Assembly (NCBI GenBank): GCA_963819815.1
Contig: CAWFXL010000001.1
Coordinates: 512,001 to 576,000 of the forward strand
DNA length: 64,000 nucleotides
Origin: an uncultured bacterium
GTDB lineage: Bacteria > Babelota > Babeliae > Babelales > Babelaceae
Direction of reading: 5' to 3'
A program made the position numbers and the translations under genes. The notes under the pieces were generated by a model. It saw only the letters and a program-made list of their open reading frames with translations, was not told where the DNA came from and did not search any database. Positions 1 to 64,000 of the stretch are shown piece by piece (within the stretch, counting starts at the first letter, position 1; each line of letters opens with the position of its first letter).

Positions 1-520
1 CATTACAGAGAGGTAATTCACCTCTGCCGTTTACAAACCATAGTGGTATGAACTGAGCCAGGAAGAGTGCTAGATCACGATGCCCCTGCTTAATAGCAAC
101 ATCAAGGAGTGATTCAACCACGGGGATATCAAGTATATTATCCGATTGATCTTCCTGATCAGAGGCTGGAAAAAGTCGAGTCATATGTGCTCCACCAAAG
201 GTGAAAAATTTCACTGATTCAACATTCCCTGCAGATGTCGCATGGTAGATCGCCGTAAATCCCTCGAATGGCTCATCAAGATTACCGTATTCTTCACACA
301 TTTCTTCAAGTGCTTGTATATTTCCTGCACCAGCGTACTTATAAAGCTTCTCTATAGCGGTTGGTCGCAGAGGTTTTCCTATCCCAGATCGTATGCTGTG
401 GGGAGTTCGAATATACGGATAATGGTTATTTTTTGAAGTGCTGGAAGTGCGTTGTGCAGGTTCCATAGCATGTATCGAAGAGATAATGCATAAGAAAATA
501 AGATTGATTTGTTGGTGCAT
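1..520 (-). CDS. Exported ankyrin-repeat protein, 5' part (runs off window start; not in ORF track)
   Basis: Manual translation from ATG at 520 (AGGA RBS upstream): MHQQINLIFLCIISSIHAMEP...LYKYAGAGNIQALEEM...GFTAIYHATSAGNVESVKFF...SLLDVAIKQGHRDLALFL; open to position 1. Confidence 0.75.
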   Translation of the reverse strand, partial: MHQQINLIFLCIISSIHAMEPAQRTSSTSKNNHYPYIRTPHSIRSGIGKPLRPTAIEKLYKYAGAGNIQALEEMCEEYGNLDEPFEGFTAIYHATSAGNVESVKFFTFGGAHMTRLFPASDQEDQSDNILDIPVVESLLDVAIKQGHRDLALFLAQFIPLWFVNGRGELPLCN

Positions 521-1096
521 GGTAAATCCTTTGTAAAGAATGCTAACTATACCTATGCATGCATTACTACTAAATCGTATTCTTTACGATGACTTATATT
601 ATTAGCCATCCTTAAAAAGACCAAGACGAGACCTTTTTTAGATTAATTGTATGTTTCATTGAGAAAAGTATACCCGAGGAATGATGGTATTGCCACATAT
701 ATTATATTTCGAGCAGGTCCTCCCGCAAGAGTTAATGAATTCAGCATTGATTTAATGCGCCCTACCGTTTCATTAAATACTTTAAAAGCTCTTTTCAAGA
801 ATAGAAACTGTTGTGTTGTCTTGACACCATCCTTAATGAGCTTCCTCCCTAAAAAAGTTGCGCTTTTTTGCCATAACATGGCACTACGGCAGGAAGTCCT
901 TAAGCTTTTTCTCACTCAGTCTTTTCCCCTTTTACACAAGTATATGGGCACAACCTTTTCGACTTCGGTGATCTATGTGCTAGAAACTTGCAGATCAGAT
1001 CTAGAAACCTTAGAGCTCGATTTCTAAGTCGTCCTTAAATTACTAGTTACATTATGCTATGCTACAACTTGTTAGGATTACCACGGAGGATCCACT

Positions 1097-1390
1097 ATGT
1101 CCATCAACACGAAAACAAAAGATAAGATAATAGCTATTATTGCGTCTTTAATGCCACATGCTAAGATCTACCTTTATGGATCTCATGCCAGGGGAACGGC
1201 AAGCGAAGGTTCTGATATCGACCTCGCTCTGGACACGGGAGGTAAGATCCCAATGCATGAGCTTGGTGAAATTAAGAATGTTTTAGAAGGATTAAGTATC
1301 CCTAACAAACTTGATGTCGTAGATATACATTCAATCGCTCCTGAAATGTATAATGAAATAGTAAGGGATAAATTAATATGGAAAGCCTAA
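1097..1390 (+). CDS. Minimal nucleotidyltransferase (MNT) antitoxin
   Basis: LYGSHARG...SDIDL (GSx10DxD) and KLDVVD motifs; 97 aa; GGAGGA RBS; overlaps HEPN gene. Confidence 0.9.
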   Translation: MSINTKTKDKIIAIIASLMPHAKIYLYGSHARGTASEGSDIDLALDTGGKIPMHELGEIKNVLEGLSIPNKLDVVDIHSIAPEMYNEIVRDKLIWKA

Positions 1391-1782
1391 ATACGCGTCA
1401 TCGAGCGCTAAACAAATGCCTTGATAGTCTTCAGGAGTCACTGGAACTTTTTAATAGCAAGGAATACCTTAATCTCCATAAGCAGCTTCGCGACTCAGTC
1501 ATACAACGTTTTGAATTTACAATCGATACATTTTGGAAGTTTCTGCGGGAGTATCTTGAGGAAAAACACGGGGTGACTTTCTCGCTTGTCAGTCCAAGAG
1601 AAGTATTAAAAACAGCACTCACAGTACAGATTATCAAGAAACAGGACTTTGAAAGTTTTGAACAAATGCTCCAAGATCGAAATCTAACATCCCACACCTA
1701 TAATGAACTGCTAGCGGAAGAAATTAGTAATAGGATACAAAAATATTACCCGCTGCTTGATAGCATAGCGAAGCTTATTTAA
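1378..1782 (+). CDS. HEPN-domain protein (HI0074 family), toxin partner of MNT
   Basis: RDSVIQRFEFT, SPREV and RNLTSHTY (Rx4HxY) motifs. Confidence 0.9.
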   Translation: MESLNTRHRALNKCLDSLQESLELFNSKEYLNLHKQLRDSVIQRFEFTIDTFWKFLREYLEEKHGVTFSLVSPREVLKTALTVQIIKKQDFESFEQMLQDRNLTSHTYNELLAEEISNRIQKYYPLLDSIAKLI

Positions 1783-1793
1783 GTATCGGTATA

Positions 1794-1851
1794 GCGGTCT
1801 ATTATTGCAGTAAAGAATGCCATACAAACCATTGGGCTACCCTACAATATC
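1794..1851 (+). pseudogene. Relic of a MYND zinc finger
   Basis: Translates AVYYCSKECHTNHWAT, matching KVYYCSGECQKNHWPD of 7038..8936; no start codon. Confidence 0.6.
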
Positions 1852-2140
1852 TGTCTCGTATATGCTTTGTGATAATAAATTCTAGCCCCTCATCAACACC
1901 TAAAGCCTGATGTTCTCTGGCTAATCTAATAATGGACTGCTTTCCTTTCAATAAAAACTTACGAGTCCTCTTGAATAAAGATCGTATTCTTTCGTACGCG
2001 CTCTTTACTATAATCATATAGAAAACTTTATTTAGTAGTTAAACGCCAACGGATAATGGTGCTATATCGCGACGTCAACTACAAAGTTGTATTCTCCCAA
2101 ACACTGTCATTTTGGTAGACTTACTCGAAAACTATAAGGT

Positions 2141-4144
2141 TTATGCAATCGGTCTGCTGTCTGCCAAAGCCTTCAAATCTACTACAATATAATGAGTGAC
2201 TCCGCCTGGTCGGCAAATTCGCGTGAACATCCATTGATAGTTAGCATTTGTAGTATCTACTGTTAACCATGGTTTTGAGAGATCTTCAGCATTGAAAATC
2301 GTAAAGCATTTATAAATACTTTTCCCATCATCAACAGACAGAAGAGGAGGATGTTTTTTCATAAATTCTAGAAAAGCTTCTGTGCTCTGCGTTTGATCCT
2401 TGACCCCCGAAAACGAGTAGGGATTTTTGTGATACTTATATTCGTCAGGAAGCTTTTTGCTGAGCTTCTCCGCTATCTTCTTCTCGGAAACAACGACATT
2501 TCCATCTTTCAATTCTACCATAGCATAAGTAGAAATACATTCTTGAGCATCATGAAGTGAGCTTTCTTCGGACTCTCCATTTTTTCTATATGATGCTAAG
2601 CGTCGCTTGAAATGACTATCCTCGTCCACACTTTGTTCTGCGGCCTCGCGTCTAAGTTCTTCGAGAATCACTGCTTCTTTTTGAGCTTTAAATTCGTCAA
2701 AAGTTATATTTTTTTGTGCCTCTTTCATTTTTTCCTGCATTTCACGCGTACCAACAAACACTGCGCTTGGAAGTGCGTCGGCAATAATTTTTTCCATGGC
2801 AAAATTTGGAGCATTAACCATGTATTTTCTCTGCGGGTTACGCATGAGCATTACTTTTGCAGCAAAGGAATGTAAATCAACCGAAATCCCCTTTGTTCTA
2901 CCCTGAAATGCTGCTTCTGCAGTATGCGTAACGCCCATATGCGTGGTGATGAGCGCGTTAGGTGAAGAGGTAACTGTTACAAACATTTCAACATCTTTGG
3001 CAAAGGAATCACTCTCTTGCCAGAAATAATATTTCATTTCATCAGGGATTGGCTGTGGAGTTTCTGCCCTCGTAATATAGGCAACCCAGACCTCATTTGC
3101 GCTATATGAAATTTCATTTAACACCCCCTTAAAATGTAGAGCACCATCGGCTCTAGAGCCTTTCTTTGGATCCCACCCAACCCCGAGAACGCGTTCATGG
3201 CTTTGCACTTCGGCGTAGCGGAGCCATAGGGGCTGCGTACGTTCGTCAACACGCTCCATAACCAGGGTTAAATTCTTATTCGGTATTTTACTGGTATAAA
3301 AAGTATTGGAAACTTTTTGAATCGCAGGATAAAGATTTTTGCCTGCATCCTGTCGAACTGAAGCTTTGCAAGTTCTAACTTCATGTATGCGACCGCTTTC
3401 ACTAAGTCCTTTGACTATAAATTGAGTTGCAGTCTCCAAATACTCCTTGCTTCGAGGAACGTCCTCAACAAGCATATTAACCGGAATTATATTGAAACCA
3501 TCACGCACTATCCAATCCATGCCTTTAAATCCGAATTTGCTGACAAACTTAGCGAGCAATTGTTCTGCTCGTATTATATCCGCAGGCTGTAATCCCGTAT
3601 GAGATATAAGAAGCGGGCCATTAACGACAAGATTCAAAAATGCACTTACTCCTTCAACCTCTTCCTTTAAGGACTGCTCATGATCGTCATCATCATCATG
3701 TGATAGATTTTTCTTTACCTGCGCCTCAGCCTTCTCAAAAAATTTTGCAGCATAATTTTTTAGTAGACGCGATATATCATCATCGTCATCATCATGTGAT
3801 CGATTTTTCCTTAACTGTTTCTCAGCCTTCTCAAAAAATTTTTCAGTATAATTTTTTAGTAGACGCGATAAAAGTTCAAACTGCTCGGCCGTGAACATGG
3901 GCAGTTGATCAACCCCTCTTAGAGAGACAAGACGGTCAAAAAAGTATTGAAGCGAAAGTCTCTGCGCATCCAATTTACCTTGCATAAGCTCCTTTTTAAG
4001 GGCCTCCACGTTGGTCTCAAACTCTTTTTCCTTTTGTTTCTCTACCGATTCTTTCACCGATTGATCAGCACTTAAGCTTAAGCCATGACAATTATTTACA
4101 AGCGATGATACCGCCAATAGCAACAGAATGATATAATATTTCAT
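2141..4144 (-). CDS. Exported hypothetical protein, paralog of 25324..26622 (possible GNAT-like core)
   Basis: Signal peptide; DAGKNLYPAIQKVSNTFYTSKIP and DLHSFAAKVMLMRNP shared with 25324..26622. Confidence 0.8.
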   Translation of the reverse strand: MKYYIILLLLAVSSLVNNCHGLSLSADQSVKESVEKQKEKEFETNVEALKKELMQGKLDAQRLSLQYFFDRLVSLRGVDQLPMFTAEQFELLSRLLKNYTEKFFEKAEKQLRKNRSHDDDDDDISRLLKNYAAKFFEKAEAQVKKNLSHDDDDDHEQSLKEEVEGVSAFLNLVVNGPLLISHTGLQPADIIRAEQLLAKFVSKFGFKGMDWIVRDGFNIIPVNMLVEDVPRSKEYLETATQFIVKGLSESGRIHEVRTCKASVRQDAGKNLYPAIQKVSNTFYTSKIPNKNLTLVMERVDERTQPLWLRYAEVQSHERVLGVGWDPKKGSRADGALHFKGVLNEISYSANEVWVAYITRAETPQPIPDEMKYYFWQESDSFAKDVEMFVTVTSSPNALITTHMGVTHTAEAAFQGRTKGISVDLHSFAAKVMLMRNPQRKYMVNAPNFAMEKIIADALPSAVFVGTREMQEKMKEAQKNITFDEFKAQKEAVILEELRREAAEQSVDEDSHFKRRLASYRKNGESEESSLHDAQECISTYAMVELKDGNVVVSEKKIAEKLSKKLPDEYKYHKNPYSFSGVKDQTQSTEAFLEFMKKHPPLLSVDDGKSIYKCFTIFNAEDLSKPWLTVDTTNANYQWMFTRICRPGGVTHYIVVDLKALADSRPIA
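3683..3870. repeat. Intragenic 96-bp tandem duplication (32 aa with poly-Asp)
   Basis: ataattttttagtagacgcgata ends at 3774 and 3870; SRLLKNY..KFFEKAE..SHDDDDD occurs twice. Confidence 0.9.
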
Positions 4145-4364
4145 GATTTTTCTTCCAATGTCATATATTCAAGTTTTTATTCTTTTTGATAAGTATAAAA
4201 CAAAAAAAGCAGTCTGTAAAGTCGAGTGTAGAAAAATTGAGAAATCCGATTCCAAATTTCGGGTAATTTCTTGAGCGCTTAGAACGAACAATCCTTCGAT
4301 CTACCCCCTACTCTCTTGAAATTACGGAAATGACCCTTTAGGTGCAGTTTTAAGTCCACTATAC

Positions 4365-4952
4365 TTAAAGATTACAGGAATCTTTAACCCGCTTAAACCG
4401 AGTACACCCTGATATCAGAACTATGAGGGTAAATGACATAAGAAGAGGAAACAGTGCATCCGGATAAAGAATCATGAAACTAAATACGATAAACGCTTCG
4501 GCCCGCTCTACAATACTTTTTTCATCATGCATACTTTTAGGACCAGAATTTTTAAAGACGACTCCCGCAACTACAAAAGTAGAAAAGTGGAACAAAAGAG
4601 CCACTAAGAAAAGCAAATATATCATATAATGCTCTGGATATCGCCAAGCAAAAGCTAAAATAAGAGCAGACTCTACCATTCTATCTGCTATGAGATCGCA
4701 ATATGCACCAAAGGGATGCGAAGTATTTGTTAACCGCGCAATAGTGCCGTCGAGTACATCAAATAGTCCAGATAACCAGAGCAATGCCACGGCTAGTACC
4801 GGAAAGCCCAAAACTATACTCAAAGCGCTGGCAAAGCCACTCAAGAGCGCGCATACGGTTGTCTGAGTTGCGGAAAGATGAATTTTGCAGAGGTGCAGAC
4901 CAAGACTATCAAAATAGCCTTGCAATGATGGACGTAGGTGTTTATCAAGCAT
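4365..4952 (-). CDS. CDP-alcohol phosphatidyltransferase family protein
   Basis: DVLDGTIAR...GAYCDLIAD motif; hydrophobic; start reassigned to MLDKHLR (GGGAG RBS). Confidence 0.9.
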   Translation of the reverse strand: MLDKHLRPSLQGYFDSLGLHLCKIHLSATQTTVCALLSGFASALSIVLGFPVLAVALLWLSGLFDVLDGTIARLTNTSHPFGAYCDLIADRMVESALILAFAWRYPEHYMIYLLFLVALLFHFSTFVVAGVVFKNSGPKSMHDEKSIVERAEAFIVFSFMILYPDALFPLLMSFTLIVLISGCTRFKRVKDSCNL

Positions 4953-5237
4953 ATTTCTCCCATTGAAGTACTTGTACTCAACTATATCATATTTTGCTGG
5001 TTGGAAGCGAACCTGAGCGAATTCACCCCCCACGGCCGTCCACGATGAGGTTCGTGATGAGCTGAACGGAATTTGATGAGTATTATCATTGCAGCCGCCA
5101 GGACACGCCATCTCCAAAGCCACCATTAGTGCATTCTCTCGGTTGGGGGCAGAAATCTTCCCTTGTGCACTATTGACACGCGTAATTATATATGATAATG
5201 TATAAAAAAAGAAAACCATACACAATTACATATATTT

Positions 5238-5540
5238 ATGAAACACTCAATTCAACACATAGGTCCTCAACTTAAAAAAGCGCGTCTTGAAAAAGGTCTT
5301 AGCCAGCGAGCCTTAAGCTTATTGGTGGGATTACCCCAAGGACATCTCTCTAAAATAGAGAGTGGTCTTGTTGATCTCCAAATATCAAGCCTTATAGAAC
5401 TAGCACGTGCTTTGGATTTAGAATTAATGCTCATTCACCGATCTTCAGTGCAAACTGTCGAGATGCTTCAGCGGGGAATGCAAGAAAAAAAATCAGAAAC
5501 TCGTCCCATGTACAGGCTAGAGGATAAAGATGAAGAATAA
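5238..5540 (+). CDS. XRE HTH antitoxin (HipB-like)
   Basis: LKKARLEKGLSQRALS..LSKIESG HTH; overlaps HipA gene. Confidence 0.85.
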   Translation: MKHSIQHIGPQLKKARLEKGLSQRALSLLVGLPQGHLSKIESGLVDLQISSLIELARALDLELMLIHRSSVQTVEMLQRGMQEKKSETRPMYRLEDKDEE

Positions 5541-6747
5541 ACTTAGCGTCTTAGATCTATTTCTTCATAATGAAGCTATCGGCACTTTAACACGTCTTCC
5601 AGACGACAGAAACATCTTTTCTTTCAATGAAGAATATATACATAATCCACGGCGTGCTACACTAAGCCTTTCTTTTAAAGACGACCTTGGAAATTTAATC
5701 ACACAGGTAAAAACTACTAGAACTCGCCTACAACCATTTTTTGCCAATGTGCTACCGGAAGGTTTTATGCGCTCATATTTAGCAGCGCATGCCAATGTAC
5801 ACCCTGACAGAGAGTTTTTCTTACTGGCAGCACTCGGTAATGATCTGCCTGGAGCAATCAGAACAGGCCAATTAGCATTTATAACCACATCTCTTAAAGA
5901 AAAGACAGAAGAATATGTGTTACGTAATGCGCTGCATTTTTCTCTAACAGGTTTACAGCTAAAGTTTTCTGCCACATGGAAGAATAAAGACAGGCTCACC
6001 ATCCCTTTAAAAGGAACCGGAGGCAATTGGATCATAAAATTACCTTCACCAACATTCATGGGAGTTCCCCAAAATGAGTATTCTATGATGGATCTTGCCC
6101 GGCAAATTGGAATCAATGTTCCTAAAACCGCCCTTGTTAAACTAGATCAAATAAATGGTATTCCTAGCGATATTGAAAGATTTGGTTCATCTGCTTTTGT
6201 TATAGAGCGATTCGACAGAAGTGCGAATGGTGAAGTCATACATATAGAAGACTTTGCACAGATATTTGCGATTTACCCAGAAAGAAAGTATAGTGCTGCA
6301 AGCTATGGAAATATCGCAGAAGTAATTTGGGCTGAGGTAGGTGAGAATGGGCTAGCAGAATTTATTCGGCGTCTTGTATTTAATATTTTGATTGGAAATG
6401 GAGATATGCACCTTAAAAATTGGTCGCTCATCTATCTCGATAAAATAAATCCACAACTCGCCCCTGCTTATGACTACGTATCAACCGTCCCTTATTTATC
6501 TGCAGATACACTCGCGCTTAATTTCATGGGTATTAAAAACTTTCAAGCAATAACGCTTGAAAGTTTCGAAAAATTCGCTGCGCAATCGCGCCTTCCAAAA
6601 AAGCTGGTTATAGATACAGCAGTAGACACAGTAAATCGTTTTGCACGGGTCTGGCAAAGCGCTGGCACTTTGCCAATTGAAGACAAGGTAGCTGAGGCAA
6701 TTGCAATACACCTCAAAACCCTTCCATTATGGCACTTGCGCGCGTAG
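5530..6747 (+). CDS. hipA: HipA-family kinase toxin
   Basis: N-terminal PFFANVLPEG; P-loop SLTGLQLK; ERFDR; HIEDFAQ; GNGDMHLKN; LAPAYD. Confidence 0.92.
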   Translation: MKNKLSVLDLFLHNEAIGTLTRLPDDRNIFSFNEEYIHNPRRATLSLSFKDDLGNLITQVKTTRTRLQPFFANVLPEGFMRSYLAAHANVHPDREFFLLAALGNDLPGAIRTGQLAFITTSLKEKTEEYVLRNALHFSLTGLQLKFSATWKNKDRLTIPLKGTGGNWIIKLPSPTFMGVPQNEYSMMDLARQIGINVPKTALVKLDQINGIPSDIERFGSSAFVIERFDRSANGEVIHIEDFAQIFAIYPERKYSAASYGNIAEVIWAEVGENGLAEFIRRLVFNILIGNGDMHLKNWSLIYLDKINPQLAPAYDYVSTVPYLSADTLALNFMGIKNFQAITLESFEKFAAQSRLPKKLVIDTAVDTVNRFARVWQSAGTLPIEDKVAEAIAIHLKTLPLWHLRA

Positions 6748-7037
6748 CTCATCCAGCAGCACCTTTTCCTCTTGTTCCTTATGCGACTGATATTTCCTCT
6801 GAACATCTATGCTAATGGTGATCGCCTAGATGATCTACGCAGATCCCTCAGGTACCTTTCGGAACAACTTTGGGAATGTTATTACACCTCTCGGTCCCCA
6901 TTTTCTAATCGAACCGCGGGAGTGCCGGCAAAGAAAAGCAACTTTGACATTTTTCCCAATAAGTATATACTAATTGCAATATATCTAGAAATGAAAACGC
7001 CCGTTTTCTTAATGCCATAGGCCTCAAGGAATATATC

Positions 7038-8936
7038 ATGAAACGACATTTATTCATTTTCAGTCTCGGACTGTTATCCTTTCAAAGTTCTCTCCCCATG
7101 ACAAAAGTAGTCTACGATGAAGTTGCCGCAGCAGTGCGAGCTGGTGATATCCAGAAATTACGTAGTTTAAAAGGAAAAGTCGATTTTGAGGCATTGGTAG
7201 ATCCCGAGTATGGCGCGAACCCTCTTTTTTGGGCAATTGATCTTAATTCGCCTGCTGTTCTCAGGTTTTTTCTTAACGAAACCACGATAGATGTTAATAA
7301 AACAAACAACCGTAGGACAACCCCACTTCTGTTTGCCGTCGAGAGTCCCCATAGACTGGAAGTAGTCAAATTACTATTAGCAAAACCCGGAATCAACTTA
7401 CATATTAGGGGCGCTTCGGGTATGACCGCTTTAGAACGGGCAGATGAGGAATATCATACCGTTCTTCGTGAAGCAGGCGCTGAGGTACCATTAACTGAGA
7501 CCGTCTTCTCTGTGGCGATTGACTTAAATAAGAAATGGATCGTCGAAAGATTTTATCAAGAACATCCAACTGAAATTGTGGCAGCACACGTTATGCATGC
7601 TGCGCGGACTCATCGAGAATTAGCGGCATTTTTTACGGAAAAATTACTCCATGGATCGTTCGTGAGCGCAGAACACTATGATGATTATTTTATGCTTGAT
7701 TTTGGGGCGTTTTTTGCTGCCCATCCTGACGTTGAGGAGATTCAGTTTTTATATGGCCGGTTTCAGATAAGCCATATACTCACAAGACCTATTCAATCTG
7801 CATCATCGCAGGCTCCTCGCCTTACTGCTGCGCTACTCAGAAAAGAAACAAGTTGTGGAGAACAGCAAAAAAGCGCCATGATTATCATATTTAAGCCAAG
7901 CGAGTTACCGCATCAAGAGACGCCTCAAGCAACATCTGCAACCTCATCCCATCTACCACAGCGCTGCACATTGCCAACGAGGGAGCGCGATATATCTTTT
8001 GCACAAGCCATTATCCAAAGCGATCTAAAAAAAATATCAGAATTAGCCCAACAGGGCGCCGATGTAAATCAATTATTCAATGGTACTGAGACAGCAGCTC
8101 ATTTTGCTATAGCAGAGAATAATATCGAACTGCTTGGTGTTTTGGCATCATTCTCTCATTTTAACCAAAATAGTAAGAATGCTTATGGCACCTCGCTCGT
8201 GAACGCTATAGCACACCTCACCAGCCTCGTAACCCCTCCTTGGAGTTTTATTGAAGCAGCGATTAAAACTCTTACAAGCCGTGGACCTCTGCAATGGGCT
8301 GATCGTAATAGATCTGGTTTCCATTCTCTTCATATTACTCGTGCGAATGACCGCCATCTGAGATTTGCCCAACTAAGAATCAAATACGACAGATCTGTCG
8401 ATGGATCAGCCTCTGCACAAGTGGCCTTTCCCTTTTTGCCACCTGATTTTATGAGTGCACAGAGTGCTTCCTCCTCGGGGCAACCTGTTGTCCAAGGTGA
8501 TCATAACCCCCCGCAATGCGAAACTATTACTATCCGAGGTGATGGTACCGACGTTATTCCAGACCAGTATAAAGGTATTTCGTTACCACCAGGCACCTAC
8601 ACAAAAGAAGAATTTGATAAGGCGCTAAAACAAAGATATGAAAAGTTTTTAGAAGAACAAAAAAAAGTGCACAAGTGTGCTCTGTGCCAAAAAGACGCTT
8701 CATCTCGGTGTGCTAAATGCAAAAAGGTATATTACTGTAGCGGTGAATGTCAAAAAAACCACTGGCCTGATCATAGAGCGGAATTTCATGTGCCAGCACC
8801 TTGCAGCATTTGTCTTGAAATAGTAGCAGACGCGCGCCAAGAACAGTGTGGGCACCAATTTCATGCATCGTGCATAGCAAAATGGATAAAAGCCACTTGC
8901 CCGGTCTGCAAAGCTAACCTTAATCCTGCCATATAA
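7038..8936 (+). CDS. Exported ankyrin-repeat protein with C-terminal MYND and RING-H2 fingers
   Basis: Signal peptide; GANPLFWAI, TTPLLFAV, GMTALERA, TAAHFAI; CALC..CAKC..YYCSGECQKNHWPDH; CSIC..CGHQFHASCIAKW..CPVC. Confidence 0.88.
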   Translation: MKRHLFIFSLGLLSFQSSLPMTKVVYDEVAAAVRAGDIQKLRSLKGKVDFEALVDPEYGANPLFWAIDLNSPAVLRFFLNETTIDVNKTNNRRTTPLLFAVESPHRLEVVKLLLAKPGINLHIRGASGMTALERADEEYHTVLREAGAEVPLTETVFSVAIDLNKKWIVERFYQEHPTEIVAAHVMHAARTHRELAAFFTEKLLHGSFVSAEHYDDYFMLDFGAFFAAHPDVEEIQFLYGRFQISHILTRPIQSASSQAPRLTAALLRKETSCGEQQKSAMIIIFKPSELPHQETPQATSATSSHLPQRCTLPTRERDISFAQAIIQSDLKKISELAQQGADVNQLFNGTETAAHFAIAENNIELLGVLASFSHFNQNSKNAYGTSLVNAIAHLTSLVTPPWSFIEAAIKTLTSRGPLQWADRNRSGFHSLHITRANDRHLRFAQLRIKYDRSVDGSASAQVAFPFLPPDFMSAQSASSSGQPVVQGDHNPPQCETITIRGDGTDVIPDQYKGISLPPGTYTKEEFDKALKQRYEKFLEEQKKVHKCALCQKDASSRCAKCKKVYYCSGECQKNHWPDHRAEFHVPAPCSICLEIVADARQEQCGHQFHASCIAKWIKATCPVCKANLNPAI

Positions 8937-9258
8937 CCCAGGGGCTTTTATCAAGGCAACAACTGGGGTCTGGTTTGACTCTGCATGAGTCGTTTTAGGG
9001 AGAGAAGAAAAGAAGAAAGAAGCCAAGATGAATCTTGGCTTCTTCGATAAAGTTACCTATTAATTCGCTTTATGCTCAGCATAATATTATCGAATTCAGT
9101 GTTTACGGTAACTATCAAGAATTATCAGCAAAACACCATAGCTGTGGCCAATGTTACACTGGCCAAAAACAGGTCCTGCAAATCCAGGAGGAAATGTTAA
9201 TTTGCGGTGAGGTAACATTCGCCTAAAAATTTACCTGCTTGATTTGTGGTCGGCTTTA

Positions 9259-9494
9259 TTAATTGCCGATCAATAAGTTCTTTAAGCGTATTATTAGTTG
9301 AACCCGCTTCTCAACAGAAATATCCTCAGCCTTTAACGCTTCAAGAATTTCGTACATATCACTTCTCATCACCCTAGCGCCTTGTCTCTGTCCTGTGCAT
9401 CTTGTAGAACTTTTGCTGCAGGACCAGACGAGCCCATTGCCACATAAGAATGGCCGACAATAGCAAGAACTATAAAGCTTCGTGATAAATTCAT
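9259..9494 (-). pseudogene. Frameshifted exported-protein gene relic
   Basis: ATG 9494 gives signal-like MNLSRSFIVLAIVGHSYVAMG-SSGP.. and stops after ~41 codons; a protein-like helix continues in another frame (MYEILEALKAEDISVEKRVQL). Confidence 0.45.
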
Positions 9495-9813
9495 ACATGG
9501 ACCTTTCATTAATGATTGTTAAGTTATTACGCTCAAAAGTTTAGAGGTTAAAAAAAAATAATCAACGTGTTGTTAGGACCATTGAATCGAAGAATCAGCA
9601 AATTTAAAAAAATTTGCATCCCGGCAAGACTTACCATTTAGCGTTAGGTTAAATTCGCATAGACAGAGTAAGATCTCCTATTAATTTAATAAACAGATTT
9701 TTGTTCAAGGAAGCTTTCTCGCATCGTAAGAAAATTCATCTTTACTGGATGCCACGCCGAAAGTCTTATGGAGAGCCTAGAGACACTCGTACGCATTTCG
9801 CCTCTTGTATCCC

Positions 9814-9842
9814 TTGACTACTATATTTAAATATAGTAGTCT
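9814..9842 (+). promoter_or_regulatory. Sigma70 promoter overlapped by a perfect 26-bp palindromic operator
   Basis: TTGACT-N17-TAGTCT; gactactatatttaaatatagtagtc (9816..9841) is self-complementary. Confidence 0.75.
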
Positions 9843-9854
9843 TAAATAGAGTAG

Positions 9855-9959
9855 CCTCACCCGCTATCGATAATAATATTGCTCGCTATAGGTAACAAAA
9901 GAAACCAAAAGAACGATATTGAGATCGCCCGCGAGCGCATGATGGGGAGTAATAAATGA
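9855..9959 (+). pseudogene. C-terminal relic of a RelE/HigB-type toxin
   Basis: SIIILLAIGNKRNQKNDIEIARERMM*; ATGA overlap with downstream HTH gene; in-frame stop at 9852. Confidence 0.7.
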
Positions 9960-10267
9960 AAACTAAGAGCTTTACAGCATATCTTGAGAAGCGTCTTAAT
10001 AAAAATGAGATCGCTCAGATTAAAGAACAAGCAGAACTCGAGATCAGAATACTCAAGTCGATCCAGAAGATTCTTGCCGAAACTATGGCTGAATATATGA
10101 GAGAGAATGGTGTAGGATTCAACGAACTGGTACGTCTTTTAAACTCAAGTCCCGCTCACGTTTCAAAAATACAGCGAGGGGAGGCAAATTTAACACTTTC
10201 AAGTTTGGCTCACTTATTAGCATTAATGGGGAAAGAGCCGCACGAAGTGTTTAAAGGTCTGAAGTAG
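9956..10267 (+). CDS. XRE HTH protein (HigA-like antitoxin)
   Basis: GFNELVRLLNSSPAHVSKIQRGEANLTLSSL HTH. Confidence 0.85.
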   Translation: MKTKSFTAYLEKRLNKNEIAQIKEQAELEIRILKSIQKILAETMAEYMRENGVGFNELVRLLNSSPAHVSKIQRGEANLTLSSLAHLLALMGKEPHEVFKGLK

Positions 10268-10422
10268 CCAACCACTACTATTTTCTTAGCCGACCTCGAG
10301 GGTATCATTGCATTAAAATATCATGATAACGGGCTGATGTAATCGAAAAGCCCTACCCAAAAAGAATAGGAACGTTTTGTCTAGAGGTATGTTCTTCATG
10401 AATGCATCAACACCATCGGATG

Positions 10423-11016
10423 CTAATTAGTAGTTAAACGCAACAATTGCTGATGATCGTATTTGGTTTCGGCATCCGTCTCATGTAATAGGTACTCATC
10501 ATCAACGGAAAATGGTGGTTTATTAACGACGCCGACTACAAAGTTGTCATGTGGGATGGTATAATGAGAGGTATTTGGTAGCATAATAAGACAATCGTCC
10601 TCAGACACAGAGTATTCTTCACCACCAACCACAATAGTCGCTGTTCCTTGTAACACAAAATAGATTTCAATATTCTCTTTATGATAGTGTGGTGCAGCAA
10701 ACTTTATGGTTCCCATATCGGCAATAGCATAATCTTCGTTGCTACGCCCCTCTACACTTCCTAATGGATAAACGGTTCCGCACCCTACCTGGATTGGCTG
10801 GCCCTTTTTAATTAACTCTTTCCAATCATGCTGTTTAAAAAAGACACTCCAATATTCCAATCTTTCCACGAGATCTTCATCTTTTGTGTTGAGAGCATCG
10901 GAGTTAAGAGGCCTAATGCCCACTTCCTTAACAAGTTCTGCAACACTAGCATGCAGGGATATAATGAAACTCACAGAACACATGGCTGTCACGACAAGAA
11001 AACTGATTTTTTTCAT
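10423..11016 (-). CDS. Exported cupin-domain protein
   Basis: PHYHKENIEIYFVLQG and LIMLPNTSH cupin motifs; signal peptide. Confidence 0.85.
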   Translation of the reverse strand: MKKISFLVVTAMCSVSFIISLHASVAELVKEVGIRPLNSDALNTKDEDLVERLEYWSVFFKQHDWKELIKKGQPIQVGCGTVYPLGSVEGRSNEDYAIADMGTIKFAAPHYHKENIEIYFVLQGTATIVVGGEEYSVSEDDCLIMLPNTSHYTIPHDNFVVGVVNKPPFSVDDEYLLHETDAETKYDHQQLLRLTTN

Positions 11017-11251
11017 TCAGATACTCCTAATACGTCTTACATTTGTACTTTGCATACTTTTTTATTTTAACAGATTCCTCAAGAGCGTCCATAGGCTTTA
11101 CTGGCTCAACCAGGTGAGGAAAAATGTCAATGCAGGGATTAATGCCCATTTTTGTGAAGCCCTGTTAAGCAGATTTATAGGCTTTTGCTCATTGAGACAA
11201 TGCAGTATACACTTTTAATAATAGGAGACCGAACTATAAGGATACTGAGCT

Positions 11252-11995
11252 ATGAAGAAATTATTACTTCTTCTTTTAATAAGTAGTACGGCCCCTTCTG
11301 TTGCTGCAAACTCATTCTTACGTAAAGTTGGAGCGCTAGTTACTGGTTCTGCATTAGCATACGCTGGCCATTTCGCGTGTGAATATATAAGCACGATGTG
11401 TCATGAGCTAGGTCATGCTAGTGCTTACAAACTCATGATTGGTGGCCCCACATCGACAACTGTGTTTCGGAGTTCTAGCATATTAGCTCCATGGGCTGGA
11501 AACTGTTCTATGAGCGAGATTGCGGATAAGAAGCGGCGGGCATTTATATTGGCTTCCGGTCCTTTGGCTGGGATTGTCACCACATTTGCCCAGGTCTATC
11601 TACTGAATGCCCTCGAGCGAAACTTGAGAGGATCACATTCTGCATCACTTTCTCCACTTGAGTATTTCAAAGAGATGTATCATGGCACAAAGTCTGCAAG
11701 CACTGCAATATTGGATAAGGGCGAGGTTCCTGGCTTCTTGGAAGATACCTTCGATATCGCATTCAAAATGCTTAAATTTTTCCGCTTCTCACGCATTGTC
11801 GGAGAAAGCATTTACGGATTTACACCTGTCGCAGTGCCTCAAGGCGTGGGAGATGGCCAAAAACTATGGGCTATGGCGCTCAATCGGGATGCTCATGCAA
11901 CAGTCCTTACCAATAAACTATCTACTGTCACCGGCATCATCATGCTCTCTCCAGCTCTTGCAGGTCTATCTCAGGCGCTTAGGTCGAAGGCTTAG
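11252..11995 (+). CDS. M50-like membrane zinc metalloprotease
   Basis: HELGH, ASGPLAG and P..GDG motifs; hydrophobic segments; signal peptide. Confidence 0.75.
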   Translation: MKKLLLLLLISSTAPSVAANSFLRKVGALVTGSALAYAGHFACEYISTMCHELGHASAYKLMIGGPTSTTVFRSSSILAPWAGNCSMSEIADKKRRAFILASGPLAGIVTTFAQVYLLNALERNLRGSHSASLSPLEYFKEMYHGTKSASTAILDKGEVPGFLEDTFDIAFKMLKFFRFSRIVGESIYGFTPVAVPQGVGDGQKLWAMALNRDAHATVLTNKLSTVTGIIMLSPALAGLSQALRSKA

Positions 11996-12193
11996 GAATA
12001 TCATTTCCTTTCAAACAATTTGTCGATTTTGACATTTCGCTACATCTTATGAGATTCCTACTCCATACTGTGTAACCTTGATAGAGATCATTAATCGAAT
12101 CTGTGACCCCTTTATCTTTTTTAAAAAAGTGCTTTCCTGATGTTTTGAACTGCGCAGCTGAATATCGCGGGTCAAATACACACCACAATACCC

Positions 12194-15100
12194 TCAATAT
12201 TGTTTGGTTTGATTCATGTCGAACATTTTACGACCAAGCTCAAAAAACTTTTGGGCTTCATCAAAGTTTCTTTCCTTTTCAAATATACCTGCTATACGGA
12301 ACAATGCTTTAATACTCCCTTTCACGATAGCAAGTTTATAATATTTTTTTGATTCATCGAAAAGGCCCTTCTTTTCAAACACAAATCCTAAATTGAAAAG
12401 CGCATCTTGACTACCCTTATCAATAGCCAATTTCAATAATCTTTCAGCTTGCGCATAGTCATTTTCGCTTATTGCTATGCATGCTAAATTATTTAGAGCA
12501 CTAATGTTCCCATTATCAATCGCGCGCCTATACCAGCGTTTTGCTTCTTCGTTATTGCCCTGTTTTCGAAATAAAAGCCCTAAATTATTCTGTGCAAAAC
12601 CATCTTCTTGAGCGGCAGCACGTCCATAGTATTCGATTGCATCAACAAGTTTTCCTTCCCTTTCAAGTAATAATCCTATATTAAATTGAGCGATGGCAGC
12701 ACCCTTATCGGCGGCCTGCTTTAAGAGCCTTTTCGCTTCCTCATGATTACCTTCATTTTTAGCGATGCATGCTAAATTATTTAGGGCACTAATATTTCCC
12801 TGATCGGCAGAAAGCGTTAATACTATTTTCGCTTTTTTTATATTACCCTCCTTTCGCAACTCCATTCCTACAATATTTTGAGCTAAAGCATGCCCATTTT
12901 TGGCTGCGCGTTGATAGTGTACCATTGCTTCAATGACTTTGGCCTCGCATTCCAATTTTACTCCCAAAGCAAAATCCGATTCCGCATCATTATTACCGAC
13001 AGGCAGCGTAGCTAATTGTTCTGCGCTTTTATCTGCAATCTCTTCTTGAGCATGTGCATGTAGCGGAGTGGTTGTATCAGCGTCTTTATTGTCAGCACGC
13101 TTGAAGCTCCCCCCAGCCCTCATACGATTCTCTTCAATTTGAATTCTACCAGCGATGTCTATTTGATCATTAACTTTTTCTTGAGCATCTTCCGAGAACC
13201 GTTCTGCTTCTTTAATCGTCTCTTCATTTTGAACTCTTTCAACTATTTTAGCCTGGGATTGAGCGTTTCGCCTAGCGGCTGAGTCAATACCTTTATTCAC
13301 AGTACGCACACGCAACGTACCAGTTTTTTTACCAGCATCTTCGTTTTGTGCATTACCACCTTGTGCACAAGCGTTTCGCTTAAAGGCTGCATTATAATCC
13401 AGTGCGGTATTACCTTTCTTATCTTTGAATTCCAAAGACACTCCACTTTTGACCAATAACTCCTCTAAAAAAACTAGCTTTTCAAGCTGAGAAGTTCGTC
13501 GCAACTGACCGTGGGTTTTTTTCATTTTACAAGCCAATATGATGGGTGTTTCACCGAGTGAATTTTGAATATTTGGATTTATAATAGCATTATCTCTTAA
13601 TAATGCAGCTGCTGCAGGTACGCGACAATCCCTTACTGCATTGTGTAGAGCAGTATCACCTGTCTTTGAAACTCTATTTGGATCAGCACCACTCAAAAGT
13701 AATCTGCATACAATAACACTATTTCCCATCCGCGCGGCGATATGAAGAGGCGTCTCTCCCTCACTAGTTAGATCATTAGGATTAGCTCCATTGTTAAGTA
13801 ACGCATCCACATGATTAATACGGCCTTTTAAAACAGCTAAATGCAAGAGAGTATAACGATGACGCGATGTTTGAATTTCTGAAAAGTCAGCAAACCAATC
13901 GTATAATTCAGGTAACTCTTTATCCAAAAGAGCGAGCGCAATTTGTCTGCCAACGCGCATTTGTAAAGAAATTTTGGCCCCATATTCCCGAAGAAGATTA
14001 AAGCATTGCATGAGCGGGTGAGCTTGTATGGTATCTTTATCATGGGAGCCATCAAAGAGCGAAAAAAATTCTCGCCCATTATTTCCTGAACATATGTGTT
14101 CAAGAGGAGTTACCCCATTATTATTAGGTAGTGCAGGGTGTACCTTGCTTTGTAGCATTAAGCGCACTGCATTAACGTTGCGGCGGTCAATTGCGCTATG
14201 CAGAGGTGCAAGATAATTTGTAGTACAGTCCGGGTTAGTTCCAGCATCTATGAGAGCTTTTACACAATCAGTCTGTTCATGCATAAATGAATAAAAGAGG
14301 ACTCGTTCACAGTCTAAGGCAGAAGGTCTTTCTTCGCCTTTGTTTACTAAGAAAAGGCTAACTAAATGAGGAATATTATAGCGAACTGCTCTGTCGAGTG
14401 GAGTTTCTCCTTTATTATTAGTTGTATTTATGCGTGATGTATATTTTAACAGCAGCTCAACAATATTACACCGCGGATCACTATCTTCCATAAACCCATT
14501 ATCTTTTTTAGGTATAGCATTCGCATTTTTGAAGAGATCTAATGCAACCATAAGGGGAGTATCTCCCTTTTTATTACGCTTATCAATCTGACACAAGGCG
14601 CGAGGTTGTAGAGACATTTTTTCCAGTAATAGTGCAACCATTTCTTCATCTGCTTTTTCCACCGCTAAATGGAGTGCAGTAGAGCCATCTGCATTAGTTT
14701 TCATAAAATCAATACCTGCTTCGAGTAAAGCCATAACGCTCTCGAGGTAGCCATTTGAGACAGCTATATGGAGAGCATTTTGCAATGAATCCCCTTCAAC
14801 GGCATCCAAATCACAGAGTTCAGATTCACTTGCTAGAACACTTATAAATCCTGACAAATTCTTTCGGGCCGCCATTATAAGGGGAAGCTCACCCCGAGTT
14901 GCATAATTTGCCCTAGCCCTACCAAACTTGTAGAGAATAATAAATGCCTCACGGCATTCATTCTCAATTGATAAAAGTAGTGGATTTGATGGGAAATGAA
15001 GTCCGTTTTGAAGGGCCTTAAGAATAACTCTGTTTACGTTAGCTCCATATGCTATGAGCATCGCCACAGATTGATCATAATTATTGCATGATGCAGTATG

Positions 15101-15886
15101 TAGTGGAGATACGTTGTCTCTATTTGCGGCATCAGGAGAAGCACCCGCATCAAGAAGTGCATCAACGCATAAAAAGTTGTTACCTTCAACTGCAGCATGT
15201 AAGGCAGTTCTTCTTTCAAATAAATTTCGAGCATTAAGATCGGGCTTCATGCTCACCAATAAACCTACTGTGTTGATTTTACCTCTTGAGGCTGCTCGAT
15301 GCAGAATAGTTTCTCTACCTTCTGGCGTATCAAAGAGATAATTTAGCCATCGTAAATCTTTAAATATACTAGCAAGCAATGCTGCATTATCAATCTCAAT
15401 GGCCTGATTCAGAATTACTTCATCAACATTGGCTCCTGATTCAATAAGAAGCTTTGACAGGGCAAGCTCTCTAGCATGCACACTGTACCAGAGTGCAGTT
15501 CGGTTAGAAGTATCTTTTTGATTAAGATATAAGGCCAGTAGATTTTTACTAAAAAAGCTAAAAAGAAATGAAGGAGGAGGTGCTTGCCGTGCAGCTTCTA
15601 ACGTAAGCCGCTTTGCACATTCAAAATGACCATGTGAAGTGGCGCATAGAAGAGCTGTTGTTCTCTGCTCATCTGAAGCAAATGGACTTACGTTTCGCTG
15701 TAACATGGTATCAAGGTCAACTAAATTACCCTGTTCTGCAGCTTCAAAAAGCCTTCTATTCATGGATTCAGCAACGGCTAAAGCAGCACCGTGAGCTTCC
15801 CTAAAAGATGCTAGGCAATACAGACCGTAGAAAAGACTTCGTGTTAAGAACTTAAGCGAAGAGAAGACCGGCATAGTACCTCGCAC
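12194..15886 (-). CDS. Large ankyrin-repeat / SEL1-repeat protein
   Basis: Many TPLH/TALH ankyrin repeats; C-terminal AQFNIG/ALNNLA..A..G SEL1 repeats. Confidence 0.9.
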   Translation of the reverse strand: MRGTMPVFSSLKFLTRSLFYGLYCLASFREAHGAALAVAESMNRRLFEAAEQGNLVDLDTMLQRNVSPFASDEQRTTALLCATSHGHFECAKRLTLEAARQAPPPSFLFSFFSKNLLALYLNQKDTSNRTALWYSVHARELALSKLLIESGANVDEVILNQAIEIDNAALLASIFKDLRWLNYLFDTPEGRETILHRAASRGKINTVGLLVSMKPDLNARNLFERRTALHAAVEGNNFLCVDALLDAGASPDAANRDNVSPLHTASCNNYDQSVAMLIAYGANVNRVILKALQNGLHFPSNPLLLSIENECREAFIILYKFGRARANYATRGELPLIMAARKNLSGFISVLASESELCDLDAVEGDSLQNALHIAVSNGYLESVMALLEAGIDFMKTNADGSTALHLAVEKADEEMVALLLEKMSLQPRALCQIDKRNKKGDTPLMVALDLFKNANAIPKKDNGFMEDSDPRCNIVELLLKYTSRINTTNNKGETPLDRAVRYNIPHLVSLFLVNKGEERPSALDCERVLFYSFMHEQTDCVKALIDAGTNPDCTTNYLAPLHSAIDRRNVNAVRLMLQSKVHPALPNNNGVTPLEHICSGNNGREFFSLFDGSHDKDTIQAHPLMQCFNLLREYGAKISLQMRVGRQIALALLDKELPELYDWFADFSEIQTSRHRYTLLHLAVLKGRINHVDALLNNGANPNDLTSEGETPLHIAARMGNSVIVCRLLLSGADPNRVSKTGDTALHNAVRDCRVPAAAALLRDNAIINPNIQNSLGETPIILACKMKKTHGQLRRTSQLEKLVFLEELLVKSGVSLEFKDKKGNTALDYNAAFKRNACAQGGNAQNEDAGKKTGTLRVRTVNKGIDSAARRNAQSQAKIVERVQNEETIKEAERFSEDAQEKVNDQIDIAGRIQIEENRMRAGGSFKRADNKDADTTTPLHAHAQEEIADKSAEQLATLPVGNNDAESDFALGVKLECEAKVIEAMVHYQRAAKNGHALAQNIVGMELRKEGNIKKAKIVLTLSADQGNISALNNLACIAKNEGNHEEAKRLLKQAADKGAAIAQFNIGLLLEREGKLVDAIEYYGRAAAQEDGFAQNNLGLLFRKQGNNEEAKRWYRRAIDNGNISALNNLACIAISENDYAQAERLLKLAIDKGSQDALFNLGFVFEKKGLFDESKKYYKLAIVKGSIKALFRIAGIFEKERNFDEAQKFFELGRKMFDMNQTKQY

Positions 15887-16102
15887 ATATCAAGCCTTAG
15901 AATAAAGTCCTTTCGGTATCTTATACAAAAGAAAATAGAATATAGCAATACCCTATAGTGTTAATGCTTTAAAGAATAATATGCACCAAGCAAGGATTGC
16001 CATAGCCAGAAAACAAGTACCGAAGACATTTCCTTTTTTTGTAAAACATATAATATTTAAACGCTTGTTATGAATGCCCTCACTATCTTACTAGGAGTAT
16101 GA

Positions 16103-16489
16103 ATGATTACTGGTATAACACACCTAACCCTATTTGTACGCGATCAAGATGAAGCTCTGAAATTCTATACAGAGAAACTTGGATTTACGGTGCATACGGA
16201 TGCGGATATGGGTGGCATGCGTTGGCTTACGCTAAACCCAAAAGGCCAAAAAGATTTTGAATTGGTACTCTTTCTCGCTGAAGGAACCGACACGTCACTT
16301 ATCGGAAAGCAAGGGGGTACTGGCATATTAATATGTCTCTCCTCAGATAATCTCGATAAAGATTATAAAGACTTGAAAGCCAAAGGGATTGAGTTTACCG
16401 ATGAACCTGAAGAACATCCTTGGGGAAAAAGCGTGACTATGAAAGATCTCTATGGAAACTTGTTATACCTTGTACAGCCAGCGCAGTAA
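16103..16489 (+). CDS. VOC (glyoxalase/bleomycin resistance) family protein
   Basis: ITHLTLFVRDQDEALKFYTEKLGF; HPWG..KDLYGN. Confidence 0.92.
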   Translation: MITGITHLTLFVRDQDEALKFYTEKLGFTVHTDADMGGMRWLTLNPKGQKDFELVLFLAEGTDTSLIGKQGGTGILICLSSDNLDKDYKDLKAKGIEFTDEPEEHPWGKSVTMKDLYGNLLYLVQPAQ

Positions 16490-16618
16490 GCTCCATATCT
16501 TTACGATATCCCTGCCGGAAAGAACAACGGTTTACGACCATCGCCTAAATTAAAGAAGAGGTTTAATAAAGCTTCTGAAATCTCAGATCCTAGTCGTGTC
16601 TGCAGTTTCTTTTATTGA

Positions 16619-16650
16619 AAGAAGCCCAAGAAATTACTCTTGGGCTTCTT
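16619..16650. terminator. Bidirectional intrinsic terminator
   Basis: aagaagcccaaga-N6-tcttgggcttctt between convergent genes. Confidence 0.8.
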
Positions 16651-16676
16651 AACTGCGATAAGTTTAATTGATGCTT

Positions 16677-17198
16677 TTACTGATTTTTATGCTGAAGCTC
16701 TACTTCTTTCGCTTTTTTCTTTGTCGAATCGGCGACGTCAGCAATCTTTTCAGCAGCCGTGGCAACGGTATCATGATAGCGGTCTTTTACCTTTTCCTTA
16801 ACCGCTTGCGCCGTGTCTCCTACTTTTTCCGCAGCAGACTTTGTCTTTTCTGATACGTCCTTATAAACTTGCTTAGCCATTTCCTTTGTAGTAACAGCTG
16901 CATCGGCAGCCTTATTGGCCGTTGCGTCATAGGCTTGTTTTACCTTTTCAGACGCATTATTATATACCTCGTTGGCCTTTACTTTGCTTGCGGAAGCAGC
17001 GTTACTCACCGATTCAGCACCGGCGTTATAAGATTCTCGAGCTTTTTCGGAAGCCTTTGTAAAGAGTTCTTTTGAATCTTTGGAGTCGTTCATGGTACAC
17101 CTTCCAGTTCGTCCTGGTATTTCACTAACAATAATTGATGAAGGTAAAACTAATAGTGCACAGAAAAGACATTTAGTTACAGTTGTGCTTTTTAACAT
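16677..17198 (-). CDS. LEA-like helical repeat protein
   Basis: Ala/Lys/Glu-rich ~11-aa repeats (ASEKARESY, ASEKVKQAY, VSEKTKSAA); N-terminal hydrophobic segment. Confidence 0.7.
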   Translation of the reverse strand: MLKSTTVTKCLFCALLVLPSSIIVSEIPGRTGRCTMNDSKDSKELFTKASEKARESYNAGAESVSNAASASKVKANEVYNNASEKVKQAYDATANKAADAAVTTKEMAKQVYKDVSEKTKSAAEKVGDTAQAVKEKVKDRYHDTVATAAEKIADVADSTKKKAKEVELQHKNQ

Positions 17199-17672
17199 TT
17201 TATTCTCCTTACTAGGGTTAAAATATTAGACCTTGCAATAACTGGATTTTCCTTTCTGGTAAAAAGATTCGGCTTATACTAGATACTTGCAGTATACTCT
17301 TTTAAAAAAAATTGCAAACACCCAACCATCGGAGACCTAGGATACAGCAAGACATTTATCTTCATTGTCACACAAAAGATAAACGCCAAGGTAGGTTGTG
17401 CAGGACGCAAATAAGCTCTGATAATCCATTCTCGTACTTAGCCTTGAGCTTAGATACGTCTCTTGCAACGGTATTTTCTGATCTTTTAGCCATCAAAGTA
17501 GCATCGGCTTCATCGACCTAAGCAAGTTAACGAATTTTCTTATGAAGGGCTCTCATCATCAAGTCTCCTCTTTTATAAAGTTCTTGATATTAGAAACTTT
17601 CAAAGAAGCTGATTCAGCGCAATTGTCATAATCAATAATTGTTGTGGCAAATGTGATATTTTATCACCCGCT

Positions 17673-19247
17673 TTACCAATGCTTTTTGAGTTTGCCATTA
17701 CTTACGATCCATTGTTTTAGCGCTTCCGTTAGGTAGCCATGTCGTACACACCAATTAAGGCTACGATTACCCCCCCAATGCGTTAAATAATGGCGGATTG
17801 TGGAATGCACGGCATCATATTGAGCACGCATATCTTCATATGTAGGAGCTGCCTTCACTACTGCATGAACCGTGCCTGTGACTGCGGCAGGAGGAACTGT
17901 CTTCGCTGCTTCTTGAATAACAGCTGTAACTGCTGCAGGAAAAGCTGCCTTTACGATTCCTTCAACATAAGACTCACTCGGTATAGAGGAAATGTACGAT
18001 GAAGCATTTTCCACATTAAGAGCACGTGTGGCAAATAATAGCAAACCACCTGTCGTTACTCCAGCTGCTCCAATCCAAAATATTGATCTCCATGACCAGC
18101 CTGAATTTAATGCTCTGACCATCTCTTCTGCATTCTTTCTACGTACAAGATCCGTATCAGCGAGTAATTCATCAAGATATTGCCCTACCGTTAGGCCTGG
18201 CTTGAGAAGCATGTCAGCATCGTAGGTACTTCCCCCCTGTCTTTTAAACATATCGGGATCCTCTAAACCCTCAATAAACTTTTGCTTCCAAGCAAGAGCT
18301 GCATCACGATAGCTTTTGATAGCATCTAACTCTAAAATACGCTCACCCAGATACCCCATACCTTCACATTTTTGTGCTAGAGATGTACCGGGCTTATAGT
18401 GAATTCGATCGACGTTTAACCTATGAGTGTTAACAAATTTATGAAGATCTGATAACCCAGAAACGATTGGCATATTCAAAATCTCTCCCATTTGAAATGC
18501 TGGTGTGCAAGCGGTGACACCGTTAATAAGTTCTAGTAGCCTTCGCTTTTCAGACGGATTTGAGCGATACGGTTGAAGTTCTCGCTTTATTCCAGCAAAT
18601 TTATTTTTTTGCGTATCGATATACTCACCAATAGTTTGAGAGGGTAAAGATCCTTCTTGTGCAGTATACTCAATCGCATCAATATCAAGTGAATAGCGTT
18701 TTACGAATTCGATGAAATCATCAACTCTTGTTTTTGTCGGATTAATAGCAACCCTTACAAAGAGACAAAAACACGTTTCCTCCAAACTTTGAGGGGTGTA
18801 TATTTTTTTTATTGCTTCTTCCATTCGCAGATTGTGACGAAGTTTCTCTAGAGACGCAGGAGAAAAAAGCTCAGCGATGAGCTTCCCCGCTTCACTAGTG
18901 TTACGAGCAATACTATTTCTTGAGTAATGAGCAACAAAATCTGGATCAGCTGACGAGGTACTCAGTAAGAAAGCAACAATATCGGTAGCAAGCCGATTAG
19001 TCGAGTCAGCAAATATACTTAATACGGTTCTATCGTTGACAGTAATAGTGCAAAATTCTTGTGGCGAGATGCATGAAGCTTTCCATCTACGTAATGTACG
19101 CAAAGTTTCTCGGAATCCTCTATGTTCAAGCATGTTATTTGCAGTTCCTTCACTGAGAAACTTAGCTAAATCATTATTGATTGCCATCTCCATTGAATAA
19201 GCTAAAGGCATACCTAGACACATCAAGAGAAACAAGAATCTTTTCAT
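17673..19247 (-). CDS. Exported hypothetical protein with one transmembrane segment
   Basis: Signal MKRFLFLLMCLGMPLAYS-MEM; TM IFWIGAAGVTTGGLLLFA; short PAAVT repeats. Confidence 0.75.
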   Translation of the reverse strand: MKRFLFLLMCLGMPLAYSMEMAINNDLAKFLSEGTANNMLEHRGFRETLRTLRRWKASCISPQEFCTITVNDRTVLSIFADSTNRLATDIVAFLLSTSSADPDFVAHYSRNSIARNTSEAGKLIAELFSPASLEKLRHNLRMEEAIKKIYTPQSLEETCFCLFVRVAINPTKTRVDDFIEFVKRYSLDIDAIEYTAQEGSLPSQTIGEYIDTQKNKFAGIKRELQPYRSNPSEKRRLLELINGVTACTPAFQMGEILNMPIVSGLSDLHKFVNTHRLNVDRIHYKPGTSLAQKCEGMGYLGERILELDAIKSYRDAALAWKQKFIEGLEDPDMFKRQGGSTYDADMLLKPGLTVGQYLDELLADTDLVRRKNAEEMVRALNSGWSWRSIFWIGAAGVTTGGLLLFATRALNVENASSYISSIPSESYVEGIVKAAFPAAVTAVIQEAAKTVPPAAVTGTVHAVVKAAPTYEDMRAQYDAVHSTIRHYLTHWGGNRSLNWCVRHGYLTEALKQWIVSNGKLKKHW

Positions 19248-19339
19248 AGTAGCAATATCCTAATATAGGGGTTTATATTTACCAACGTTATACAGTAATA
19301 CTGTACCGTACATTTAATCAAGATTCAATTTCGAATGTA

Positions 19340-19525
19340 GCTCTTAAGACAAAGAAGATTCTGGAAGTAGATTACCTCGCCAAGAAAAATCTTCAGATGT
19401 CACTCATTCAAGTGGCATGGCACATCCAACAATTAGACACGCACATACGTGAATTGAAGGCGATTTTCGCAGCACTAGAAGAACTAGTGTTGAACAACGC
19501 TATCCATTTTTGCAGAGCAATCAAC
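19340..19525 (+). pseudogene. C-terminal relic of an AAA+/DUF4143 ATP-binding protein
   Basis: KTKKILEVDYLAKKNLQMSLIQVAWHIQQLDTHIRELKAIFAALEEL resembles the EVDF..LIQV..T..RE tail of this family; no upstream gene. Confidence 0.55.
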
Positions 19526-19583
19526 TTAATTTTCCAGACTAAAAGGCCCTACAACTCGACGAAGAGACGATGAGTTAGTCTCC

Positions 19584-20582
19584 TCACCATCCCTCTTCGT
19601 CACTATGCTTAGATGCGGTGCGTCGTCTTTTCGACTGATTTGATGATGTCGATGCTTCACCGTTTGAGGTGCTAGGATTGAGTAGTTCTTTGATAACTTC
19701 ACGGTACTCAGAACCAAGCTTCTTATTAAGTGCAGCATCTCGTAATAACAGGCAAAGTTCTCGCACCTGAATTATTCTATTGGTGAGTACTGTCTGAACA
19801 TTCTTGCTTGATGATCTCTCTAAATAATTTTGCATTGCGCGAGTGCTTTCAAGTTCATGTAATCGAGCATCTAAAAATGCTATCCATGAACCTGCAATAA
19901 AGTCCTCGTTTACATAGTCACTTGGACGCTCAATCTTAGTTTTGCTATCATCAAAGTCTATAACTCTTCCCCATTGCTGACCAAGAACAGCAGCTTCTAT
20001 CTCATAGAGGAGATCTACGACAAAAACAACTTCCTTGCCACAACAAATATTAGTATCCTTCAAGCGAAAAGCTCGATATACACTTGGTTGCTTCGCAATG
20101 ATACCCTTGATTTGACCGAGTTGTTGGATTATAGCACTTAATCTACCAGTAAAATCATCAAGCTCCTGTTTTTGCTTTTCCTCTCGCGCAATACACGAGG
20201 CAATATAGAGTGCGAGTCTTGTTCTTGATCCATCTGCAATGGATGAAGATAAGGAGGATAGAAGATTGGAGATATCTGACTTGAGTGCTTCTTGAGGATC
20301 AATTACCAGCTGAGGTCGATTTGCAACTGCACTAACAGCCGGTACTGCCGCTGTCTCTTTAACTACGACAGGCTCTTTAGCTGTGACAGGCTCTTTTACT
20401 ACAACAGCTCGTGTTCGGGTTGTCACGCTAGAAGGCACCCCAGAAGAAGTCGGGTTCGCTTCAATTCTTTCTTTAAGCTCTTCCACTAATGATCGTTTTC
20501 GAGATGCTACAACAGAAGTGGTGCTTGATGCCGCAGCATCTAGGGTGATACAAGTAACTAGGACGAAGAGCTTTTTTTGCAT
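19584..20582 (-). CDS. Exported hypothetical protein with basic NLS-like patches
   Basis: Start reassigned to MQKKLFVLV (AAGGA RBS); SRKRSL, SKRRRTASK; VVVKEP 18-nt repeats. Confidence 0.75.
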   Translation of the reverse strand: MQKKLFVLVTCITLDAAASSTTSVVASRKRSLVEELKERIEANPTSSGVPSSVTTRTRAVVVKEPVTAKEPVVVKETAAVPAVSAVANRPQLVIDPQEALKSDISNLLSSLSSSIADGSRTRLALYIASCIAREEKQKQELDDFTGRLSAIIQQLGQIKGIIAKQPSVYRAFRLKDTNICCGKEVVFVVDLLYEIEAAVLGQQWGRVIDFDDSKTKIERPSDYVNEDFIAGSWIAFLDARLHELESTRAMQNYLERSSSKNVQTVLTNRIIQVRELCLLLRDAALNKKLGSEYREVIKELLNPSTSNGEASTSSNQSKRRRTASKHSDEEGW

Positions 20583-20742
20583 AATCTTTATTCCTTTAGA
20601 TTGGCAGCTTTTTTTACAGAATGAATTGTTCGGATTCATTGTATTCATAATAAGGCAAATGTCAATTCCAAGAAAAATCCAAACTAGCAATTTACGATGA
20701 AGGAGGAACAGCATAAGGTATTTTCGATATCTATCATAGAGA

Positions 20743-20978
20743 GTGAATTCACCGGGTCTTAAAAGACACGGCTTCCTACTTCATTGAAACCGCCAATGCA
20801 AGTCTCTCCATAGGCATTAAGCTTGTCAATCCCAGCCGAGCTATAGGCAGTGCAGCATTTATATCTCGATCCAGCTTTAATCCACATCCGCAACAATCAA
20901 ATACTCGCATGCCCAATCGCATTTCTTGTTTGTTGCCACATGATGAGCACAGTTTACTTGATGGGTAGAATCGATAAA
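20743..20978 (-). mobile_element. tnpB: IS200/IS605 relic: TnpB C-terminus plus right end
   Basis: RFYPSSKLCSSCG..RVFDCCGCGLKLDRDINAA (Zn ribbon and RuvC-III), stop at 20776, then GAAGCCGTGTCTTTTAAGACCCGGTGAATTCAC hairpin ending in TTCAC. Confidence 0.88.
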
Positions 20979-21297
20979 CCTGATAGACCGAGAGAACTCG
21001 CTAAAGTGACAAATAAAGAGAATCCAAGTGCACCTTTCTTAATGAAATAATTTCTTATTCTTAATATATGAAAAACATACCGTACAAACTACCCCTTATT
21101 CAAGAGTTTCTGTCAATGGAGCAACAACCCTTGCGGCTATGTAAGGTAGCTGACAATCTTCACATAAAGATGACCCGATCATGTAATTGGGGAACACTTA
21201 GACCTGGATAACGGTCAAAGTTATGATACTATTTGCAAAATAATACTATAAATGATATAATTAGATTCTCAAATAAATAATCAGAGGGGATATTATT

Positions 21298-21849
21298 ATG
21301 AAATCAATCACCACGTACTTCCTCCTTTTTGCATGTACTCCGAGCGCTCTATACGCTATGGATGCCACTAAAATGCATACAAAGGCACCGTTACAAACAC
21401 CTCTTCACGCTGCAGCCCGTTTGGGGGACAAACGAGAATGCAAAGCACTTATTAAGCAGTACCTTCTAGCCCGCAAGGGAGGAGTCGACCCATTAGACTC
21501 TAATGGCAATACACCATTACATATTGCTGCTTTAAAAGGGCACTATACGATATGTGAACTCCTCATCAAAAATGGGGCTAACCCCTCTATGAGGAACCTC
21601 AGAGGTCAGATTCCCTATGATGTACGAAAACGAGGCCTTAAGCCATCGCTCCAAGAAGATTTTGCAGAGCTTCTAATCCCGCATGGTACAACAAGCGATA
21701 CGAGCAGCAGCGATAGTGAGACAGATGATTCTGCTACGGAAGTAGATCCTGTAGAAGGAGTAGCAGGCAGCGACAACGAAAACAATGTGTTCAACGTACG
21801 TCGACGATCAAGGAGTAAGATCTACGGGCCGGCTAGGTATTCACTGTAA
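21298..21849 (+). CDS. Exported ankyrin-repeat protein with acidic/basic tail
   Basis: QTPLHAAA, GNTPLHIAALKGH; signal ..ALYA-MD. Confidence 0.88.
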   Translation: MKSITTYFLLFACTPSALYAMDATKMHTKAPLQTPLHAAARLGDKRECKALIKQYLLARKGGVDPLDSNGNTPLHIAALKGHYTICELLIKNGANPSMRNLRGQIPYDVRKRGLKPSLQEDFAELLIPHGTTSDTSSSDSETDDSATEVDPVEGVAGSDNENNVFNVRRRSRSKIYGPARYSL

Positions 21850-22103
21850 CTTCTGTGTATACAAGCTTGCATTCGCATCAGGTATGTTATTTGCAACCTC
21901 AGAGGCGCAGCTCAGTTTTATGGGCTTCTAAACGATATCAAGACTGATCTGCACACATAGAAAATATTTTCTCATAAACCTACTATATTATTGACAATTG
22001 TTGAAGAAAAGTGGTATTTTATCTGATAGAGGGATGGATCTAACGTCCATGGCCTCAAATGTAATCGTGTTGCATTTTAAACCCACTAAGAAAGGAACCC
22101 TCC

Positions 22104-22415
22104 ATGAAAAAATATTGCATTGGACTCATACTAGTAGTAGCTTCAAGCTTGAACCTGTATGGATCACCCGCACTTGACAAATCACAAATCTTTGCAATTC
22201 TTGAACGTCTTGCAGCTACTGAAAACCCCAATCAAGCAGACCAAATGGAACTTGTACAAGTTGGACAAGCGCTGACGCAGATGGATAACAAGGATTTCAG
22301 TGAAGATGAGGCCAAAAGGCTTGCTGCACTAAGTCAACTAATAACCTGCAAGGCATTACTTCCGATGTGTACTATGTGTACGCAGGTTGTAGAGGCGGCC
22401 CAGTCACCAAAATAA
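22104..22415 (+). CDS. Small exported hypothetical protein (CxxC)
   Basis: Signal peptide; AAGGA RBS; CTMC near C-terminus. Confidence 0.7.
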   Translation: MKKYCIGLILVVASSLNLYGSPALDKSQIFAILERLAATENPNQADQMELVQVGQALTQMDNKDFSEDEAKRLAALSQLITCKALLPMCTMCTQVVEAAQSPK

Positions 22416-22633
22416 AATCGAATCCCAGTAAACTGATAAAAACGATCTTTAGATCTGCAGAAGTTTACCTGGAAGTGAAAGTACGAGTATAGATTGTATA
22501 TTCATACAACTTTCGATTCTCCCTTTTCATAATCACTCTTACTAGGAGCAGATTTTTTAGTAGCGAAGTTTTAAGAGCATAGTGTTTATGCTTACGATAA
22601 GGTAAACCTAGAGTATTGAAAAAGGACCGTCCT

Positions 22634-23041
22634 ATGATAAACCTGATACTCCTCATCTTACTCGGGATAGGCTTTTGCGTATCACTCTACGCCTTTAGCA
22701 TAGAACAGAAAATTGCAACCAACCCTCAGTATAAACCAGCATGCAATATTTCTGATCGTATATCATGCACAAAGCCATTGCTCAGCGCTTATGGCAAATT
22801 GCTTGGATTCTCTAACTCTATTGTCGGATTGCTCTTCTATCCAACCATGGCAACTCTTTTATTCGTTGGAGAAGATCTTTTGCTCCTCATTGGTGCAGTA
22901 GGATCGTGTATCTTTACGATCTATTTAGCCTATATTCTGTTTGCGAAGGTAAAGGCACTTTGTTTAATCTGCCTCACGATTTACGCTGTGAACTTGTGTA
23001 CTTTGGTTGCGGCTTTATACAAGTATTACGGCTGGACATAG
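22634..23041 (+). CDS. Vitamin K epoxide reductase (VKOR) family protein
   Basis: CNISDRISC..SAYG loop and CLIC active site; TM helices. Confidence 0.9.
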   Translation: MINLILLILLGIGFCVSLYAFSIEQKIATNPQYKPACNISDRISCTKPLLSAYGKLLGFSNSIVGLLFYPTMATLLFVGEDLLLLIGAVGSCIFTIYLAYILFAKVKALCLICLTIYAVNLCTLVAALYKYYGWT

Positions 23042-23182
23042 AAAGCAGAAGATACAAGATCACTCAACTCCTCTACTACTAGATCACCTGAGAGAAAGCA
23101 TGTAATGCAATTTTATCTTTAAATTGTTATCAATAACCGCTTTCATAAAATTCATATTCTTTTTATACTCATCAAAAAACTA

Positions 23183-23755
23183 ATGCGATCAAAAACCAAA
23201 AAGGAAAGCATGCCAGCTGTTTTTAAATGGATAGATACTCCTGTAGGGAATGTAAAGATTATTGCTCATGATAAGAAACTTAGCGCACTCGTATGGGAGA
23301 AATCCCAAGAATTACCTACAAGTGGCTCGCTTATTGAAGATTCCAATCATAGTATCTTATGCGCAACAGAGGCACAGTTAAAACAGTTCTTTGCAGGTCA
23401 GCGCACTTCTTTTGATCTTACTCTAGAGCTGCAAGGCACGCAATTTCAAAAAGAAGTATGGTTGGCATTATCTGAAATTCCCTTTGGTATAACCGTAAGC
23501 TACTTATCTATCGCCCAAAGAATTGGTCGACCACAGGCCGTTCGTGCGGTCGGGACTGCGATTGGAAAAAATCCCTATTCTATTATCATTCCGTGTCATC
23601 GTGTTATTGGCATAAATGGAAAACTCACCGGTTTTGCAGGAGGATTATCGGTAAAGCAAAAGCTTTTGGATTTTGAAGCATCGGTCTATAAAGATATGCA
23701 AAATGGAAAAACATCATCCCATCTAGATGGGAAGGTAACTTGTATCGAGGTATGA
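23183..23755 (+). CDS. ogt: Methylated-DNA-protein-cysteine methyltransferase
   Basis: GTQFQKEVW, RAVG, IIPCHRV. Confidence 0.95.
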   Translation: MRSKTKKESMPAVFKWIDTPVGNVKIIAHDKKLSALVWEKSQELPTSGSLIEDSNHSILCATEAQLKQFFAGQRTSFDLTLELQGTQFQKEVWLALSEIPFGITVSYLSIAQRIGRPQAVRAVGTAIGKNPYSIIIPCHRVIGINGKLTGFAGGLSVKQKLLDFEASVYKDMQNGKTSSHLDGKVTCIEV

Positions 23756-25159
23756 TGAACCCGTATCGGCGCCTCTCACACCGGCTACCAGCAGTTCAAG
23801 CAAACCCAGTGATGGTTGATCGTATGGGCTTATCTTCCAGAGCGCGAAGCTACTAGCCGATTCCACCAGAGCACGTGTACCATTAGCATTAAAATCCACC
23901 ACAAGCACTGGGTCAAACAACTGAGAAGATCCGAACGTTTTTATAAGTTTTTGGGATGCTACATCCCATTGAGTTGCTGTACCATCCTGAGAGCCAGTAA
24001 GAATCTGACTAACATCGCCATTAATGGCTACTGCAGTAATAGGTTTTAATTGTTTAAATGTAGCGATGCACGTACCTGTAGCAGTACTCCATAACATAGC
24101 GATGCCGTCTTTAGATCCAGTGAGGACATACTTTCCATTGCGGCTAAACACCGCCGCCTGAATTGGGGCATCGTGACTCAACGTACGAATTCTCGTTCCA
24201 TTGCCAGCATTCACTAAGCATGCTTCACAGCGAGATTCTACAGAGTCTGTAAGAATATACGCAATCTCCCCAGGATGAAAACTTACTAAGCTCATGAGAT
24301 TCGAGTTAATGAGATGTGCTTGCAAGAGGAGTGTACCAGAGGTTACATCCCACAACCTGATCTTTCTGGTATATCCTTCTGCAAGTACTTTTAGGCCATC
24401 TCTACTCATGCAACAGCACTTAACAGGTTCGCCAAAATCGAATGTCCCTGTAAGTGCACCCGTCATCAAGTTCCATAGTTTAACCGTATGATCTTTGGAG
24501 CCTGAGAGCACTTGATTTTGGGTAGGACTAAAAGAAACCGATGTAACTACATTGTAATGCCGATATATCATCTCAGGCAAAGGATCAGTAACTTTCCAAA
24601 GAGTAGTAAGAATGAACTTTCCATCATGACTTACATCAACAGAAAGCACAGGCTTGTCCTGCTTAAGGGTCTTTAGAAGAGTACAGTCCTTTGTCTTCCA
24701 GAGCTTGACAGAACCATCGTAAGCTCCGGTAACAAGATATGTGCCATCAGAACTAAAAGCGCGACAGGTAATATCCCCAGCATGCTCTAAAATACCCTGG
24801 TAATCACCCGAAGGCAACGCAAACAGGCATGCCCCGATATGTTCCATAGAATTATTATCCCGACTCATAACAATAACCTGAGAACTATCTGGTGTAAACC
24901 CAGACAAATTCTCATGCCGCAGATTAAGCTGCAACATCTCAACTTCTTCATTGGAGCCAGTAGCTCTCGCTTCACTTCTTGCCTGGGAAAAGGTATTAAG
25001 CGCCTGTACTGCCTCTAGCGAGCTACTCGATGCTTCATCCCCAAACGCAAGAGCACTCGCAGCAGTGCTACTAATCGTATGCGCTAGAGTCATACCATCT
25101 AATGCGAAACCCCCAGCGGAAAAGACTATAAGAGCGCTCACCGTTTGCAATCGTTTCAT
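23723..25159 (-). CDS. Exported WD40-repeat protein
   Basis: LVTGAYDGSVKLW, VLSGSKDHTVKLW, VLTGSKDGIAMLW, ILTGSQDGTATQWD; signal peptide. Confidence 0.92.
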   Translation of the reverse strand: MKRLQTVSALIVFSAGGFALDGMTLAHTISSTAASALAFGDEASSSSLEAVQALNTFSQARSEARATGSNEEVEMLQLNLRHENLSGFTPDSSQVIVMSRDNNSMEHIGACLFALPSGDYQGILEHAGDITCRAFSSDGTYLVTGAYDGSVKLWKTKDCTLLKTLKQDKPVLSVDVSHDGKFILTTLWKVTDPLPEMIYRHYNVVTSVSFSPTQNQVLSGSKDHTVKLWNLMTGALTGTFDFGEPVKCCCMSRDGLKVLAEGYTRKIRLWDVTSGTLLLQAHLINSNLMSLVSFHPGEIAYILTDSVESRCEACLVNAGNGTRIRTLSHDAPIQAAVFSRNGKYVLTGSKDGIAMLWSTATGTCIATFKQLKPITAVAINGDVSQILTGSQDGTATQWDVASQKLIKTFGSSQLFDPVLVVDFNANGTRALVESASSFALWKISPYDQPSLGLLELLVAGVRGADTGSSYLDTSYLPI

Positions 25160-25323
25160 GAAATGAACCTTTCGGGATCCATGATCTTTTTAGATTTACT
25201 ATTTGACAAAAGAGTGTATACTTTACATTAGTATTATTACTTATAACTTATACAAATAAACATGTCAATGTGGCCATGTTTACACTGAAGCCGCTTTGTA
25301 TACACTAACACTTGAGGTCCATA

Positions 25324-26622
25324 ATGAAATATCTCATATACACATTGCTCTTAATTCTCAGACTTTCTCCCGCTGCCGCAATGATGATGGATAAGGCTCG
25401 TATTGAAGAGGATGCTGGAAAAAATCTCTACCCTGCGATTCAAAAAGTATCGAATACCTTCTATACCAGTAAAATACCTCATAAGAATTTAACGCTGGTT
25501 ATGGAGCGAATTGACGGACGTACCCTTCCTTTGTGGCTCAACTACATCTCAGTTCAAAGCAATGAGCGAGTTACCATGCTAGCGAGTAGCGATATAAAAG
25601 GCACTACTGGTGATGGTTCTCTTCATTTTAAAAAAGTTTTAGAGGAAGCACTATTTGAAGCAAATGAGGTATGGGTTGCTTACGTTAGCAGGTCTGATAA
25701 TCCACAACCAATCCCTGATTCGATGGAAAAATATTCAGTTAAGACAATTGACAATCTTGTTCCTTTTGCCAAAGATATTGAAATGTTTTTAACGGTTACC
25801 TCTTCACCACAAGCACTCATTACTTCACATGTAGGTATTGCAAGCACCTACGAAGGTTTTTTGCAAGGTCGCACGAAAGGCACTTCACTTGATCTACACT
25901 CTTTTGCAGCCAAAGTAATGCTCATGCGCAATCCAAAAAGAAGATGCATGGTTAATGCTCCCGGATTTGCCATGGGAAAAATGATGTTAGATACGCTGCC
26001 TCATGCAACTTTTTTCGGTACACGCGAAATGCTCCAGGTAATGAAAGAGCGACAAAAAGTATCCTTTGAAGAATTTAAGAAAGACAATGAAACGTTGACT
26101 ATTAAAATACTCAAAGAAATGGCGGCTAAGCAAGCAGTGCGCTTTAACATGAGACTCAAATCCTCTCTTAGCCAGCTTCATGAGGGTAAACTTGAAAATG
26201 AAACTGAAGAAAGCCTACACCAAGAAGCTGTCGAGTCTATTCCACCTCAGGCTGTGATAGAACTGCAGGGTGGGAACTTTGTTATCTCAGAATCAAAAGT
26301 AGCCGCTCGCCTCCCTAATAAACTCCAGGAGGCGTATAATGACTTTAAGAACCCTTACCGTCTTCCTGGAGAGGTCAATGCAGAAAGTTTTCTCGCATTG
26401 ATGGAAAAGCATCCCCCTCTTCTTTCTGTGGATGAAGTTACCGCTATCAAAAATTCTTTTGCTCTTTTTGGTTCTGAAAAGTCTGCAGAACCATGGTTGT
26501 CGGTTGTTGATGGAAATACAAACTACCAATGGATGTTTACCGGAACTTTTCGTCCTACGGGCTCCACATATTACTTAGTGGTAGACTTGAGAGCTTTGGC
26601 AGAGAGCAGACCAGTTGCTTAA
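25324..26622 (+). CDS. Exported hypothetical protein, paralog of 2141..4144
   Basis: Signal MKYLIYTLLLILRLSPAAA-M; colinear with the C-terminal ~400 aa of 2141..4144. Confidence 0.8.
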   Translation: MKYLIYTLLLILRLSPAAAMMMDKARIEEDAGKNLYPAIQKVSNTFYTSKIPHKNLTLVMERIDGRTLPLWLNYISVQSNERVTMLASSDIKGTTGDGSLHFKKVLEEALFEANEVWVAYVSRSDNPQPIPDSMEKYSVKTIDNLVPFAKDIEMFLTVTSSPQALITSHVGIASTYEGFLQGRTKGTSLDLHSFAAKVMLMRNPKRRCMVNAPGFAMGKMMLDTLPHATFFGTREMLQVMKERQKVSFEEFKKDNETLTIKILKEMAAKQAVRFNMRLKSSLSQLHEGKLENETEESLHQEAVESIPPQAVIELQGGNFVISESKVAARLPNKLQEAYNDFKNPYRLPGEVNAESFLALMEKHPPLLSVDEVTAIKNSFALFGSEKSAEPWLSVVDGNTNYQWMFTGTFRPTGSTYYLVVDLRALAESRPVA

Positions 26623-26736
26623 CTTCTTAAATTAGATTTTTGCTGTGAGGTGAAGAACTACTCTTATGAGTTGATAAGCCATTCATTGTATGTAGTATAA
26701 TTTCCTGATGTACACTTTAACTAAAAGGTAGGATAT

Positions 26737-28722
26737 ATGAAAATGTTAAAATTAGGCTTGGCCTATTGTCTTTATATAATGTTCCCGGTATCTGGTATGA
26801 GTGAAAACAAAATCGCACACCATAACCAAAAGATTCGTGAGGCAACGAATATTGCTATAGATGTGCTGAAAAGTCGTAACTCTCAGTCAACAGAAACTCA
26901 CCAAGGGGCAAAAACTGACCGTCTTCTTTTTGAAGCAGTTGACGCCTTTAAGAAGAATAGACCACAGGGAAGTATAACTGCAGCCTGCATAGGCAAAAAG
27001 AATGAGAACTTCCAGACCTTGTGCCAAAATGGTACCTTACAAGAGCTTGATAGCACCCATCTTGCACCGAAGTCTGCTGATATACTCCTAGCTCCCCATA
27101 GCCTTTATGAGGACATTTCGGCTATCTTTACCGCTTCTGAAAACCTGCTTACTCATTCAGAGTCATTACCCAATCATCCCTTTTTTACCTGTTTTGAAGC
27201 ACTGAAAGAAGATGGTGAATTCATTGCAACTCTATTCAGCGGACCAACAATACAACAGTGCACTGACCTACTGCTTGGCAGCCATGGATTAGATCTGAAA
27301 AGTGGTTTAACCGAAGGATGTCCTTCATTAAAAATCTTTAACAGCTTTGAACTTTTTATACGATGCTTGGATATCTTTAAAACACAATATGCACGACAAA
27401 CAGGTAAGCATATTTCCTATAGCCTGTCAGACAGACTGATACGAACACCCTTGAAAGAATACTGTGAATCGTACCTACAGCGCAACCCGGCTATTCTTGA
27501 GCTCAGCCCAAGTCAGCGCGAGCAATTTATCCGCTTGCTATCAGTATTTGTGATAGATGGTAACGTAGCTGATTATGAGATAACGATACGAATGTCTCTT
27601 TCTACATCGGTAAAGGAAAGACGTTCATTTAAACCTATTGGTCTTGAACCTGAAAGTATGATCCAGAAAAAAACTCCCTCACAAGGAAATGATATCTCTG
27701 TAGGGCAACAGGATCTCACGAAACAAATTCAAAATTTGAATGGTAGTGAACTATCTATGCCCTATATAAAGGATGCCGATGGAGAGGTACAGCTCGCAGC
27801 TTTTGGCAATTTGCTTGCACAAAAAGAGCTTACCATTCTTGACGTCGGCGGAGGACGCGGTGAAACAAATGCTCTTATTGATGCAGTTCAACAACAAGGA
27901 GTTACGGTTCACTTGGTTAACCTCGAACCATATGGACCTTTTGTACAACCCTATATTGATGCCCATAAAAAAGTTGGGGTCAAAGATGTTCAGGTCGTAC
28001 AAAAGAATATGCAAGATGCTTCAATCTCAGAAATTAGACAATGCTTTGGTAGTAAGAGCCTTGATGTAATACTTGCTTCACATTCATTCTATTTCTTACT
28101 TGGGGAGCTGCATACAGCTTCATGCCAATCACTCGACACTCTTGAGAAACTCATGGGCCACCCTCTCTGGAAATATTTTGATCTTGTACGTAATGGCGGA
28201 AAGATTATTGTAACCATGCAAAGTGGTTCTGGAGCTCGGGTGTATAGAAATATGCTATTGGGCAATCATGGATTAAGCGAAGCAAATGAAGTTGATACGA
28301 CACCACTTCTCAGAAGCTTTGGTTGCATCGCAACCTTCCAAAGGCATCTTGCCCACTTCATCAAACAGTATGAAGAAGTAACTGGCAATGCAGCTACTAC
28401 ACGCTTGCATATGGGAGTAGCTAACGTCCCGTTAGGAGAATGCACCATACAAAAAGACTCAGCAACTGGCGGCTACCGACTTATCAAGAAGAATGGAAGC
28501 TCTCAAGAAGAACTAGCTCTTGCCCATAAAATGTTTGATTTCTATGGAAACTGGAAAGATTTAGAAGCCACTGCATGTGCAGCTGAGGACAGCACAAAGC
28601 GCGCGGAAGCATGCAAAATGCAGCAAACTTTCCTGCATATCGTAAGAATGTTCGCTCCGGGCTTAAAAAATATGCAACATCCAAATGGTACACTCGAAAT
28701 AACGGTTTTTAAGAAGCATTGA
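26737..28722 (+). CDS. Exported tandem class I SAM-dependent methyltransferase-like protein
   Basis: ILDVGGGRGE motif I, LVNLEP, DVILASHSFY, GGKIIV; homologous N-terminal half (DILLAPHSLY..HP..GEFIATLFSG). Confidence 0.75.
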   Translation: MKMLKLGLAYCLYIMFPVSGMSENKIAHHNQKIREATNIAIDVLKSRNSQSTETHQGAKTDRLLFEAVDAFKKNRPQGSITAACIGKKNENFQTLCQNGTLQELDSTHLAPKSADILLAPHSLYEDISAIFTASENLLTHSESLPNHPFFTCFEALKEDGEFIATLFSGPTIQQCTDLLLGSHGLDLKSGLTEGCPSLKIFNSFELFIRCLDIFKTQYARQTGKHISYSLSDRLIRTPLKEYCESYLQRNPAILELSPSQREQFIRLLSVFVIDGNVADYEITIRMSLSTSVKERRSFKPIGLEPESMIQKKTPSQGNDISVGQQDLTKQIQNLNGSELSMPYIKDADGEVQLAAFGNLLAQKELTILDVGGGRGETNALIDAVQQQGVTVHLVNLEPYGPFVQPYIDAHKKVGVKDVQVVQKNMQDASISEIRQCFGSKSLDVILASHSFYFLLGELHTASCQSLDTLEKLMGHPLWKYFDLVRNGGKIIVTMQSGSGARVYRNMLLGNHGLSEANEVDTTPLLRSFGCIATFQRHLAHFIKQYEEVTGNAATTRLHMGVANVPLGECTIQKDSATGGYRLIKKNGSSQEELALAHKMFDFYGNWKDLEATACAAEDSTKRAEACKMQQTFLHIVRMFAPGLKNMQHPNGTLEITVFKKH

Positions 28723-28730
28723 TCAGCAGT

Positions 28731-28763
28731 AGGCAGGCCAGAACTTCAGCGCCTGACCTGCCT
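28731..28763 (+). terminator. Hairpin after methyltransferase gene
   Basis: aggcaggccag...ctgacctgcct. Confidence 0.5.
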
Positions 28764-28929
28764 GTCTGTAAGAGTTTTTAGTTTCCAGAGAAAGAGAAGG
28801 CCGGATCAAAAGACCGGCCTTCTTTGGCGGAATACTTTAAGATCTGAAAAGATTGCGCTACATCAACAACAAAGAGACGAAGTCGGGAAAATATCGATAA
28901 TTTGACCCAAGAGTCAAAATATAACGCCG

Positions 28930-28995
28930 GTTTCGTCATTTTTGCAAGCAAAAATGACGACGCAAATGTCATAATGAGACTCAAAATGACGAAAC
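28930..28995. promoter_or_regulatory. Clustered inverted/direct AAAATGACGA repeats upstream of ATPase gene
   Basis: tcgtcatttttgc-aa-gcaaaaatgacga (28933..28960) plus aaaatgacgaaac (28983..28995). Confidence 0.6.
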
Positions 28996-29019
28996 TGATG
29001 TCATATTGCAGGTGAAAAC

Positions 29020-30181
29020 ATGGAATTTAGCTATATTCAACGTGCTTTTAAAGAACCTGAAAAAAGTTATTTTTTATTCGGTCCGCGAGGAAGTGGTAAA
29101 TCTACTATGTCTACGAGACGCCACCCAACCGCACTTTTCATTGACCTCAGAATACCAGAATTGCGCTATAGACTCCTTGCGACACCAAGCTTGCTCCAAG
29201 AACTGGTAAGAGCACAACCAAAAGGACAAACTATAGTGATTGACGAGATTCAAAAAGCACCTGAACTTTTGCCCCTTGTACACGCACTTATCGAGGAGAA
29301 GAAAAAATGGAAATTCGTTCTTACTGACTCCAACGCAAGAAAATTAAAGCATCAGGCCGTAGATTTGCTTAGTGGCAGAGCATTAAAGAAAATATTACAT
29401 CCATTTATGGCCTCAGAGCTTGGGAAACAATTTAACTTTGAAGAGGCCCTCACCTATGGAATGCTTCCCATCAGATTTGGAGAAAAAGATCCTGCTGAGT
29501 TTTTGCAAGCATATATTAGCTTATACCTAGAAGAAGAGATCCAGTCAGAGGGTCTCATCCGTAGACTTGAGCCTTTTACTCGCTTCTTGCAAGCAATTAG
29601 TTTTTCACATGGCTCAGTGATAAACGTTACTAACATTTCTAAAGAGTGTGCGGTTAATCGAACAACTGTCATCGAATGGATCTCTATACTGGAGGATCTG
29701 CTCATTTGTTACCAAATCCCAGTTTTCACTCAGCGAGCCAAAAAACAAGTTATAGCACATCCTAAATTTTATTTTTTTGACACAGGAGTGTATCGAAGTC
29801 TGCGACCGCAATCACTTAAAGATCCATTTCCCGAATTAGATGGCCCAGCTCACGAAGGACTCGTGTTGCAACATCTGATGGCATGGCGAGATTATACAAC
29901 TCAAACATAGCATCTATTTCTGGCGAACCAGGTCAGGCGTAGAAGTTGATTTTGTTGTGTGGGGTCCGCTAGGATTATGGGCAATCGAAGTTAAAAATTC
30001 TCAGACTGTTCGCCCTGATGATATTCGTTCGCTCAAGGCATTTCAAGAGGATTATCCCGAGGCAAAAGCACTACTTTTATATAGAGGCAAGGAAAGACTT
30101 TTAAAACAAAATGTACTGTGTCTCCCCTGTGATGAGTTTCTTCTTAATCTAGTGCCAAACAAGAGTATTAATCTTACATAG
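29020..30181 (+). pseudogene. AAA_14/DUF4143 ATP-binding protein, frameshifted near 29900
   Basis: GPRGSGKS, IDEIQ, HPKFYFFDTG; reading continues in another frame as KHSIYFWRTRSGVEVDFVVWG..IEVK; TGS motif reads TDS. Confidence 0.85.
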
Positions 30182-30267
30182 CTTAATTACGCCCCAAAGA
30201 TCGACTCTTTTGGCATTTCTTTCAGAATAGAAGCCTGTGTGAGAGAATTATAAACCAGCACCAGCAC

Positions 30268-30295
30268 TTGACATTTATATAATTTTTACTATAAT
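30268..30295 (+). promoter_or_regulatory. Sigma70 promoter
   Basis: TTGACA-N16-TATAAT upstream of 30338. Confidence 0.7.
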
Positions 30296-30337
30296 AAACA
30301 TTAGTAATTTTTATAAACAGAAACAACCTGGAGACTT

Positions 30338-30790
30338 ATGAAATATATGATATATGGCCTATTGGCAATGGCAGCATTCAGCATCAAATTAGTTGTTGAA
30401 GCATGCCCTTTCACTTTTTCAAATGATGGGACCGCAAACGTTCTTATTTTTGATACTAAAGATGGTAAAAAATACTATGCAGCTGCCGGCACCAGTGTAA
30501 ACATCCCGGGTTCTATTGCTGAGCCTACTCTGTGGATATATACTGAAGCTGCACCAAGATCGGAAATTTATAAACCTGTGTATGGTATTGTTGAAGAAGA
30601 ATGTATGCCAGAGGATGCGCCAGCCGTTGTATTAAAATGGAGTAAGCTTAACAATCTTGCGAGAACATTAGATAGATTCGAAGGATTTAGGATTAGGCAC
30701 TATAACCCTACTGAATATCCTGAAATTGTTCGACAAATTAATCATGGTTCTTCGTTCCTAAGTAGGCTTTTCTGCGTTCCTTGCTGCTAA
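30338..30790 (+). CDS. Exported hypothetical protein ending in ..FCVPCC
   Basis: GGAG RBS, signal peptide, own promoter and terminator. Confidence 0.75.
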   Translation: MKYMIYGLLAMAAFSIKLVVEACPFTFSNDGTANVLIFDTKDGKKYYAAAGTSVNIPGSIAEPTLWIYTEAAPRSEIYKPVYGIVEEECMPEDAPAVVLKWSKLNNLARTLDRFEGFRIRHYNPTEYPEIVRQINHGSSFLSRLFCVPCC

Positions 30791-30818
30791 CGTTGTCAGC
30801 GCACAAATCTTAGTTCTT

Positions 30819-30843
30819 TGGGGAAAGCGCACGGCTTTCCCCA
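30819..30843. terminator. Intrinsic terminator between convergent genes
   Basis: tggggaaagc-gcacg-gctttcccca. Confidence 0.7.
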
Positions 30844-30864
30844 TATTTATATGTCGGCGAGGAA

Positions 30865-31338
30865 CTATGCTCTTTCTTTCTTCGAATTGGTATGTAATTC
30901 ATCATGCAACGGAACTTCAAACAATGTCGACCATAGTTTGAGTTGATCTTCGGTAACCGTAAACGTATTTTCAGGTAAGGCACTATTTCTTTCCTTAAGA
31001 CGCTTCAAAAGGTCATCAAATGATACGTCAAGAAAATGAAGCTCACAGCGTGCACCTACTTTTTTTGCTCTTGCTTTAAAATCATCTCTCTCAGCACGAG
31101 ACCAAAAACCAAAGTCTAAAATAACGTTCATGCCCAAACAAAGGCTTCTCTCAGCAATTTCGCCCATAATCATTTCAATGGCAGCACGTTTTTCTTCGTC
31201 TTCACCACTTCTAACAATTCTCTGCATCCACTCATCTGGGGTAAGACGCAAGGCATTCCGTTCCTGCTCTAATTGTTTTGCACGTGTCGTTTTACCAGCA
31301 CCGGGCAGCCCACACATTAAAAATAAAGTTGGTCTCAT
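30865..31338 (-). CDS. AAA_33-type P-loop kinase-like protein
   Basis: CGLPGAGKTT; VILDFGFWSRAER. Confidence 0.88.
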   Translation of the reverse strand: MRPTLFLMCGLPGAGKTTRAKQLEQERNALRLTPDEWMQRIVRSGEDEEKRAAIEMIMGEIAERSLCLGMNVILDFGFWSRAERDDFKARAKKVGARCELHFLDVSFDDLLKRLKERNSALPENTFTVTEDQLKLWSTLFEVPLHDELHTNSKKERA

Positions 31339-31699
31339 TTCTTCCCTATTGCCTCTCAAAAGCCAATGAGCGTATCAAAAACTGATTGAGAAACCAAACA
31401 GCGCGAGGTCGATTGGCTCCTACAGGGGCTCGAATAAGTTTTTGCATAAGTGACCCTGTCACATTGGTATACTAGTGTTAAACATATCAGCACTGATAAA
31501 ATTCTTAAAGAGCTTCCCTCTATTGCCTAAGCTCAAAGGTCTAAGTAAGGTCAATAGTTTCGAGCCTCATGAAGTTAGCACAATGTGCCTGCAAAGTTAA
31601 TGTGCCCATTCTCTCTATTGCCTTAATAAAATAATTGTCTTACCAGCAATTCTTTGCTAGTACTATACCTACAGTAATCAGAGGTTGGTTGGGAGAATA

Positions 31700-31981
31700 A
31701 TGGCCAAAAGTTCATCTAAAAAGCTCAAAAGTGAACTATTAAGTTTAATGAACGTTGGGGAAGCTACCCTCGAGGATCTACGCATCCTTGGTATTGAAAA
31801 GATTGATCAGCTTAGGCATGAAACGCCGGATAACCTCTACGAAAAACTACAACTCCTAACAGAGCAAAAACATGATCCCTGCGTATGGGATGTCTTTGCG
31901 GCTATTATTCATGAAGCACGGACAGGCGAAAAGTTACCCTGGTGGCATTGGAGCAAAATCAGAAAGAGCATACGACGCTAG
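31700..31981 (+). CDS. Helix-hairpin-helix protein (Cdd1/mitomycin-resistance-like)
   Basis: NVGEATLEDLRILGI..HDPCVWDVF..PWWHWS. Confidence 0.85.
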   Translation: MAKSSSKKLKSELLSLMNVGEATLEDLRILGIEKIDQLRHETPDNLYEKLQLLTEQKHDPCVWDVFAAIIHEARTGEKLPWWHWSKIRKSIRR

Positions 31982-32017
31982 CTTAGACCTCGTGAACAAA
32001 TCAAAAAGTTTATGCTA

Positions 32018-32569
32018 TCACCGAATTATTCTCGATACATCACATAACGGAAGGCGAGCTTTAACAAGCTTTTGAATCTCTGATTCACACTTATCACGGC
32101 TTAGAGATTGGCATACTTGTTCATCTTTAGCAACGGGCTGTGACACCTCAATTAAAATCGCCTCAATCCTTCCCTGAATATACCTGCATAGTTTTTTCTG
32201 AAATGTCCGGTCGATGGTAGGAATCGCAAAATGATTTTCCCCTAGATCCTGTTCTTCAACTTCAGCAAGAAAAGCTTCATCATCCGCTTCATGCTGCTGG
32301 TATCGTGTAGCATCAATTGCCGTCAAAGCATTTTCAAGGGGAATGTTGCCATAAATGGCTGATACCATTGCGCGAACGTGGGCACTACAGATAGTTTGTA
32401 TTAACTGCTCTGTTTTAACATAATTTCGCTGTTCTTCTAATAGCCCACTTTGATGCACTACTTCACCTTGAAGCTGGGTAACTATAGGTTCAATGTGCAC
32501 CTGGACCATCCCCGTAAGAGGTCCGTAAAAAGTTGCACCAATTAGAATGCTACAAAATAATTTGTTCAT
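32018..32569 (-). CDS. Exported hypothetical protein
   Basis: Start MNKLFCSILIGATFYGPLTG-M with AAGGA RBS. Confidence 0.7.
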   Translation of the reverse strand: MNKLFCSILIGATFYGPLTGMVQVHIEPIVTQLQGEVVHQSGLLEEQRNYVKTEQLIQTICSAHVRAMVSAIYGNIPLENALTAIDATRYQQHEADDEAFLAEVEEQDLGENHFAIPTIDRTFQKKLCRYIQGRIEAILIEVSQPVAKDEQVCQSLSRDKCESEIQKLVKARLPLCDVSRIIR

Positions 32570-32947
32570 AAATCCTTCCCGAACATAAAAAGCCTCGCCT
32601 ATGTTTACCACAGTATATATAACAAACTTTTGAATGGCTGTCGAAAAACAGAGCGACCTTTATCTCTCGGTTTTTCGCTCGATTAGGCTGGCGTCTCTTG
32701 CAAGAGAGAACTGTCTCACAAAGGATGCCTGGCAACTAATGCATGCTTAGAATGACAGATTGAACAACTCCAACAGGCAATATAGATGATCCAGCCATCC
32801 AATACCTATTAAAAAATACCATTAATTAGATCAATTCGATCATTTCACATCCTGGAACCCACCAAATAAATCTCCCCATAGACACAATTAAATAATTTTG
32901 CTATGATAAACAGTGATAAATAGAAAAAATAGAAAGTAGGGGAAAAT

Positions 32948-33760
32948 ATGCAAAAATCACGTTATCTCATATCATTAGTTCTTTTTTCGATGAGTTCTGC
33001 CTCTGTCATGGGTAGTCAGATGAGTAGACCGAGAATAACCAATTTACATAGCGCAGCAAAAGATGGGGATTTTGAAAAGGCTCTTAGTCTTATTAAAAAA
33101 GGACGCACAGTTGATCGCATTGATGAAGATGGGAAAACACCACTTCACTATGCAGCAGCTGCAGGCCATTTTGAAATGTGTGAGTTACTCATAAAATATG
33201 GAAACAGCAACCTACTAGAAATCCCGGACAAAGATGGCTGCATCGCACTTCATTATGCTGCCTTTAAAGGACACCTGAACATTTGCAGGCTACTCACCGA
33301 ACAGGGAAAAAGTAATTTGGTAGAAATCACGGACAAAGATGGAAACACAGCACTTCATTATGCCGCCTTTCAAGGTCATTTTAAAATATGTGAGCTACTC
33401 AAAAGATGTGGTGCAAGTCTTCTAGCAACAAACATAAACAATCACGTTCCAAATGATTGTATTCCAGATGATACAGACCCACTATATGCAAATAAAAATC
33501 AATTTATTGAACCGGCGGTTTTCGATTTCGAGTTTTCAAAAAAAGCCGATCTTGAAAATCTTTTACGGCCAACCACTTCTCCACAAAAAACTCTACCGGT
33601 CCTAGACACCTGTGTTTCATCAGATGAAGAATCATATCAAGTGCAAAATATTAGAAAGCCACTGTTTGTAGTTCCAAAAGCTACTAAAGATGGCTTTTGG
33701 ACTGCTCATGAAAATGCAGTCAATCATGCTGAAAAGTATATTCCTAAAGAAAAAAACTAA
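32948..33760 (+). CDS. Exported ankyrin-repeat protein
   Basis: GKTPLHYAA, GCIALHYAA, GNTALHYAA; signal peptide. Confidence 0.9.
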   Translation: MQKSRYLISLVLFSMSSASVMGSQMSRPRITNLHSAAKDGDFEKALSLIKKGRTVDRIDEDGKTPLHYAAAAGHFEMCELLIKYGNSNLLEIPDKDGCIALHYAAFKGHLNICRLLTEQGKSNLVEITDKDGNTALHYAAFQGHFKICELLKRCGASLLATNINNHVPNDCIPDDTDPLYANKNQFIEPAVFDFEFSKKADLENLLRPTTSPQKTLPVLDTCVSSDEESYQVQNIRKPLFVVPKATKDGFWTAHENAVNHAEKYIPKEKN

Positions 33761-33906
33761 CAGTGCAGAATAGCTGCTACCATATGCAAGTACAGGAAGC
33801 AGCTATAAACACACTGGTGTGCACTGTTTTGATTATCTCAGATTATTCGCATTCGCACGTAGTTCTAAGAACTTATACTAAGCTTCAGATGTTTACAGGT
33901 TCGGTC

Positions 33907-35733
33907 TTAGTAGACCGAACCTGTTTGTGAAGTATCTATCGTAGGGATTGTGCCCTGTTTTTCAATGAGCTTCAACTTCTCAAAAACACTTGCCCCTTGG
34001 GTACTCTTTTCAAATGTGCCAGAATCTTCGGAGTTGGCTTTAACCCCACTCTTCTTATCCATTTTGTTGGTAATGTGCTCATAAAACTTATGCTCAAATG
34101 TTTGTGGGACCAACTCTGGGTTAAGGAGACACGTAACCAAAGGCGTTAGAAGTTCCGGCCTTTCAGAGTCAATGATAAAAAGAAACTCTTGAAGAAGCTT
34201 TGTAAGGGTTGCCTCAAGCCACTTAACCGCATAATAGCGAGCTCTGAGAGCCTGAGGAGACGAACTCAGCAGGCCATTTAGCAGCTCATCAAAAAAGACG
34301 TCCATGAATGCCTCATGCCATGCAGGTACCTTACACAGTATATCAACATAGGTATGGCCAGGAAATGGATCTAACCCTTCCCTGAGAATTTCATTGAATC
34401 GTGGAAGAAGCTGATTGATCATCTGCTGGGAAACTCTTACTCGTTCAGGATCTGCAAGCTGCTTATTACATGACATAGATATGAGGAGCGTCTTTACATG
34501 ATCATACTCATGTTTCTGCAACGCCGCATACAGGTTTGCTCTACTCTTGGGGTTCGTCAGAAGAAAATCTGACTCCGGGGTTCCAAAGCAATCGCTGCCT
34601 GCACCCGAGGTATTCTGAGAGCTATTCTCCTTTGATGCGCCCCCTTCATACTGAAAGTCTCGTCGTTTTGAGGGCGAGCAAAATGAAAGCTCCGGCGATC
34701 TTGAGCGTTTTTGCCCAACCTGGTTACTCTTCTGATTATTATCGGCTGACCGTACCTCCTGGAGAGCAACTGAAGCACGAATACCTTCTTCAGATTCAAG
34801 AGGCTTTGGCGCGCTTCTTACCACCAGTGAACCTTGGTACTCCCTTTCGATCAGCTCAAGTTGTTCGAGAGTACCGATACTTTGCGTACTCTCTTCAAAA
34901 GCTTCCGAGCCTAGTACATTTCTACCCACAAACATTTTTTCCATGATTTGGTCATATAAAAAATCTTCAAAGGTCTGCTCAGTAAAATCTGGATTGAGAA
35001 AAGCTACCACGGACGGTGTTAAAAGGGTCTGGCTCTCAGAAGCCATGTGATGCAGTAGCTCCTGAAGTAGTTTTTTGAATGTCTGTTCGAGCCATTTAAC
35101 GGCATAGTAACGAGCCCTGAGAACCTGTGGCGTTGCCCTAAGAAGGTCGTTCCTCAGTTCATCGAAAAACACTCCCATGAGTGCCGCACGCCACGACGGA
35201 AAATGGCATAGTATGTCAACATAGGTATGAGCTGGAAATGGCGGCAGTGCATTTTTAAGCAATTCATTAAGCCGAGGAAGAAGCTGTCTCATTGTCCGAT
35301 AGGAAACCCTTAATCCTTCAACCTCGCAAATCTCGTTGAAAGCGAAAACACTAAGCAATGTTTTTACACGATCATAATCATTTCTCTGTATCGCATCATA
35401 CACATGGATCCTACACCGGGAATCATTCATGAGAAATTTAGGTCCGATACTGACATTACTTCCTGAATCGGAGCTGCGCTTTGAACTGTCGTTAGTACTG
35501 CGCTCTAGAATTCGTCCAATTGCGGGCGATCCACAAGAAAGCTCCGGAGACCTTAGTAGCTTCTCCTGCTCATTCATAGGGGATGGTACAACGATACGTT
35601 CCTCATCAACAGAAGCAAAAATAACCTGTTCAGCGTCATGTGATTTAGATACACTCTTATTCTCACTAAAAGCAATTACCATGCAAGAAGAACTCAAAAC
35701 ACTACTCATGCAAAGGATTACTTTCCATCTCAT
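33907..35733 (-). CDS. Exported protein with two copies of an unknown ~250-aa domain
   Basis: RSPELS..SP, LLPR.NE.L, FP.HTYVDILC, LRARYYAVKWLE, LNP each occur twice. Confidence 0.8.
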   Translation of the reverse strand: MRWKVILCMSSVLSSSCMVIAFSENKSVSKSHDAEQVIFASVDEERIVVPSPMNEQEKLLRSPELSCGSPAIGRILERSTNDSSKRSSDSGSNVSIGPKFLMNDSRCRIHVYDAIQRNDYDRVKTLLSVFAFNEICEVEGLRVSYRTMRQLLPRLNELLKNALPPFPAHTYVDILCHFPSWRAALMGVFFDELRNDLLRATPQVLRARYYAVKWLEQTFKKLLQELLHHMASESQTLLTPSVVAFLNPDFTEQTFEDFLYDQIMEKMFVGRNVLGSEAFEESTQSIGTLEQLELIEREYQGSLVVRSAPKPLESEEGIRASVALQEVRSADNNQKSNQVGQKRSRSPELSFCSPSKRRDFQYEGGASKENSSQNTSGAGSDCFGTPESDFLLTNPKSRANLYAALQKHEYDHVKTLLISMSCNKQLADPERVRVSQQMINQLLPRFNEILREGLDPFPGHTYVDILCKVPAWHEAFMDVFFDELLNGLLSSSPQALRARYYAVKWLEATLTKLLQEFLFIIDSERPELLTPLVTCLLNPELVPQTFEHKFYEHITNKMDKKSGVKANSEDSGTFEKSTQGASVFEKLKLIEKQGTIPTIDTSQTGSVY

Positions 35734-36132
35734 ATGATCGCTACCTTTCTGTATCCTTTTACCATTCTATTCATCAGAGATGAAAGTGTAGCTTAAAAAA
35801 CTCAGCTGCACAAAATTTCTAGGATAGCCTCGCAAGTTCACCTATTTAAAGGCATCTCGATACAACAGAGACCATTTTTATGAGCAGTTCAAACAGAGAG
35901 GTTCCTTGTTTGATTAATTTTTATATCGTGCCATGATGAACAGAGTTGTTAATCTCCGATTAGAAAATTTTTATTTTCTATTATTAGCCTGCCCCCTTTT
36001 TGGAATATTAATCACACCCTAGTCCCCCAATAAGTGCCCTTCAAAGCTGCTGTATCCTGCCTTCCATACTTATTATAGCATAATAATATAAAATCCAGTT
36101 CTACTTTAGATAAAGATAATTTCAAATAATTC

Positions 36133-36163
36133 TTGACATTGCCCTCGCGTCATGATCTAGTCT
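36133..36163 (+). promoter_or_regulatory. MerR-type promoter with 19-bp spacer
   Basis: TTGACA-N19-TAGTCT directly upstream of a MerR gene; imperfect dyad in the spacer. Confidence 0.6.
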
Positions 36164-36182
36164 AGGCCCTGAGGTTAACTTT

Positions 36183-36692
36183 ATGAACACGTTTTATGTA
36201 AAGGAGCTTAGCAGGTTAACAAAAGTATCGATCAGAACTCTCCATTATTATGACAAAATAGGCTTATTAAAGCCCTCAGAAAGGCTCACTAATGGATATC
36301 GCGTATACTCAGAAAATGATCTGCAAAAGCTTGAAAAAATTATTGCACTTAAGTTCCTTGGCTTTACGCTCGCGCGAATCGAACAGCTTACGGCCCAGGA
36401 ACAAGGAACTCTCGAGCTCCTTGAGAAACAATCGAAGCTCTTGCAATCTGAAGTAACCTTCTTGCAAGTAGTACAAGGGCCTCTACTTTTGTCCTTGATA
36501 CAAGAATATAAACATAAGAAATCGATCGATTGGCATGCGATTGCAAATATTATTGTTACCTATACAAAAGAGCGTGAAGAATTACCAAGAACTACCCTTT
36601 TGGATAAGAGACAACTAGAATCGTCAGACCTCGAAATCTGGCAGAAGCTCATCACCAAAATCTCTACGTTAACTGAGCAAGAAAATTCCTAA
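36183..36692 (+). CDS. MerR-family transcriptional regulator (TipA/Mta-like N-terminus)
   Basis: VSIRTLHYYDKIGLLKP..NGYRVYS. Confidence 0.92.
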   Translation: MNTFYVKELSRLTKVSIRTLHYYDKIGLLKPSERLTNGYRVYSENDLQKLEKIIALKFLGFTLARIEQLTAQEQGTLELLEKQSKLLQSEVTFLQVVQGPLLLSLIQEYKHKKSIDWHAIANIIVTYTKEREELPRTTLLDKRQLESSDLEIWQKLITKISTLTEQENS

Positions 36693-36835
36693 TTCCCTTT
36701 TAGTAAGCCTTGAACCCTGAGGCTTTGCTTGTATTGTCCTAGTGATATTCTTGCTCAGTTTTTGTATTTTTCATCATGAAATCCTGCACTTGCAAACCCA
36801 CATACCAGCACAAATTTTATGATCTACCAACGGAT

Positions 36836-37528
36836 CTAAAAGCGCAACTCAAGTCCATCATAGCCGACTATGATTTTCAGATTATTTTTTTGAGCAAGCA
36901 GCTTAAATTGAGTACGCGCCTTTTTCATATCTTTGTAAAACCATGAACCAAAATGTATAAAGATCATTGTGGAGGTATGCTCCTTAAACAATGACACTAA
37001 ATTAGGAACTCCCGTGTGACCAAAGATAGCACCGGTAGTTTTGTCTCTTCTAATGAGACCCCCTTTTCTCATCCAGCTTGCTTCTGTTATAACAAAATCA
37101 AGGCTCCCCAAAAGATGGTGATACTTTTTTTCTATGGTAATCAGGTCACCTGTATAGAGAAACCTTTTTCCCTTGTATGTTATGAGATAGGCATTGGACG
37201 CTACCTTTAAGCTGTGCACCGTAGGAATTGGCGTAATATGATAGTTCCCAAGTATAAAGGGATCCTTGGTAACTGTGATAGGTTCATTCTTAAATTTTTC
37301 AGGGGCATATAGTGGCTTAGAGACCATCATATAATCGCCAGATCGAACAAAGAAAGCGTGATCAGGATGTAGATGCGTAATGAGAATATAATGGGGATCA
37401 TAGCGCAGAAACCGTTCATCTCCACAATCAAGAAGAAGCTCATCATTAATAAGGACCCCGGACTTCTTTGAATGATAAGGAGCGGTTTGATCAATCTCTC
37501 CTCGAGTTCCTAAAATGGTAACCTTCAT
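36836..37528 (-). CDS. MBL-fold metallo-hydrolase
   Basis: ILGT, LLDCG, THLHPDH, VHS, YTGD, GH, IHF. Confidence 0.9.
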   Translation of the reverse strand: MKVTILGTRGEIDQTAPYHSKKSGVLINDELLLDCGDERFLRYDPHYILITHLHPDHAFFVRSGDYMMVSKPLYAPEKFKNEPITVTKDPFILGNYHITPIPTVHSLKVASNAYLITYKGKRFLYTGDLITIEKKYHHLLGSLDFVITEASWMRKGGLIRRDKTTGAIFGHTGVPNLVSLFKEHTSTMIFIHFGSWFYKDMKKARTQFKLLAQKNNLKIIVGYDGLELRF

Positions 37529-37979
37529 ACTTGACTCACGCTATCATAGTCTACTAAACATATTCGTCTCACCATGATTTTCAAGAATATACCCTGTGTA
37601 GAATCGTTCATTTTCTCTGGATCTCAAGCAATGCCCCTTCAGATCGAAAATCTTCGTCAAGATACCGCATGCAGATCATTCGTGCAAGATAATGGAGACT
37701 TTTTTGTTCCTTTGCCATTTACCTGCACATGACAAATTTTACCGCCTCTGCTTGGATACACCACAGAACTTTCGGCAATCCTTCATACCTTCATCCACCA
37801 CTATACCCATCCCTTAACAGGATCACAGAGGAAATTTAAGGCAGAAAGACTCTCAACGTGTAGGTTGAACCGATTTAAAAGAAGCGACAAGCCAATTTTC
37901 TAAGATCCAAGTTGCATATCTTACATTCTTCGTTAGTCTAATGTCCGAACACAGAACTACTAGTAAGCAAGGAGTCAGT

Positions 37980-39356
37980 ATGAAAAAATATATCTTCATA
38001 ATGCTATGGTCTGCTCTTATAGCACAAAAGCTTTTTGGTATGAATCTGAGTGATATAAAAGACGAGCTTGGTATTGATGGGTTTGTACAGCTCGTTGACG
38101 ATGACCAACAATCAAGTTCTCAAAGGTCATTGACAGGGGGAGAATCTTCTGCAAATGAGCTTGTTCAAGACATAAAGGACGTGGCGACTTATAGAGAGCT
38201 CGTTAGAAAGCAAGATCCTAAAGTGATCGTGTTCAGCTTAGGTACCAGTTCATCACATAATTTTCATATGAAAGCTCTTACCAAAATTGCAAAAGAATAT
38301 CCTCAAGTCGCTTTCTATAGCTTTGATGTCTCCGATTTATCCAACCTTTGTGAAGAACTAGGAATCGAAACCTATCCAACAACATACTTTTTACCAAACG
38401 GTAATAAAATAGATGGAGGTATGGAAACTGCTGAGCTTGACGACATGGTATACGAACTAATACATGGTAAAAAGAAAAGTGAGGTGCCACATAGGCTGTC
38501 ATTAGCAACTAATCCACTTGATAAGGCATTCGGAACGGATCCTAAACAAGAAGGACCCGTTGTACTAGAAAGAACGATGCAACTTATGGATCTGGCAGAG
38601 CAACTCATAAATCTCGGCGACCTTCTCATTAATAATGGACAATCAGTTACCTTAAAAACACTAACTCAAGCTTCTCGATTCAGTAGTACTGCCGTTGCTA
38701 AGAAAAGTGAGAAAGCCGAGTTGAGGCTTGATTTAAGAACTCGCCTTTCCATATATGGTGAACAAATTAAAAGAAGCGTAGAGTTAATAACTACATTAGG
38801 AGACGAGATCTCACAGCATGAGCAACAAATTGCTGGGGTAAGAAAAAATATTGAAGCTCTACAAAAAGCTCAGCATGAAGAAAAAGCTTATACTGAAAAA
38901 TTAAGCATACAGGCCAATATCCCTGTAGAAATCCAAAGACTCAATGAAAAGCGTTTGAAGGATCTTGAGGAAGAAGAACGTGCTGCTACGGCAATTCTCA
39001 CAGGCTGTACCACAAATCAAGGCCTACTAAAAGCACGACTCCAGTATAATGAGGCGGTCATGCGCGAAATGTTAGAACAAAAAGAACTGACAGCGAAAGA
39101 ACTTAAAATTGTAACAGAAATAATTGGAAAGCTTGATGAAGCTCTTGTCCGTGTAGGTATGAAATATAAGACAACTTCTCCACTAGTTGCAGTTGAAGCA
39201 CATCGAGAATATCAAAAGATTGCGGTACATACCAAGCTTGAGCTTTATGATGAGAAAGCCTTTAGGGGCGTATATAATGACCATCAAGAAAAAAAAGGAG
39301 GGAGTTTGTGGGAACTTTTCTGGGGACTCCTTGGGTATAAGAAATCCACCAATTAG
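37980..39356 (+). CDS. Exported thioredoxin-like plus coiled-coil protein
   Basis: IAKEYPQVAFYSFDV..LCEELGIETYPT thioredoxin pattern without CxxC; long heptad region; AAGGAG RBS. Confidence 0.75.
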   Translation: MKKYIFIMLWSALIAQKLFGMNLSDIKDELGIDGFVQLVDDDQQSSSQRSLTGGESSANELVQDIKDVATYRELVRKQDPKVIVFSLGTSSSHNFHMKALTKIAKEYPQVAFYSFDVSDLSNLCEELGIETYPTTYFLPNGNKIDGGMETAELDDMVYELIHGKKKSEVPHRLSLATNPLDKAFGTDPKQEGPVVLERTMQLMDLAEQLINLGDLLINNGQSVTLKTLTQASRFSSTAVAKKSEKAELRLDLRTRLSIYGEQIKRSVELITTLGDEISQHEQQIAGVRKNIEALQKAQHEEKAYTEKLSIQANIPVEIQRLNEKRLKDLEEEERAATAILTGCTTNQGLLKARLQYNEAVMREMLEQKELTAKELKIVTEIIGKLDEALVRVGMKYKTTSPLVAVEAHREYQKIAVHTKLELYDEKAFRGVYNDHQEKKGGSLWELFWGLLGYKKSTN

Positions 39357-39443
39357 TATTTTTTCTTTGCCTAGCTCTAAAAAATAGGTATACTCCAAAC
39401 ATTACACAGTCTCAAGATGAAGCATTAATAATGGAGTTGTGTT

Positions 39444-40856
39444 ATGAAAGCGCTACCACTACTTTGTATGATCTTTCTGATAAGTTCTTGTTGCCAAGGA
39501 AGCCAATCTTCAAGTAGTTCAACCTCAATTGCAAGCTTAGTATCGGTCCCAAGTAGTTCAGCATCTGATTCAACGAGCATAGCAACCCTGCTTGAGAAAG
39601 CACAGGAGCTTGAAAATTCTCCTAAGCTGGCAACTGAATCTCTCAGGAAATGTATAAAACAATTGCGGGAAGCAAAGAATGCTCCTACTACTAGTTTAAA
39701 GGAAAAGGATTCTCTGAGCCTCCCTATTAGTTCATTGCGTATCACATGGGCAAAAGTTTTGCTTCAACTACTCATAAAACCAGATCAGCAACAGCCAAAA
39801 ACTGATGAAATAATCGAATGCATTAAGCAACTTGGTCCAGCAATCGATGAATTATTCAAGGAAGCACAGCAAGCTTGGGCAAATAAAACAAATCGCGACT
39901 TAAAAGTTTCTACAGTTAATCAAGGTATAGTTCTCAGAAATCAACTTATTGGAGACATTCAACAGGAAGAGAGACTATGGAAACAGCGATCAGCAATCAC
40001 ACAACGTGAGATTGCTGATTCACCCGACAAACTACCCGATGACCTTTTAACTCGAAAAGGTAATAAGCATCCGCAGTATTCTAGAGTTCAAGAACAACTG
40101 GGAGCAATGGGTAAACTGCTTGAAGCCTGCAAAAAGAAAGCCTATGCGCGGAAACCAATAGCTCGCTTTCAAGAGGATGACGATGAAGACTTTGATAGTG
40201 CTGAAGATTCTGAAGCTGAAGATGCACAAGCTGTTGCTAAAATGCGTATCACTCAAAATCGCTACGCAGCTATTCAAAAGGAGCTTACAAACAAAGTCTT
40301 GAGTACTTGTGATATTCAAAAAAGACAACTCATTATTGAGGAACTAAATGATCAACAGCTTACCGATGCTGAACGTGCAGAGCTCATAAAAACGATCGAG
40401 CAAACTCAGGGGCAACTGCGACCGTCTGATGAAATTCAGGATGAATTTATGGCTTTGATTACTGATCTGGATGACCAGACAAGCACTGTGTTCAATGCGA
40501 TAAGCGATTACCGTCTCACTCTTCAAAGAATTACCGTAAACAGAGAAGCGTATAAAAGATACCGCGAGATAGAAAGTAGTGGTTTTGAGAGTACTCATAA
40601 TGACCAGCTGAAGAAAGAGCATGAAACAAATCTCGTACTCAAAGCACGATTAAAATTCTGGCTTTCTATGCTACCGCGAGATTGGAGGGCAAACACATCA
40701 CTCGAAGAAATAGAAGAACTTGAAGTTCAAAAAAATGAAATGGAGTTACTTGAAAAACACGAGGAGGAACTTTCACCCACTGAAATAGAAAAATTATATC
40801 CTGGATTCTTGAATCGATGGAAAAGATCTAGGCTAATTACCAAAAAAAAGTCGTAG
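39444..40856 (+). CDS. Exported coiled-coil hypothetical protein
   Basis: Signal peptide, Ser-rich linker, E/K/Q-rich helices, acidic patch. Confidence 0.75.
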   Translation: MKALPLLCMIFLISSCCQGSQSSSSSTSIASLVSVPSSSASDSTSIATLLEKAQELENSPKLATESLRKCIKQLREAKNAPTTSLKEKDSLSLPISSLRITWAKVLLQLLIKPDQQQPKTDEIIECIKQLGPAIDELFKEAQQAWANKTNRDLKVSTVNQGIVLRNQLIGDIQQEERLWKQRSAITQREIADSPDKLPDDLLTRKGNKHPQYSRVQEQLGAMGKLLEACKKKAYARKPIARFQEDDDEDFDSAEDSEAEDAQAVAKMRITQNRYAAIQKELTNKVLSTCDIQKRQLIIEELNDQQLTDAERAELIKTIEQTQGQLRPSDEIQDEFMALITDLDDQTSTVFNAISDYRLTLQRITVNREAYKRYREIESSGFESTHNDQLKKEHETNLVLKARLKFWLSMLPRDWRANTSLEEIEELEVQKNEMELLEKHEEELSPTEIEKLYPGFLNRWKRSRLITKKKS

Positions 40857-40887
40857 ATTATCAAAAAATACCATAAGGAGTATCTCA

Positions 40888-41310
40888 ATGAAACTATTAA
40901 ATTATCCTATTAACCCAATCGCCATAGCACTCTGCGCAGTCGCCGCCTTCATTGTAGGTTTCGTATGGTACTCATTTCTTTTTAAAGCTCAATGGATTGC
41001 AGGACATGCTTTTACTCAAGAACAGCTCGATCATATGGGTAGCACAGCACCGATTATTCCCATGGCACTTTCTTTTATTGGATACTTAATTACCGCTACC
41101 GCACTCAGTCTTATTCTTGCGTACTGTAGGGTAACCGACCTAAAAAGTGCCCTTCTTATTACTGCCATTATTTGGGTTGGATTTCCAGGAATGATGATGC
41201 TCACGAGCATGCTCTATGCTGGTGGATCATTATCAGTTTTTTTGGTTGATGGCGGGTATCAACTGGTGTATAGCTTACTAATGGCTACTATTATTAACAG
41301 GATGTCCTAA
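40888..41310 (+). CDS. DUF1761-like membrane protein
   Basis: INPIAI..FIVGFVWYS..F...W; LVDGGYQLV; four TM helices. Confidence 0.8.
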   Translation: MKLLNYPINPIAIALCAVAAFIVGFVWYSFLFKAQWIAGHAFTQEQLDHMGSTAPIIPMALSFIGYLITATALSLILAYCRVTDLKSALLITAIIWVGFPGMMMLTSMLYAGGSLSVFLVDGGYQLVYSLLMATIINRMS

Positions 41311-41334
41311 CGGTTTAGGATCCAAGGAGAATCT

Positions 41335-42330
41335 GTGAAGATCATTTTAAGCCTTGCGGTAATTTTTACTTCATCGTACCTGTGGTCAAGCTCAAATTCT
41401 CAGGCAGTTCTAGCACAGTCTTTTGTAACATCTACAAAACTTGTGTTGCCAGATGCTCAAAGACAAGCCAATGTACTTTTATTAAAGGAATCAATAAGCG
41501 AAAAAGAGCGTGATGGTTGCGTGAATTTGCTTATGGCCGAAAGGCCTAGTGCTGCAGTTAACGAGCTTACGATATCATTAAGAAGGCTCCAGCGTGAATT
41601 AGCATCAATTGAGGATGAGCAGAATCATCACAAACTACAGAGCCAGAATGAATGGGATACTCGAAAAAAGCAGAGAGATATCTGCCACCAGATGCATAAT
41701 GAATACTTGCGCTTGCATCAGCAGGTCAGCTCAGAAATTGAAGCCATATCAATGGAATTACATTCGCCGGATGGTAAAATTGAAATCTCTCATGATCGAA
41801 CTCTTATAATATTAGAGATGATCCAGACCTTAAATGACATGCTTATAGCCGATCCCAATATCTTAGAAGTCCAATTAAAAAAGGGGGGGAAAACCAAGGA
41901 ACTCCAGGGTCTCCTTCGCACCCTAGATTTAGGCGCAGCGTTTGCCGCACCAAAACCTTCTCAAGCGACACAAAGTAATTCAAACGATGATGGGGATGCG
42001 AGCGAACAGGCTGAGATAAAAGCGATCGATAATGACCCAGTTCAGAAAGCAAAGTTAGCTGAACGAAAAAAAGCTCAATACCTCAGTTCAAAGCAAACCC
42101 ATTTGCTCGGAGTCATGGCGAAGAGTTCTGTACTTGTAAAAAGCCTTGATGAAGAAGAATTGTACTATGTGCAAAAGTGCAAAACAGAAGCAGATTCCTA
42201 TGTAGAAAAGCTTGCAAACACAAGTAAGCTCATGGGAGAGGTCGCAACACAGCTTGAAGAAAAAAAGAAAGAACTGACGAAATATAATGACCTCATCGAA
42301 TTAATACACAAAAAGAAGGTCCGATCATGA
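41335..42330 (+). CDS. Exported coiled-coil hypothetical protein
   Basis: GTG start with AAGGAG RBS; signal peptide; heptad helices. Confidence 0.75.
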   Translation: MKIILSLAVIFTSSYLWSSSNSQAVLAQSFVTSTKLVLPDAQRQANVLLLKESISEKERDGCVNLLMAERPSAAVNELTISLRRLQRELASIEDEQNHHKLQSQNEWDTRKKQRDICHQMHNEYLRLHQQVSSEIEAISMELHSPDGKIEISHDRTLIILEMIQTLNDMLIADPNILEVQLKKGGKTKELQGLLRTLDLGAAFAAPKPSQATQSNSNDDGDASEQAEIKAIDNDPVQKAKLAERKKAQYLSSKQTHLLGVMAKSSVLVKSLDEEELYYVQKCKTEADSYVEKLANTSKLMGEVATQLEEKKKELTKYNDLIELIHKKKVRS

Positions 42331-42340
42331 AGGAGTTATT

Positions 42341-43219
42341 ATGAAACTATGTACTATTCTAGCTGTTTCCGGGCTGTTCGTAGTCGGTACTATCAAGCCT
42401 TCATCAAAATCACTTTCTACCAGCGATTTTGATGTTGAATCATGCTCAACGACCAGTGAAAGCATTGAAGATCATATCGAGCAACCCCAATTGGGAGCAA
42501 CTGCTCAACTTATTGCGAATGGCAGAAGACTTGCAGCACAACAAGATGCAAATAATGATGAAACAGAAACCGTGGGAATTAGTCTCATGAAAAAATCGGA
42601 GGAAAAGCAAAGACTCATCTCCGAACTCACGACACGCATTGAAATTATCACCGGCAAAATTGCTAAAGTTACAACTGCCATTGAAAGCACGTTCGATGAG
42701 CTTGCCAAAACTCAGGAAAACGTTTCCTACTATGAAGGGGTTCTCCATAGGTTAAAAGCACAACTCCAATTATGGAAAAACGATGGTACTATCATCATAA
42801 GGGGAGATAATGATGATGAACCTGAAGCATTATCCGCCGATCAAGCAAACCGACTTACTGGAATTGAGGTTGCCGCCATTTTAGAACCAGGGGTACAGAG
42901 AAAAGAGAAAGTAATGGCTGAAATCAATGGGGAACTTGCCATGCTTAGTCAGCAGCATGCAGTACTCTGTGTTCAACGTGCCAACGCAGAAAGAGAGCTT
43001 GCAGCTGCCCAAGAAACCCAGCAAAATCATATCCGATCTGGCAAGGATGTGGATGGAGCTATTCTCAACTTGGCGGAGGCACACCCAGATGCCATGGCTC
43101 CAGAGTCTGTCGAGGCCATTAAACAAAGAAATGTTGAAGAAGCGCGACGAGAGCTTGCCCGCATGAGAAACAAAAAGCCTGTTGAGCCACAAAAGTCAAC
43201 CCACTGTCTCCTTTTATGA
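42341..43219 (+). CDS. Exported coiled-coil protein with C-terminal CaaX box (CLLL)
   Basis: AAGGAG RBS; signal peptide; ends RNKKPVEPQKSTHCLLL*. Confidence 0.78.
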   Translation: MKLCTILAVSGLFVVGTIKPSSKSLSTSDFDVESCSTTSESIEDHIEQPQLGATAQLIANGRRLAAQQDANNDETETVGISLMKKSEEKQRLISELTTRIEIITGKIAKVTTAIESTFDELAKTQENVSYYEGVLHRLKAQLQLWKNDGTIIIRGDNDDEPEALSADQANRLTGIEVAAILEPGVQRKEKVMAEINGELAMLSQQHAVLCVQRANAERELAAAQETQQNHIRSGKDVDGAILNLAEAHPDAMAPESVEAIKQRNVEEARRELARMRNKKPVEPQKSTHCLLL

Positions 43220-43223
43220 ACAC

Positions 43224-43252
43224 TAAGGAAGCCTGCTTAGCAGGCTTCCTTA
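43224..43252 (+). terminator. Intrinsic terminator closing the 38-43 kb cluster
   Basis: taaggaagcctgc-tta-gcaggcttcctta, perfect 13-bp stem. Confidence 0.8.
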
Positions 43253-43559
43253 TAGCATTACCCTCATAAAATCACCATGGATCGCCCCAATCATCTCTAT
43301 CCAAATGTCCCCCCGCGGGGAGTTATGAAAATATATACCACCACCCTCTTTTCATGTTCCTGCTTTCCTATCACCAGTGCTCAAGTATGCCACGGATTCA
43401 AAAGGGCGACCTCATAAGTGTATTCCTAGTCTAATAGCAATGTAGCGTACTACCCTTCGCCATTATGGCAGATTCCAAGATAGTAGGATTCTCTTGACAA
43501 TGAAGCGCATGAGGATGTACTTTCCAAGGAAAGAAGCATACTACCCTAAAATGGTTTTT

Positions 43560-44441
43560 ATGAAAAAAGTACTTAATGGTCACTCGCTTGAACTGTCCCA
43601 TCTTGATAAGGTGTTCTTTCCTCGAGCACATCTGACAAAAGGTGATGTTATCGACTATTACGAGAAGATTGCAGACTATCTCCTACCCCATATTAAAGGT
43701 CATCCGATCGTTATGCATCGTTACCCCAATGGCATTGCAGATGAGGGCTTTTATCAAAAAGAGGTTCCCGACTATTTTCCTTCATGGATCCACCGGAAAA
43801 CGGTTCCTTTAAAAAAGGGTGAACATCAAACTCTTGTTGTGATTGATGATTCTGCCTCACTCGTGTATTTAGCTAATCAGGGAGTACTCGTTTTCCATTC
43901 GTGGTTAAGCTCAGCTGATGCCATACATACTCCAAATAAAATCGTATTTGATCTCGATCCAAGTGGCCATGACGTGGATGCGCTCAAGGATACAGCACGC
44001 AAAATAAAGAAGATTCTTGAGCACCATTCATTAAAGCCGTACGTTATGACGACAGGCTCACGGGGATACCATATTGTTACTCCCCTAATTCCTGAGCATT
44101 CTTTTGAGGCAGTACACGAATTTGCAAAACATATCGCAGAAGACTTAGTTAAGGCAGAGCCTCATCTGTATACTGTTGAGATAAACAAGGAAAAGAGAAA
44201 AGGAAAAATCTTTATCGACTATCTCCGTAACTCCTATGGCCAAACCTCTGTTGCATGCTATTCGCTTAGAGAGCATGAAGGTGCACCAGTAGCTACACCC
44301 CTTGACTGGGCTGAGCTTACAAACACAGATCCTCAAACGTATACGATTAAAAATATTCTTAAACGGTTATCTCAGAAAGATGATCCTTGGAAGGACTTTG
44401 AAAAGCATGCTCGAAAGCTTGTTATCAACTACAGCTCTTAG
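43560..44441 (+). CDS. ligD: Stand-alone LigD polymerase (archaeo-eukaryotic primase-like) domain
   Basis: TKGDVIDYY, RYPNG, FYQK, FDLDP, TTGSRGYH, IFIDYLRN..GQT..YSLR. Confidence 0.9.
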   Translation: MKKVLNGHSLELSHLDKVFFPRAHLTKGDVIDYYEKIADYLLPHIKGHPIVMHRYPNGIADEGFYQKEVPDYFPSWIHRKTVPLKKGEHQTLVVIDDSASLVYLANQGVLVFHSWLSSADAIHTPNKIVFDLDPSGHDVDALKDTARKIKKILEHHSLKPYVMTTGSRGYHIVTPLIPEHSFEAVHEFAKHIAEDLVKAEPHLYTVEINKEKRKGKIFIDYLRNSYGQTSVACYSLREHEGAPVATPLDWAELTNTDPQTYTIKNILKRLSQKDDPWKDFEKHARKLVINYSS

Positions 44442-44565
44442 TATGCTTATTGGACGTATCTCTTTTTGAAAATGCACCTATGAAAAAAATCTTAGCATCA
44501 ATGATGCAACCCAGAGTTTGCGTACACCATTAGCACTTCTATCGTTAACATCGCAGAATATATTG

Positions 44566-45048
44566 TTAAAGAATTATATTTCTAACGTCCTTTAAGAAGG
44601 CAATAAGAGTATCTGCTTTTTTTGTCAGCTCACTTTCACTAAGCCCTGATCGGTTGCTAGTCAGAAGAGAGATATGCTTTGGCGCGATCATTGTCTTAAA
44701 TTTATGCAAAGGGTCGGAACTATTTCTTATTTCATCTGCGGTCGTAACAAAAAGATGGTAGCCAAGCTGTGACATTTTTGATTTAAAGCCAAGTTTCTCT
44801 TCTTCTACAGCTTTGATGAGTACCGATTTCAATTGATTGCAGTAGAAGGTATACTCCAACGGACTTGCATTTTTAACTTTTTCATAAGCCTTTAGAATAT
44901 TTTTGTATTCATCCTCGATTAGCTTAACACCTTCTTCAAGATTGCTTGTCCTGATAGCTATGCGCTGGGGACTCAATGGAGCAGCTATACTATGGTTCAA
45001 AAAGGATACGGTAGCCAGAAAAACGAATCCACAGGTAGAGATCTTCAT
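44566..45048 (-). CDS. Exported hypothetical protein
   Basis: Signal peptide ..NHSIA-AP; AAAGG RBS. Confidence 0.7.
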   Translation of the reverse strand: MKISTCGFVFLATVSFLNHSIAAPLSPQRIAIRTSNLEEGVKLIEDEYKNILKAYEKVKNASPLEYTFYCNQLKSVLIKAVEEEKLGFKSKMSQLGYHLFVTTADEIRNSSDPLHKFKTMIAPKHISLLTSNRSGLSESELTKKADTLIAFLKDVRNIIL

Positions 45049-45172
45049 GAGGTGCCTTTCACGTAAGAAGACGAATAGAGTTTTTATATTGTCCTCTAAC
45101 TAAGCTATCAGATCACTCAAATATTTCAAGAAATCTCTCTCTTACACTCGACCAGTACACTTCAGTGACTTC

Positions 45173-45207
45173 GGGCCCCGCCACTACTTCTCTGCATAGC
45201 GGGGCCC
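45173..45207. terminator. GC-rich hairpin after M20 gene
   Basis: gggccccgc...gcggggccc. Confidence 0.55.
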
Positions 45208-45219
45208 ATTTTTTCTACC

Positions 45220-46563
45220 TCAACAGCAGAACTGTTCCAAGAATGTCGTTACGAGTGCCCGTCCCTTCTTAAGTTCTTCAACCGGAACCATTTCATCCGT
45301 CCCATGTATGTTATCCTTTACAAGGAAGGGACTAAACCCTATTCCCTCAAGTCCCATTTTGAGGTAATAACGAAGATCACTCGCACCCTCAGATACCAGC
45401 GGCTCTACCCTCTGGCCATGAGAGTTAATCGCCCTTACGAGCGCCTTATAAAGAGGCGTCTCATACGAGGTATTTTCCGGCCGTTCATCCACGGTTGCCT
45501 CAATGCGGTAGCTTGAATTAGGATGCGGTGCACAATACTGACCAAGAAGCGCCTGCGCATCTTCAAGTGTCATCGACGGAGGAACCCGAATGTCGATCGT
45601 TGCCTGAGCAACATGAGGTACCACATTAAGAGACGCATTGCCCTGAGCAACATAACCAGCATTAAGGGAGGTAATGTTCATCGACAGTAGCCTGCCAGGC
45701 TCCACCTTACCGGGTTCTAACCCATTGGGTTGTAACCCACTAGATTTCAACCCACTTGGCACATCAGGTTTTGTAGCCGCCCGTTTTTGTTGCTCTTCAT
45801 GATGGCCCACGATTGGCGTAAGCACCTTTATCAGATCATGGACAGCATTCTTGCACATAAGACGAGACCCATGAGCAAGCTCACCTGTACAGGTAATTCG
45901 TACCTGCAATGGTTTTCGTTCGTCTACTTTGAGAAGATACTCATCTTCGCTCGCCCTTCCTTCATCAAGTACATACCCGACATTGAGAGCACGAAAAGCA
46001 TCAGACTCAATAAACTCCTTGGTTCCCTTAAAGCCTCCCCGCTCTTCATCAGGAACGGCAAAGATATGGATAGTACGCTGCGGATGTGTACCCGAATCCT
46101 TCAGAGCTTTCAGAGCAAAGTAGTGAATTGCTCCTACTCCTTTCATGTCCTGTACACCACGAGCTATAAGGTTACCCTCATATATCTCAGCCTTAAAGGG
46201 ATGGGCAATCCATTCCTCTTCATTCGGAGCAGGAACGACATCCATGTGATGGTTCATTGCTAATGCTTCAAGAGAGGGGTCGGTTCCTTCAAGGGTTATA
46301 ATGACAGCCGCTAACCCAGAAGGTAGAGAAACCTCTTGGTAGAGAAATCCGTCCTTCAGTGCTTGCTTTTTCAAGAGTGCTCGCGCACCTGCATAATCCG
46401 GGTTAGGATGGGCAGTATTAATGCGTAAATACTCCTGCAAGAACTGTACCATCTCTGTATCGCAATCACCCTTTGCACAGCTTGTGCCAGTTTGTAGCAG
46501 ATAGAAAGCACCCAACATTAAGCCAAGACACGATATACTTATAAGTAGAGAAACCAGTTTCAT
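45220..46563 (-). CDS. M20 family peptidase, aminoacylase-1-like
   Basis: EYLRINTAHPNPDY, NHHMDVVP, ARGVQDMK, PDEERGG, LDEG, ASDLRY, IHGTDE. Confidence 0.9.
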   Translation of the reverse strand: MKLVSLLISISCLGLMLGAFYLLQTGTSCAKGDCDTEMVQFLQEYLRINTAHPNPDYAGARALLKKQALKDGFLYQEVSLPSGLAAVIITLEGTDPSLEALAMNHHMDVVPAPNEEEWIAHPFKAEIYEGNLIARGVQDMKGVGAIHYFALKALKDSGTHPQRTIHIFAVPDEERGGFKGTKEFIESDAFRALNVGYVLDEGRASEDEYLLKVDERKPLQVRITCTGELAHGSRLMCKNAVHDLIKVLTPIVGHHEEQQKRAATKPDVPSGLKSSGLQPNGLEPGKVEPGRLLSMNITSLNAGYVAQGNASLNVVPHVAQATIDIRVPPSMTLEDAQALLGQYCAPHPNSSYRIEATVDERPENTSYETPLYKALVRAINSHGQRVEPLVSEGASDLRYYLKMGLEGIGFSPFLVKDNIHGTDEMVPVEELKKGRALVTTFLEQFCC

Positions 46564-47420
46564 AGTGCCTCCCTAGCTAGAGGTGAAAGCTGATACCTAA
46601 ATACAAAGCCATAGCCAGGTACCGATTTGTCATCGGGTAGTGGCGCACATTCTGAACTATCGGCATCAAATGATGGCTTAAATGCTCTATACTGATAAAG
46701 TTCAACCGGTCTTCCAATAGGTTGCATACCAGTTATAAAACGCATGAATGCTCCAAGAAGTGAGGGAGTTCTGTCATACCCACCCTCTTGCCCTACATTG
46801 GCATTAATTAGGCCAAAGAGGAGAACAAGCGCCTGTGATGACTTCTTTAAGATATGTGCAGTAACCTCGTATGCAATACAGCCGTATGCATAGTCGGTTA
46901 ATGCTTTGTTAATACCTTTGCTCCGATACAGTGGATGAGTAAAAGATCCTCCACTATAGATATATGTATCTGACAATGAGTAGGCAACATCCTTTGCAAG
47001 ATCACCTGGCAGGTGCTTCCTCTCTTCACTATACAGACCGGCATGTATCTTGGTACTCGAAGGGCCACAACACCTAATTTCTTCACAAAGAATCGAAGTG
47101 AGCTCTTCTTCATCGTTCACCAGAAAGAGTTTGCGCAATCCTACAATAGTATTTGTTGACTTATCGCGGGCAACAAAAAGCCTTTTCTGGGTTATCGCTT
47201 TTTCAAGGGAGCTTCTTCGAAACTTCCTGGGTACAATAACGAGTTTCTCCTCGTCCTTGACCATCTCTTGCTCAGTAAGGGCAAGTAGTTCATCAAGGTC
47301 ATTCTCTGTTGCATAGCCAAAAGAAATGTCAGTTTTTTCAATGGGCAATTCAAGACTCTTGTTCATTGCTAATGCTGTTGTAAAGCACCCAAAAAGGGCA
47401 CCATATAAAAAGAATTTCAT
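46560..47420 (-). CDS. Exported GNAT-like protein
   Basis: ATENDLDEL; FTHPLYRSKGINKAL motif A; signal ..TALA-MNK; overlaps M20 start. Confidence 0.7.
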   Translation of the reverse strand: MKFFLYGALFGCFTTALAMNKSLELPIEKTDISFGYATENDLDELLALTEQEMVKDEEKLVIVPRKFRRSSLEKAITQKRLFVARDKSTNTIVGLRKLFLVNDEEELTSILCEEIRCCGPSSTKIHAGLYSEERKHLPGDLAKDVAYSLSDTYIYSGGSFTHPLYRSKGINKALTDYAYGCIAYEVTAHILKKSSQALVLLFGLINANVGQEGGYDRTPSLLGAFMRFITGMQPIGRPVELYQYRAFKPSFDADSSECAPLPDDKSVPGYGFVFRYQLSPLAREAL

Positions 47421-47540
47421 AATAATCCTTAGTATTTCATGGTTATATAGGTAGATGCGCACAAACACAGATAGATCTGGTCGTACGACACCATCATGAT
47501 TAAAACAAACGTGGGTAATGCGGGAATATATAAGGTAGGC

Positions 47541-47645
47541 TTAACGCCAGGATAGAGAGCGCCAGCAGAGAGTGCTAGAAGAAGAGAAGAGGCTAGAGAT
47601 ATGCATAGTGTCGAGATGTCTCATCTGACAGGTAAGGATATTCAT
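47541..47645 (-). other. Putative 34-aa leader peptide upstream of the GNAT-M20 operon
   Basis: AAGGA RBS; MNILTCQMRHLDTMHISSLFSSSSTLCWRSLSWR*. Confidence 0.4.
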
Positions 47646-47816
47646 AGAGTTCCTTGGGTTGAACAATTATTATTAACACATAGTATTATTCTACCATAAA
47701 ATTTACAAAAAGGAAATCGTTGCGATATGTATGATCCATCCCCTCTTTCTGTACCATACCCCATTCATACCATATGTTTAATCTCTACTACCTGCACAGA
47801 AAACATTGTTGAGCCT

Positions 47817-47844
47817 GACGCAAAGGGGTTCGTTCCCTTGCGTC
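47817..47844. terminator. Hairpin downstream of GNAT gene
   Basis: gacgcaaagggg-ttcg-ttcccttgcgtc. Confidence 0.55.
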
Positions 47845-47861
47845 TCTTGGCTCTCTTTTCT

Positions 47862-48347
47862 TCAGAGAATTTTTTTCATCATAAACAAATCATCCTCGTA
47901 GAAGAAAGGAAACCCACTTGGCAATTCACGCCTTTCAATGATCACAAATCCATTGCGGAGATAGAATTTCTTGGCTGCAATAGCAACTTCTGCTTTTGTA
48001 CTCAGATACCAGCTGCCTCGGGAACCTTTTTGTCCCATAAGTGTGTCTAACAATTTCTGGGCAACGCCCTTACGGCGAAACTCCTTATGTACAAACATCC
48101 GCTTCAAAACAAACACTTCTTCAGATAAGGTATCACATGCTATAGTTCCTATGATTTTGTCACCTGACAGTGCAACGAGAAACAGTCCGCCTCTCTCATG
48201 ATAATAGTGTTTAATATGGTGAAGGTCTGGAAAGTCTTGCGGAGCAACCTTGAAAGCATACTCATCAACCCAAATCTCAAAAATCAATCGTACAATTGCT
48301 GGAGAATCTTCACTACGTGCAGCTCTAATCACATACTGATCAACCAT
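47862..48347 (-). CDS. GNAT N-acetyltransferase
   Basis: LKRMFVHKEFRRKGVAQKL; AKKFYLRNGF. Confidence 0.92.
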   Translation of the reverse strand: MVDQYVIRAARSEDSPAIVRLIFEIWVDEYAFKVAPQDFPDLHHIKHYYHERGGLFLVALSGDKIIGTIACDTLSEEVFVLKRMFVHKEFRRKGVAQKLLDTLMGQKGSRGSWYLSTKAEVAIAAKKFYLRNGFVIIERRELPSGFPFFYEDDLFMMKKIL

Positions 48348-48900
48348 GAAGCCCGATCGTATTGTTCACAATAGTGAGAACAAGCTCTGGAAAATCAGGC
48401 TTAAAATAATCGCCTCCAAAATGTCCTTGGTTTGTATACTCATGATACTCGCATTGTAATTGTTCACGAATATAGCGAGGATGTTCTATGGGAATCCACG
48501 GATCATCCTGTGAGGCAAAAAGCGTAATCCACTTTTGATTTTTGCGTATACTATCCCAATCCCACCGGCGATTAAAATATCCAGCAAGCTTTTCAGTACT
48601 CATCCCCAAATCAGTATAATAAGCGCCGACTAAAACAGATCCAAGGATTTGATGATTTTCTGCCAATCTCATCGATGCAATCGCACCAGAAGAATGGCCC
48701 ACAAGTATAGTGTTTCTATCAACTTTCAACTCATCAAGTAAAAAGGGAAGCCAGAAGGATTCGCGGGCTAATTCAGGATCGGGAAACTCTGCAGCAATCA
48801 CCTCAAAGCCTTGATTTTCGAGGTCGGACTTAACACTTGGAAACCAATTATCCTGCGTAGTAGATCCGCCGTTTCCGGGTACAAATACAACCCTTATCAT
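48340..48900 (-). CDS. RBBP9/YdeN-family alpha/beta hydrolase
   Basis: VPGNGG, NWFP, GHSSG, SQDDPWIP, GHF. Confidence 0.92.
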   Translation of the reverse strand: MIRVVFVPGNGGSTTQDNWFPSVKSDLENQGFEVIAAEFPDPELARESFWLPFLLDELKVDRNTILVGHSSGAIASMRLAENHQILGSVLVGAYYTDLGMSTEKLAGYFNRRWDWDSIRKNQKWITLFASQDDPWIPIEHPRYIREQLQCEYHEYTNQGHFGGDYFKPDFPELVLTIVNNTIGLHG

Positions 48901-49110
48901 ATGTCCTCTCCTAATGTTTTGGAAACAACAGCATGTAAATCATCTCCAAGTTGCTACGTGAAGCAAGTAAGCTCTCTATTTTCAAAAAACACGTATTTCT
49001 ATTTTCATAATGGTACACTGAGCCAAGTTAAGAAGCAATGCACCAAAACAGGTTACATTGCACTATCGATACTAAGATCACTGTCCCAAGCAATGCAAGG
49101 TAGGAAACAG

Positions 49111-49545
49111 ATGAAAAGCTGGAATATCAGGGTAAGCACAGAACAAGACTCTCAGTATATTGATGACAAGATCGTCGAGTTCAACAATAGCCAAGTGCCC
49201 TTTACACAGAAGACTGCTTTTATGCCAATGAATTTTGTCATAAAGGATGAGAATGATACTATTATTGCAGGGATCAATGCAGTCCTGTACTGCTGGCAAA
49301 TTCTCTATATCGATGTATTGTTCGTCGAAGAACAACATCGTGGCAAACAATTTGGAACCGCGTTGCTTACTAAAGTTGAAAACGAAGCGAAAAAGTTAGG
49401 CGCGAAACTTTCCCACCTAGATACTTTTGATTGGCAATCGAAAGAGTTCTATGAGAAGGCAGGCTATACGATATGTGGTGAGCTTAAGGATTGTCCAGTA
49501 GGACATACACGCTACTACTTAAAGAAAAATTTGGTGGGAGAATAA
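49111..49545 (+). CDS. GNAT N-acetyltransferase
   Basis: LFVEEQHRGKQFG, LDTFDWQSKEFYEKAGY; start reassigned to MKSWN (AGGA RBS). Confidence 0.92.
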   Translation: MKSWNIRVSTEQDSQYIDDKIVEFNNSQVPFTQKTAFMPMNFVIKDENDTIIAGINAVLYCWQILYIDVLFVEEQHRGKQFGTALLTKVENEAKKLGAKLSHLDTFDWQSKEFYEKAGYTICGELKDCPVGHTRYYLKKNLVGE

Positions 49546-49599
49546 TCGCGAGACCAATACACATGTATCCAAAATGAGCCTACTGACGATTGTTAGTGG

Positions 49600-50139
49600 T
49601 TAAATCAGATCATTAAAGCTACGAACGGTGTCATGATAGTTCCCCCAAGCAATCCATGCTGACTTATTCCATTCATCCATAAGACGCCAGTGCTCTTCTT
49701 CTGATTGCGCTTTGAGAACATCAAGGACCGTAAGTGAACCCATGTTGTACGGTGGATCAAATGGCACTTCTTCAAGACGGATACCCGTATCAAGTAACAG
49801 CTGCATAGTCTTAAAAACCTCGGTAAGTGGTCTATTTTTTTCAACCATAAGATGTAGTGCAAAGAGATGCACCCATACAGATTGGCGTGATGCCGCTCTC
49901 AGTCTCTCATCTATATTACGCTCTTTTTGAATCTCAAGCTGGGGAGGATGCTGCACAGCATAGGCCTGAGGACTATGCTTATTAAAGCAACCGTGAGCAT
50001 GCTCATAGGCAAGCAGTTCAGCAAATGCTGCATTACATTCATAGGAATTCACGCCATATCGAGCAAAACCTGTAGACGCTGGAACATCTTCTTTGTCTCT
50101 AAGGGGAAATACAGCCTTGCACCCTGGACATGTAGTCAT
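49600..50139 (-). CDS. Hypothetical protein (DUF5946-like)
   Basis: CPGC, AYAVQHP, QSVWVHL, W..W..YH pattern. Confidence 0.65.
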   Translation of the reverse strand: MTTCPGCKAVFPLRDKEDVPASTGFARYGVNSYECNAAFAELLAYEHAHGCFNKHSPQAYAVQHPPQLEIQKERNIDERLRAASRQSVWVHLFALHLMVEKNRPLTEVFKTMQLLLDTGIRLEEVPFDPPYNMGSLTVLDVLKAQSEEEHWRLMDEWNKSAWIAWGNYHDTVRSFNDLI

Positions 50140-50242
50140 GACTTTTTCTCTATACTATCTGCAAACCGATCGTATGAAGTATATCGCCTGCTTTCATTTT
50201 AGCAAACAATGATAGGCTGAATCATTCGCGTTCCTTCAAAAA

Positions 50243-50273
50243 AGGGACGCAAGTTACTAAGTCCTGCGTCCCT
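50243..50273 (-). terminator. Intrinsic terminator
   Basis: agggacgca...tgcgtccct with T-tract on minus strand. Confidence 0.65.
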
Positions 50274-50293
50274 AAAATATGTCACATTCACTA

Positions 50294-51055
50294 CTAGACG
50301 ATAAAAGTCGCCTGCTCAAGAAACTGGGTTACCCTGCATCCGAAGTTCCCTGCAATAAAGTCCGCGGCAATACGTGCATAGCGGAGTAATTTGAGATCAT
50401 TAATTTGCACTAATGCCATCAGATAAATATCATCGGTATAATCATCATACTGGTCCATATTGCATAATAAGGAGTCGATAGTTTTGGCCACTTGTAAAAA
50501 TGACGGAGGTGTAGGGAAGAAAGAGCAATGCATTCTCTCAGATTCTTCACAACTAATTGCCTGTTTGATCGCTTCAGCAAATACAAGAATAAGTTCCTTC
50601 CGATTAAAAAGGGGCTCATATTTAGAAAAGAGACCGTAACTAGAAGCATGAAGAGCACGTTTACTTTCAAGCTCTAAGGCTCTCTCAAAGAATTGTATGC
50701 CAAAGAATCTAAGCACATTAGCTTGTGCCCTTTTTTTATGATCCACATGCCAATCAGAATCTTTACCCTCAGACCATGCCGTATGGTATTTCACATTCTC
50801 ACTCTGCAAGGAATTGAGAGCCCCTATGAGAAAGTCTCTATCCAGTGCGGCTTTTTGAATAATCGAATATACCTCGTCGGCAGCTTTATTTTGCATGGCA
50901 GAATCATTTTTGATAAGGTGAATCAAGCCCTTCATGGTCTGATTTGCACACTCAATTCCCAGGTTATAGCTTTTACTTTGACCAGGGAAAGCACATAGTG
51001 CCCCACTGACGAGAGTACTAAGAGCGATCAATTTGGCTATATGATGAAACAACAT
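50294..51055 (-). CDS. Exported hypothetical protein
   Basis: AAGGAG RBS; signal ..SGALCA-FP. Confidence 0.7.
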   Translation of the reverse strand: MLFHHIAKLIALSTLVSGALCAFPGQSKSYNLGIECANQTMKGLIHLIKNDSAMQNKAADEVYSIIQKAALDRDFLIGALNSLQSENVKYHTAWSEGKDSDWHVDHKKRAQANVLRFFGIQFFERALELESKRALHASSYGLFSKYEPLFNRKELILVFAEAIKQAISCEESERMHCSFFPTPPSFLQVAKTIDSLLCNMDQYDDYTDDIYLMALVQINDLKLLRYARIAADFIAGNFGCRVTQFLEQATFIV

Positions 51056-51470
51056 AGAGACTCCTTATAGTGGTATCTTCTTAGCTTATATCAATTAAAC
51101 ATACCGGGTATGTAGCAAAAAACAAATGGGGCCATACATTCTGAATATGGGAAAAAGAAGAGCCAAATTAGGTGACTTTTTCTTGGAAAGCCTGATACAG
51201 TGGCTCTAAGGCAAGCCTATTTCACTAAAATTCCTTGACTTTCTCCCTGGATAATGTTACAATTCGAAATATAAATATAGCAAAAAGCAATGCCGAAAGA
51301 CAGCCTGGGCATTTTATAATGATGCAGAAAAAGACCTCCCCGTACTCATTTTCAAAAGAAAATCATCGAAAAAATCTATTGGATAGATTTATCACAAACC
51401 ATTTGCATCTAAAAACAAGATATGCTACCTTAATCCTAAGATAGGTACTCTATAAATAATAAGGAAAGAC

Positions 51471-51893
51471 ATGAACAAATACTTTTTAACAGTTGCCCTA
51501 CTTATGACTTCGTCATCTATCATGAGTGTTCCCTATATTAAAAGCATATGCTGGGGAAAGATCGAAATAACAGATAAGGGAAAAGACACCATCTATAAAG
51601 ACGCAAAGGTGTGGCCTTCACAAGCAAAAGCGTGGGACTGGAAAGAAACAGGTACCTTACATGTGCCTGGAATACAAATCGCAGACATCAAAGAGTTCAT
51701 CAATGATGTTGATGAGGTAATCCTCACCCGAGGCATGGACCTCGTACTCCAAGTACCACAAGAAACTATCAAGTTTGTCACCGATAAAGGTAAAAAATGC
51801 CATGTTGGACAAACTGAAGAAATGGTGCAGCTTTATAATAAGTTAGTGAGACAAGGCAAAAAGGTTGGCGGAGTCTTCCACTCAACCTGCTAA
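51471..51893 (+). CDS. Mth938/AAMDC-like protein with signal peptide
   Basis: WG..YKDAKVWP..WDWKETGT.H.PG..RGM..GGVFHSTC. Confidence 0.88.
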   Translation: MNKYFLTVALLMTSSSIMSVPYIKSICWGKIEITDKGKDTIYKDAKVWPSQAKAWDWKETGTLHVPGIQIADIKEFINDVDEVILTRGMDLVLQVPQETIKFVTDKGKKCHVGQTEEMVQLYNKLVRQGKKVGGVFHSTC

Positions 51894-53116
51894 GCTTCAT
51901 ATTTTCAAAGATTAAGAAGGCTCAAGAGATACTCTTGAGCCTTTATGCTTGTCTAGTCTCAGCTAAACTCTTGCCTCATACTCAGGGTATTTTCTGGACT
52001 TCGGCAACCATTCCAAGCTTATGACATGGTAAATGTGGCGTTGCAAGCAACTACTAGTTTGGGGCCTCATTCAAACCTTCTTGAGGTTCAACTTATATTT
52101 CCTTTCTGGCCAAGGTAATGATCACATGCCCATGTTGAATGACTATAGAACTGTTAAGTTCAAGCCTAGCAGCTCAGGGCAGGCCCTTTTGACTGTGCAA
52201 GCCATCCTCTGTACGCTATAAATAGTTGAATATAATAAGAAAAAACTATCATGAGGTTATTATGAAGAATCGTTATACTTCTATCCTTCTCCTTGCGGTG
52301 ATGGGAGGCACAGTTTCGGGTCTTTATGCCGATAAGCCAAAATATTTTACCGCGGGTAATGTTTTTGCTGCGCTAGGATTAGCTGGTGCAACATACTATG
52401 CGTATGATCCTAGTAGACGCAAAGCAGAAACTAAGTGATGCGCGTGACTACATAAAAAATGCCGATTCTTTTACAATCGCTCTAGGGGCAGTTGCAGCGA
52501 GTTGTCTAGCCTATAAACTCTTTTTTCAAGGCGAAAATACACTTACCCAAGACACCCCAGCTATAGGGATTTCTTCACATAATCTTGTGCAGAAACCAAC
52601 GATCATGGCTTCATCATCTAGTATGAGTGCTCCCCACATTAAAAGCATCTCTTGGGGCAAACTAGTAATAACTGATAAGGGAAAAGACACCGTCTATAAA
52701 GATGCAAAGGTGTGGTCTTCACAAGCAAAAGCATGGAACTGGAAAGCTACAGGTACTGAACATGTACCCGGCATACAAATAGCAGACATCGAAGAGTTCA
52801 TCAAAGATGTTGACGAAGTAATCCTCACCCGAGGCATGCATCTCGTACTCCAGGTACCACAAGAAACTATCAAGTTTGTCACCGATAAAGGTAAAAAATG
52901 TCATGTTGGCCAAACTGAAGAAATGGTACAGCTCTATAATACGTTAGTAAGCCAAGGCAAAAAGGTTGGCGGAGTCTTCCACTCAACCTGCTAAGCTTCA
53001 TATTTTCAAAGATTAAGAAGGCTCAAGAGATTCACCAACTCTTGAGCCTTTATACTTGTCTATTCTCAGCTAAACTCTTGCCTAATGCATAAGGTATTTT
53101 CTAGACTTCGGTAACA
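51504..53116 (+). repeat. ~500-bp direct duplication (51504..52008 and 52605..53116)
   Basis: Near-identical gene 3' part, terminator (aaggctcaagag..ctcttgagcctt at 51917 and 53018) and downstream flank. Confidence 0.92.
52262..52994 (+). pseudogene. Second Mth938/AAMDC-like gene with membrane N-terminal extension, frameshifted near 52420
   Basis: MKNRYTSILLLAVMGG.. (GAGG RBS) stops at 52438; reading continues in another frame as AKQKLSDARD..GGVFHSTC. Confidence 0.75.
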
Positions 53117-53167
53117 TCGATTTTCTCTTTCATGAAAGATGCGAAGCTATGAATATCCTAACACCCT

Positions 53168-54781
53168 ATGCAAGTCACGCAGAGCCTTATTCTCAAGATG
53201 CTATCCTTGAAGCACGCCCATAGTCTTCGAAGAACAGCACCTTCTCATTTCCGGCTCAGTTCTCTCGCCGTTCTTGCATTTCTGGGCAACCTTACCACTC
53301 AGTGTGCTCTTCCTAAGAAGCCCTGCCATACTCCTCTAACAGCAACTGCAGAGTGCGCTCCCTGCTCTTTCGAGCAATGGGCCCAGAAAATACGAACACT
53401 TAAGGAACGGCCAATTGAGCTTTCTACGTTACCCGAAAAATCGGCTTACCAAAAAAATATTCTTACTCTCCCTCATTTTCTTGAGACAATCCAGAAAGCT
53501 GCGGATGCGATTGCTCTAGAAATCGGTTCTGATAAAAACTGGCTCCAAAAAAAGTCGGTTGTATCAAGCTTTCCTGAGATTTTTAAGCTGAGTCGCCCCC
53601 AAGTAAGTCCAACTCATGATGTACGCAATTTCCTCTTTAAACCCTATGCTCAGCGGCTTGTTGCACCTTCGGGAACTCAAGTTTTTATGTTTGGCGATCT
53701 CCATGGATCGGTGCACTCTCTTGTACGTGATCTTGAAAAGCTGCGCGACCTTGGGTATATCGATAACTCATTTAAGATCAGCAAAAAGGGCACCTACCTG
53801 CTTTTCCTCGGAGACTATATAGACCGCGGTATCTATGGTACCGAAGTCATCTATACCATAGCACGTTTAAAGATAGCAAATCCCCATCATGTTATCCTTA
53901 TTCGGGGGAACCATGAAGATTATATTCTCGAACCCTCCTTTAGAAAGAAACATTCATCTGAAGAAGAAAAGGATAATACTCCAAGCTTCATCGACGAACT
54001 GTACAAGAAATTTACTCTTACGGAAAAAGATGAAGTTCCCATCTTTCGGTTCTATGAAACACTCCCTCTAGTACTGTATCTTGGGTGCAGTAAGAAGGAG
54101 CATACCGATTACATGCACTGCTGCCATGGAGGGTTTGAATTGGGCTATGATCCATATCCTCTGCTTCATGCACCTCAAGAGATCCAATATGAAGCAATAG
54201 AAAAGCTCTGGCGTCGGAAAAACTTCTCTTCAAAGCTCACTCTGCCCTCACAAAATGCGATCAAATGTGCTTTCAGTTTAGACCTGCTGTGTAATGATAT
54301 TCGTGACTTCGTCCCAGAAGCGCCCTTCTATAAGATCGAAGGAACTGATCATGTTGCATACATTGGATTTCTGTGGAACGACCTGTATGTCGATCAAGAA
54401 AAAACGGTGGGACAGCGTGGTAAATCATTCACCGGGTGGGTATGTGGCTGCAATCTTGTAACTGATGTGCTTTCGTGGGGCAATTCAAAGACCGTTACGC
54501 TTCAAGGAATGTTCCGTGCTCATCAGCATAATAATGAAACTGGTGGCCCGATGCTTAATCTTCTCTGCTGTTCAAAGGGAGCAGCACGCTTGTGGAACAA
54601 GCCAATATATACGTTCGTTTCAGCTCCTGATTCGAAACTCGATGATACAGGAGAGCGCTGCTTTACCTATGATTCATTTGTGCATCTTACCACAGCACCA
54701 GCTTTTAAAGAATGGAAGATGGATCATTATATCCAGGATATTGGCATGGAAGTGAAACAATGGACAGCCGTAGCACTCTGA
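53168..54781 (+). CDS. PPP-family Ser/Thr phosphatase-like metallophosphoesterase
   Basis: GDLHG, GDYIDRG, RGNHE, HGG, LWND, RAHQ. Confidence 0.9.
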   Translation: MQVTQSLILKMLSLKHAHSLRRTAPSHFRLSSLAVLAFLGNLTTQCALPKKPCHTPLTATAECAPCSFEQWAQKIRTLKERPIELSTLPEKSAYQKNILTLPHFLETIQKAADAIALEIGSDKNWLQKKSVVSSFPEIFKLSRPQVSPTHDVRNFLFKPYAQRLVAPSGTQVFMFGDLHGSVHSLVRDLEKLRDLGYIDNSFKISKKGTYLLFLGDYIDRGIYGTEVIYTIARLKIANPHHVILIRGNHEDYILEPSFRKKHSSEEEKDNTPSFIDELYKKFTLTEKDEVPIFRFYETLPLVLYLGCSKKEHTDYMHCCHGGFELGYDPYPLLHAPQEIQYEAIEKLWRRKNFSSKLTLPSQNAIKCAFSLDLLCNDIRDFVPEAPFYKIEGTDHVAYIGFLWNDLYVDQEKTVGQRGKSFTGWVCGCNLVTDVLSWGNSKTVTLQGMFRAHQHNNETGGPMLNLLCCSKGAARLWNKPIYTFVSAPDSKLDDTGERCFTYDSFVHLTTAPAFKEWKMDHYIQDIGMEVKQWTAVAL

Positions 54782-54805
54782 TACTAAGCTTTTAATCCCT
54801 TAGCA

Positions 54806-55039
54806 CTAAAATTCATGCATGATCACATGCTTGGTGATCCAGAGAAGTCCCAAGCCTAGAGTAATAGCTAGAATATACCCGTAGGGTTTGCTCGGGAACA
54901 GAAATGTTTCGAAAATTTTCTGCAGACCCCAACTAGTACAAATAACAGCAAAGCCCGCGACAAGCGCAAAAAGGATTTGATGATGATCTTGAAAGCTATG
55001 CAGTTTTTGCCAGAGCTCGTGTAACATGTCTCTACTCAA
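54806..55039 (-). CDS. Small two-TM membrane protein
   Basis: Two hydrophobic segments; TTG start. Confidence 0.6.
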   Translation of the reverse strand: MSRDMLHELWQKLHSFQDHHQILFALVAGFAVICTSWGLQKIFETFLFPSKPYGYILAITLGLGLLWITKHVIMHEF

Positions 55040-55257
55040 TACTAAAGGGACTCGTGATAGCGGAACGTTACCATAATTGTAAAAAAGAAATCACATTGCC
55101 GCAAGCTCCCGTTTAGAAAACACTGGCACCATGGCTAATGAGCAACTGCCTGATAACAGGATAATTTCCCTTCCTAACTTTGCTTATTCTTGATGTATTT
55201 AGTAGCTATACATTCATCTATCATATACATGGAACACGTGTAACTCGAATGGCGTTA

Positions 55258-56139
55258 TCACGAAAGCTTTTTAATCTCAGACCCACAGTCAAAGATGATT
55301 TGTCCTATGATATATTTTTTTGTTTCTAAATATTTATTCGCGGCTTCACTCCCAACGTCTAGACATATAAGTAACATAGGATCGGCCACCTCTTTAACGA
55401 TAGAAAAAAGAGCTTTGGCAAAAATTGCGACATGCTTTTGAGGGATAACGGCAACTTCTTTCTCGATATCATACTTGTTAACGCTTTCACATAAACCTTT
55501 AAGAAACGGATACATCACCGAAAGATCAGAGAGATAGAAAAGCAAGGGCTTTGTAATGAAAGCATTAAGTTCTGGCGAACAAGGTGTACTTTTAATCTGT
55601 TTAAGGGTCTTCGTTTTAGAGAGATACCCTATAATCGACTGTACCAGTATATCACCCAGCTCAAAACCCACCTTATAGGCCGGAAATTTCGCGTAATAGG
55701 AAAGATCATGATTGGTGTGCTCTTTAATCTGCTCATAAAGTCTTGGGTCTAACGGGCCCGACGACGCCGAGGAAAGAGGCATACTTTTAATGAAATTTCC
55801 TAGGTTACAGAGAAGTTCACCCAGATCGCGAGTCTCTTTAAGAAAACCCAGCATGTCTGGAAGAAAATCAAGATCTAGTCCACTATTTGACAGTATATCC
55901 GACTGTACCAAGTAATGGCCATGTTCGATATAAAGTCGCAGATTTTTAAAGGCTCTCTTATGCTCTGGTGCTGAAGGAGGATAGTCTAAAAAGGTGGTTA
56001 CTAAGCTCATAGCATTCGAATCTAGGGGAGTATCGGAAAAAAGAGGCTCAGGTCTTTGGAAGTTCCTGGCAGTCAACCCACTCATACAGAGTACTATACT
56101 ACTTAGTAACGTTAGCTGCATTGATAATCTTATCTGCAT
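55258..56139 (-). CDS. Exported hypothetical protein
   Basis: AAGGA RBS; signal ..MSGLTA-RN. Confidence 0.7.
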   Translation of the reverse strand: MQIRLSMQLTLLSSIVLCMSGLTARNFQRPEPLFSDTPLDSNAMSLVTTFLDYPPSAPEHKRAFKNLRLYIEHGHYLVQSDILSNSGLDLDFLPDMLGFLKETRDLGELLCNLGNFIKSMPLSSASSGPLDPRLYEQIKEHTNHDLSYYAKFPAYKVGFELGDILVQSIIGYLSKTKTLKQIKSTPCSPELNAFITKPLLFYLSDLSVMYPFLKGLCESVNKYDIEKEVAVIPQKHVAIFAKALFSIVKEVADPMLLICLDVGSEAANKYLETKKYIIGQIIFDCGSEIKKLS

Positions 56140-56328
56140 ATGATAATCCTTTACGTTTCTATATTTCTTAACTTTAGTATAGTGGTGTCGGCCCTTATTG
56201 TAAAAAGGTCCACTAATTCATGAGAAACTGAATAAGTACACGTGCATACCCTCATACAAATGGGGACTTATGTATATGCAGACTCAAAAATATTAATTTA
56301 TGCCATTTTACAAAGAATTTCCATCATC

Positions 56329-56350
56329 CCCCTGGCTTGTAAGCCAGGGG
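56329..56350. repeat. Perfect hairpin resembling an IS200/IS605 subterminal palindrome
   Basis: cccctggctt-gt-aagccagggg; minus strand reads GAAACCCCTGGCTTACAAGCCAGGGGGATGA. Confidence 0.45.
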
Positions 56351-56373
56351 TTTCGGGCTAAGACAGAAAGCTC

Positions 56374-59226
56374 TTATGCCGCTGAAAGGCTCAGCTTAGC
56401 TAATAACCAACTTAGAAAGCCGGGCTGTTCCTTTTTTTCTCCCTGCTGCCCTTGCTGCTGAGATGCTTTCTCTATCAGACTATCCTGCTCAATACGACCC
56501 GCCTTCACGACGGTCCATTGTGAAGGATCAAAGTACTTGCGAGCAACTTCATCTACTTCCTCTTTGGTAAGAGCTTGAAGCATTGCAAGGCGCTTTTCAA
56601 CGATATCCATGGGCCTATCATCAGAAATAATTCCACAAAATCTTGCGAGACGCGCTTCGTTAGTCATTTTCGATTTAAGGAGTTGCACTTGGTAAAAAAG
56701 TTTTTCATTATCAAGCTTTTCTTGGGGAATACCCTGTTGCGCAATGCTTCGTAGCAGCTCTTTTATCGCATTCTCTACGACAGTAACATTATTCACACTG
56801 AGTGGAACAATAATCTTTGCGGCTCCTTTTTGATGAATTGATGCTTCCCCTAACGATGTCATACAGGTATAAAAAGCCCCTGTCTGTTCACGTATTTCAA
56901 AGATCTTGTTAAACAAGTACGATTCAATGAGCTTCAAGGCTAAAGTATCTTTGCTACCGTAGTAATCAGTCACTCGTCCAAACGCAAGGTATACTTGATC
57001 CACAGGTATCGGGCGGAGAATCTCTGTCCCTTTTTGTGCAGTGATATCAGGAACCTTCAGTGTTTGCTCAACAAGTGGTTTATACTCTGGATCTTGTTTC
57101 CAGGTACCAAACACTCTTTCAAGCTCACTTTCGATAGTAGCAAGATCAAGGTTACCCACCATCACCATAAACATGTTGGCCGGATTAATATAGCGCTTAT
57201 TGAAAGTCAAAAGATCCGAACGGGTGAGTGCTTTGAGCTGCTTACAGAGCTCTTCATCAGACTCCATCCATGGATAGTCCTTAAACAGTTCAAGCACCAA
57301 CAAGCGATCTGCCATATATTCGGGTTTCATTTTAGCCATCGTAAATTGCTCAATAAGCGAGTTACGTTCTTGAGAGAATATTTTTGCGTCATAGACACAA
57401 TCTTTAAGGATATGGAGTGCGCGTGCAGCAATGTCAGGATAATCCTCTGATAAACAGTTTATGGTCCCACCAGTTGCAGAGATAGCTACTTGAGCACCTC
57501 GCAGATCAAAAAACTCTTGGTTCTGTTCTTTGGTATACTTCGATGTTTGCAAAGAAGAAGCAATACTATTCATCGCAAAAAGTCGCACCATCGACTGATG
57601 TTTCGAACTTTGTGCCATACCAAAAAGCTCAGATGTTTTAAATTGTAGGGCACTTGTTATAAACGGTGTAGTCTCAGATTTTTTTATATAGACCGTCAGA
57701 CCATTTTTCAAGGTAACCACTTTATCAGGCTTTTCAGCTACATAGGCTGCTAATATTTCTGAGTCAGGCAGATCGTGTGGATACCGTGCAGATTCAACAC
57801 TGGTCTCACGCATTTTTCGCTGAAGAATCGTCTGCTCATAGGTATCTTCCTCCTGCTTTTTTGAAAGCCATTGAGCTTGCTCAGCTTCAGGGATAGGAAG
57901 GCACAGAATCGAATATTTAGAAGAAGGGGTAAGATAGGCTTTTATAAAACCTTTTATGGCATCTTTTGTGATGCCCTTAATTCGGTCGAGCGTACCAAAA
58001 AATGTATCGGTCGATCGAGTTGGAAAGTACTCGTGCTCAATGGTTGCAGATAACGTTGAACAATGTTCAAAGAGCTTAAAGAATGCCACTTCAGAGAGCT
58101 TCTTGAAGCTATCCAATTCAGTTTGCGTTGGCCCTTCAGTCTTCAGTTTTTCAAGCTCATTGGTGATAAGCTCTTTTACCTCTTTAAGTTTCGCTTGGTT
58201 TTTAAGATCGAAGGTATAGAAGAAAACACCTCCCAACTGTCTTTGCAAACTACTTGCAGCGACCGAATATACAAGATCTTTTTGATCGACGAGCAGCTTT
58301 TCTAACCGTTTGGTAAGCACCCAAGAAAGGCATTGAGCATAGTCTCCAGTAAGGGGATCTTGAGGCATCTTCCAGAGGTAGGTATATTGTGCTTTAGGTA
58401 TCGGTTTATAGAGCGTTATCTTTTTTTGCGCAAAGTCGAGAGTTGGTATTACCTGGACCTCATTTTCAGGGGTAGGCTTATACCCTTCAGTTGCAAAAGT
58501 CTTGCGTGCTGCGGCAAGAGCCTCTTCCACGTTAATATCTCCAACAATCGTAAGCAGCGCTTTTGCTGGTCCATAGTTTCGCTTATAAAATGCTTTGAGA
58601 TCCTTACTTGTTGCATTCAACAATACCTCTTTATAGCCACCAACCGGATGATGATATGGGTGATTATGAGGATAGATAAGGGAACAAAGCTCATCACCAA
58701 TTATTGCAAACAAGTTTGTTGATCGTAAATTAAGCTCCTCAATCACCGCTTTCACTTCTGATGCAAAATGGTTCTCATCAAAGCGAACATTAAACATGCA
58801 ATCTGCGAGGATATTAAGGAATACAGGCCAGTTATTCTTATCTGCGTTAAAATAGTATCGTGTAAGATCTGCAGATGTAGCAGCATTATACCCCTGACCA
58901 ATATCGCCAAGATGATATTTATGGGCAATCGCTTTTAAGCCGGTCTCAGACATCTTATCAGTACCTTTAAACATCATATGTTCAACCATATGGGCAAGGC
59001 CACATTCGTGGGGTTGTTCATTCTTACCACCGACATCATAGGTAATCCCTACTTGAACTTTATAGGTATCGGGCATCGGGTAGCACATAACCGTTAGCCC
59101 ATTAGGCAAAACCTCGGTAACAAGACGCTCTTGAGCCTGAGAAAACCACTGAGAAAGAGGCTTCCTAGCTTCTATCATGCTCAAACTACACAATACAACG
59201 ATACATACTTGACGAAAGATATTCAT
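56374..59226 (-). CDS. M16 family zinc protease (pitrilysin/PqqL-like)
   Basis: GLAHMVEHMMFKG (HxxEH), NAATS.D.T.Y, VIEE; second module TLKNGLTV..IREQTG. Confidence 0.93.
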   Translation of the reverse strand: MNIFRQVCIVVLCSLSMIEARKPLSQWFSQAQERLVTEVLPNGLTVMCYPMPDTYKVQVGITYDVGGKNEQPHECGLAHMVEHMMFKGTDKMSETGLKAIAHKYHLGDIGQGYNAATSADLTRYYFNADKNNWPVFLNILADCMFNVRFDENHFASEVKAVIEELNLRSTNLFAIIGDELCSLIYPHNHPYHHPVGGYKEVLLNATSKDLKAFYKRNYGPAKALLTIVGDINVEEALAAARKTFATEGYKPTPENEVQVIPTLDFAQKKITLYKPIPKAQYTYLWKMPQDPLTGDYAQCLSWVLTKRLEKLLVDQKDLVYSVAASSLQRQLGGVFFYTFDLKNQAKLKEVKELITNELEKLKTEGPTQTELDSFKKLSEVAFFKLFEHCSTLSATIEHEYFPTRSTDTFFGTLDRIKGITKDAIKGFIKAYLTPSSKYSILCLPIPEAEQAQWLSKKQEEDTYEQTILQRKMRETSVESARYPHDLPDSEILAAYVAEKPDKVVTLKNGLTVYIKKSETTPFITSALQFKTSELFGMAQSSKHQSMVRLFAMNSIASSLQTSKYTKEQNQEFFDLRGAQVAISATGGTINCLSEDYPDIAARALHILKDCVYDAKIFSQERNSLIEQFTMAKMKPEYMADRLLVLELFKDYPWMESDEELCKQLKALTRSDLLTFNKRYINPANMFMVMVGNLDLATIESELERVFGTWKQDPEYKPLVEQTLKVPDITAQKGTEILRPIPVDQVYLAFGRVTDYYGSKDTLALKLIESYLFNKIFEIREQTGAFYTCMTSLGEASIHQKGAAKIIVPLSVNNVTVVENAIKELLRSIAQQGIPQEKLDNEKLFYQVQLLKSKMTNEARLARFCGIISDDRPMDIVEKRLAMLQALTKEEVDEVARKYFDPSQWTVVKAGRIEQDSLIEKASQQQGQQGEKKEQPGFLSWLLAKLSLSAA

Positions 59227-59480
59227 TAAAAGCTCCTTAGGCGATACAATTCCAAAAGTCTTAACATAATCAGTCTACCAAAGTCTGACCTATGCGCAAG
59301 TGGTGAGGGTTCTCAAGATACTCCCTCCCAATCATAAAAATCGCTGAGGATGCTCATCGGTCTGCATCAATCTTTGGCACTTCTATCACCCAACCTGCCC
59401 AAGTTCACGAATTCTTCCATCTGGCCCTTGAGCATGCTATGCTTCATAACAGTGAGTTCTCCAATTACAGATGTAAACCT

Positions 59481-59765
59481 ATGAAAAAGAAACCTCCAAA
59501 AAAATCATGGGTGGCCAAAGTACAAGCCACCTCATTTGCCATGAGCCTGCCCGAAGGTATTTTCACCCGGCCAGCCAAAGAAGTCGCGCAAGGACTCAAA
59601 GATGCTGTTCTTGCAAGCGACAAAACAAAGGGCACTAAGTTCCAGTCCGCAATGTCTATGCTCAATTATTATATTAATCGAGCCGGGAAGAAATTACGTG
59701 AAGAAGACAGGGAACGCCTGGAACAGGCAAAAGACGAACTGAGAAAACTCTTTGATAAGGAGTAG
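59481..59765 (+). CDS. DUF3175-like protein
   Basis: LPEGIFT..FQSAMSMLNYYINRAGK..LEQAKDELR. Confidence 0.8.
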   Translation: MKKKPPKKSWVAKVQATSFAMSLPEGIFTRPAKEVAQGLKDAVLASDKTKGTKFQSAMSMLNYYINRAGKKLREEDRERLEQAKDELRKLFDKE

Positions 59766-59771
59766 AGAGAA

Positions 59772-60251
59772 ATGAATACTGCTTTAAAAGGCTCTTTACA
59801 GCGTGTACAAGAGGCACTGGAAAAATATAATCTAAATACACAGATTGTTGAATATGCCACTTCTACGCGAACTTCACAGGAGGCGGCAGATGCCATTGGC
59901 TGTGATCTAGGTCAGATCGTTAAGACACTCATCTTTAAAGGCAAGGAAAGCCATAGGCCATTGTGTGTACTCGTGAGCGGCAAAAATCGCGTAGAAGAAA
60001 AAAAAGTTTCTCTTATCGTTGGTGAACCGATCGAGCGGCCCGATGCAAAATTCGTTGAGCTCCATACGGGGTTTGCCATTGGAGGAGTTTCTCCCGTGGG
60101 ATATACTTTCGAACTACCCCCTTTAATCGATGAAGATCTCATTTCATATCCAATCCTATGGGCCGCTGCAGGAACACCACATACCGTTTTTAGTCTCACA
60201 CCTGCTGATTTAATCCGGATTACAAATGGACAGATAGCTAAGATACACTGA
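59772..60251 (+). CDS. YbaK/EbsC (aminoacyl-tRNA deacylase-like) protein
   Basis: EAA..IG..QIVKTL, TGFAIGGVSP, WAAAG. Confidence 0.92.
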   Translation: MNTALKGSLQRVQEALEKYNLNTQIVEYATSTRTSQEAADAIGCDLGQIVKTLIFKGKESHRPLCVLVSGKNRVEEKKVSLIVGEPIERPDAKFVELHTGFAIGGVSPVGYTFELPPLIDEDLISYPILWAAAGTPHTVFSLTPADLIRITNGQIAKIH

Positions 60252-60357
60252 GTTAGCAAAACTCTTGCATCAGAGCAACGGGTTGTCTAAAGTAGGGGCA
60301 AGATAAGAATTCTGAGTATCATTGGATAACTCTTGCACATGTTAAAAGGTTTTTCCC

Positions 60358-61185
60358 ATGCGTATCATTACAAAGTCATCCGGTGAGCAAGAAAGCTTCA
60401 TGCCGGACAAGTTCAAGAGATCCTTGCAAAGGGCCGGTGTATCTTTAAAGGTCAGCGAAATCCTTCTTCAAGAGGTCCTTGATCGACCTGAACTTGATAC
60501 TACGCAAAAAGTCTATGACTATGCTTTTCATAGACTTCGAGAAATCAATAGCCCAGTTGCAGCTCGTTACAGTCTTAAGAGTGCTTTGTACGAACTTGGC
60601 CCAGAAGGCTTTTTGTTTGAACGATTCATGGCTGAAGTTTTTAAAGCACAGGGCTACAGAACACGCAACGACGTGATACTCTCGGGAATGTGCGTAGATC
60701 ATGAAGTTGATATTATCATGGAGAAAGGCACTACGCGCTACATTGCAGAATGTAAGTTTCACAATCAAAGAGGTATAAAAACGGATGTCAAAGTTACTCT
60801 CTATGTGAAAGCACGATTTCTCGATCTCTCGGCACACTGGGAAAAATCTTCTCAACCAAGCTTTACAGGAGTCTGGTTGCTTACCAATACGCAGCTCACC
60901 CTTGAAGCAATAAAGTATGGTACCTGTGCAGGAGTAAACCTACTTGGATGGTCCTACCCTGAACAAGGCAACATTGCACAACTGATAGATACTCTTGGAC
61001 TTCATCCCATCACAAGCATCACCTGCTTAACCAGTCGACAAAAAAAGTTCCTTCTAGAACGCAATATTCTTCTTGCAAGCGAGCTGCTTGACCGTCCCGA
61101 TCTCTTAAAAGAGCTCGGTTTCACTCCTGAACAAATAGCCGCAACAACTGAAGAATTGCGGGTGCTCTGCAAGCCTTTGAGGTAG
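60358..61185 (+). CDS. ATP-cone plus Mrr-like PD-(D/E)xK endonuclease protein
   Basis: IITKSSGEQESF..KFKRSL (ATP cone); GPEGFLFE, HEVD, ECKFH. Confidence 0.85.
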   Translation: MRIITKSSGEQESFMPDKFKRSLQRAGVSLKVSEILLQEVLDRPELDTTQKVYDYAFHRLREINSPVAARYSLKSALYELGPEGFLFERFMAEVFKAQGYRTRNDVILSGMCVDHEVDIIMEKGTTRYIAECKFHNQRGIKTDVKVTLYVKARFLDLSAHWEKSSQPSFTGVWLLTNTQLTLEAIKYGTCAGVNLLGWSYPEQGNIAQLIDTLGLHPITSITCLTSRQKKFLLERNILLASELLDRPDLLKELGFTPEQIAATTEELRVLCKPLR

Positions 61186-61270
61186 TAAAGTAATTAAACG
61201 AAAAACCATTGAGAAAGCATCTAACAGTGTGCTATCGTAAAGACAGGATAACCACAAAAAAGAGGATCGT

Positions 61271-62035
61271 ATGAAGCATTCATATGTCTTTCTAGTTGCC
61301 AGTACCTTGAGTATACCTCTGTATTCCGTTGAGCAATCTCATACCACACCAAGCAAGGCATCTGAAGAGATTCCTTGTACTGAAGACCTCATGCGAGAGC
61401 ATGGGATTCTCAACCGCGTACTATTAATCTACGAAGAGTTGATCAATCAGATCGAAACGAATCGGCCCTTTGATAACAAAACTGCTCAGGAAGCACTACA
61501 GATCATCTACTCCTTTATTGAAAGTTATCATGAAAAGCTTGAAGAGGACTATATCTTCCCACTCTTTGAAAAAGCCAAAGTAGAGGTTGAGCTAGTGACA
61601 ACACTGAGAGCCCAGCATACAGCCGGTAGAAAGATTACTCAGAAATTACAGGAGCTTTGTTCTTCAAAAAAAATCACTGCCCAAGATCGTACTCAGATTA
61701 AAACGCTCATGCACGAATTCGTTACTATGTATCGACCTCATGAAGCACGTGAAGATACCGTTCTTTTTCCTAAAGTACGTTCACTTCTATCTCAAAAAGA
61801 ATTCGAAAAATTGAGCGACTACTTTGAAGAAAGTGAGAAGAAATTATTTGGTAAAGATGGATTTACCTCAATCCTACGGCAGGTTGAGATGCTTGAAAAA
61901 AAGCTGGGCATCTATAAACTCAGCCAATTCACTCCTCGGAGTCCCCTAGTTTCCCCGCCAGTTACTCATAAGGAAACTTCCCCACACCTTGAAAGAAACA
62001 GCTCCAAAAAACGTATCTCACGAGTAGTTCCATGA
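61271..62035 (+). CDS. Hemerythrin/HHE-domain protein with signal peptide
   Basis: LMREHG, YHEKLEE..FP, QH, HEARED..FP. Confidence 0.88.
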   Translation: MKHSYVFLVASTLSIPLYSVEQSHTTPSKASEEIPCTEDLMREHGILNRVLLIYEELINQIETNRPFDNKTAQEALQIIYSFIESYHEKLEEDYIFPLFEKAKVEVELVTTLRAQHTAGRKITQKLQELCSSKKITAQDRTQIKTLMHEFVTMYRPHEAREDTVLFPKVRSLLSQKEFEKLSDYFEESEKKLFGKDGFTSILRQVEMLEKKLGIYKLSQFTPRSPLVSPPVTHKETSPHLERNSSKKRISRVVP

Positions 62036-63087
62036 TAGAAACTAAAGGCTATGCTGCCTTATCGGCAACCTCACCGCTTGAACCATGGTCTTTTGAACGC
62101 CGGGATGTCGGTGAGCATGATATTGAGCTAGAAATACTCTACTGCGGTGTCTGCCATAGCGATATACATTTTGCTCGAAATGAATGGCTCCAAACGGTAT
62201 ATCCGGTTGTTCCCGGACATGAGATCGTTGGCCGTGTTACCATGGTAGGAAGCAAGGTTAGCTCATTTAAAATTGGCGATCCCGCAGCTGTAGGAACAAT
62301 CGTTGATTGCTGTGGTACCTGCCGGGAATGCAAAAATAACCTTGAGCAATATTGTGAAAAAGGCTTTACCATGACGTTCAATAGCTTTGATAAGTATACC
62401 CAAGGAGTCACCTACGGTGGCTATTCAAAACTTATAATGGTGAATGAAAAGTATGTTCTTAAAATCCCTCAGGAGTTCAAACAAGAGGATCTTGCAGCGG
62501 TTGCACCACTACTGTGTGCGGGCATTACCACCTATTCTCCTTTAAAATTTTGGGAAATAGGTAAAGGACATACCGTAGGTATCATAGGCATTGGTGGATT
62601 AGGGCATATTGCCGTAAAACTCGCGCGTGCTCTCGGTGCTCATGTTGTTGCTATCACCACGAGTCCAGATAAACAAACTGATGCTCTAAGGTTAGGTGCT
62701 CATGAAGCAGTACTTTCCACTGATAATGCTGCCATGCAAAAGCATCATAACAGTTTAGATTTTATTGTTAATACGATTCCCTTCTCCCATGATCTGAGTA
62801 CTTATCTTGCCCTTCTTAGACTCAATGGGAAAATGTGCCTCGTTGGAATCCCCAATCAGCCTCATGAACCGTTGTATGCAAATGCTCTCATCGAAAAAAG
62901 AAAATCATTGGCAGGTTCTTTAATTGGCAGTATCAAAGAGACACAAGAGCTGCTCGATTTTTGTGGGAAGAATCAAATTACCGCAGACATTGAGATGATT
63001 CCCATTCAACAGATTAATGAGGCGTTTAATAAAGTTGTAGATAAGGAAGTGCGCTATCGGTATGTTATCGATCTTGCATCCTGCTAA
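62032..63087 (+). CDS. Zn/NAD(P)-dependent alcohol dehydrogenase (cinnamyl ADH/YahK-like)
   Basis: CGVCHSD, GHE, CxxCxxC, LLCAG, GIGGLG. Confidence 0.95.
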   Translation: MIETKGYAALSATSPLEPWSFERRDVGEHDIELEILYCGVCHSDIHFARNEWLQTVYPVVPGHEIVGRVTMVGSKVSSFKIGDPAAVGTIVDCCGTCRECKNNLEQYCEKGFTMTFNSFDKYTQGVTYGGYSKLIMVNEKYVLKIPQEFKQEDLAAVAPLLCAGITTYSPLKFWEIGKGHTVGIIGIGGLGHIAVKLARALGAHVVAITTSPDKQTDALRLGAHEAVLSTDNAAMQKHHNSLDFIVNTIPFSHDLSTYLALLRLNGKMCLVGIPNQPHEPLYANALIEKRKSLAGSLIGSIKETQELLDFCGKNQITADIEMIPIQQINEAFNKVVDKEVRYRYVIDLASC

Positions 63088-63231
63088 ATATGCATAGACC
63101 AGTACTGAAGCTAAGCACTATCATATCAACCCACTACAAGCCATCCAGGTATGCTCAGTACCTAAGCGTGTACATTCTCAACTTTCTGCACTTTGTAAAC
63201 CTTGCTATACTACCTCCAGCGGAGGAACATT

Positions 63232-64000
63232 TTGAAGAAACAGCTACTCATCATCCCCCTGTTATGTCTCCCATCACTGCATGGAACGAGCCTTGTCTAC
63301 AATCTAAAGATTCGTAGAACATTCGCTGGGATTGGCTCATTTATCAAGCATGGAGACAAAGCGGCTGTAGTATTCTCTGGATTACCTATTATCTATCACC
63401 GAACTGCCCACGTTATAAACCCAGATTTTTTGACCGATGTACACACCAAACGCCTAGGCGGTGGCGCCATCCTTAATCTACGATACATACCCTCAAAATG
63501 TTGGTGGGCAGAAATAACCACCGCAGTAGAAAAAGAATCACTCTCCTCAAAAGGAACTGCTACATTCAGCACTTCGCGCACCGGTTTTGATGATGTAGTC
63601 CTCGCTGCAGGACGCAACTTCTTCATCGGTGAGGAAGCCCAATACACCATGTATGGGCTAGCAGGCTTTCCCACGAAATGGAGTATTTCTCGTTTTGATG
63701 CCCTAGATGGGCTCGTAGGAACCCGCTTTTATTCTGTTGGAGGGGGTGCAGAATTGTCCTATCGTTTTTTGCATACTGAGCACAGCTCCGTAGCGGGAGT
63801 TATACAGCTGCGTGCGATTCACTTCTTTGATCGCTCATGGGAAGCTATTTTTGGACCAGGAGGCAGAATACAACCCGGGCAGCTTATTGATCTTCTCTTC
63901 AGCGCACGATACCTTCGCCGGCTGACCTCCGTGGAAACAGGCTATAACCCTACCTTCTTTGTCGATCAAGCGGCTCTCCTTCCTACACAAACTATCCAGA
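63232..64000 (+). CDS. Exported, probably beta-rich protein (partial; not in ORF track)
   Basis: GGAGGA RBS then TTG: MKKQLLIIPLLCLPSLHG-TSLVYNLKIRRTF..WWAEITTAVE..GFDDVVLAAG; appears open to window end. Confidence 0.7.
   Translation, partial: MKKQLLIIPLLCLPSLHGTSLVYNLKIRRTFAGIGSFIKHGDKAAVVFSGLPIIYHRTAHVINPDFLTDVHTKRLGGGAILNLRYIPSKCWWAEITTAVEKESLSSKGTATFSTSRTGFDDVVLAAGRNFFIGEEAQYTMYGLAGFPTKWSISRFDALDGLVGTRFYSVGGGAELSYRFLHTEHSSVAGVIQLRAIHFFDRSWEAIFGPGGRIQPGQLIDLLFSARYLRRLTSVETGYNPTFFVDQAALLPTQTIQ

What the first reader, a model, noticed from the sequence alone, without database searches (positions are those of the whole stretch)
7038..8936. Bacterial exported Ankyrin-MYND-RING-H2 protein, candidate E3 ligase effector
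Seen: signal peptide, two ankyrin blocks, a MYND finger (last Cys replaced, HRAEFH) directly followed by a complete C3H2C3 RING with the conserved Trp. Known: RING-H2 domains recruit E2 enzymes, MYND binds proline-rich motifs, and both are mainly eukaryotic. Inference: a host-ubiquitination effector with an unusual domain architecture.
Basis: partly seen in the sequence, partly recalled or inferred. Interest (0 to 1): 0.7.

Follow-up and report, generated by a model that had tools for sequence, protein, structure and literature searches.

The report
Secreted bacterial ankyrin–MYND–RING ligase mimic
A small-genome intracellular bacterium encodes an exported ankyrin-repeat protein that ends in a fused pair of eukaryote-type zinc fingers (a variant MYND joined directly to a RING-H2), most likely a mimic of a host ubiquitin ligase; the kind of protein is known, but this fused tail is a distinct, recurring module.

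Summary
Window 7038..8936(+) is one intact 632-aa ORF. It has a hydrophobic N-terminal leader, two ankyrin blocks, a MYND finger whose last Cys is replaced (H579-RAEF-H584), and four residues later a complete C3H2C3 RING-H2 with W616. Both fingers pass Pfam's curated cut-offs.

The contig is bacterial. It is a 1.60 Mb contig of a 1.64 Mb genome with HipBA, secretins and ATP/ADP translocases. I found no E2, ubiquitin, U-box or F-box there.

The C-terminal about 120 aa form a conserved cassette: PPGxYT-helix, then MYND with H-x4-H, then x-P-x2, then RING-H2. I saw it in 12 proteins plus one truncated copy, behind different ankyrin scaffolds that carry leaders. All 13 have H-x4-H. The other 12 MYND fingers of this genome and three eukaryote-looking MYND+RING proteins keep H-x3-C.

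In the bacterial order, MYND occurs in 38 of 261 genomes and RING in 143 of 261. The full cassette occurs in only 2.

Best reading (about 0.6): a Sec-exported, host-directed RING E3 mimic. Activity, delivery and targets are untested. Printed work on Dependentiae already predicts secreted ankyrin proteins and a RING protein; MYND was not mentioned where I searched. This is a new variant of a known kind, of moderate interest.

The parts
6944..6971 (+). Promoter-like site: TTGACA, 16-nt spacer, TATACT
   Evidence: 11 of 12 consensus matches, the best of 8 sites in the region (shuffles give a mean of 6.5 sites, so this is a consensus match only). It lies about 66 nt upstream of the start codon.
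7026..7030 (+). Shine-Dalgarno-like AAGGA, 7 nt before ATG-7038
   Evidence: A similar motif precedes the leader-including ATG in 4 of 5 cassette genes examined, and precedes the internal Met in 0 of 5.
7038..8936 (+). Whole gene, 632 codons plus stop
7038..7097 (+). N-terminal leader (residues 1-20): n-region K2 R3, 11-residue hydrophobic core; a Sec-type signal peptide is likely
   Evidence: AlphaFold2 gives a helix at residues 2-16. The cleavage site is not canonical here, and no dedicated predictor was run.
7098..7649 (+). Ankyrin block 1 (residues 21-204)
   Evidence: Pfam Ank_2 32-122 and Ank_5 82-135. Model pLDDT is above 90 for residues 31-210. VIA-align gives Z 18.6, rmsd 1.7 over 127 residues against 9l9i_A.
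7650..7970 (+). Beta-rich region of unknown family (residues 205-311), predicted as six strands
   Evidence: block means of pLDDT 34-87; segments 254-257, 272-275 and 291-304 are under 50; no Pfam hit. Together with ankyrin block 1 it is shared with stand-alone ~300-aa proteins P0016, P0037 and P0135. Its fold was not searched on its own.
7983..8390 (+). Ankyrin block 2 (residues 316-451)
   Evidence: Pfam Ank_4 323-366; helical repeats in the model; ankyrin matches span up to residue ~453.
8397..8519 (+). Low-confidence, probably disordered linker (residues 454-494)
   Evidence: pLDDT under 50. Most of it (about residues 452-496) is absent from orthologue P0002.
8571..8675 (+). Start of the cassette: LPPGTYT motif and a long helix (residues 512-546)
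   Evidence: Conserved in the cassette alignments. Helix at 523-542 in the full-length model and at 12-31 of the cassette model.
8676..8789 (+). Variant MYND finger (residues 547-584): seven canonical ligands, eighth Cys replaced, His one position later (H579-x4-H584)
   Evidence: The model half matches solved MYND domains (2dan rmsd 1.1 over 39 columns; 4a24 1.5; 2od1 2.0; all Foldseek E-values above 0.01).
8802..8912 (+). RING-H2 finger (residues 589-625), C3H2C3, with I591, W616, P622 and K625
   Evidence: PDB profile search: RNF4 3.7e-11, AMFR/gp78 1.1e-10, RNF165, RNF13, Cbl. Fold matches: RNF13-E2~Ub 5zbu rmsd 2.4 over 48 columns, gp78 2lxh, TRAF6-Ubc13 5vo0.
9016..9045 (.). 13-bp-stem palindromic hairpin about 80 nt after the stop; terminator-like
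   Evidence: listed on the minus strand with a T-rich tail; the stem is a palindrome.

Best explanation

Proposed mechanism:
1. The N-terminal leader takes the protein across the inner membrane by Sec. This is inferred from leader anatomy and its conservation.
2. It leaves the cell by an undefined route, possibly a secretin-based system or outer-membrane vesicles. This is inferred.
3. In the host, the RING-H2 binds a host E2~ubiquitin through I591, W616 and P622, with K625 in the linchpin position. This is inferred from sequence and from similarity to active RINGs.
4. The two ankyrin blocks, and the MYND-derived finger that in eukaryotes binds PxLxP-type peptides, pick the substrate. This is inferred.

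The last ~120 residues are a lineage-specific cassette in which the MYND's last ligand has become a His shifted by one residue and the RING follows after only four residues. The cassette has been grafted onto different ankyrin scaffolds.

Shown: the gene, its domains, its bacterial setting, the conservation of the cassette, and that no E2 or ubiquitin was found in this genome.
For: Domains pass curated cut-offs. All eight RING ligands have canonical spacing, and the hydrophobic and linchpin positions are conserved in the orthologue. The RING is most similar to active E3 RINGs: RNF4, gp78/AMFR, RNF165, RNF13, Cbl. Its model half superposes on RING-E2~Ub complex structures.

No UQ_con, ubiquitin, U-box or F-box-like hit was found in the 88%-complete genome.

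Intracellular lifestyle and an export route are plausible: three ORFs with TLC (ATP/ADP translocase) matches, four secretin ORFs, and two T2SS-type ATPases.

The leader is conserved in kind in P0002 and in every N-terminally complete cassette protein. All 12 regex-detected MYND ORFs of this genome have a leader, against a crude 38-52% of 1261 ORFs genome-wide. A Shine-Dalgarno motif precedes the leader ATG in 4 of 5 cassette genes and the internal Met in 0 of 5.

The cassette is conserved in 12 proteins plus one truncated copy, with H-x4-H in 13 of 13 and x-P-x2-C in 12 of 12.

Printed context (passages read): in Babela massiliensis 79 of 126 ankyrin proteins carry a signal peptide, and one RING protein is called a potential E3 (PMC4378268). 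In Chromulinavorax destructans 44% of CDS and 78% of ankyrin proteins carry a signal peptide (PMC6561590).
Against: There is no experimental evidence of zinc binding, E2 binding, ligase activity, secretion or a host target.

The route from periplasm to host cytosol is unknown. A 16-ligand Cys/His module would have to pass the periplasm without being oxidised.

The predicted cleavage site in this protein (SLP|MT) has Pro at -1 and fails the A-x-A rule. A public gene call starts at M21 without the leader.

The MYND lacks its canonical eighth Cys, so its second zinc site may be altered or lost.

The cassette model is only moderately confident (pLDDT 73, pTM 0.49). All Foldseek E-values are above 0.01 and no solved chain matches both halves.

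Some cassette members vary at E2-relevant positions: W to L in L027, and H to C at ligand 5 in L029.

The phylum name rests on an earlier unchecked note. Neither of my two genome-contig scans returned a close relative of the window's genome whose record title would name the lineage.
Confidence: 0.6

Rival explanations
1. A secreted host-binding scaffold or decoy without ligase activity. The RING and MYND act only as protein-binding modules. For example they might sequester a host E2, or dock onto PxLxP-bearing co-repressors as eukaryotic MYND proteins do, while the ankyrin blocks bind other partners.
For: The MYND ligand set is non-canonical. Most MYND proteins of this genome (11 ORFs) have no RING at all, so MYND has a role of its own here. 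One congener copy ends right after the MYND and lacks the RING (P0157). Some cassette members change E2-contact or ligand positions.
Against: The RING keeps all eight ligands, canonical spacing, and the I/W/P positions in this protein and its orthologue. RING ligand positions 1-4 and 6-8 are invariant and position 5 is His in 6 and Cys in 1 across 7 aligned cassettes. Its best sequence matches are catalytically active RINGs.
Confidence: 0.22
2. A protein that works in the bacterium's own envelope or periplasm, or on its surface, and never reaches the host cytosol. The zinc fingers would serve as structural or metal-binding modules.
For: A Sec-type leader by itself only reaches the periplasm. 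A crude 38-52% of ORFs in this genome have such leaders, so a leader is not specific to effectors. I searched for no type III, IV or VI secretion system.
Against: Ankyrin, MYND and RING are cytosolic or nuclear eukaryotic interaction domains with no known periplasmic role (established knowledge). No bacterial ubiquitin machinery was found for a RING to use. Printed analyses of related bacteria interpret signal-peptide ankyrin proteins as secreted into the host.
Confidence: 0.13
3. Eukaryotic or giant-virus DNA mis-binned or mis-assembled into a bacterial genome, or a very recent unexpressed transfer.
For: All three domain types are mainly eukaryotic. Giant-virus and eukaryote-looking sequences with MYND and/or RING exist.
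Against: The gene lies 519 kb into a 1.60 Mb contig. GC is 0.42 in the 2-kb window 6001-8000 and 0.41 in 8001-10000, against 0.427 for the contig. It is intronless, with a bacterial promoter-like site, a Shine-Dalgarno motif and a bacterial-type leader. It is flanked by HipBA. Cassette paralogues lie in a single-contig 1.73 Mb congener genome. The eukaryote-looking MYND+RING proteins have canonical H-x3-C and long linkers, unlike this cassette.
Confidence: 0.02

Closest known systems
Eukaryotic RING-H2 E3 ligases (gp78/AMFR, RNF4, RNF165/Arkadia-like, RNF13, c-Cbl RING)
   Same: C3H2C3 ligand set and spacing, a hydrophobic residue after the first Cys pair, Trp in the helix, CP-x-C-K/R ending. 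Best PDB profile matches have E 3.7e-11 to 1e-7. The model half superposes on RING-E2~Ub complexes.
   Different: It is encoded by a bacterium in which no E2 or ubiquitin was found. It carries a secretion leader. The RING is welded four residues after a MYND-derived finger. No solved chain matched both halves.
Eukaryotic MYND fingers (ZMYND10, DEAF-1, BS69/ZMYND11, ZMYND8, AML1-ETO, SMYD)
   Same: It passes the Pfam zf-MYND cut-off. Seven of eight ligands and the Q-x3-W-x2-H helix motif are conserved. The model half has rmsd 1.1-2.0 over 37-39 columns against solved MYNDs. A preceding long helix resembles ZMYND8/11.
   Different: The eighth ligand Cys is replaced (F583) and a His follows one position later. 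In the five congener (G005) copies, P0012 and P0023 the sixth ligand is also His. Peptide binding is untested.
Ankyrin effectors with a C-terminal ubiquitin-system adaptor in intracellular bacteria and poxviruses (ankyrin/F-box: Legionella AnkB, Orientia Anks, poxvirus Ank-PRANC); named from established knowledge and the title and abstract in the listing (PMC4148323)
   Same: The logic is the same: ankyrin repeats as the target-binding part, plus a small C-terminal module that plugs into the host ubiquitin machinery.
   Different: Those proteins use an F-box to recruit SKP1/cullin. This one carries its own RING, which would bind E2 directly. No F-box-like hit was found in this genome.
Eukaryotic ankyrin-RING ligases (plant XB3/XBAT family, Mind bomb)
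   Same: Ankyrin repeats N-terminal to a C-terminal RING (abstract of PMC3596331 in the listing; MIB1 ankyrin domain among the fold matches).
   Different: Pfam RING_XB3-XBAT31 scored 15.1 bits against a cut-off of 50. Those have no MYND and no leader. There is no detectable orthology.
Predicted RING finger protein and secreted ankyrin proteins of Babela massiliensis and Chromulinavorax destructans (Dependentiae/TM6)
   Same: The same predicted strategy in the same kind of bacterium: signal-peptide ankyrin proteins and a RING protein proposed as an E3 component (PMC4378268; PMC6561590; passages read).
   Different: In the Babela paper a word search found MYND 0 times. No paper in the library holds both Dependentiae and MYND. 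I did not compare sequences with those organisms' proteins.
Known bacterial E3 effectors with RING/U-box-like folds (NleG, LubX, AvrPtoB); recalled, not searched
   Same: A bacterial protein that would recruit a host E2 through a RING/U-box-type surface.
   Different: By my recollection those are zinc-free U-box-like folds delivered by type III or IV systems. This is a zinc-ligand-complete RING-H2 with a Sec-type leader. No U-box (PF04564) hit was found in this genome.

Membership tests
RING-H2 finger (Pfam zf-RING_2 PF13639 / zf-C3HC4 PF00097) | Score above the curated family cut-off | tested here: met
   zf-RING_2 31.3 bits against 27.3; zf-C3HC4 32.3 against 21; zf-C3HC4_2 28.7 against 27.
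RING-H2 finger (Pfam zf-RING_2 PF13639 / zf-C3HC4 PF00097) | Eight zinc ligands C-x2-C-x(9-39)-C-x(1-3)-H-x(2-3)-H-x2-C-x(4-48)-C-x2-C | tested here: met
   C589, C592, C604, H606, H609, C612, C621, C624 with spacers 2, 11, 1, 2, 2, 8, 2. All are conserved in P0002.
RING-H2 finger (Pfam zf-RING_2 PF13639 / zf-C3HC4 PF00097) | E2-contact residues (hydrophobic after Cys1, helix Trp, Pro after Cys7) and a basic/polar linchpin after Cys8 | tested here: met
   I591, W616, P622 and K625 are present and identical in P0002. The residue roles are recalled from c-Cbl/RNF4 literature, not from a call.
RING-H2 finger (Pfam zf-RING_2 PF13639 / zf-C3HC4 PF00097) | Binds two zinc ions and stimulates E2~Ub discharge | not testable with these tools
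   Needs biochemistry.
MYND finger (Pfam zf-MYND PF01753) | Score above the curated family cut-off | tested here: met
   39.6 bits against 22.7, but only profile positions 1-37 of 39 are matched.
MYND finger (Pfam zf-MYND PF01753) | C6HC ligand set ending H-x3-C | tested here: not met
   H579-RAEF-H584: position +4 is Phe and a His sits at +5. The same holds in all 13 cassette copies. The 12 other MYND fingers of this genome end H-x3-C. I therefore file it as a MYND-derived variant, not a canonical MYND.
MYND finger (Pfam zf-MYND PF01753) | MYND fold | tested here: inconclusive
   2dan rmsd 1.1 over 39 columns (prob 1.00) and 4a24 rmsd 1.5 over 37, but all Foldseek E-values are 0.01 or higher and the model pLDDT is 73.
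Ankyrin repeat proteins | Pfam ankyrin models above cut-off and a stacked helix-turn-helix repeat fold | tested here: met
   Ank_2 53.3 bits against 27.3; Ank_4 47.6 against 22.7. Z 18.6, rmsd 1.7 over 127 residues.
Sec-type signal peptide | Positive n-region, 7-15-residue hydrophobic core, small residues at -3/-1 of the cleavage site | tested here: inconclusive
   The n-region (K2 R3) and an 11-residue core are present and conserved in kind. The -1 residue here is Pro. Paralogues have A|M sites. No SignalP-type predictor was available.
Legionella Dot/Icm ankyrin effectors (NCBIfam AnkG/AnkH/AnkX equivalogs) | Score above the equivalog cut-off | tested here: not met
   29.3 bits against 500, 26.9 against 600, 20.8 against 1400. 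These are generic ankyrin similarity only.
Ankyrin/F-box or U-box bacterial effectors | Presence of an F-box or U-box | tested here: not met
   Neither domain is among the Pfam hits of this protein. No PF12937 or PF04564 hit was found anywhere in the genome. The control genomes did not ring either, so genome-wide absence is weakly shown.

The most novel reading that the evidence does not exclude
The MYND(H-x4-H)-xPxx-RING-H2 tail is a single rigid four-zinc module that arose once in this bacterial lineage. It would couple a proline-motif reader directly to an E2-recruiting RING, making a portable 'recognise-and-ubiquitinate' cassette that the bacteria graft onto different secreted ankyrin scaffolds. 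It would sit within a so far undescribed expansion of MYND fingers in bacteria: 2-27 copies in each of the 10 genomes of the genus, and 38 of 261 genomes of the order.
Probability: 0.3. Interest if true: 0.65.

Novelty: new variant of a known kind. Interest (0 to 1): 0.5.

Why it matters
Zinc-dependent RING E3 mimics are, to my recollection, rarely documented among bacterial effectors; the studied ones I recall are mostly U-box-like, HECT-like or NEL.

This protein, and the wider finding that RING fingers occur in 143 of 261 genomes of this order and MYND fingers in 38 of 261, suggest that these protist parasites manipulate host ubiquitination with directly borrowed eukaryotic modules, exported behind ordinary Sec-type leaders.

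The cassette gives a compact, testable unit of about 120 residues. It can be used to ask whether a MYND-derived finger can serve as the substrate-reading arm of a minimal ligase. It also raises the question of how Cys/His-rich zinc modules survive transit through a bacterial envelope.

If the cassette is inactive, it is simply one more eukaryote-like repeat protein in a lineage already known for them.

Tried and rejected
1. Naming the organism. The full-length alignment A1 gave 152 pattern matches and 0 relatives. The M16 peptidase of the window gave only relatives of 34% identity or less in many phyla.

2. A genome-contig scan with the 7-sequence cassette alignment A2 was rejected by the tool because it has no conserved 7-10-column stretch. 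I used the genome search instead.

3. The profile search of 1.84 billion representatives unintentionally used all 619 columns, because full-length P0002 was in alignment A3. Most of the 150 listed hits are therefore generic ankyrin proteins. Only hits whose best stretch lay in the cassette or the N-terminal module were used. The totals (17068 at E<=0.001) say nothing about the cassette.

4. Metagenome and viral scans with cassette alignment A5. These gave 11 and 1 loci. The six loci I inspected by script (L143, L144, L151, L153 and L154, plus L046 fetched) held canonical MYND or RING alone (one MYND in a giant-virus MAG) and no new cassette; L145-L150 and L152 were not inspected, and their matches cover only the MYND part of the query.

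5. ESM Atlas for residues 150-315: ankyrin-like rows with low shared-feature counts (122-139). This is not informative about the beta-rich region.

6. VIA-align wide search with the full-length model: the ankyrin domains filled the list. The beta-rich region and the cassette were barely tested there.

7. Sequencing runs: no RNA holder listed. Four rows held shares of 0.05-0.08, and none was laid. This is no evidence on expression or habitat.

8. Literature. There were 0 papers with Dependentiae + MYND. Three papers with zf-MYND + symbiont were all on fungi or plants. The MYND + eukaryotic-like + intracellular bacteria listing showed only host MYND proteins bound by Ehrlichia or Orientia effectors.

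9. Earlier findings of this scan: none on MYND in bacteria.

10. I sent no complex-prediction job. Reference chains are limited to bacterial, archaeal and phage Swiss-Prot entries, so a host E2 could not be supplied.
Full report
THE OBSERVATION. Window 7038..8936(+) is a single uninterrupted 632-codon ORF.

Pfam places these domains:
- ankyrin models at residues 32-135 and 323-366;
- zf-MYND at 547-581 (39.6 bits, cut-off 22.7);
- RING models at 589-625 (zf-RING_2 31.3 against 27.3; zf-C3HC4 32.3 against 21).

Read directly from the translation, the MYND is C547-x2-C550-x7-C558-x2-C561-x5-C567-x3-C571-x7-H579, followed by RAEF and H584. The canonical eighth Cys (H-x3-C) is therefore a Phe, and a His sits one position later.

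Four residues on (VPAP), the RING is C589-x2-C592-x11-C604-x-H606-x2-H609-x2-C612-x8-C621-x2-C624. It is a complete C3H2C3 RING-H2 with I591, W616, P622 and K625.

The N-terminus (MKRH-LFIFSLGLLSF-QSSLP) has a positive n-region and an 11-residue hydrophobic core. The signal peptide is confirmed only as far as inspection and comparison allow, because no predictor was available.

IS IT A BACTERIAL GENE? Yes.
- The window is bases 512001-576000 of a 1,604,641-base contig, in a 1.64 Mb two-contig assembly of 42.7% GC, 88% complete by marker genes.
- Composition across the window is even at 0.39-0.45 GC.
- Directly upstream lies a HipB/HipA pair. Further genes include a CDP-alcohol phosphatidyltransferase, M16 and M20 peptidases, a 1230-aa ankyrin-TPR protein and a WD40 protein.
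- The gene has an 11-of-12 sigma-70-type promoter match at 6944-6971, an AAGGA motif 7 nt before the ATG, and a 13-bp-stem hairpin 80 nt after the stop.
- The genome has four secretin ORFs, two T2SS-type ATPases and three ORFs matching the ATP/ADP translocase family. That fits a diderm energy parasite.
I could not name it myself.
- The picture fits that label. All 261 species genomes of its order are small, 0.5-2.4 Mb among the genomes listed. Ankyrin proteins with leaders abound: 37 of 46 ankyrin-motif ORFs have one, by a crude script.

WHERE TRANSLATION STARTS. One public gene call (P0001) starts at M21 and drops the leader. Three things argue for M1.
- The 46%-identical orthologue P0002 has an equivalent hydrophobic leader before the shared 'PMT'.
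- All N-terminally complete relatives with the same tail have one.
- An AAGGA-type motif precedes the leader ATG in 4 of 5 genes examined, and the internal Met in 0 of 5.

All 12 MYND-bearing ORFs that a regex finds in this genome have such a leader. The crude genome-wide figure is 38-52% of 1261 ORFs. That is in line with the 44% reported for Chromulinavorax destructans (PMC6561590, passages read).

RELATIVES AND THE CASSETTE. In a 5.8-billion-protein library only two full-length relatives exist: the protein itself and P0002 (46% identity, same architecture).

The last ~120 residues recur far more widely. A congener genome (G005, one 1.73 Mb contig) has five intact genes and one truncated gene with the same tail behind different ankyrin-like N-terminal regions. 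Five further metagenomic proteins carry it: P0012, P0018, P0022, P0023 and P0029.

The module has four parts in order:
- an L/A-P-P-G-x-Y-T motif and a long helix;
- a MYND with ligands C, C, C, C, C, C/H, H, and then His at +5;
- x-P-x2;
- a RING-H2.

H-x4-H is present in 13 of 13 copies, and the x-P-x2-C junction in 12 of 12 copies that have a RING. By contrast, all 12 other MYND fingers in this genome (11 ORFs) end H-x3-C. So do the three eukaryote-looking proteins that combine MYND and RING with long linkers, P0158-P0160.

The altered ligand therefore goes with the direct fusion. This points to a single origin and a constrained junction. Cys-to-His replacements, rather than random residues, suggest that zinc binding is kept; this is inference.

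In the order, a profile of the cassette finds the full module only in G000 and G005 among 261 genomes. MYND alone occurs in 38 of 261 genomes, including all 10 of the genus at 2-27 hits each. zf-RING_2 occurs in 143 of 261. Neither family rang in the 14 control genomes.

The protein-language-model atlas lists clusters of ~170-aa proteins with MYND plus RING (score 0.92; 89 members; taxa not recorded). MYND+RING combinations therefore exist elsewhere.

STRUCTURE. The cassette alone folds with mean pLDDT 73 and pTM 0.49. In the full-length model the MYND and RING regions reach block means of 82-93.
- Foldseek gave no match at E<=0.001.
- The MYND half superposes on solved MYNDs: 2dan rmsd 1.1 over 39 columns, 4a24 1.5, 2od1 2.0.
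- The RING half superposes on active RINGs, several solved with E2~Ub: 5zbu RNF13, 2lxh gp78, 5vo0 TRAF6, 6w9d RNF12.
- No chain matched both halves.
- A profile search of PDB sequences puts the RING nearest RNF4 (3.7e-11), gp78/AMFR (1.1e-10), RNF165, RNF13 and Cbl.

The full-length model (pLDDT 79) shows ankyrin repeats at 21-204, a beta-rich region at 205-311, ankyrin repeats at 316-451, a disordered linker at 454-494, and then the cassette. Ankyrin matches reach Z 18.6. Residues ~1-290 also exist as stand-alone ~300-aa proteins: P0016, P0037 and P0135.

HOW IT MOST LIKELY WORKS. I found no E2, ubiquitin, U-box or F-box in the genome (the genome is 88% complete, and the controls did not ring either). 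A RING here has nothing bacterial to work with.

The best reading (about 0.6) has three steps. Sec exports the protein, which then leaves the cell by an undefined route; secretins are available, and vesicles have been proposed for a related organism. In the host, the RING-H2 recruits an E2~ubiquitin. The ankyrin blocks and the MYND-derived finger choose the substrate.

This parallels ankyrin/F-box effectors of Legionella, Orientia and poxviruses, except that the ligase domain is carried directly.

Rivals:
- a non-catalytic scaffold or E2 decoy (0.22);
- a protein that never leaves the bacterial envelope (0.13);
- contamination (0.02).

Weak points are the non-canonical cleavage site, the unknown passage of a 16-ligand Cys/His module through the periplasm, the changed MYND ligand, and the complete lack of experimental data.

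COMPARISON WITH PRINT. [quoted passage not shown] It also reports one RING protein as a 'potential E3 component', an F-box protein and secreted deubiquitinases. A word search finds MYND in it 0 times.

No paper in the searched library holds both Dependentiae and MYND. Searches for zf-MYND with symbiont, and for MYND with eukaryotic-like or intracellular bacteria, gave nothing on bacterial MYND proteins.

The general idea is therefore in print. The MYND expansion, the breadth of RING fingers across the order and the fused variant cassette are not, as far as these searches reach.

VERDICT. This is a new variant of a known kind, interest 0.5.

Noticed in passing
window 5238-6747 (+): A HipB-like HTH gene (100 aa) overlaps the start of a HipA-like kinase gene (405 aa; HipA_C E 4.5e-48). 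This toxin-antitoxin pair sits directly upstream of the finding, in a reduced intracellular genome.
   Followed up: no
G000 genome-wide; e.g. window 7095-7100 (P20-M21): In most MYND and cassette proteins a Met follows the leader directly (..A|M K/Q/T..). Genome-wide, a [AGSPC]-M motif at residues 16-35 occurs in 19.5% of 619 leader ORFs against 9.2% of 642 others. Met is 2-3 times enriched 4-9 residues after the hydrophobic core. It may be the retained original start codon of genes that gained a leader, or a feature of the cleavage site. It probably explains gene calls that skip the leader.
   Followed up: partly
G000:C1:1387882-1391415 (-), outside the window: Three tandem paralogous genes (381, 392 and 398 aa), each with a leader and a canonical C-terminal MYND. 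They are part of 14 MYND hits in this genome.
   Followed up: partly
window 7650-7970 (residues 205-311): A predicted six-strand beta-rich region with no Pfam match. Together with ankyrin block 1 it is shared with stand-alone ~300-aa proteins P0016, P0037 and P0135. Its fold was not searched on its own.
   Followed up: partly
window 12194-15886 (-) and 23723-25159 (-): A 1230-aa ankyrin (7 Ank_2 stretches) plus TPR protein, and a 478-aa WD40 propeller protein. These are further eukaryote-like repeat proteins in the same window.
   Followed up: no
G000:C1:1405683-1407047 (+), 125674-127035 (-), 1469016-1469972 (-), 227724-228950 (+): Four other ORFs with RING matches in the same genome. Three have N-terminal leaders; the fourth (C1:227724-228950) shows none from its first ATG. 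One has two RINGs and a hydrophobic C-terminus, and one has a Cys-rich N-terminal half.
   Followed up: partly
G005:C1:208851-209138 (protein P0157): A congener copy of the cassette gene ends at a TAA right after the MYND variant (..FHQL*) and lacks the RING. It is either a natural truncation or a decaying paralogue.
   Followed up: partly
G000:C1:1178086-1185459 (-) and C1:22164-22663 (-): Three secretin-domain ORFs of about 800-940 aa are clustered within 8 kb. A fourth lies elsewhere and has a TGA inside a neighbouring match. That is many secretins for a 1.6 Mb genome.
   Followed up: no
L032 (G023:C47, ORF 438-2330): A same-family genome encodes a protein with a leader, WD40 repeats, an ankyrin-like part and a C-terminal RING-H2. 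RING tails are thus also grafted onto other repeat scaffolds in this family.
   Followed up: no
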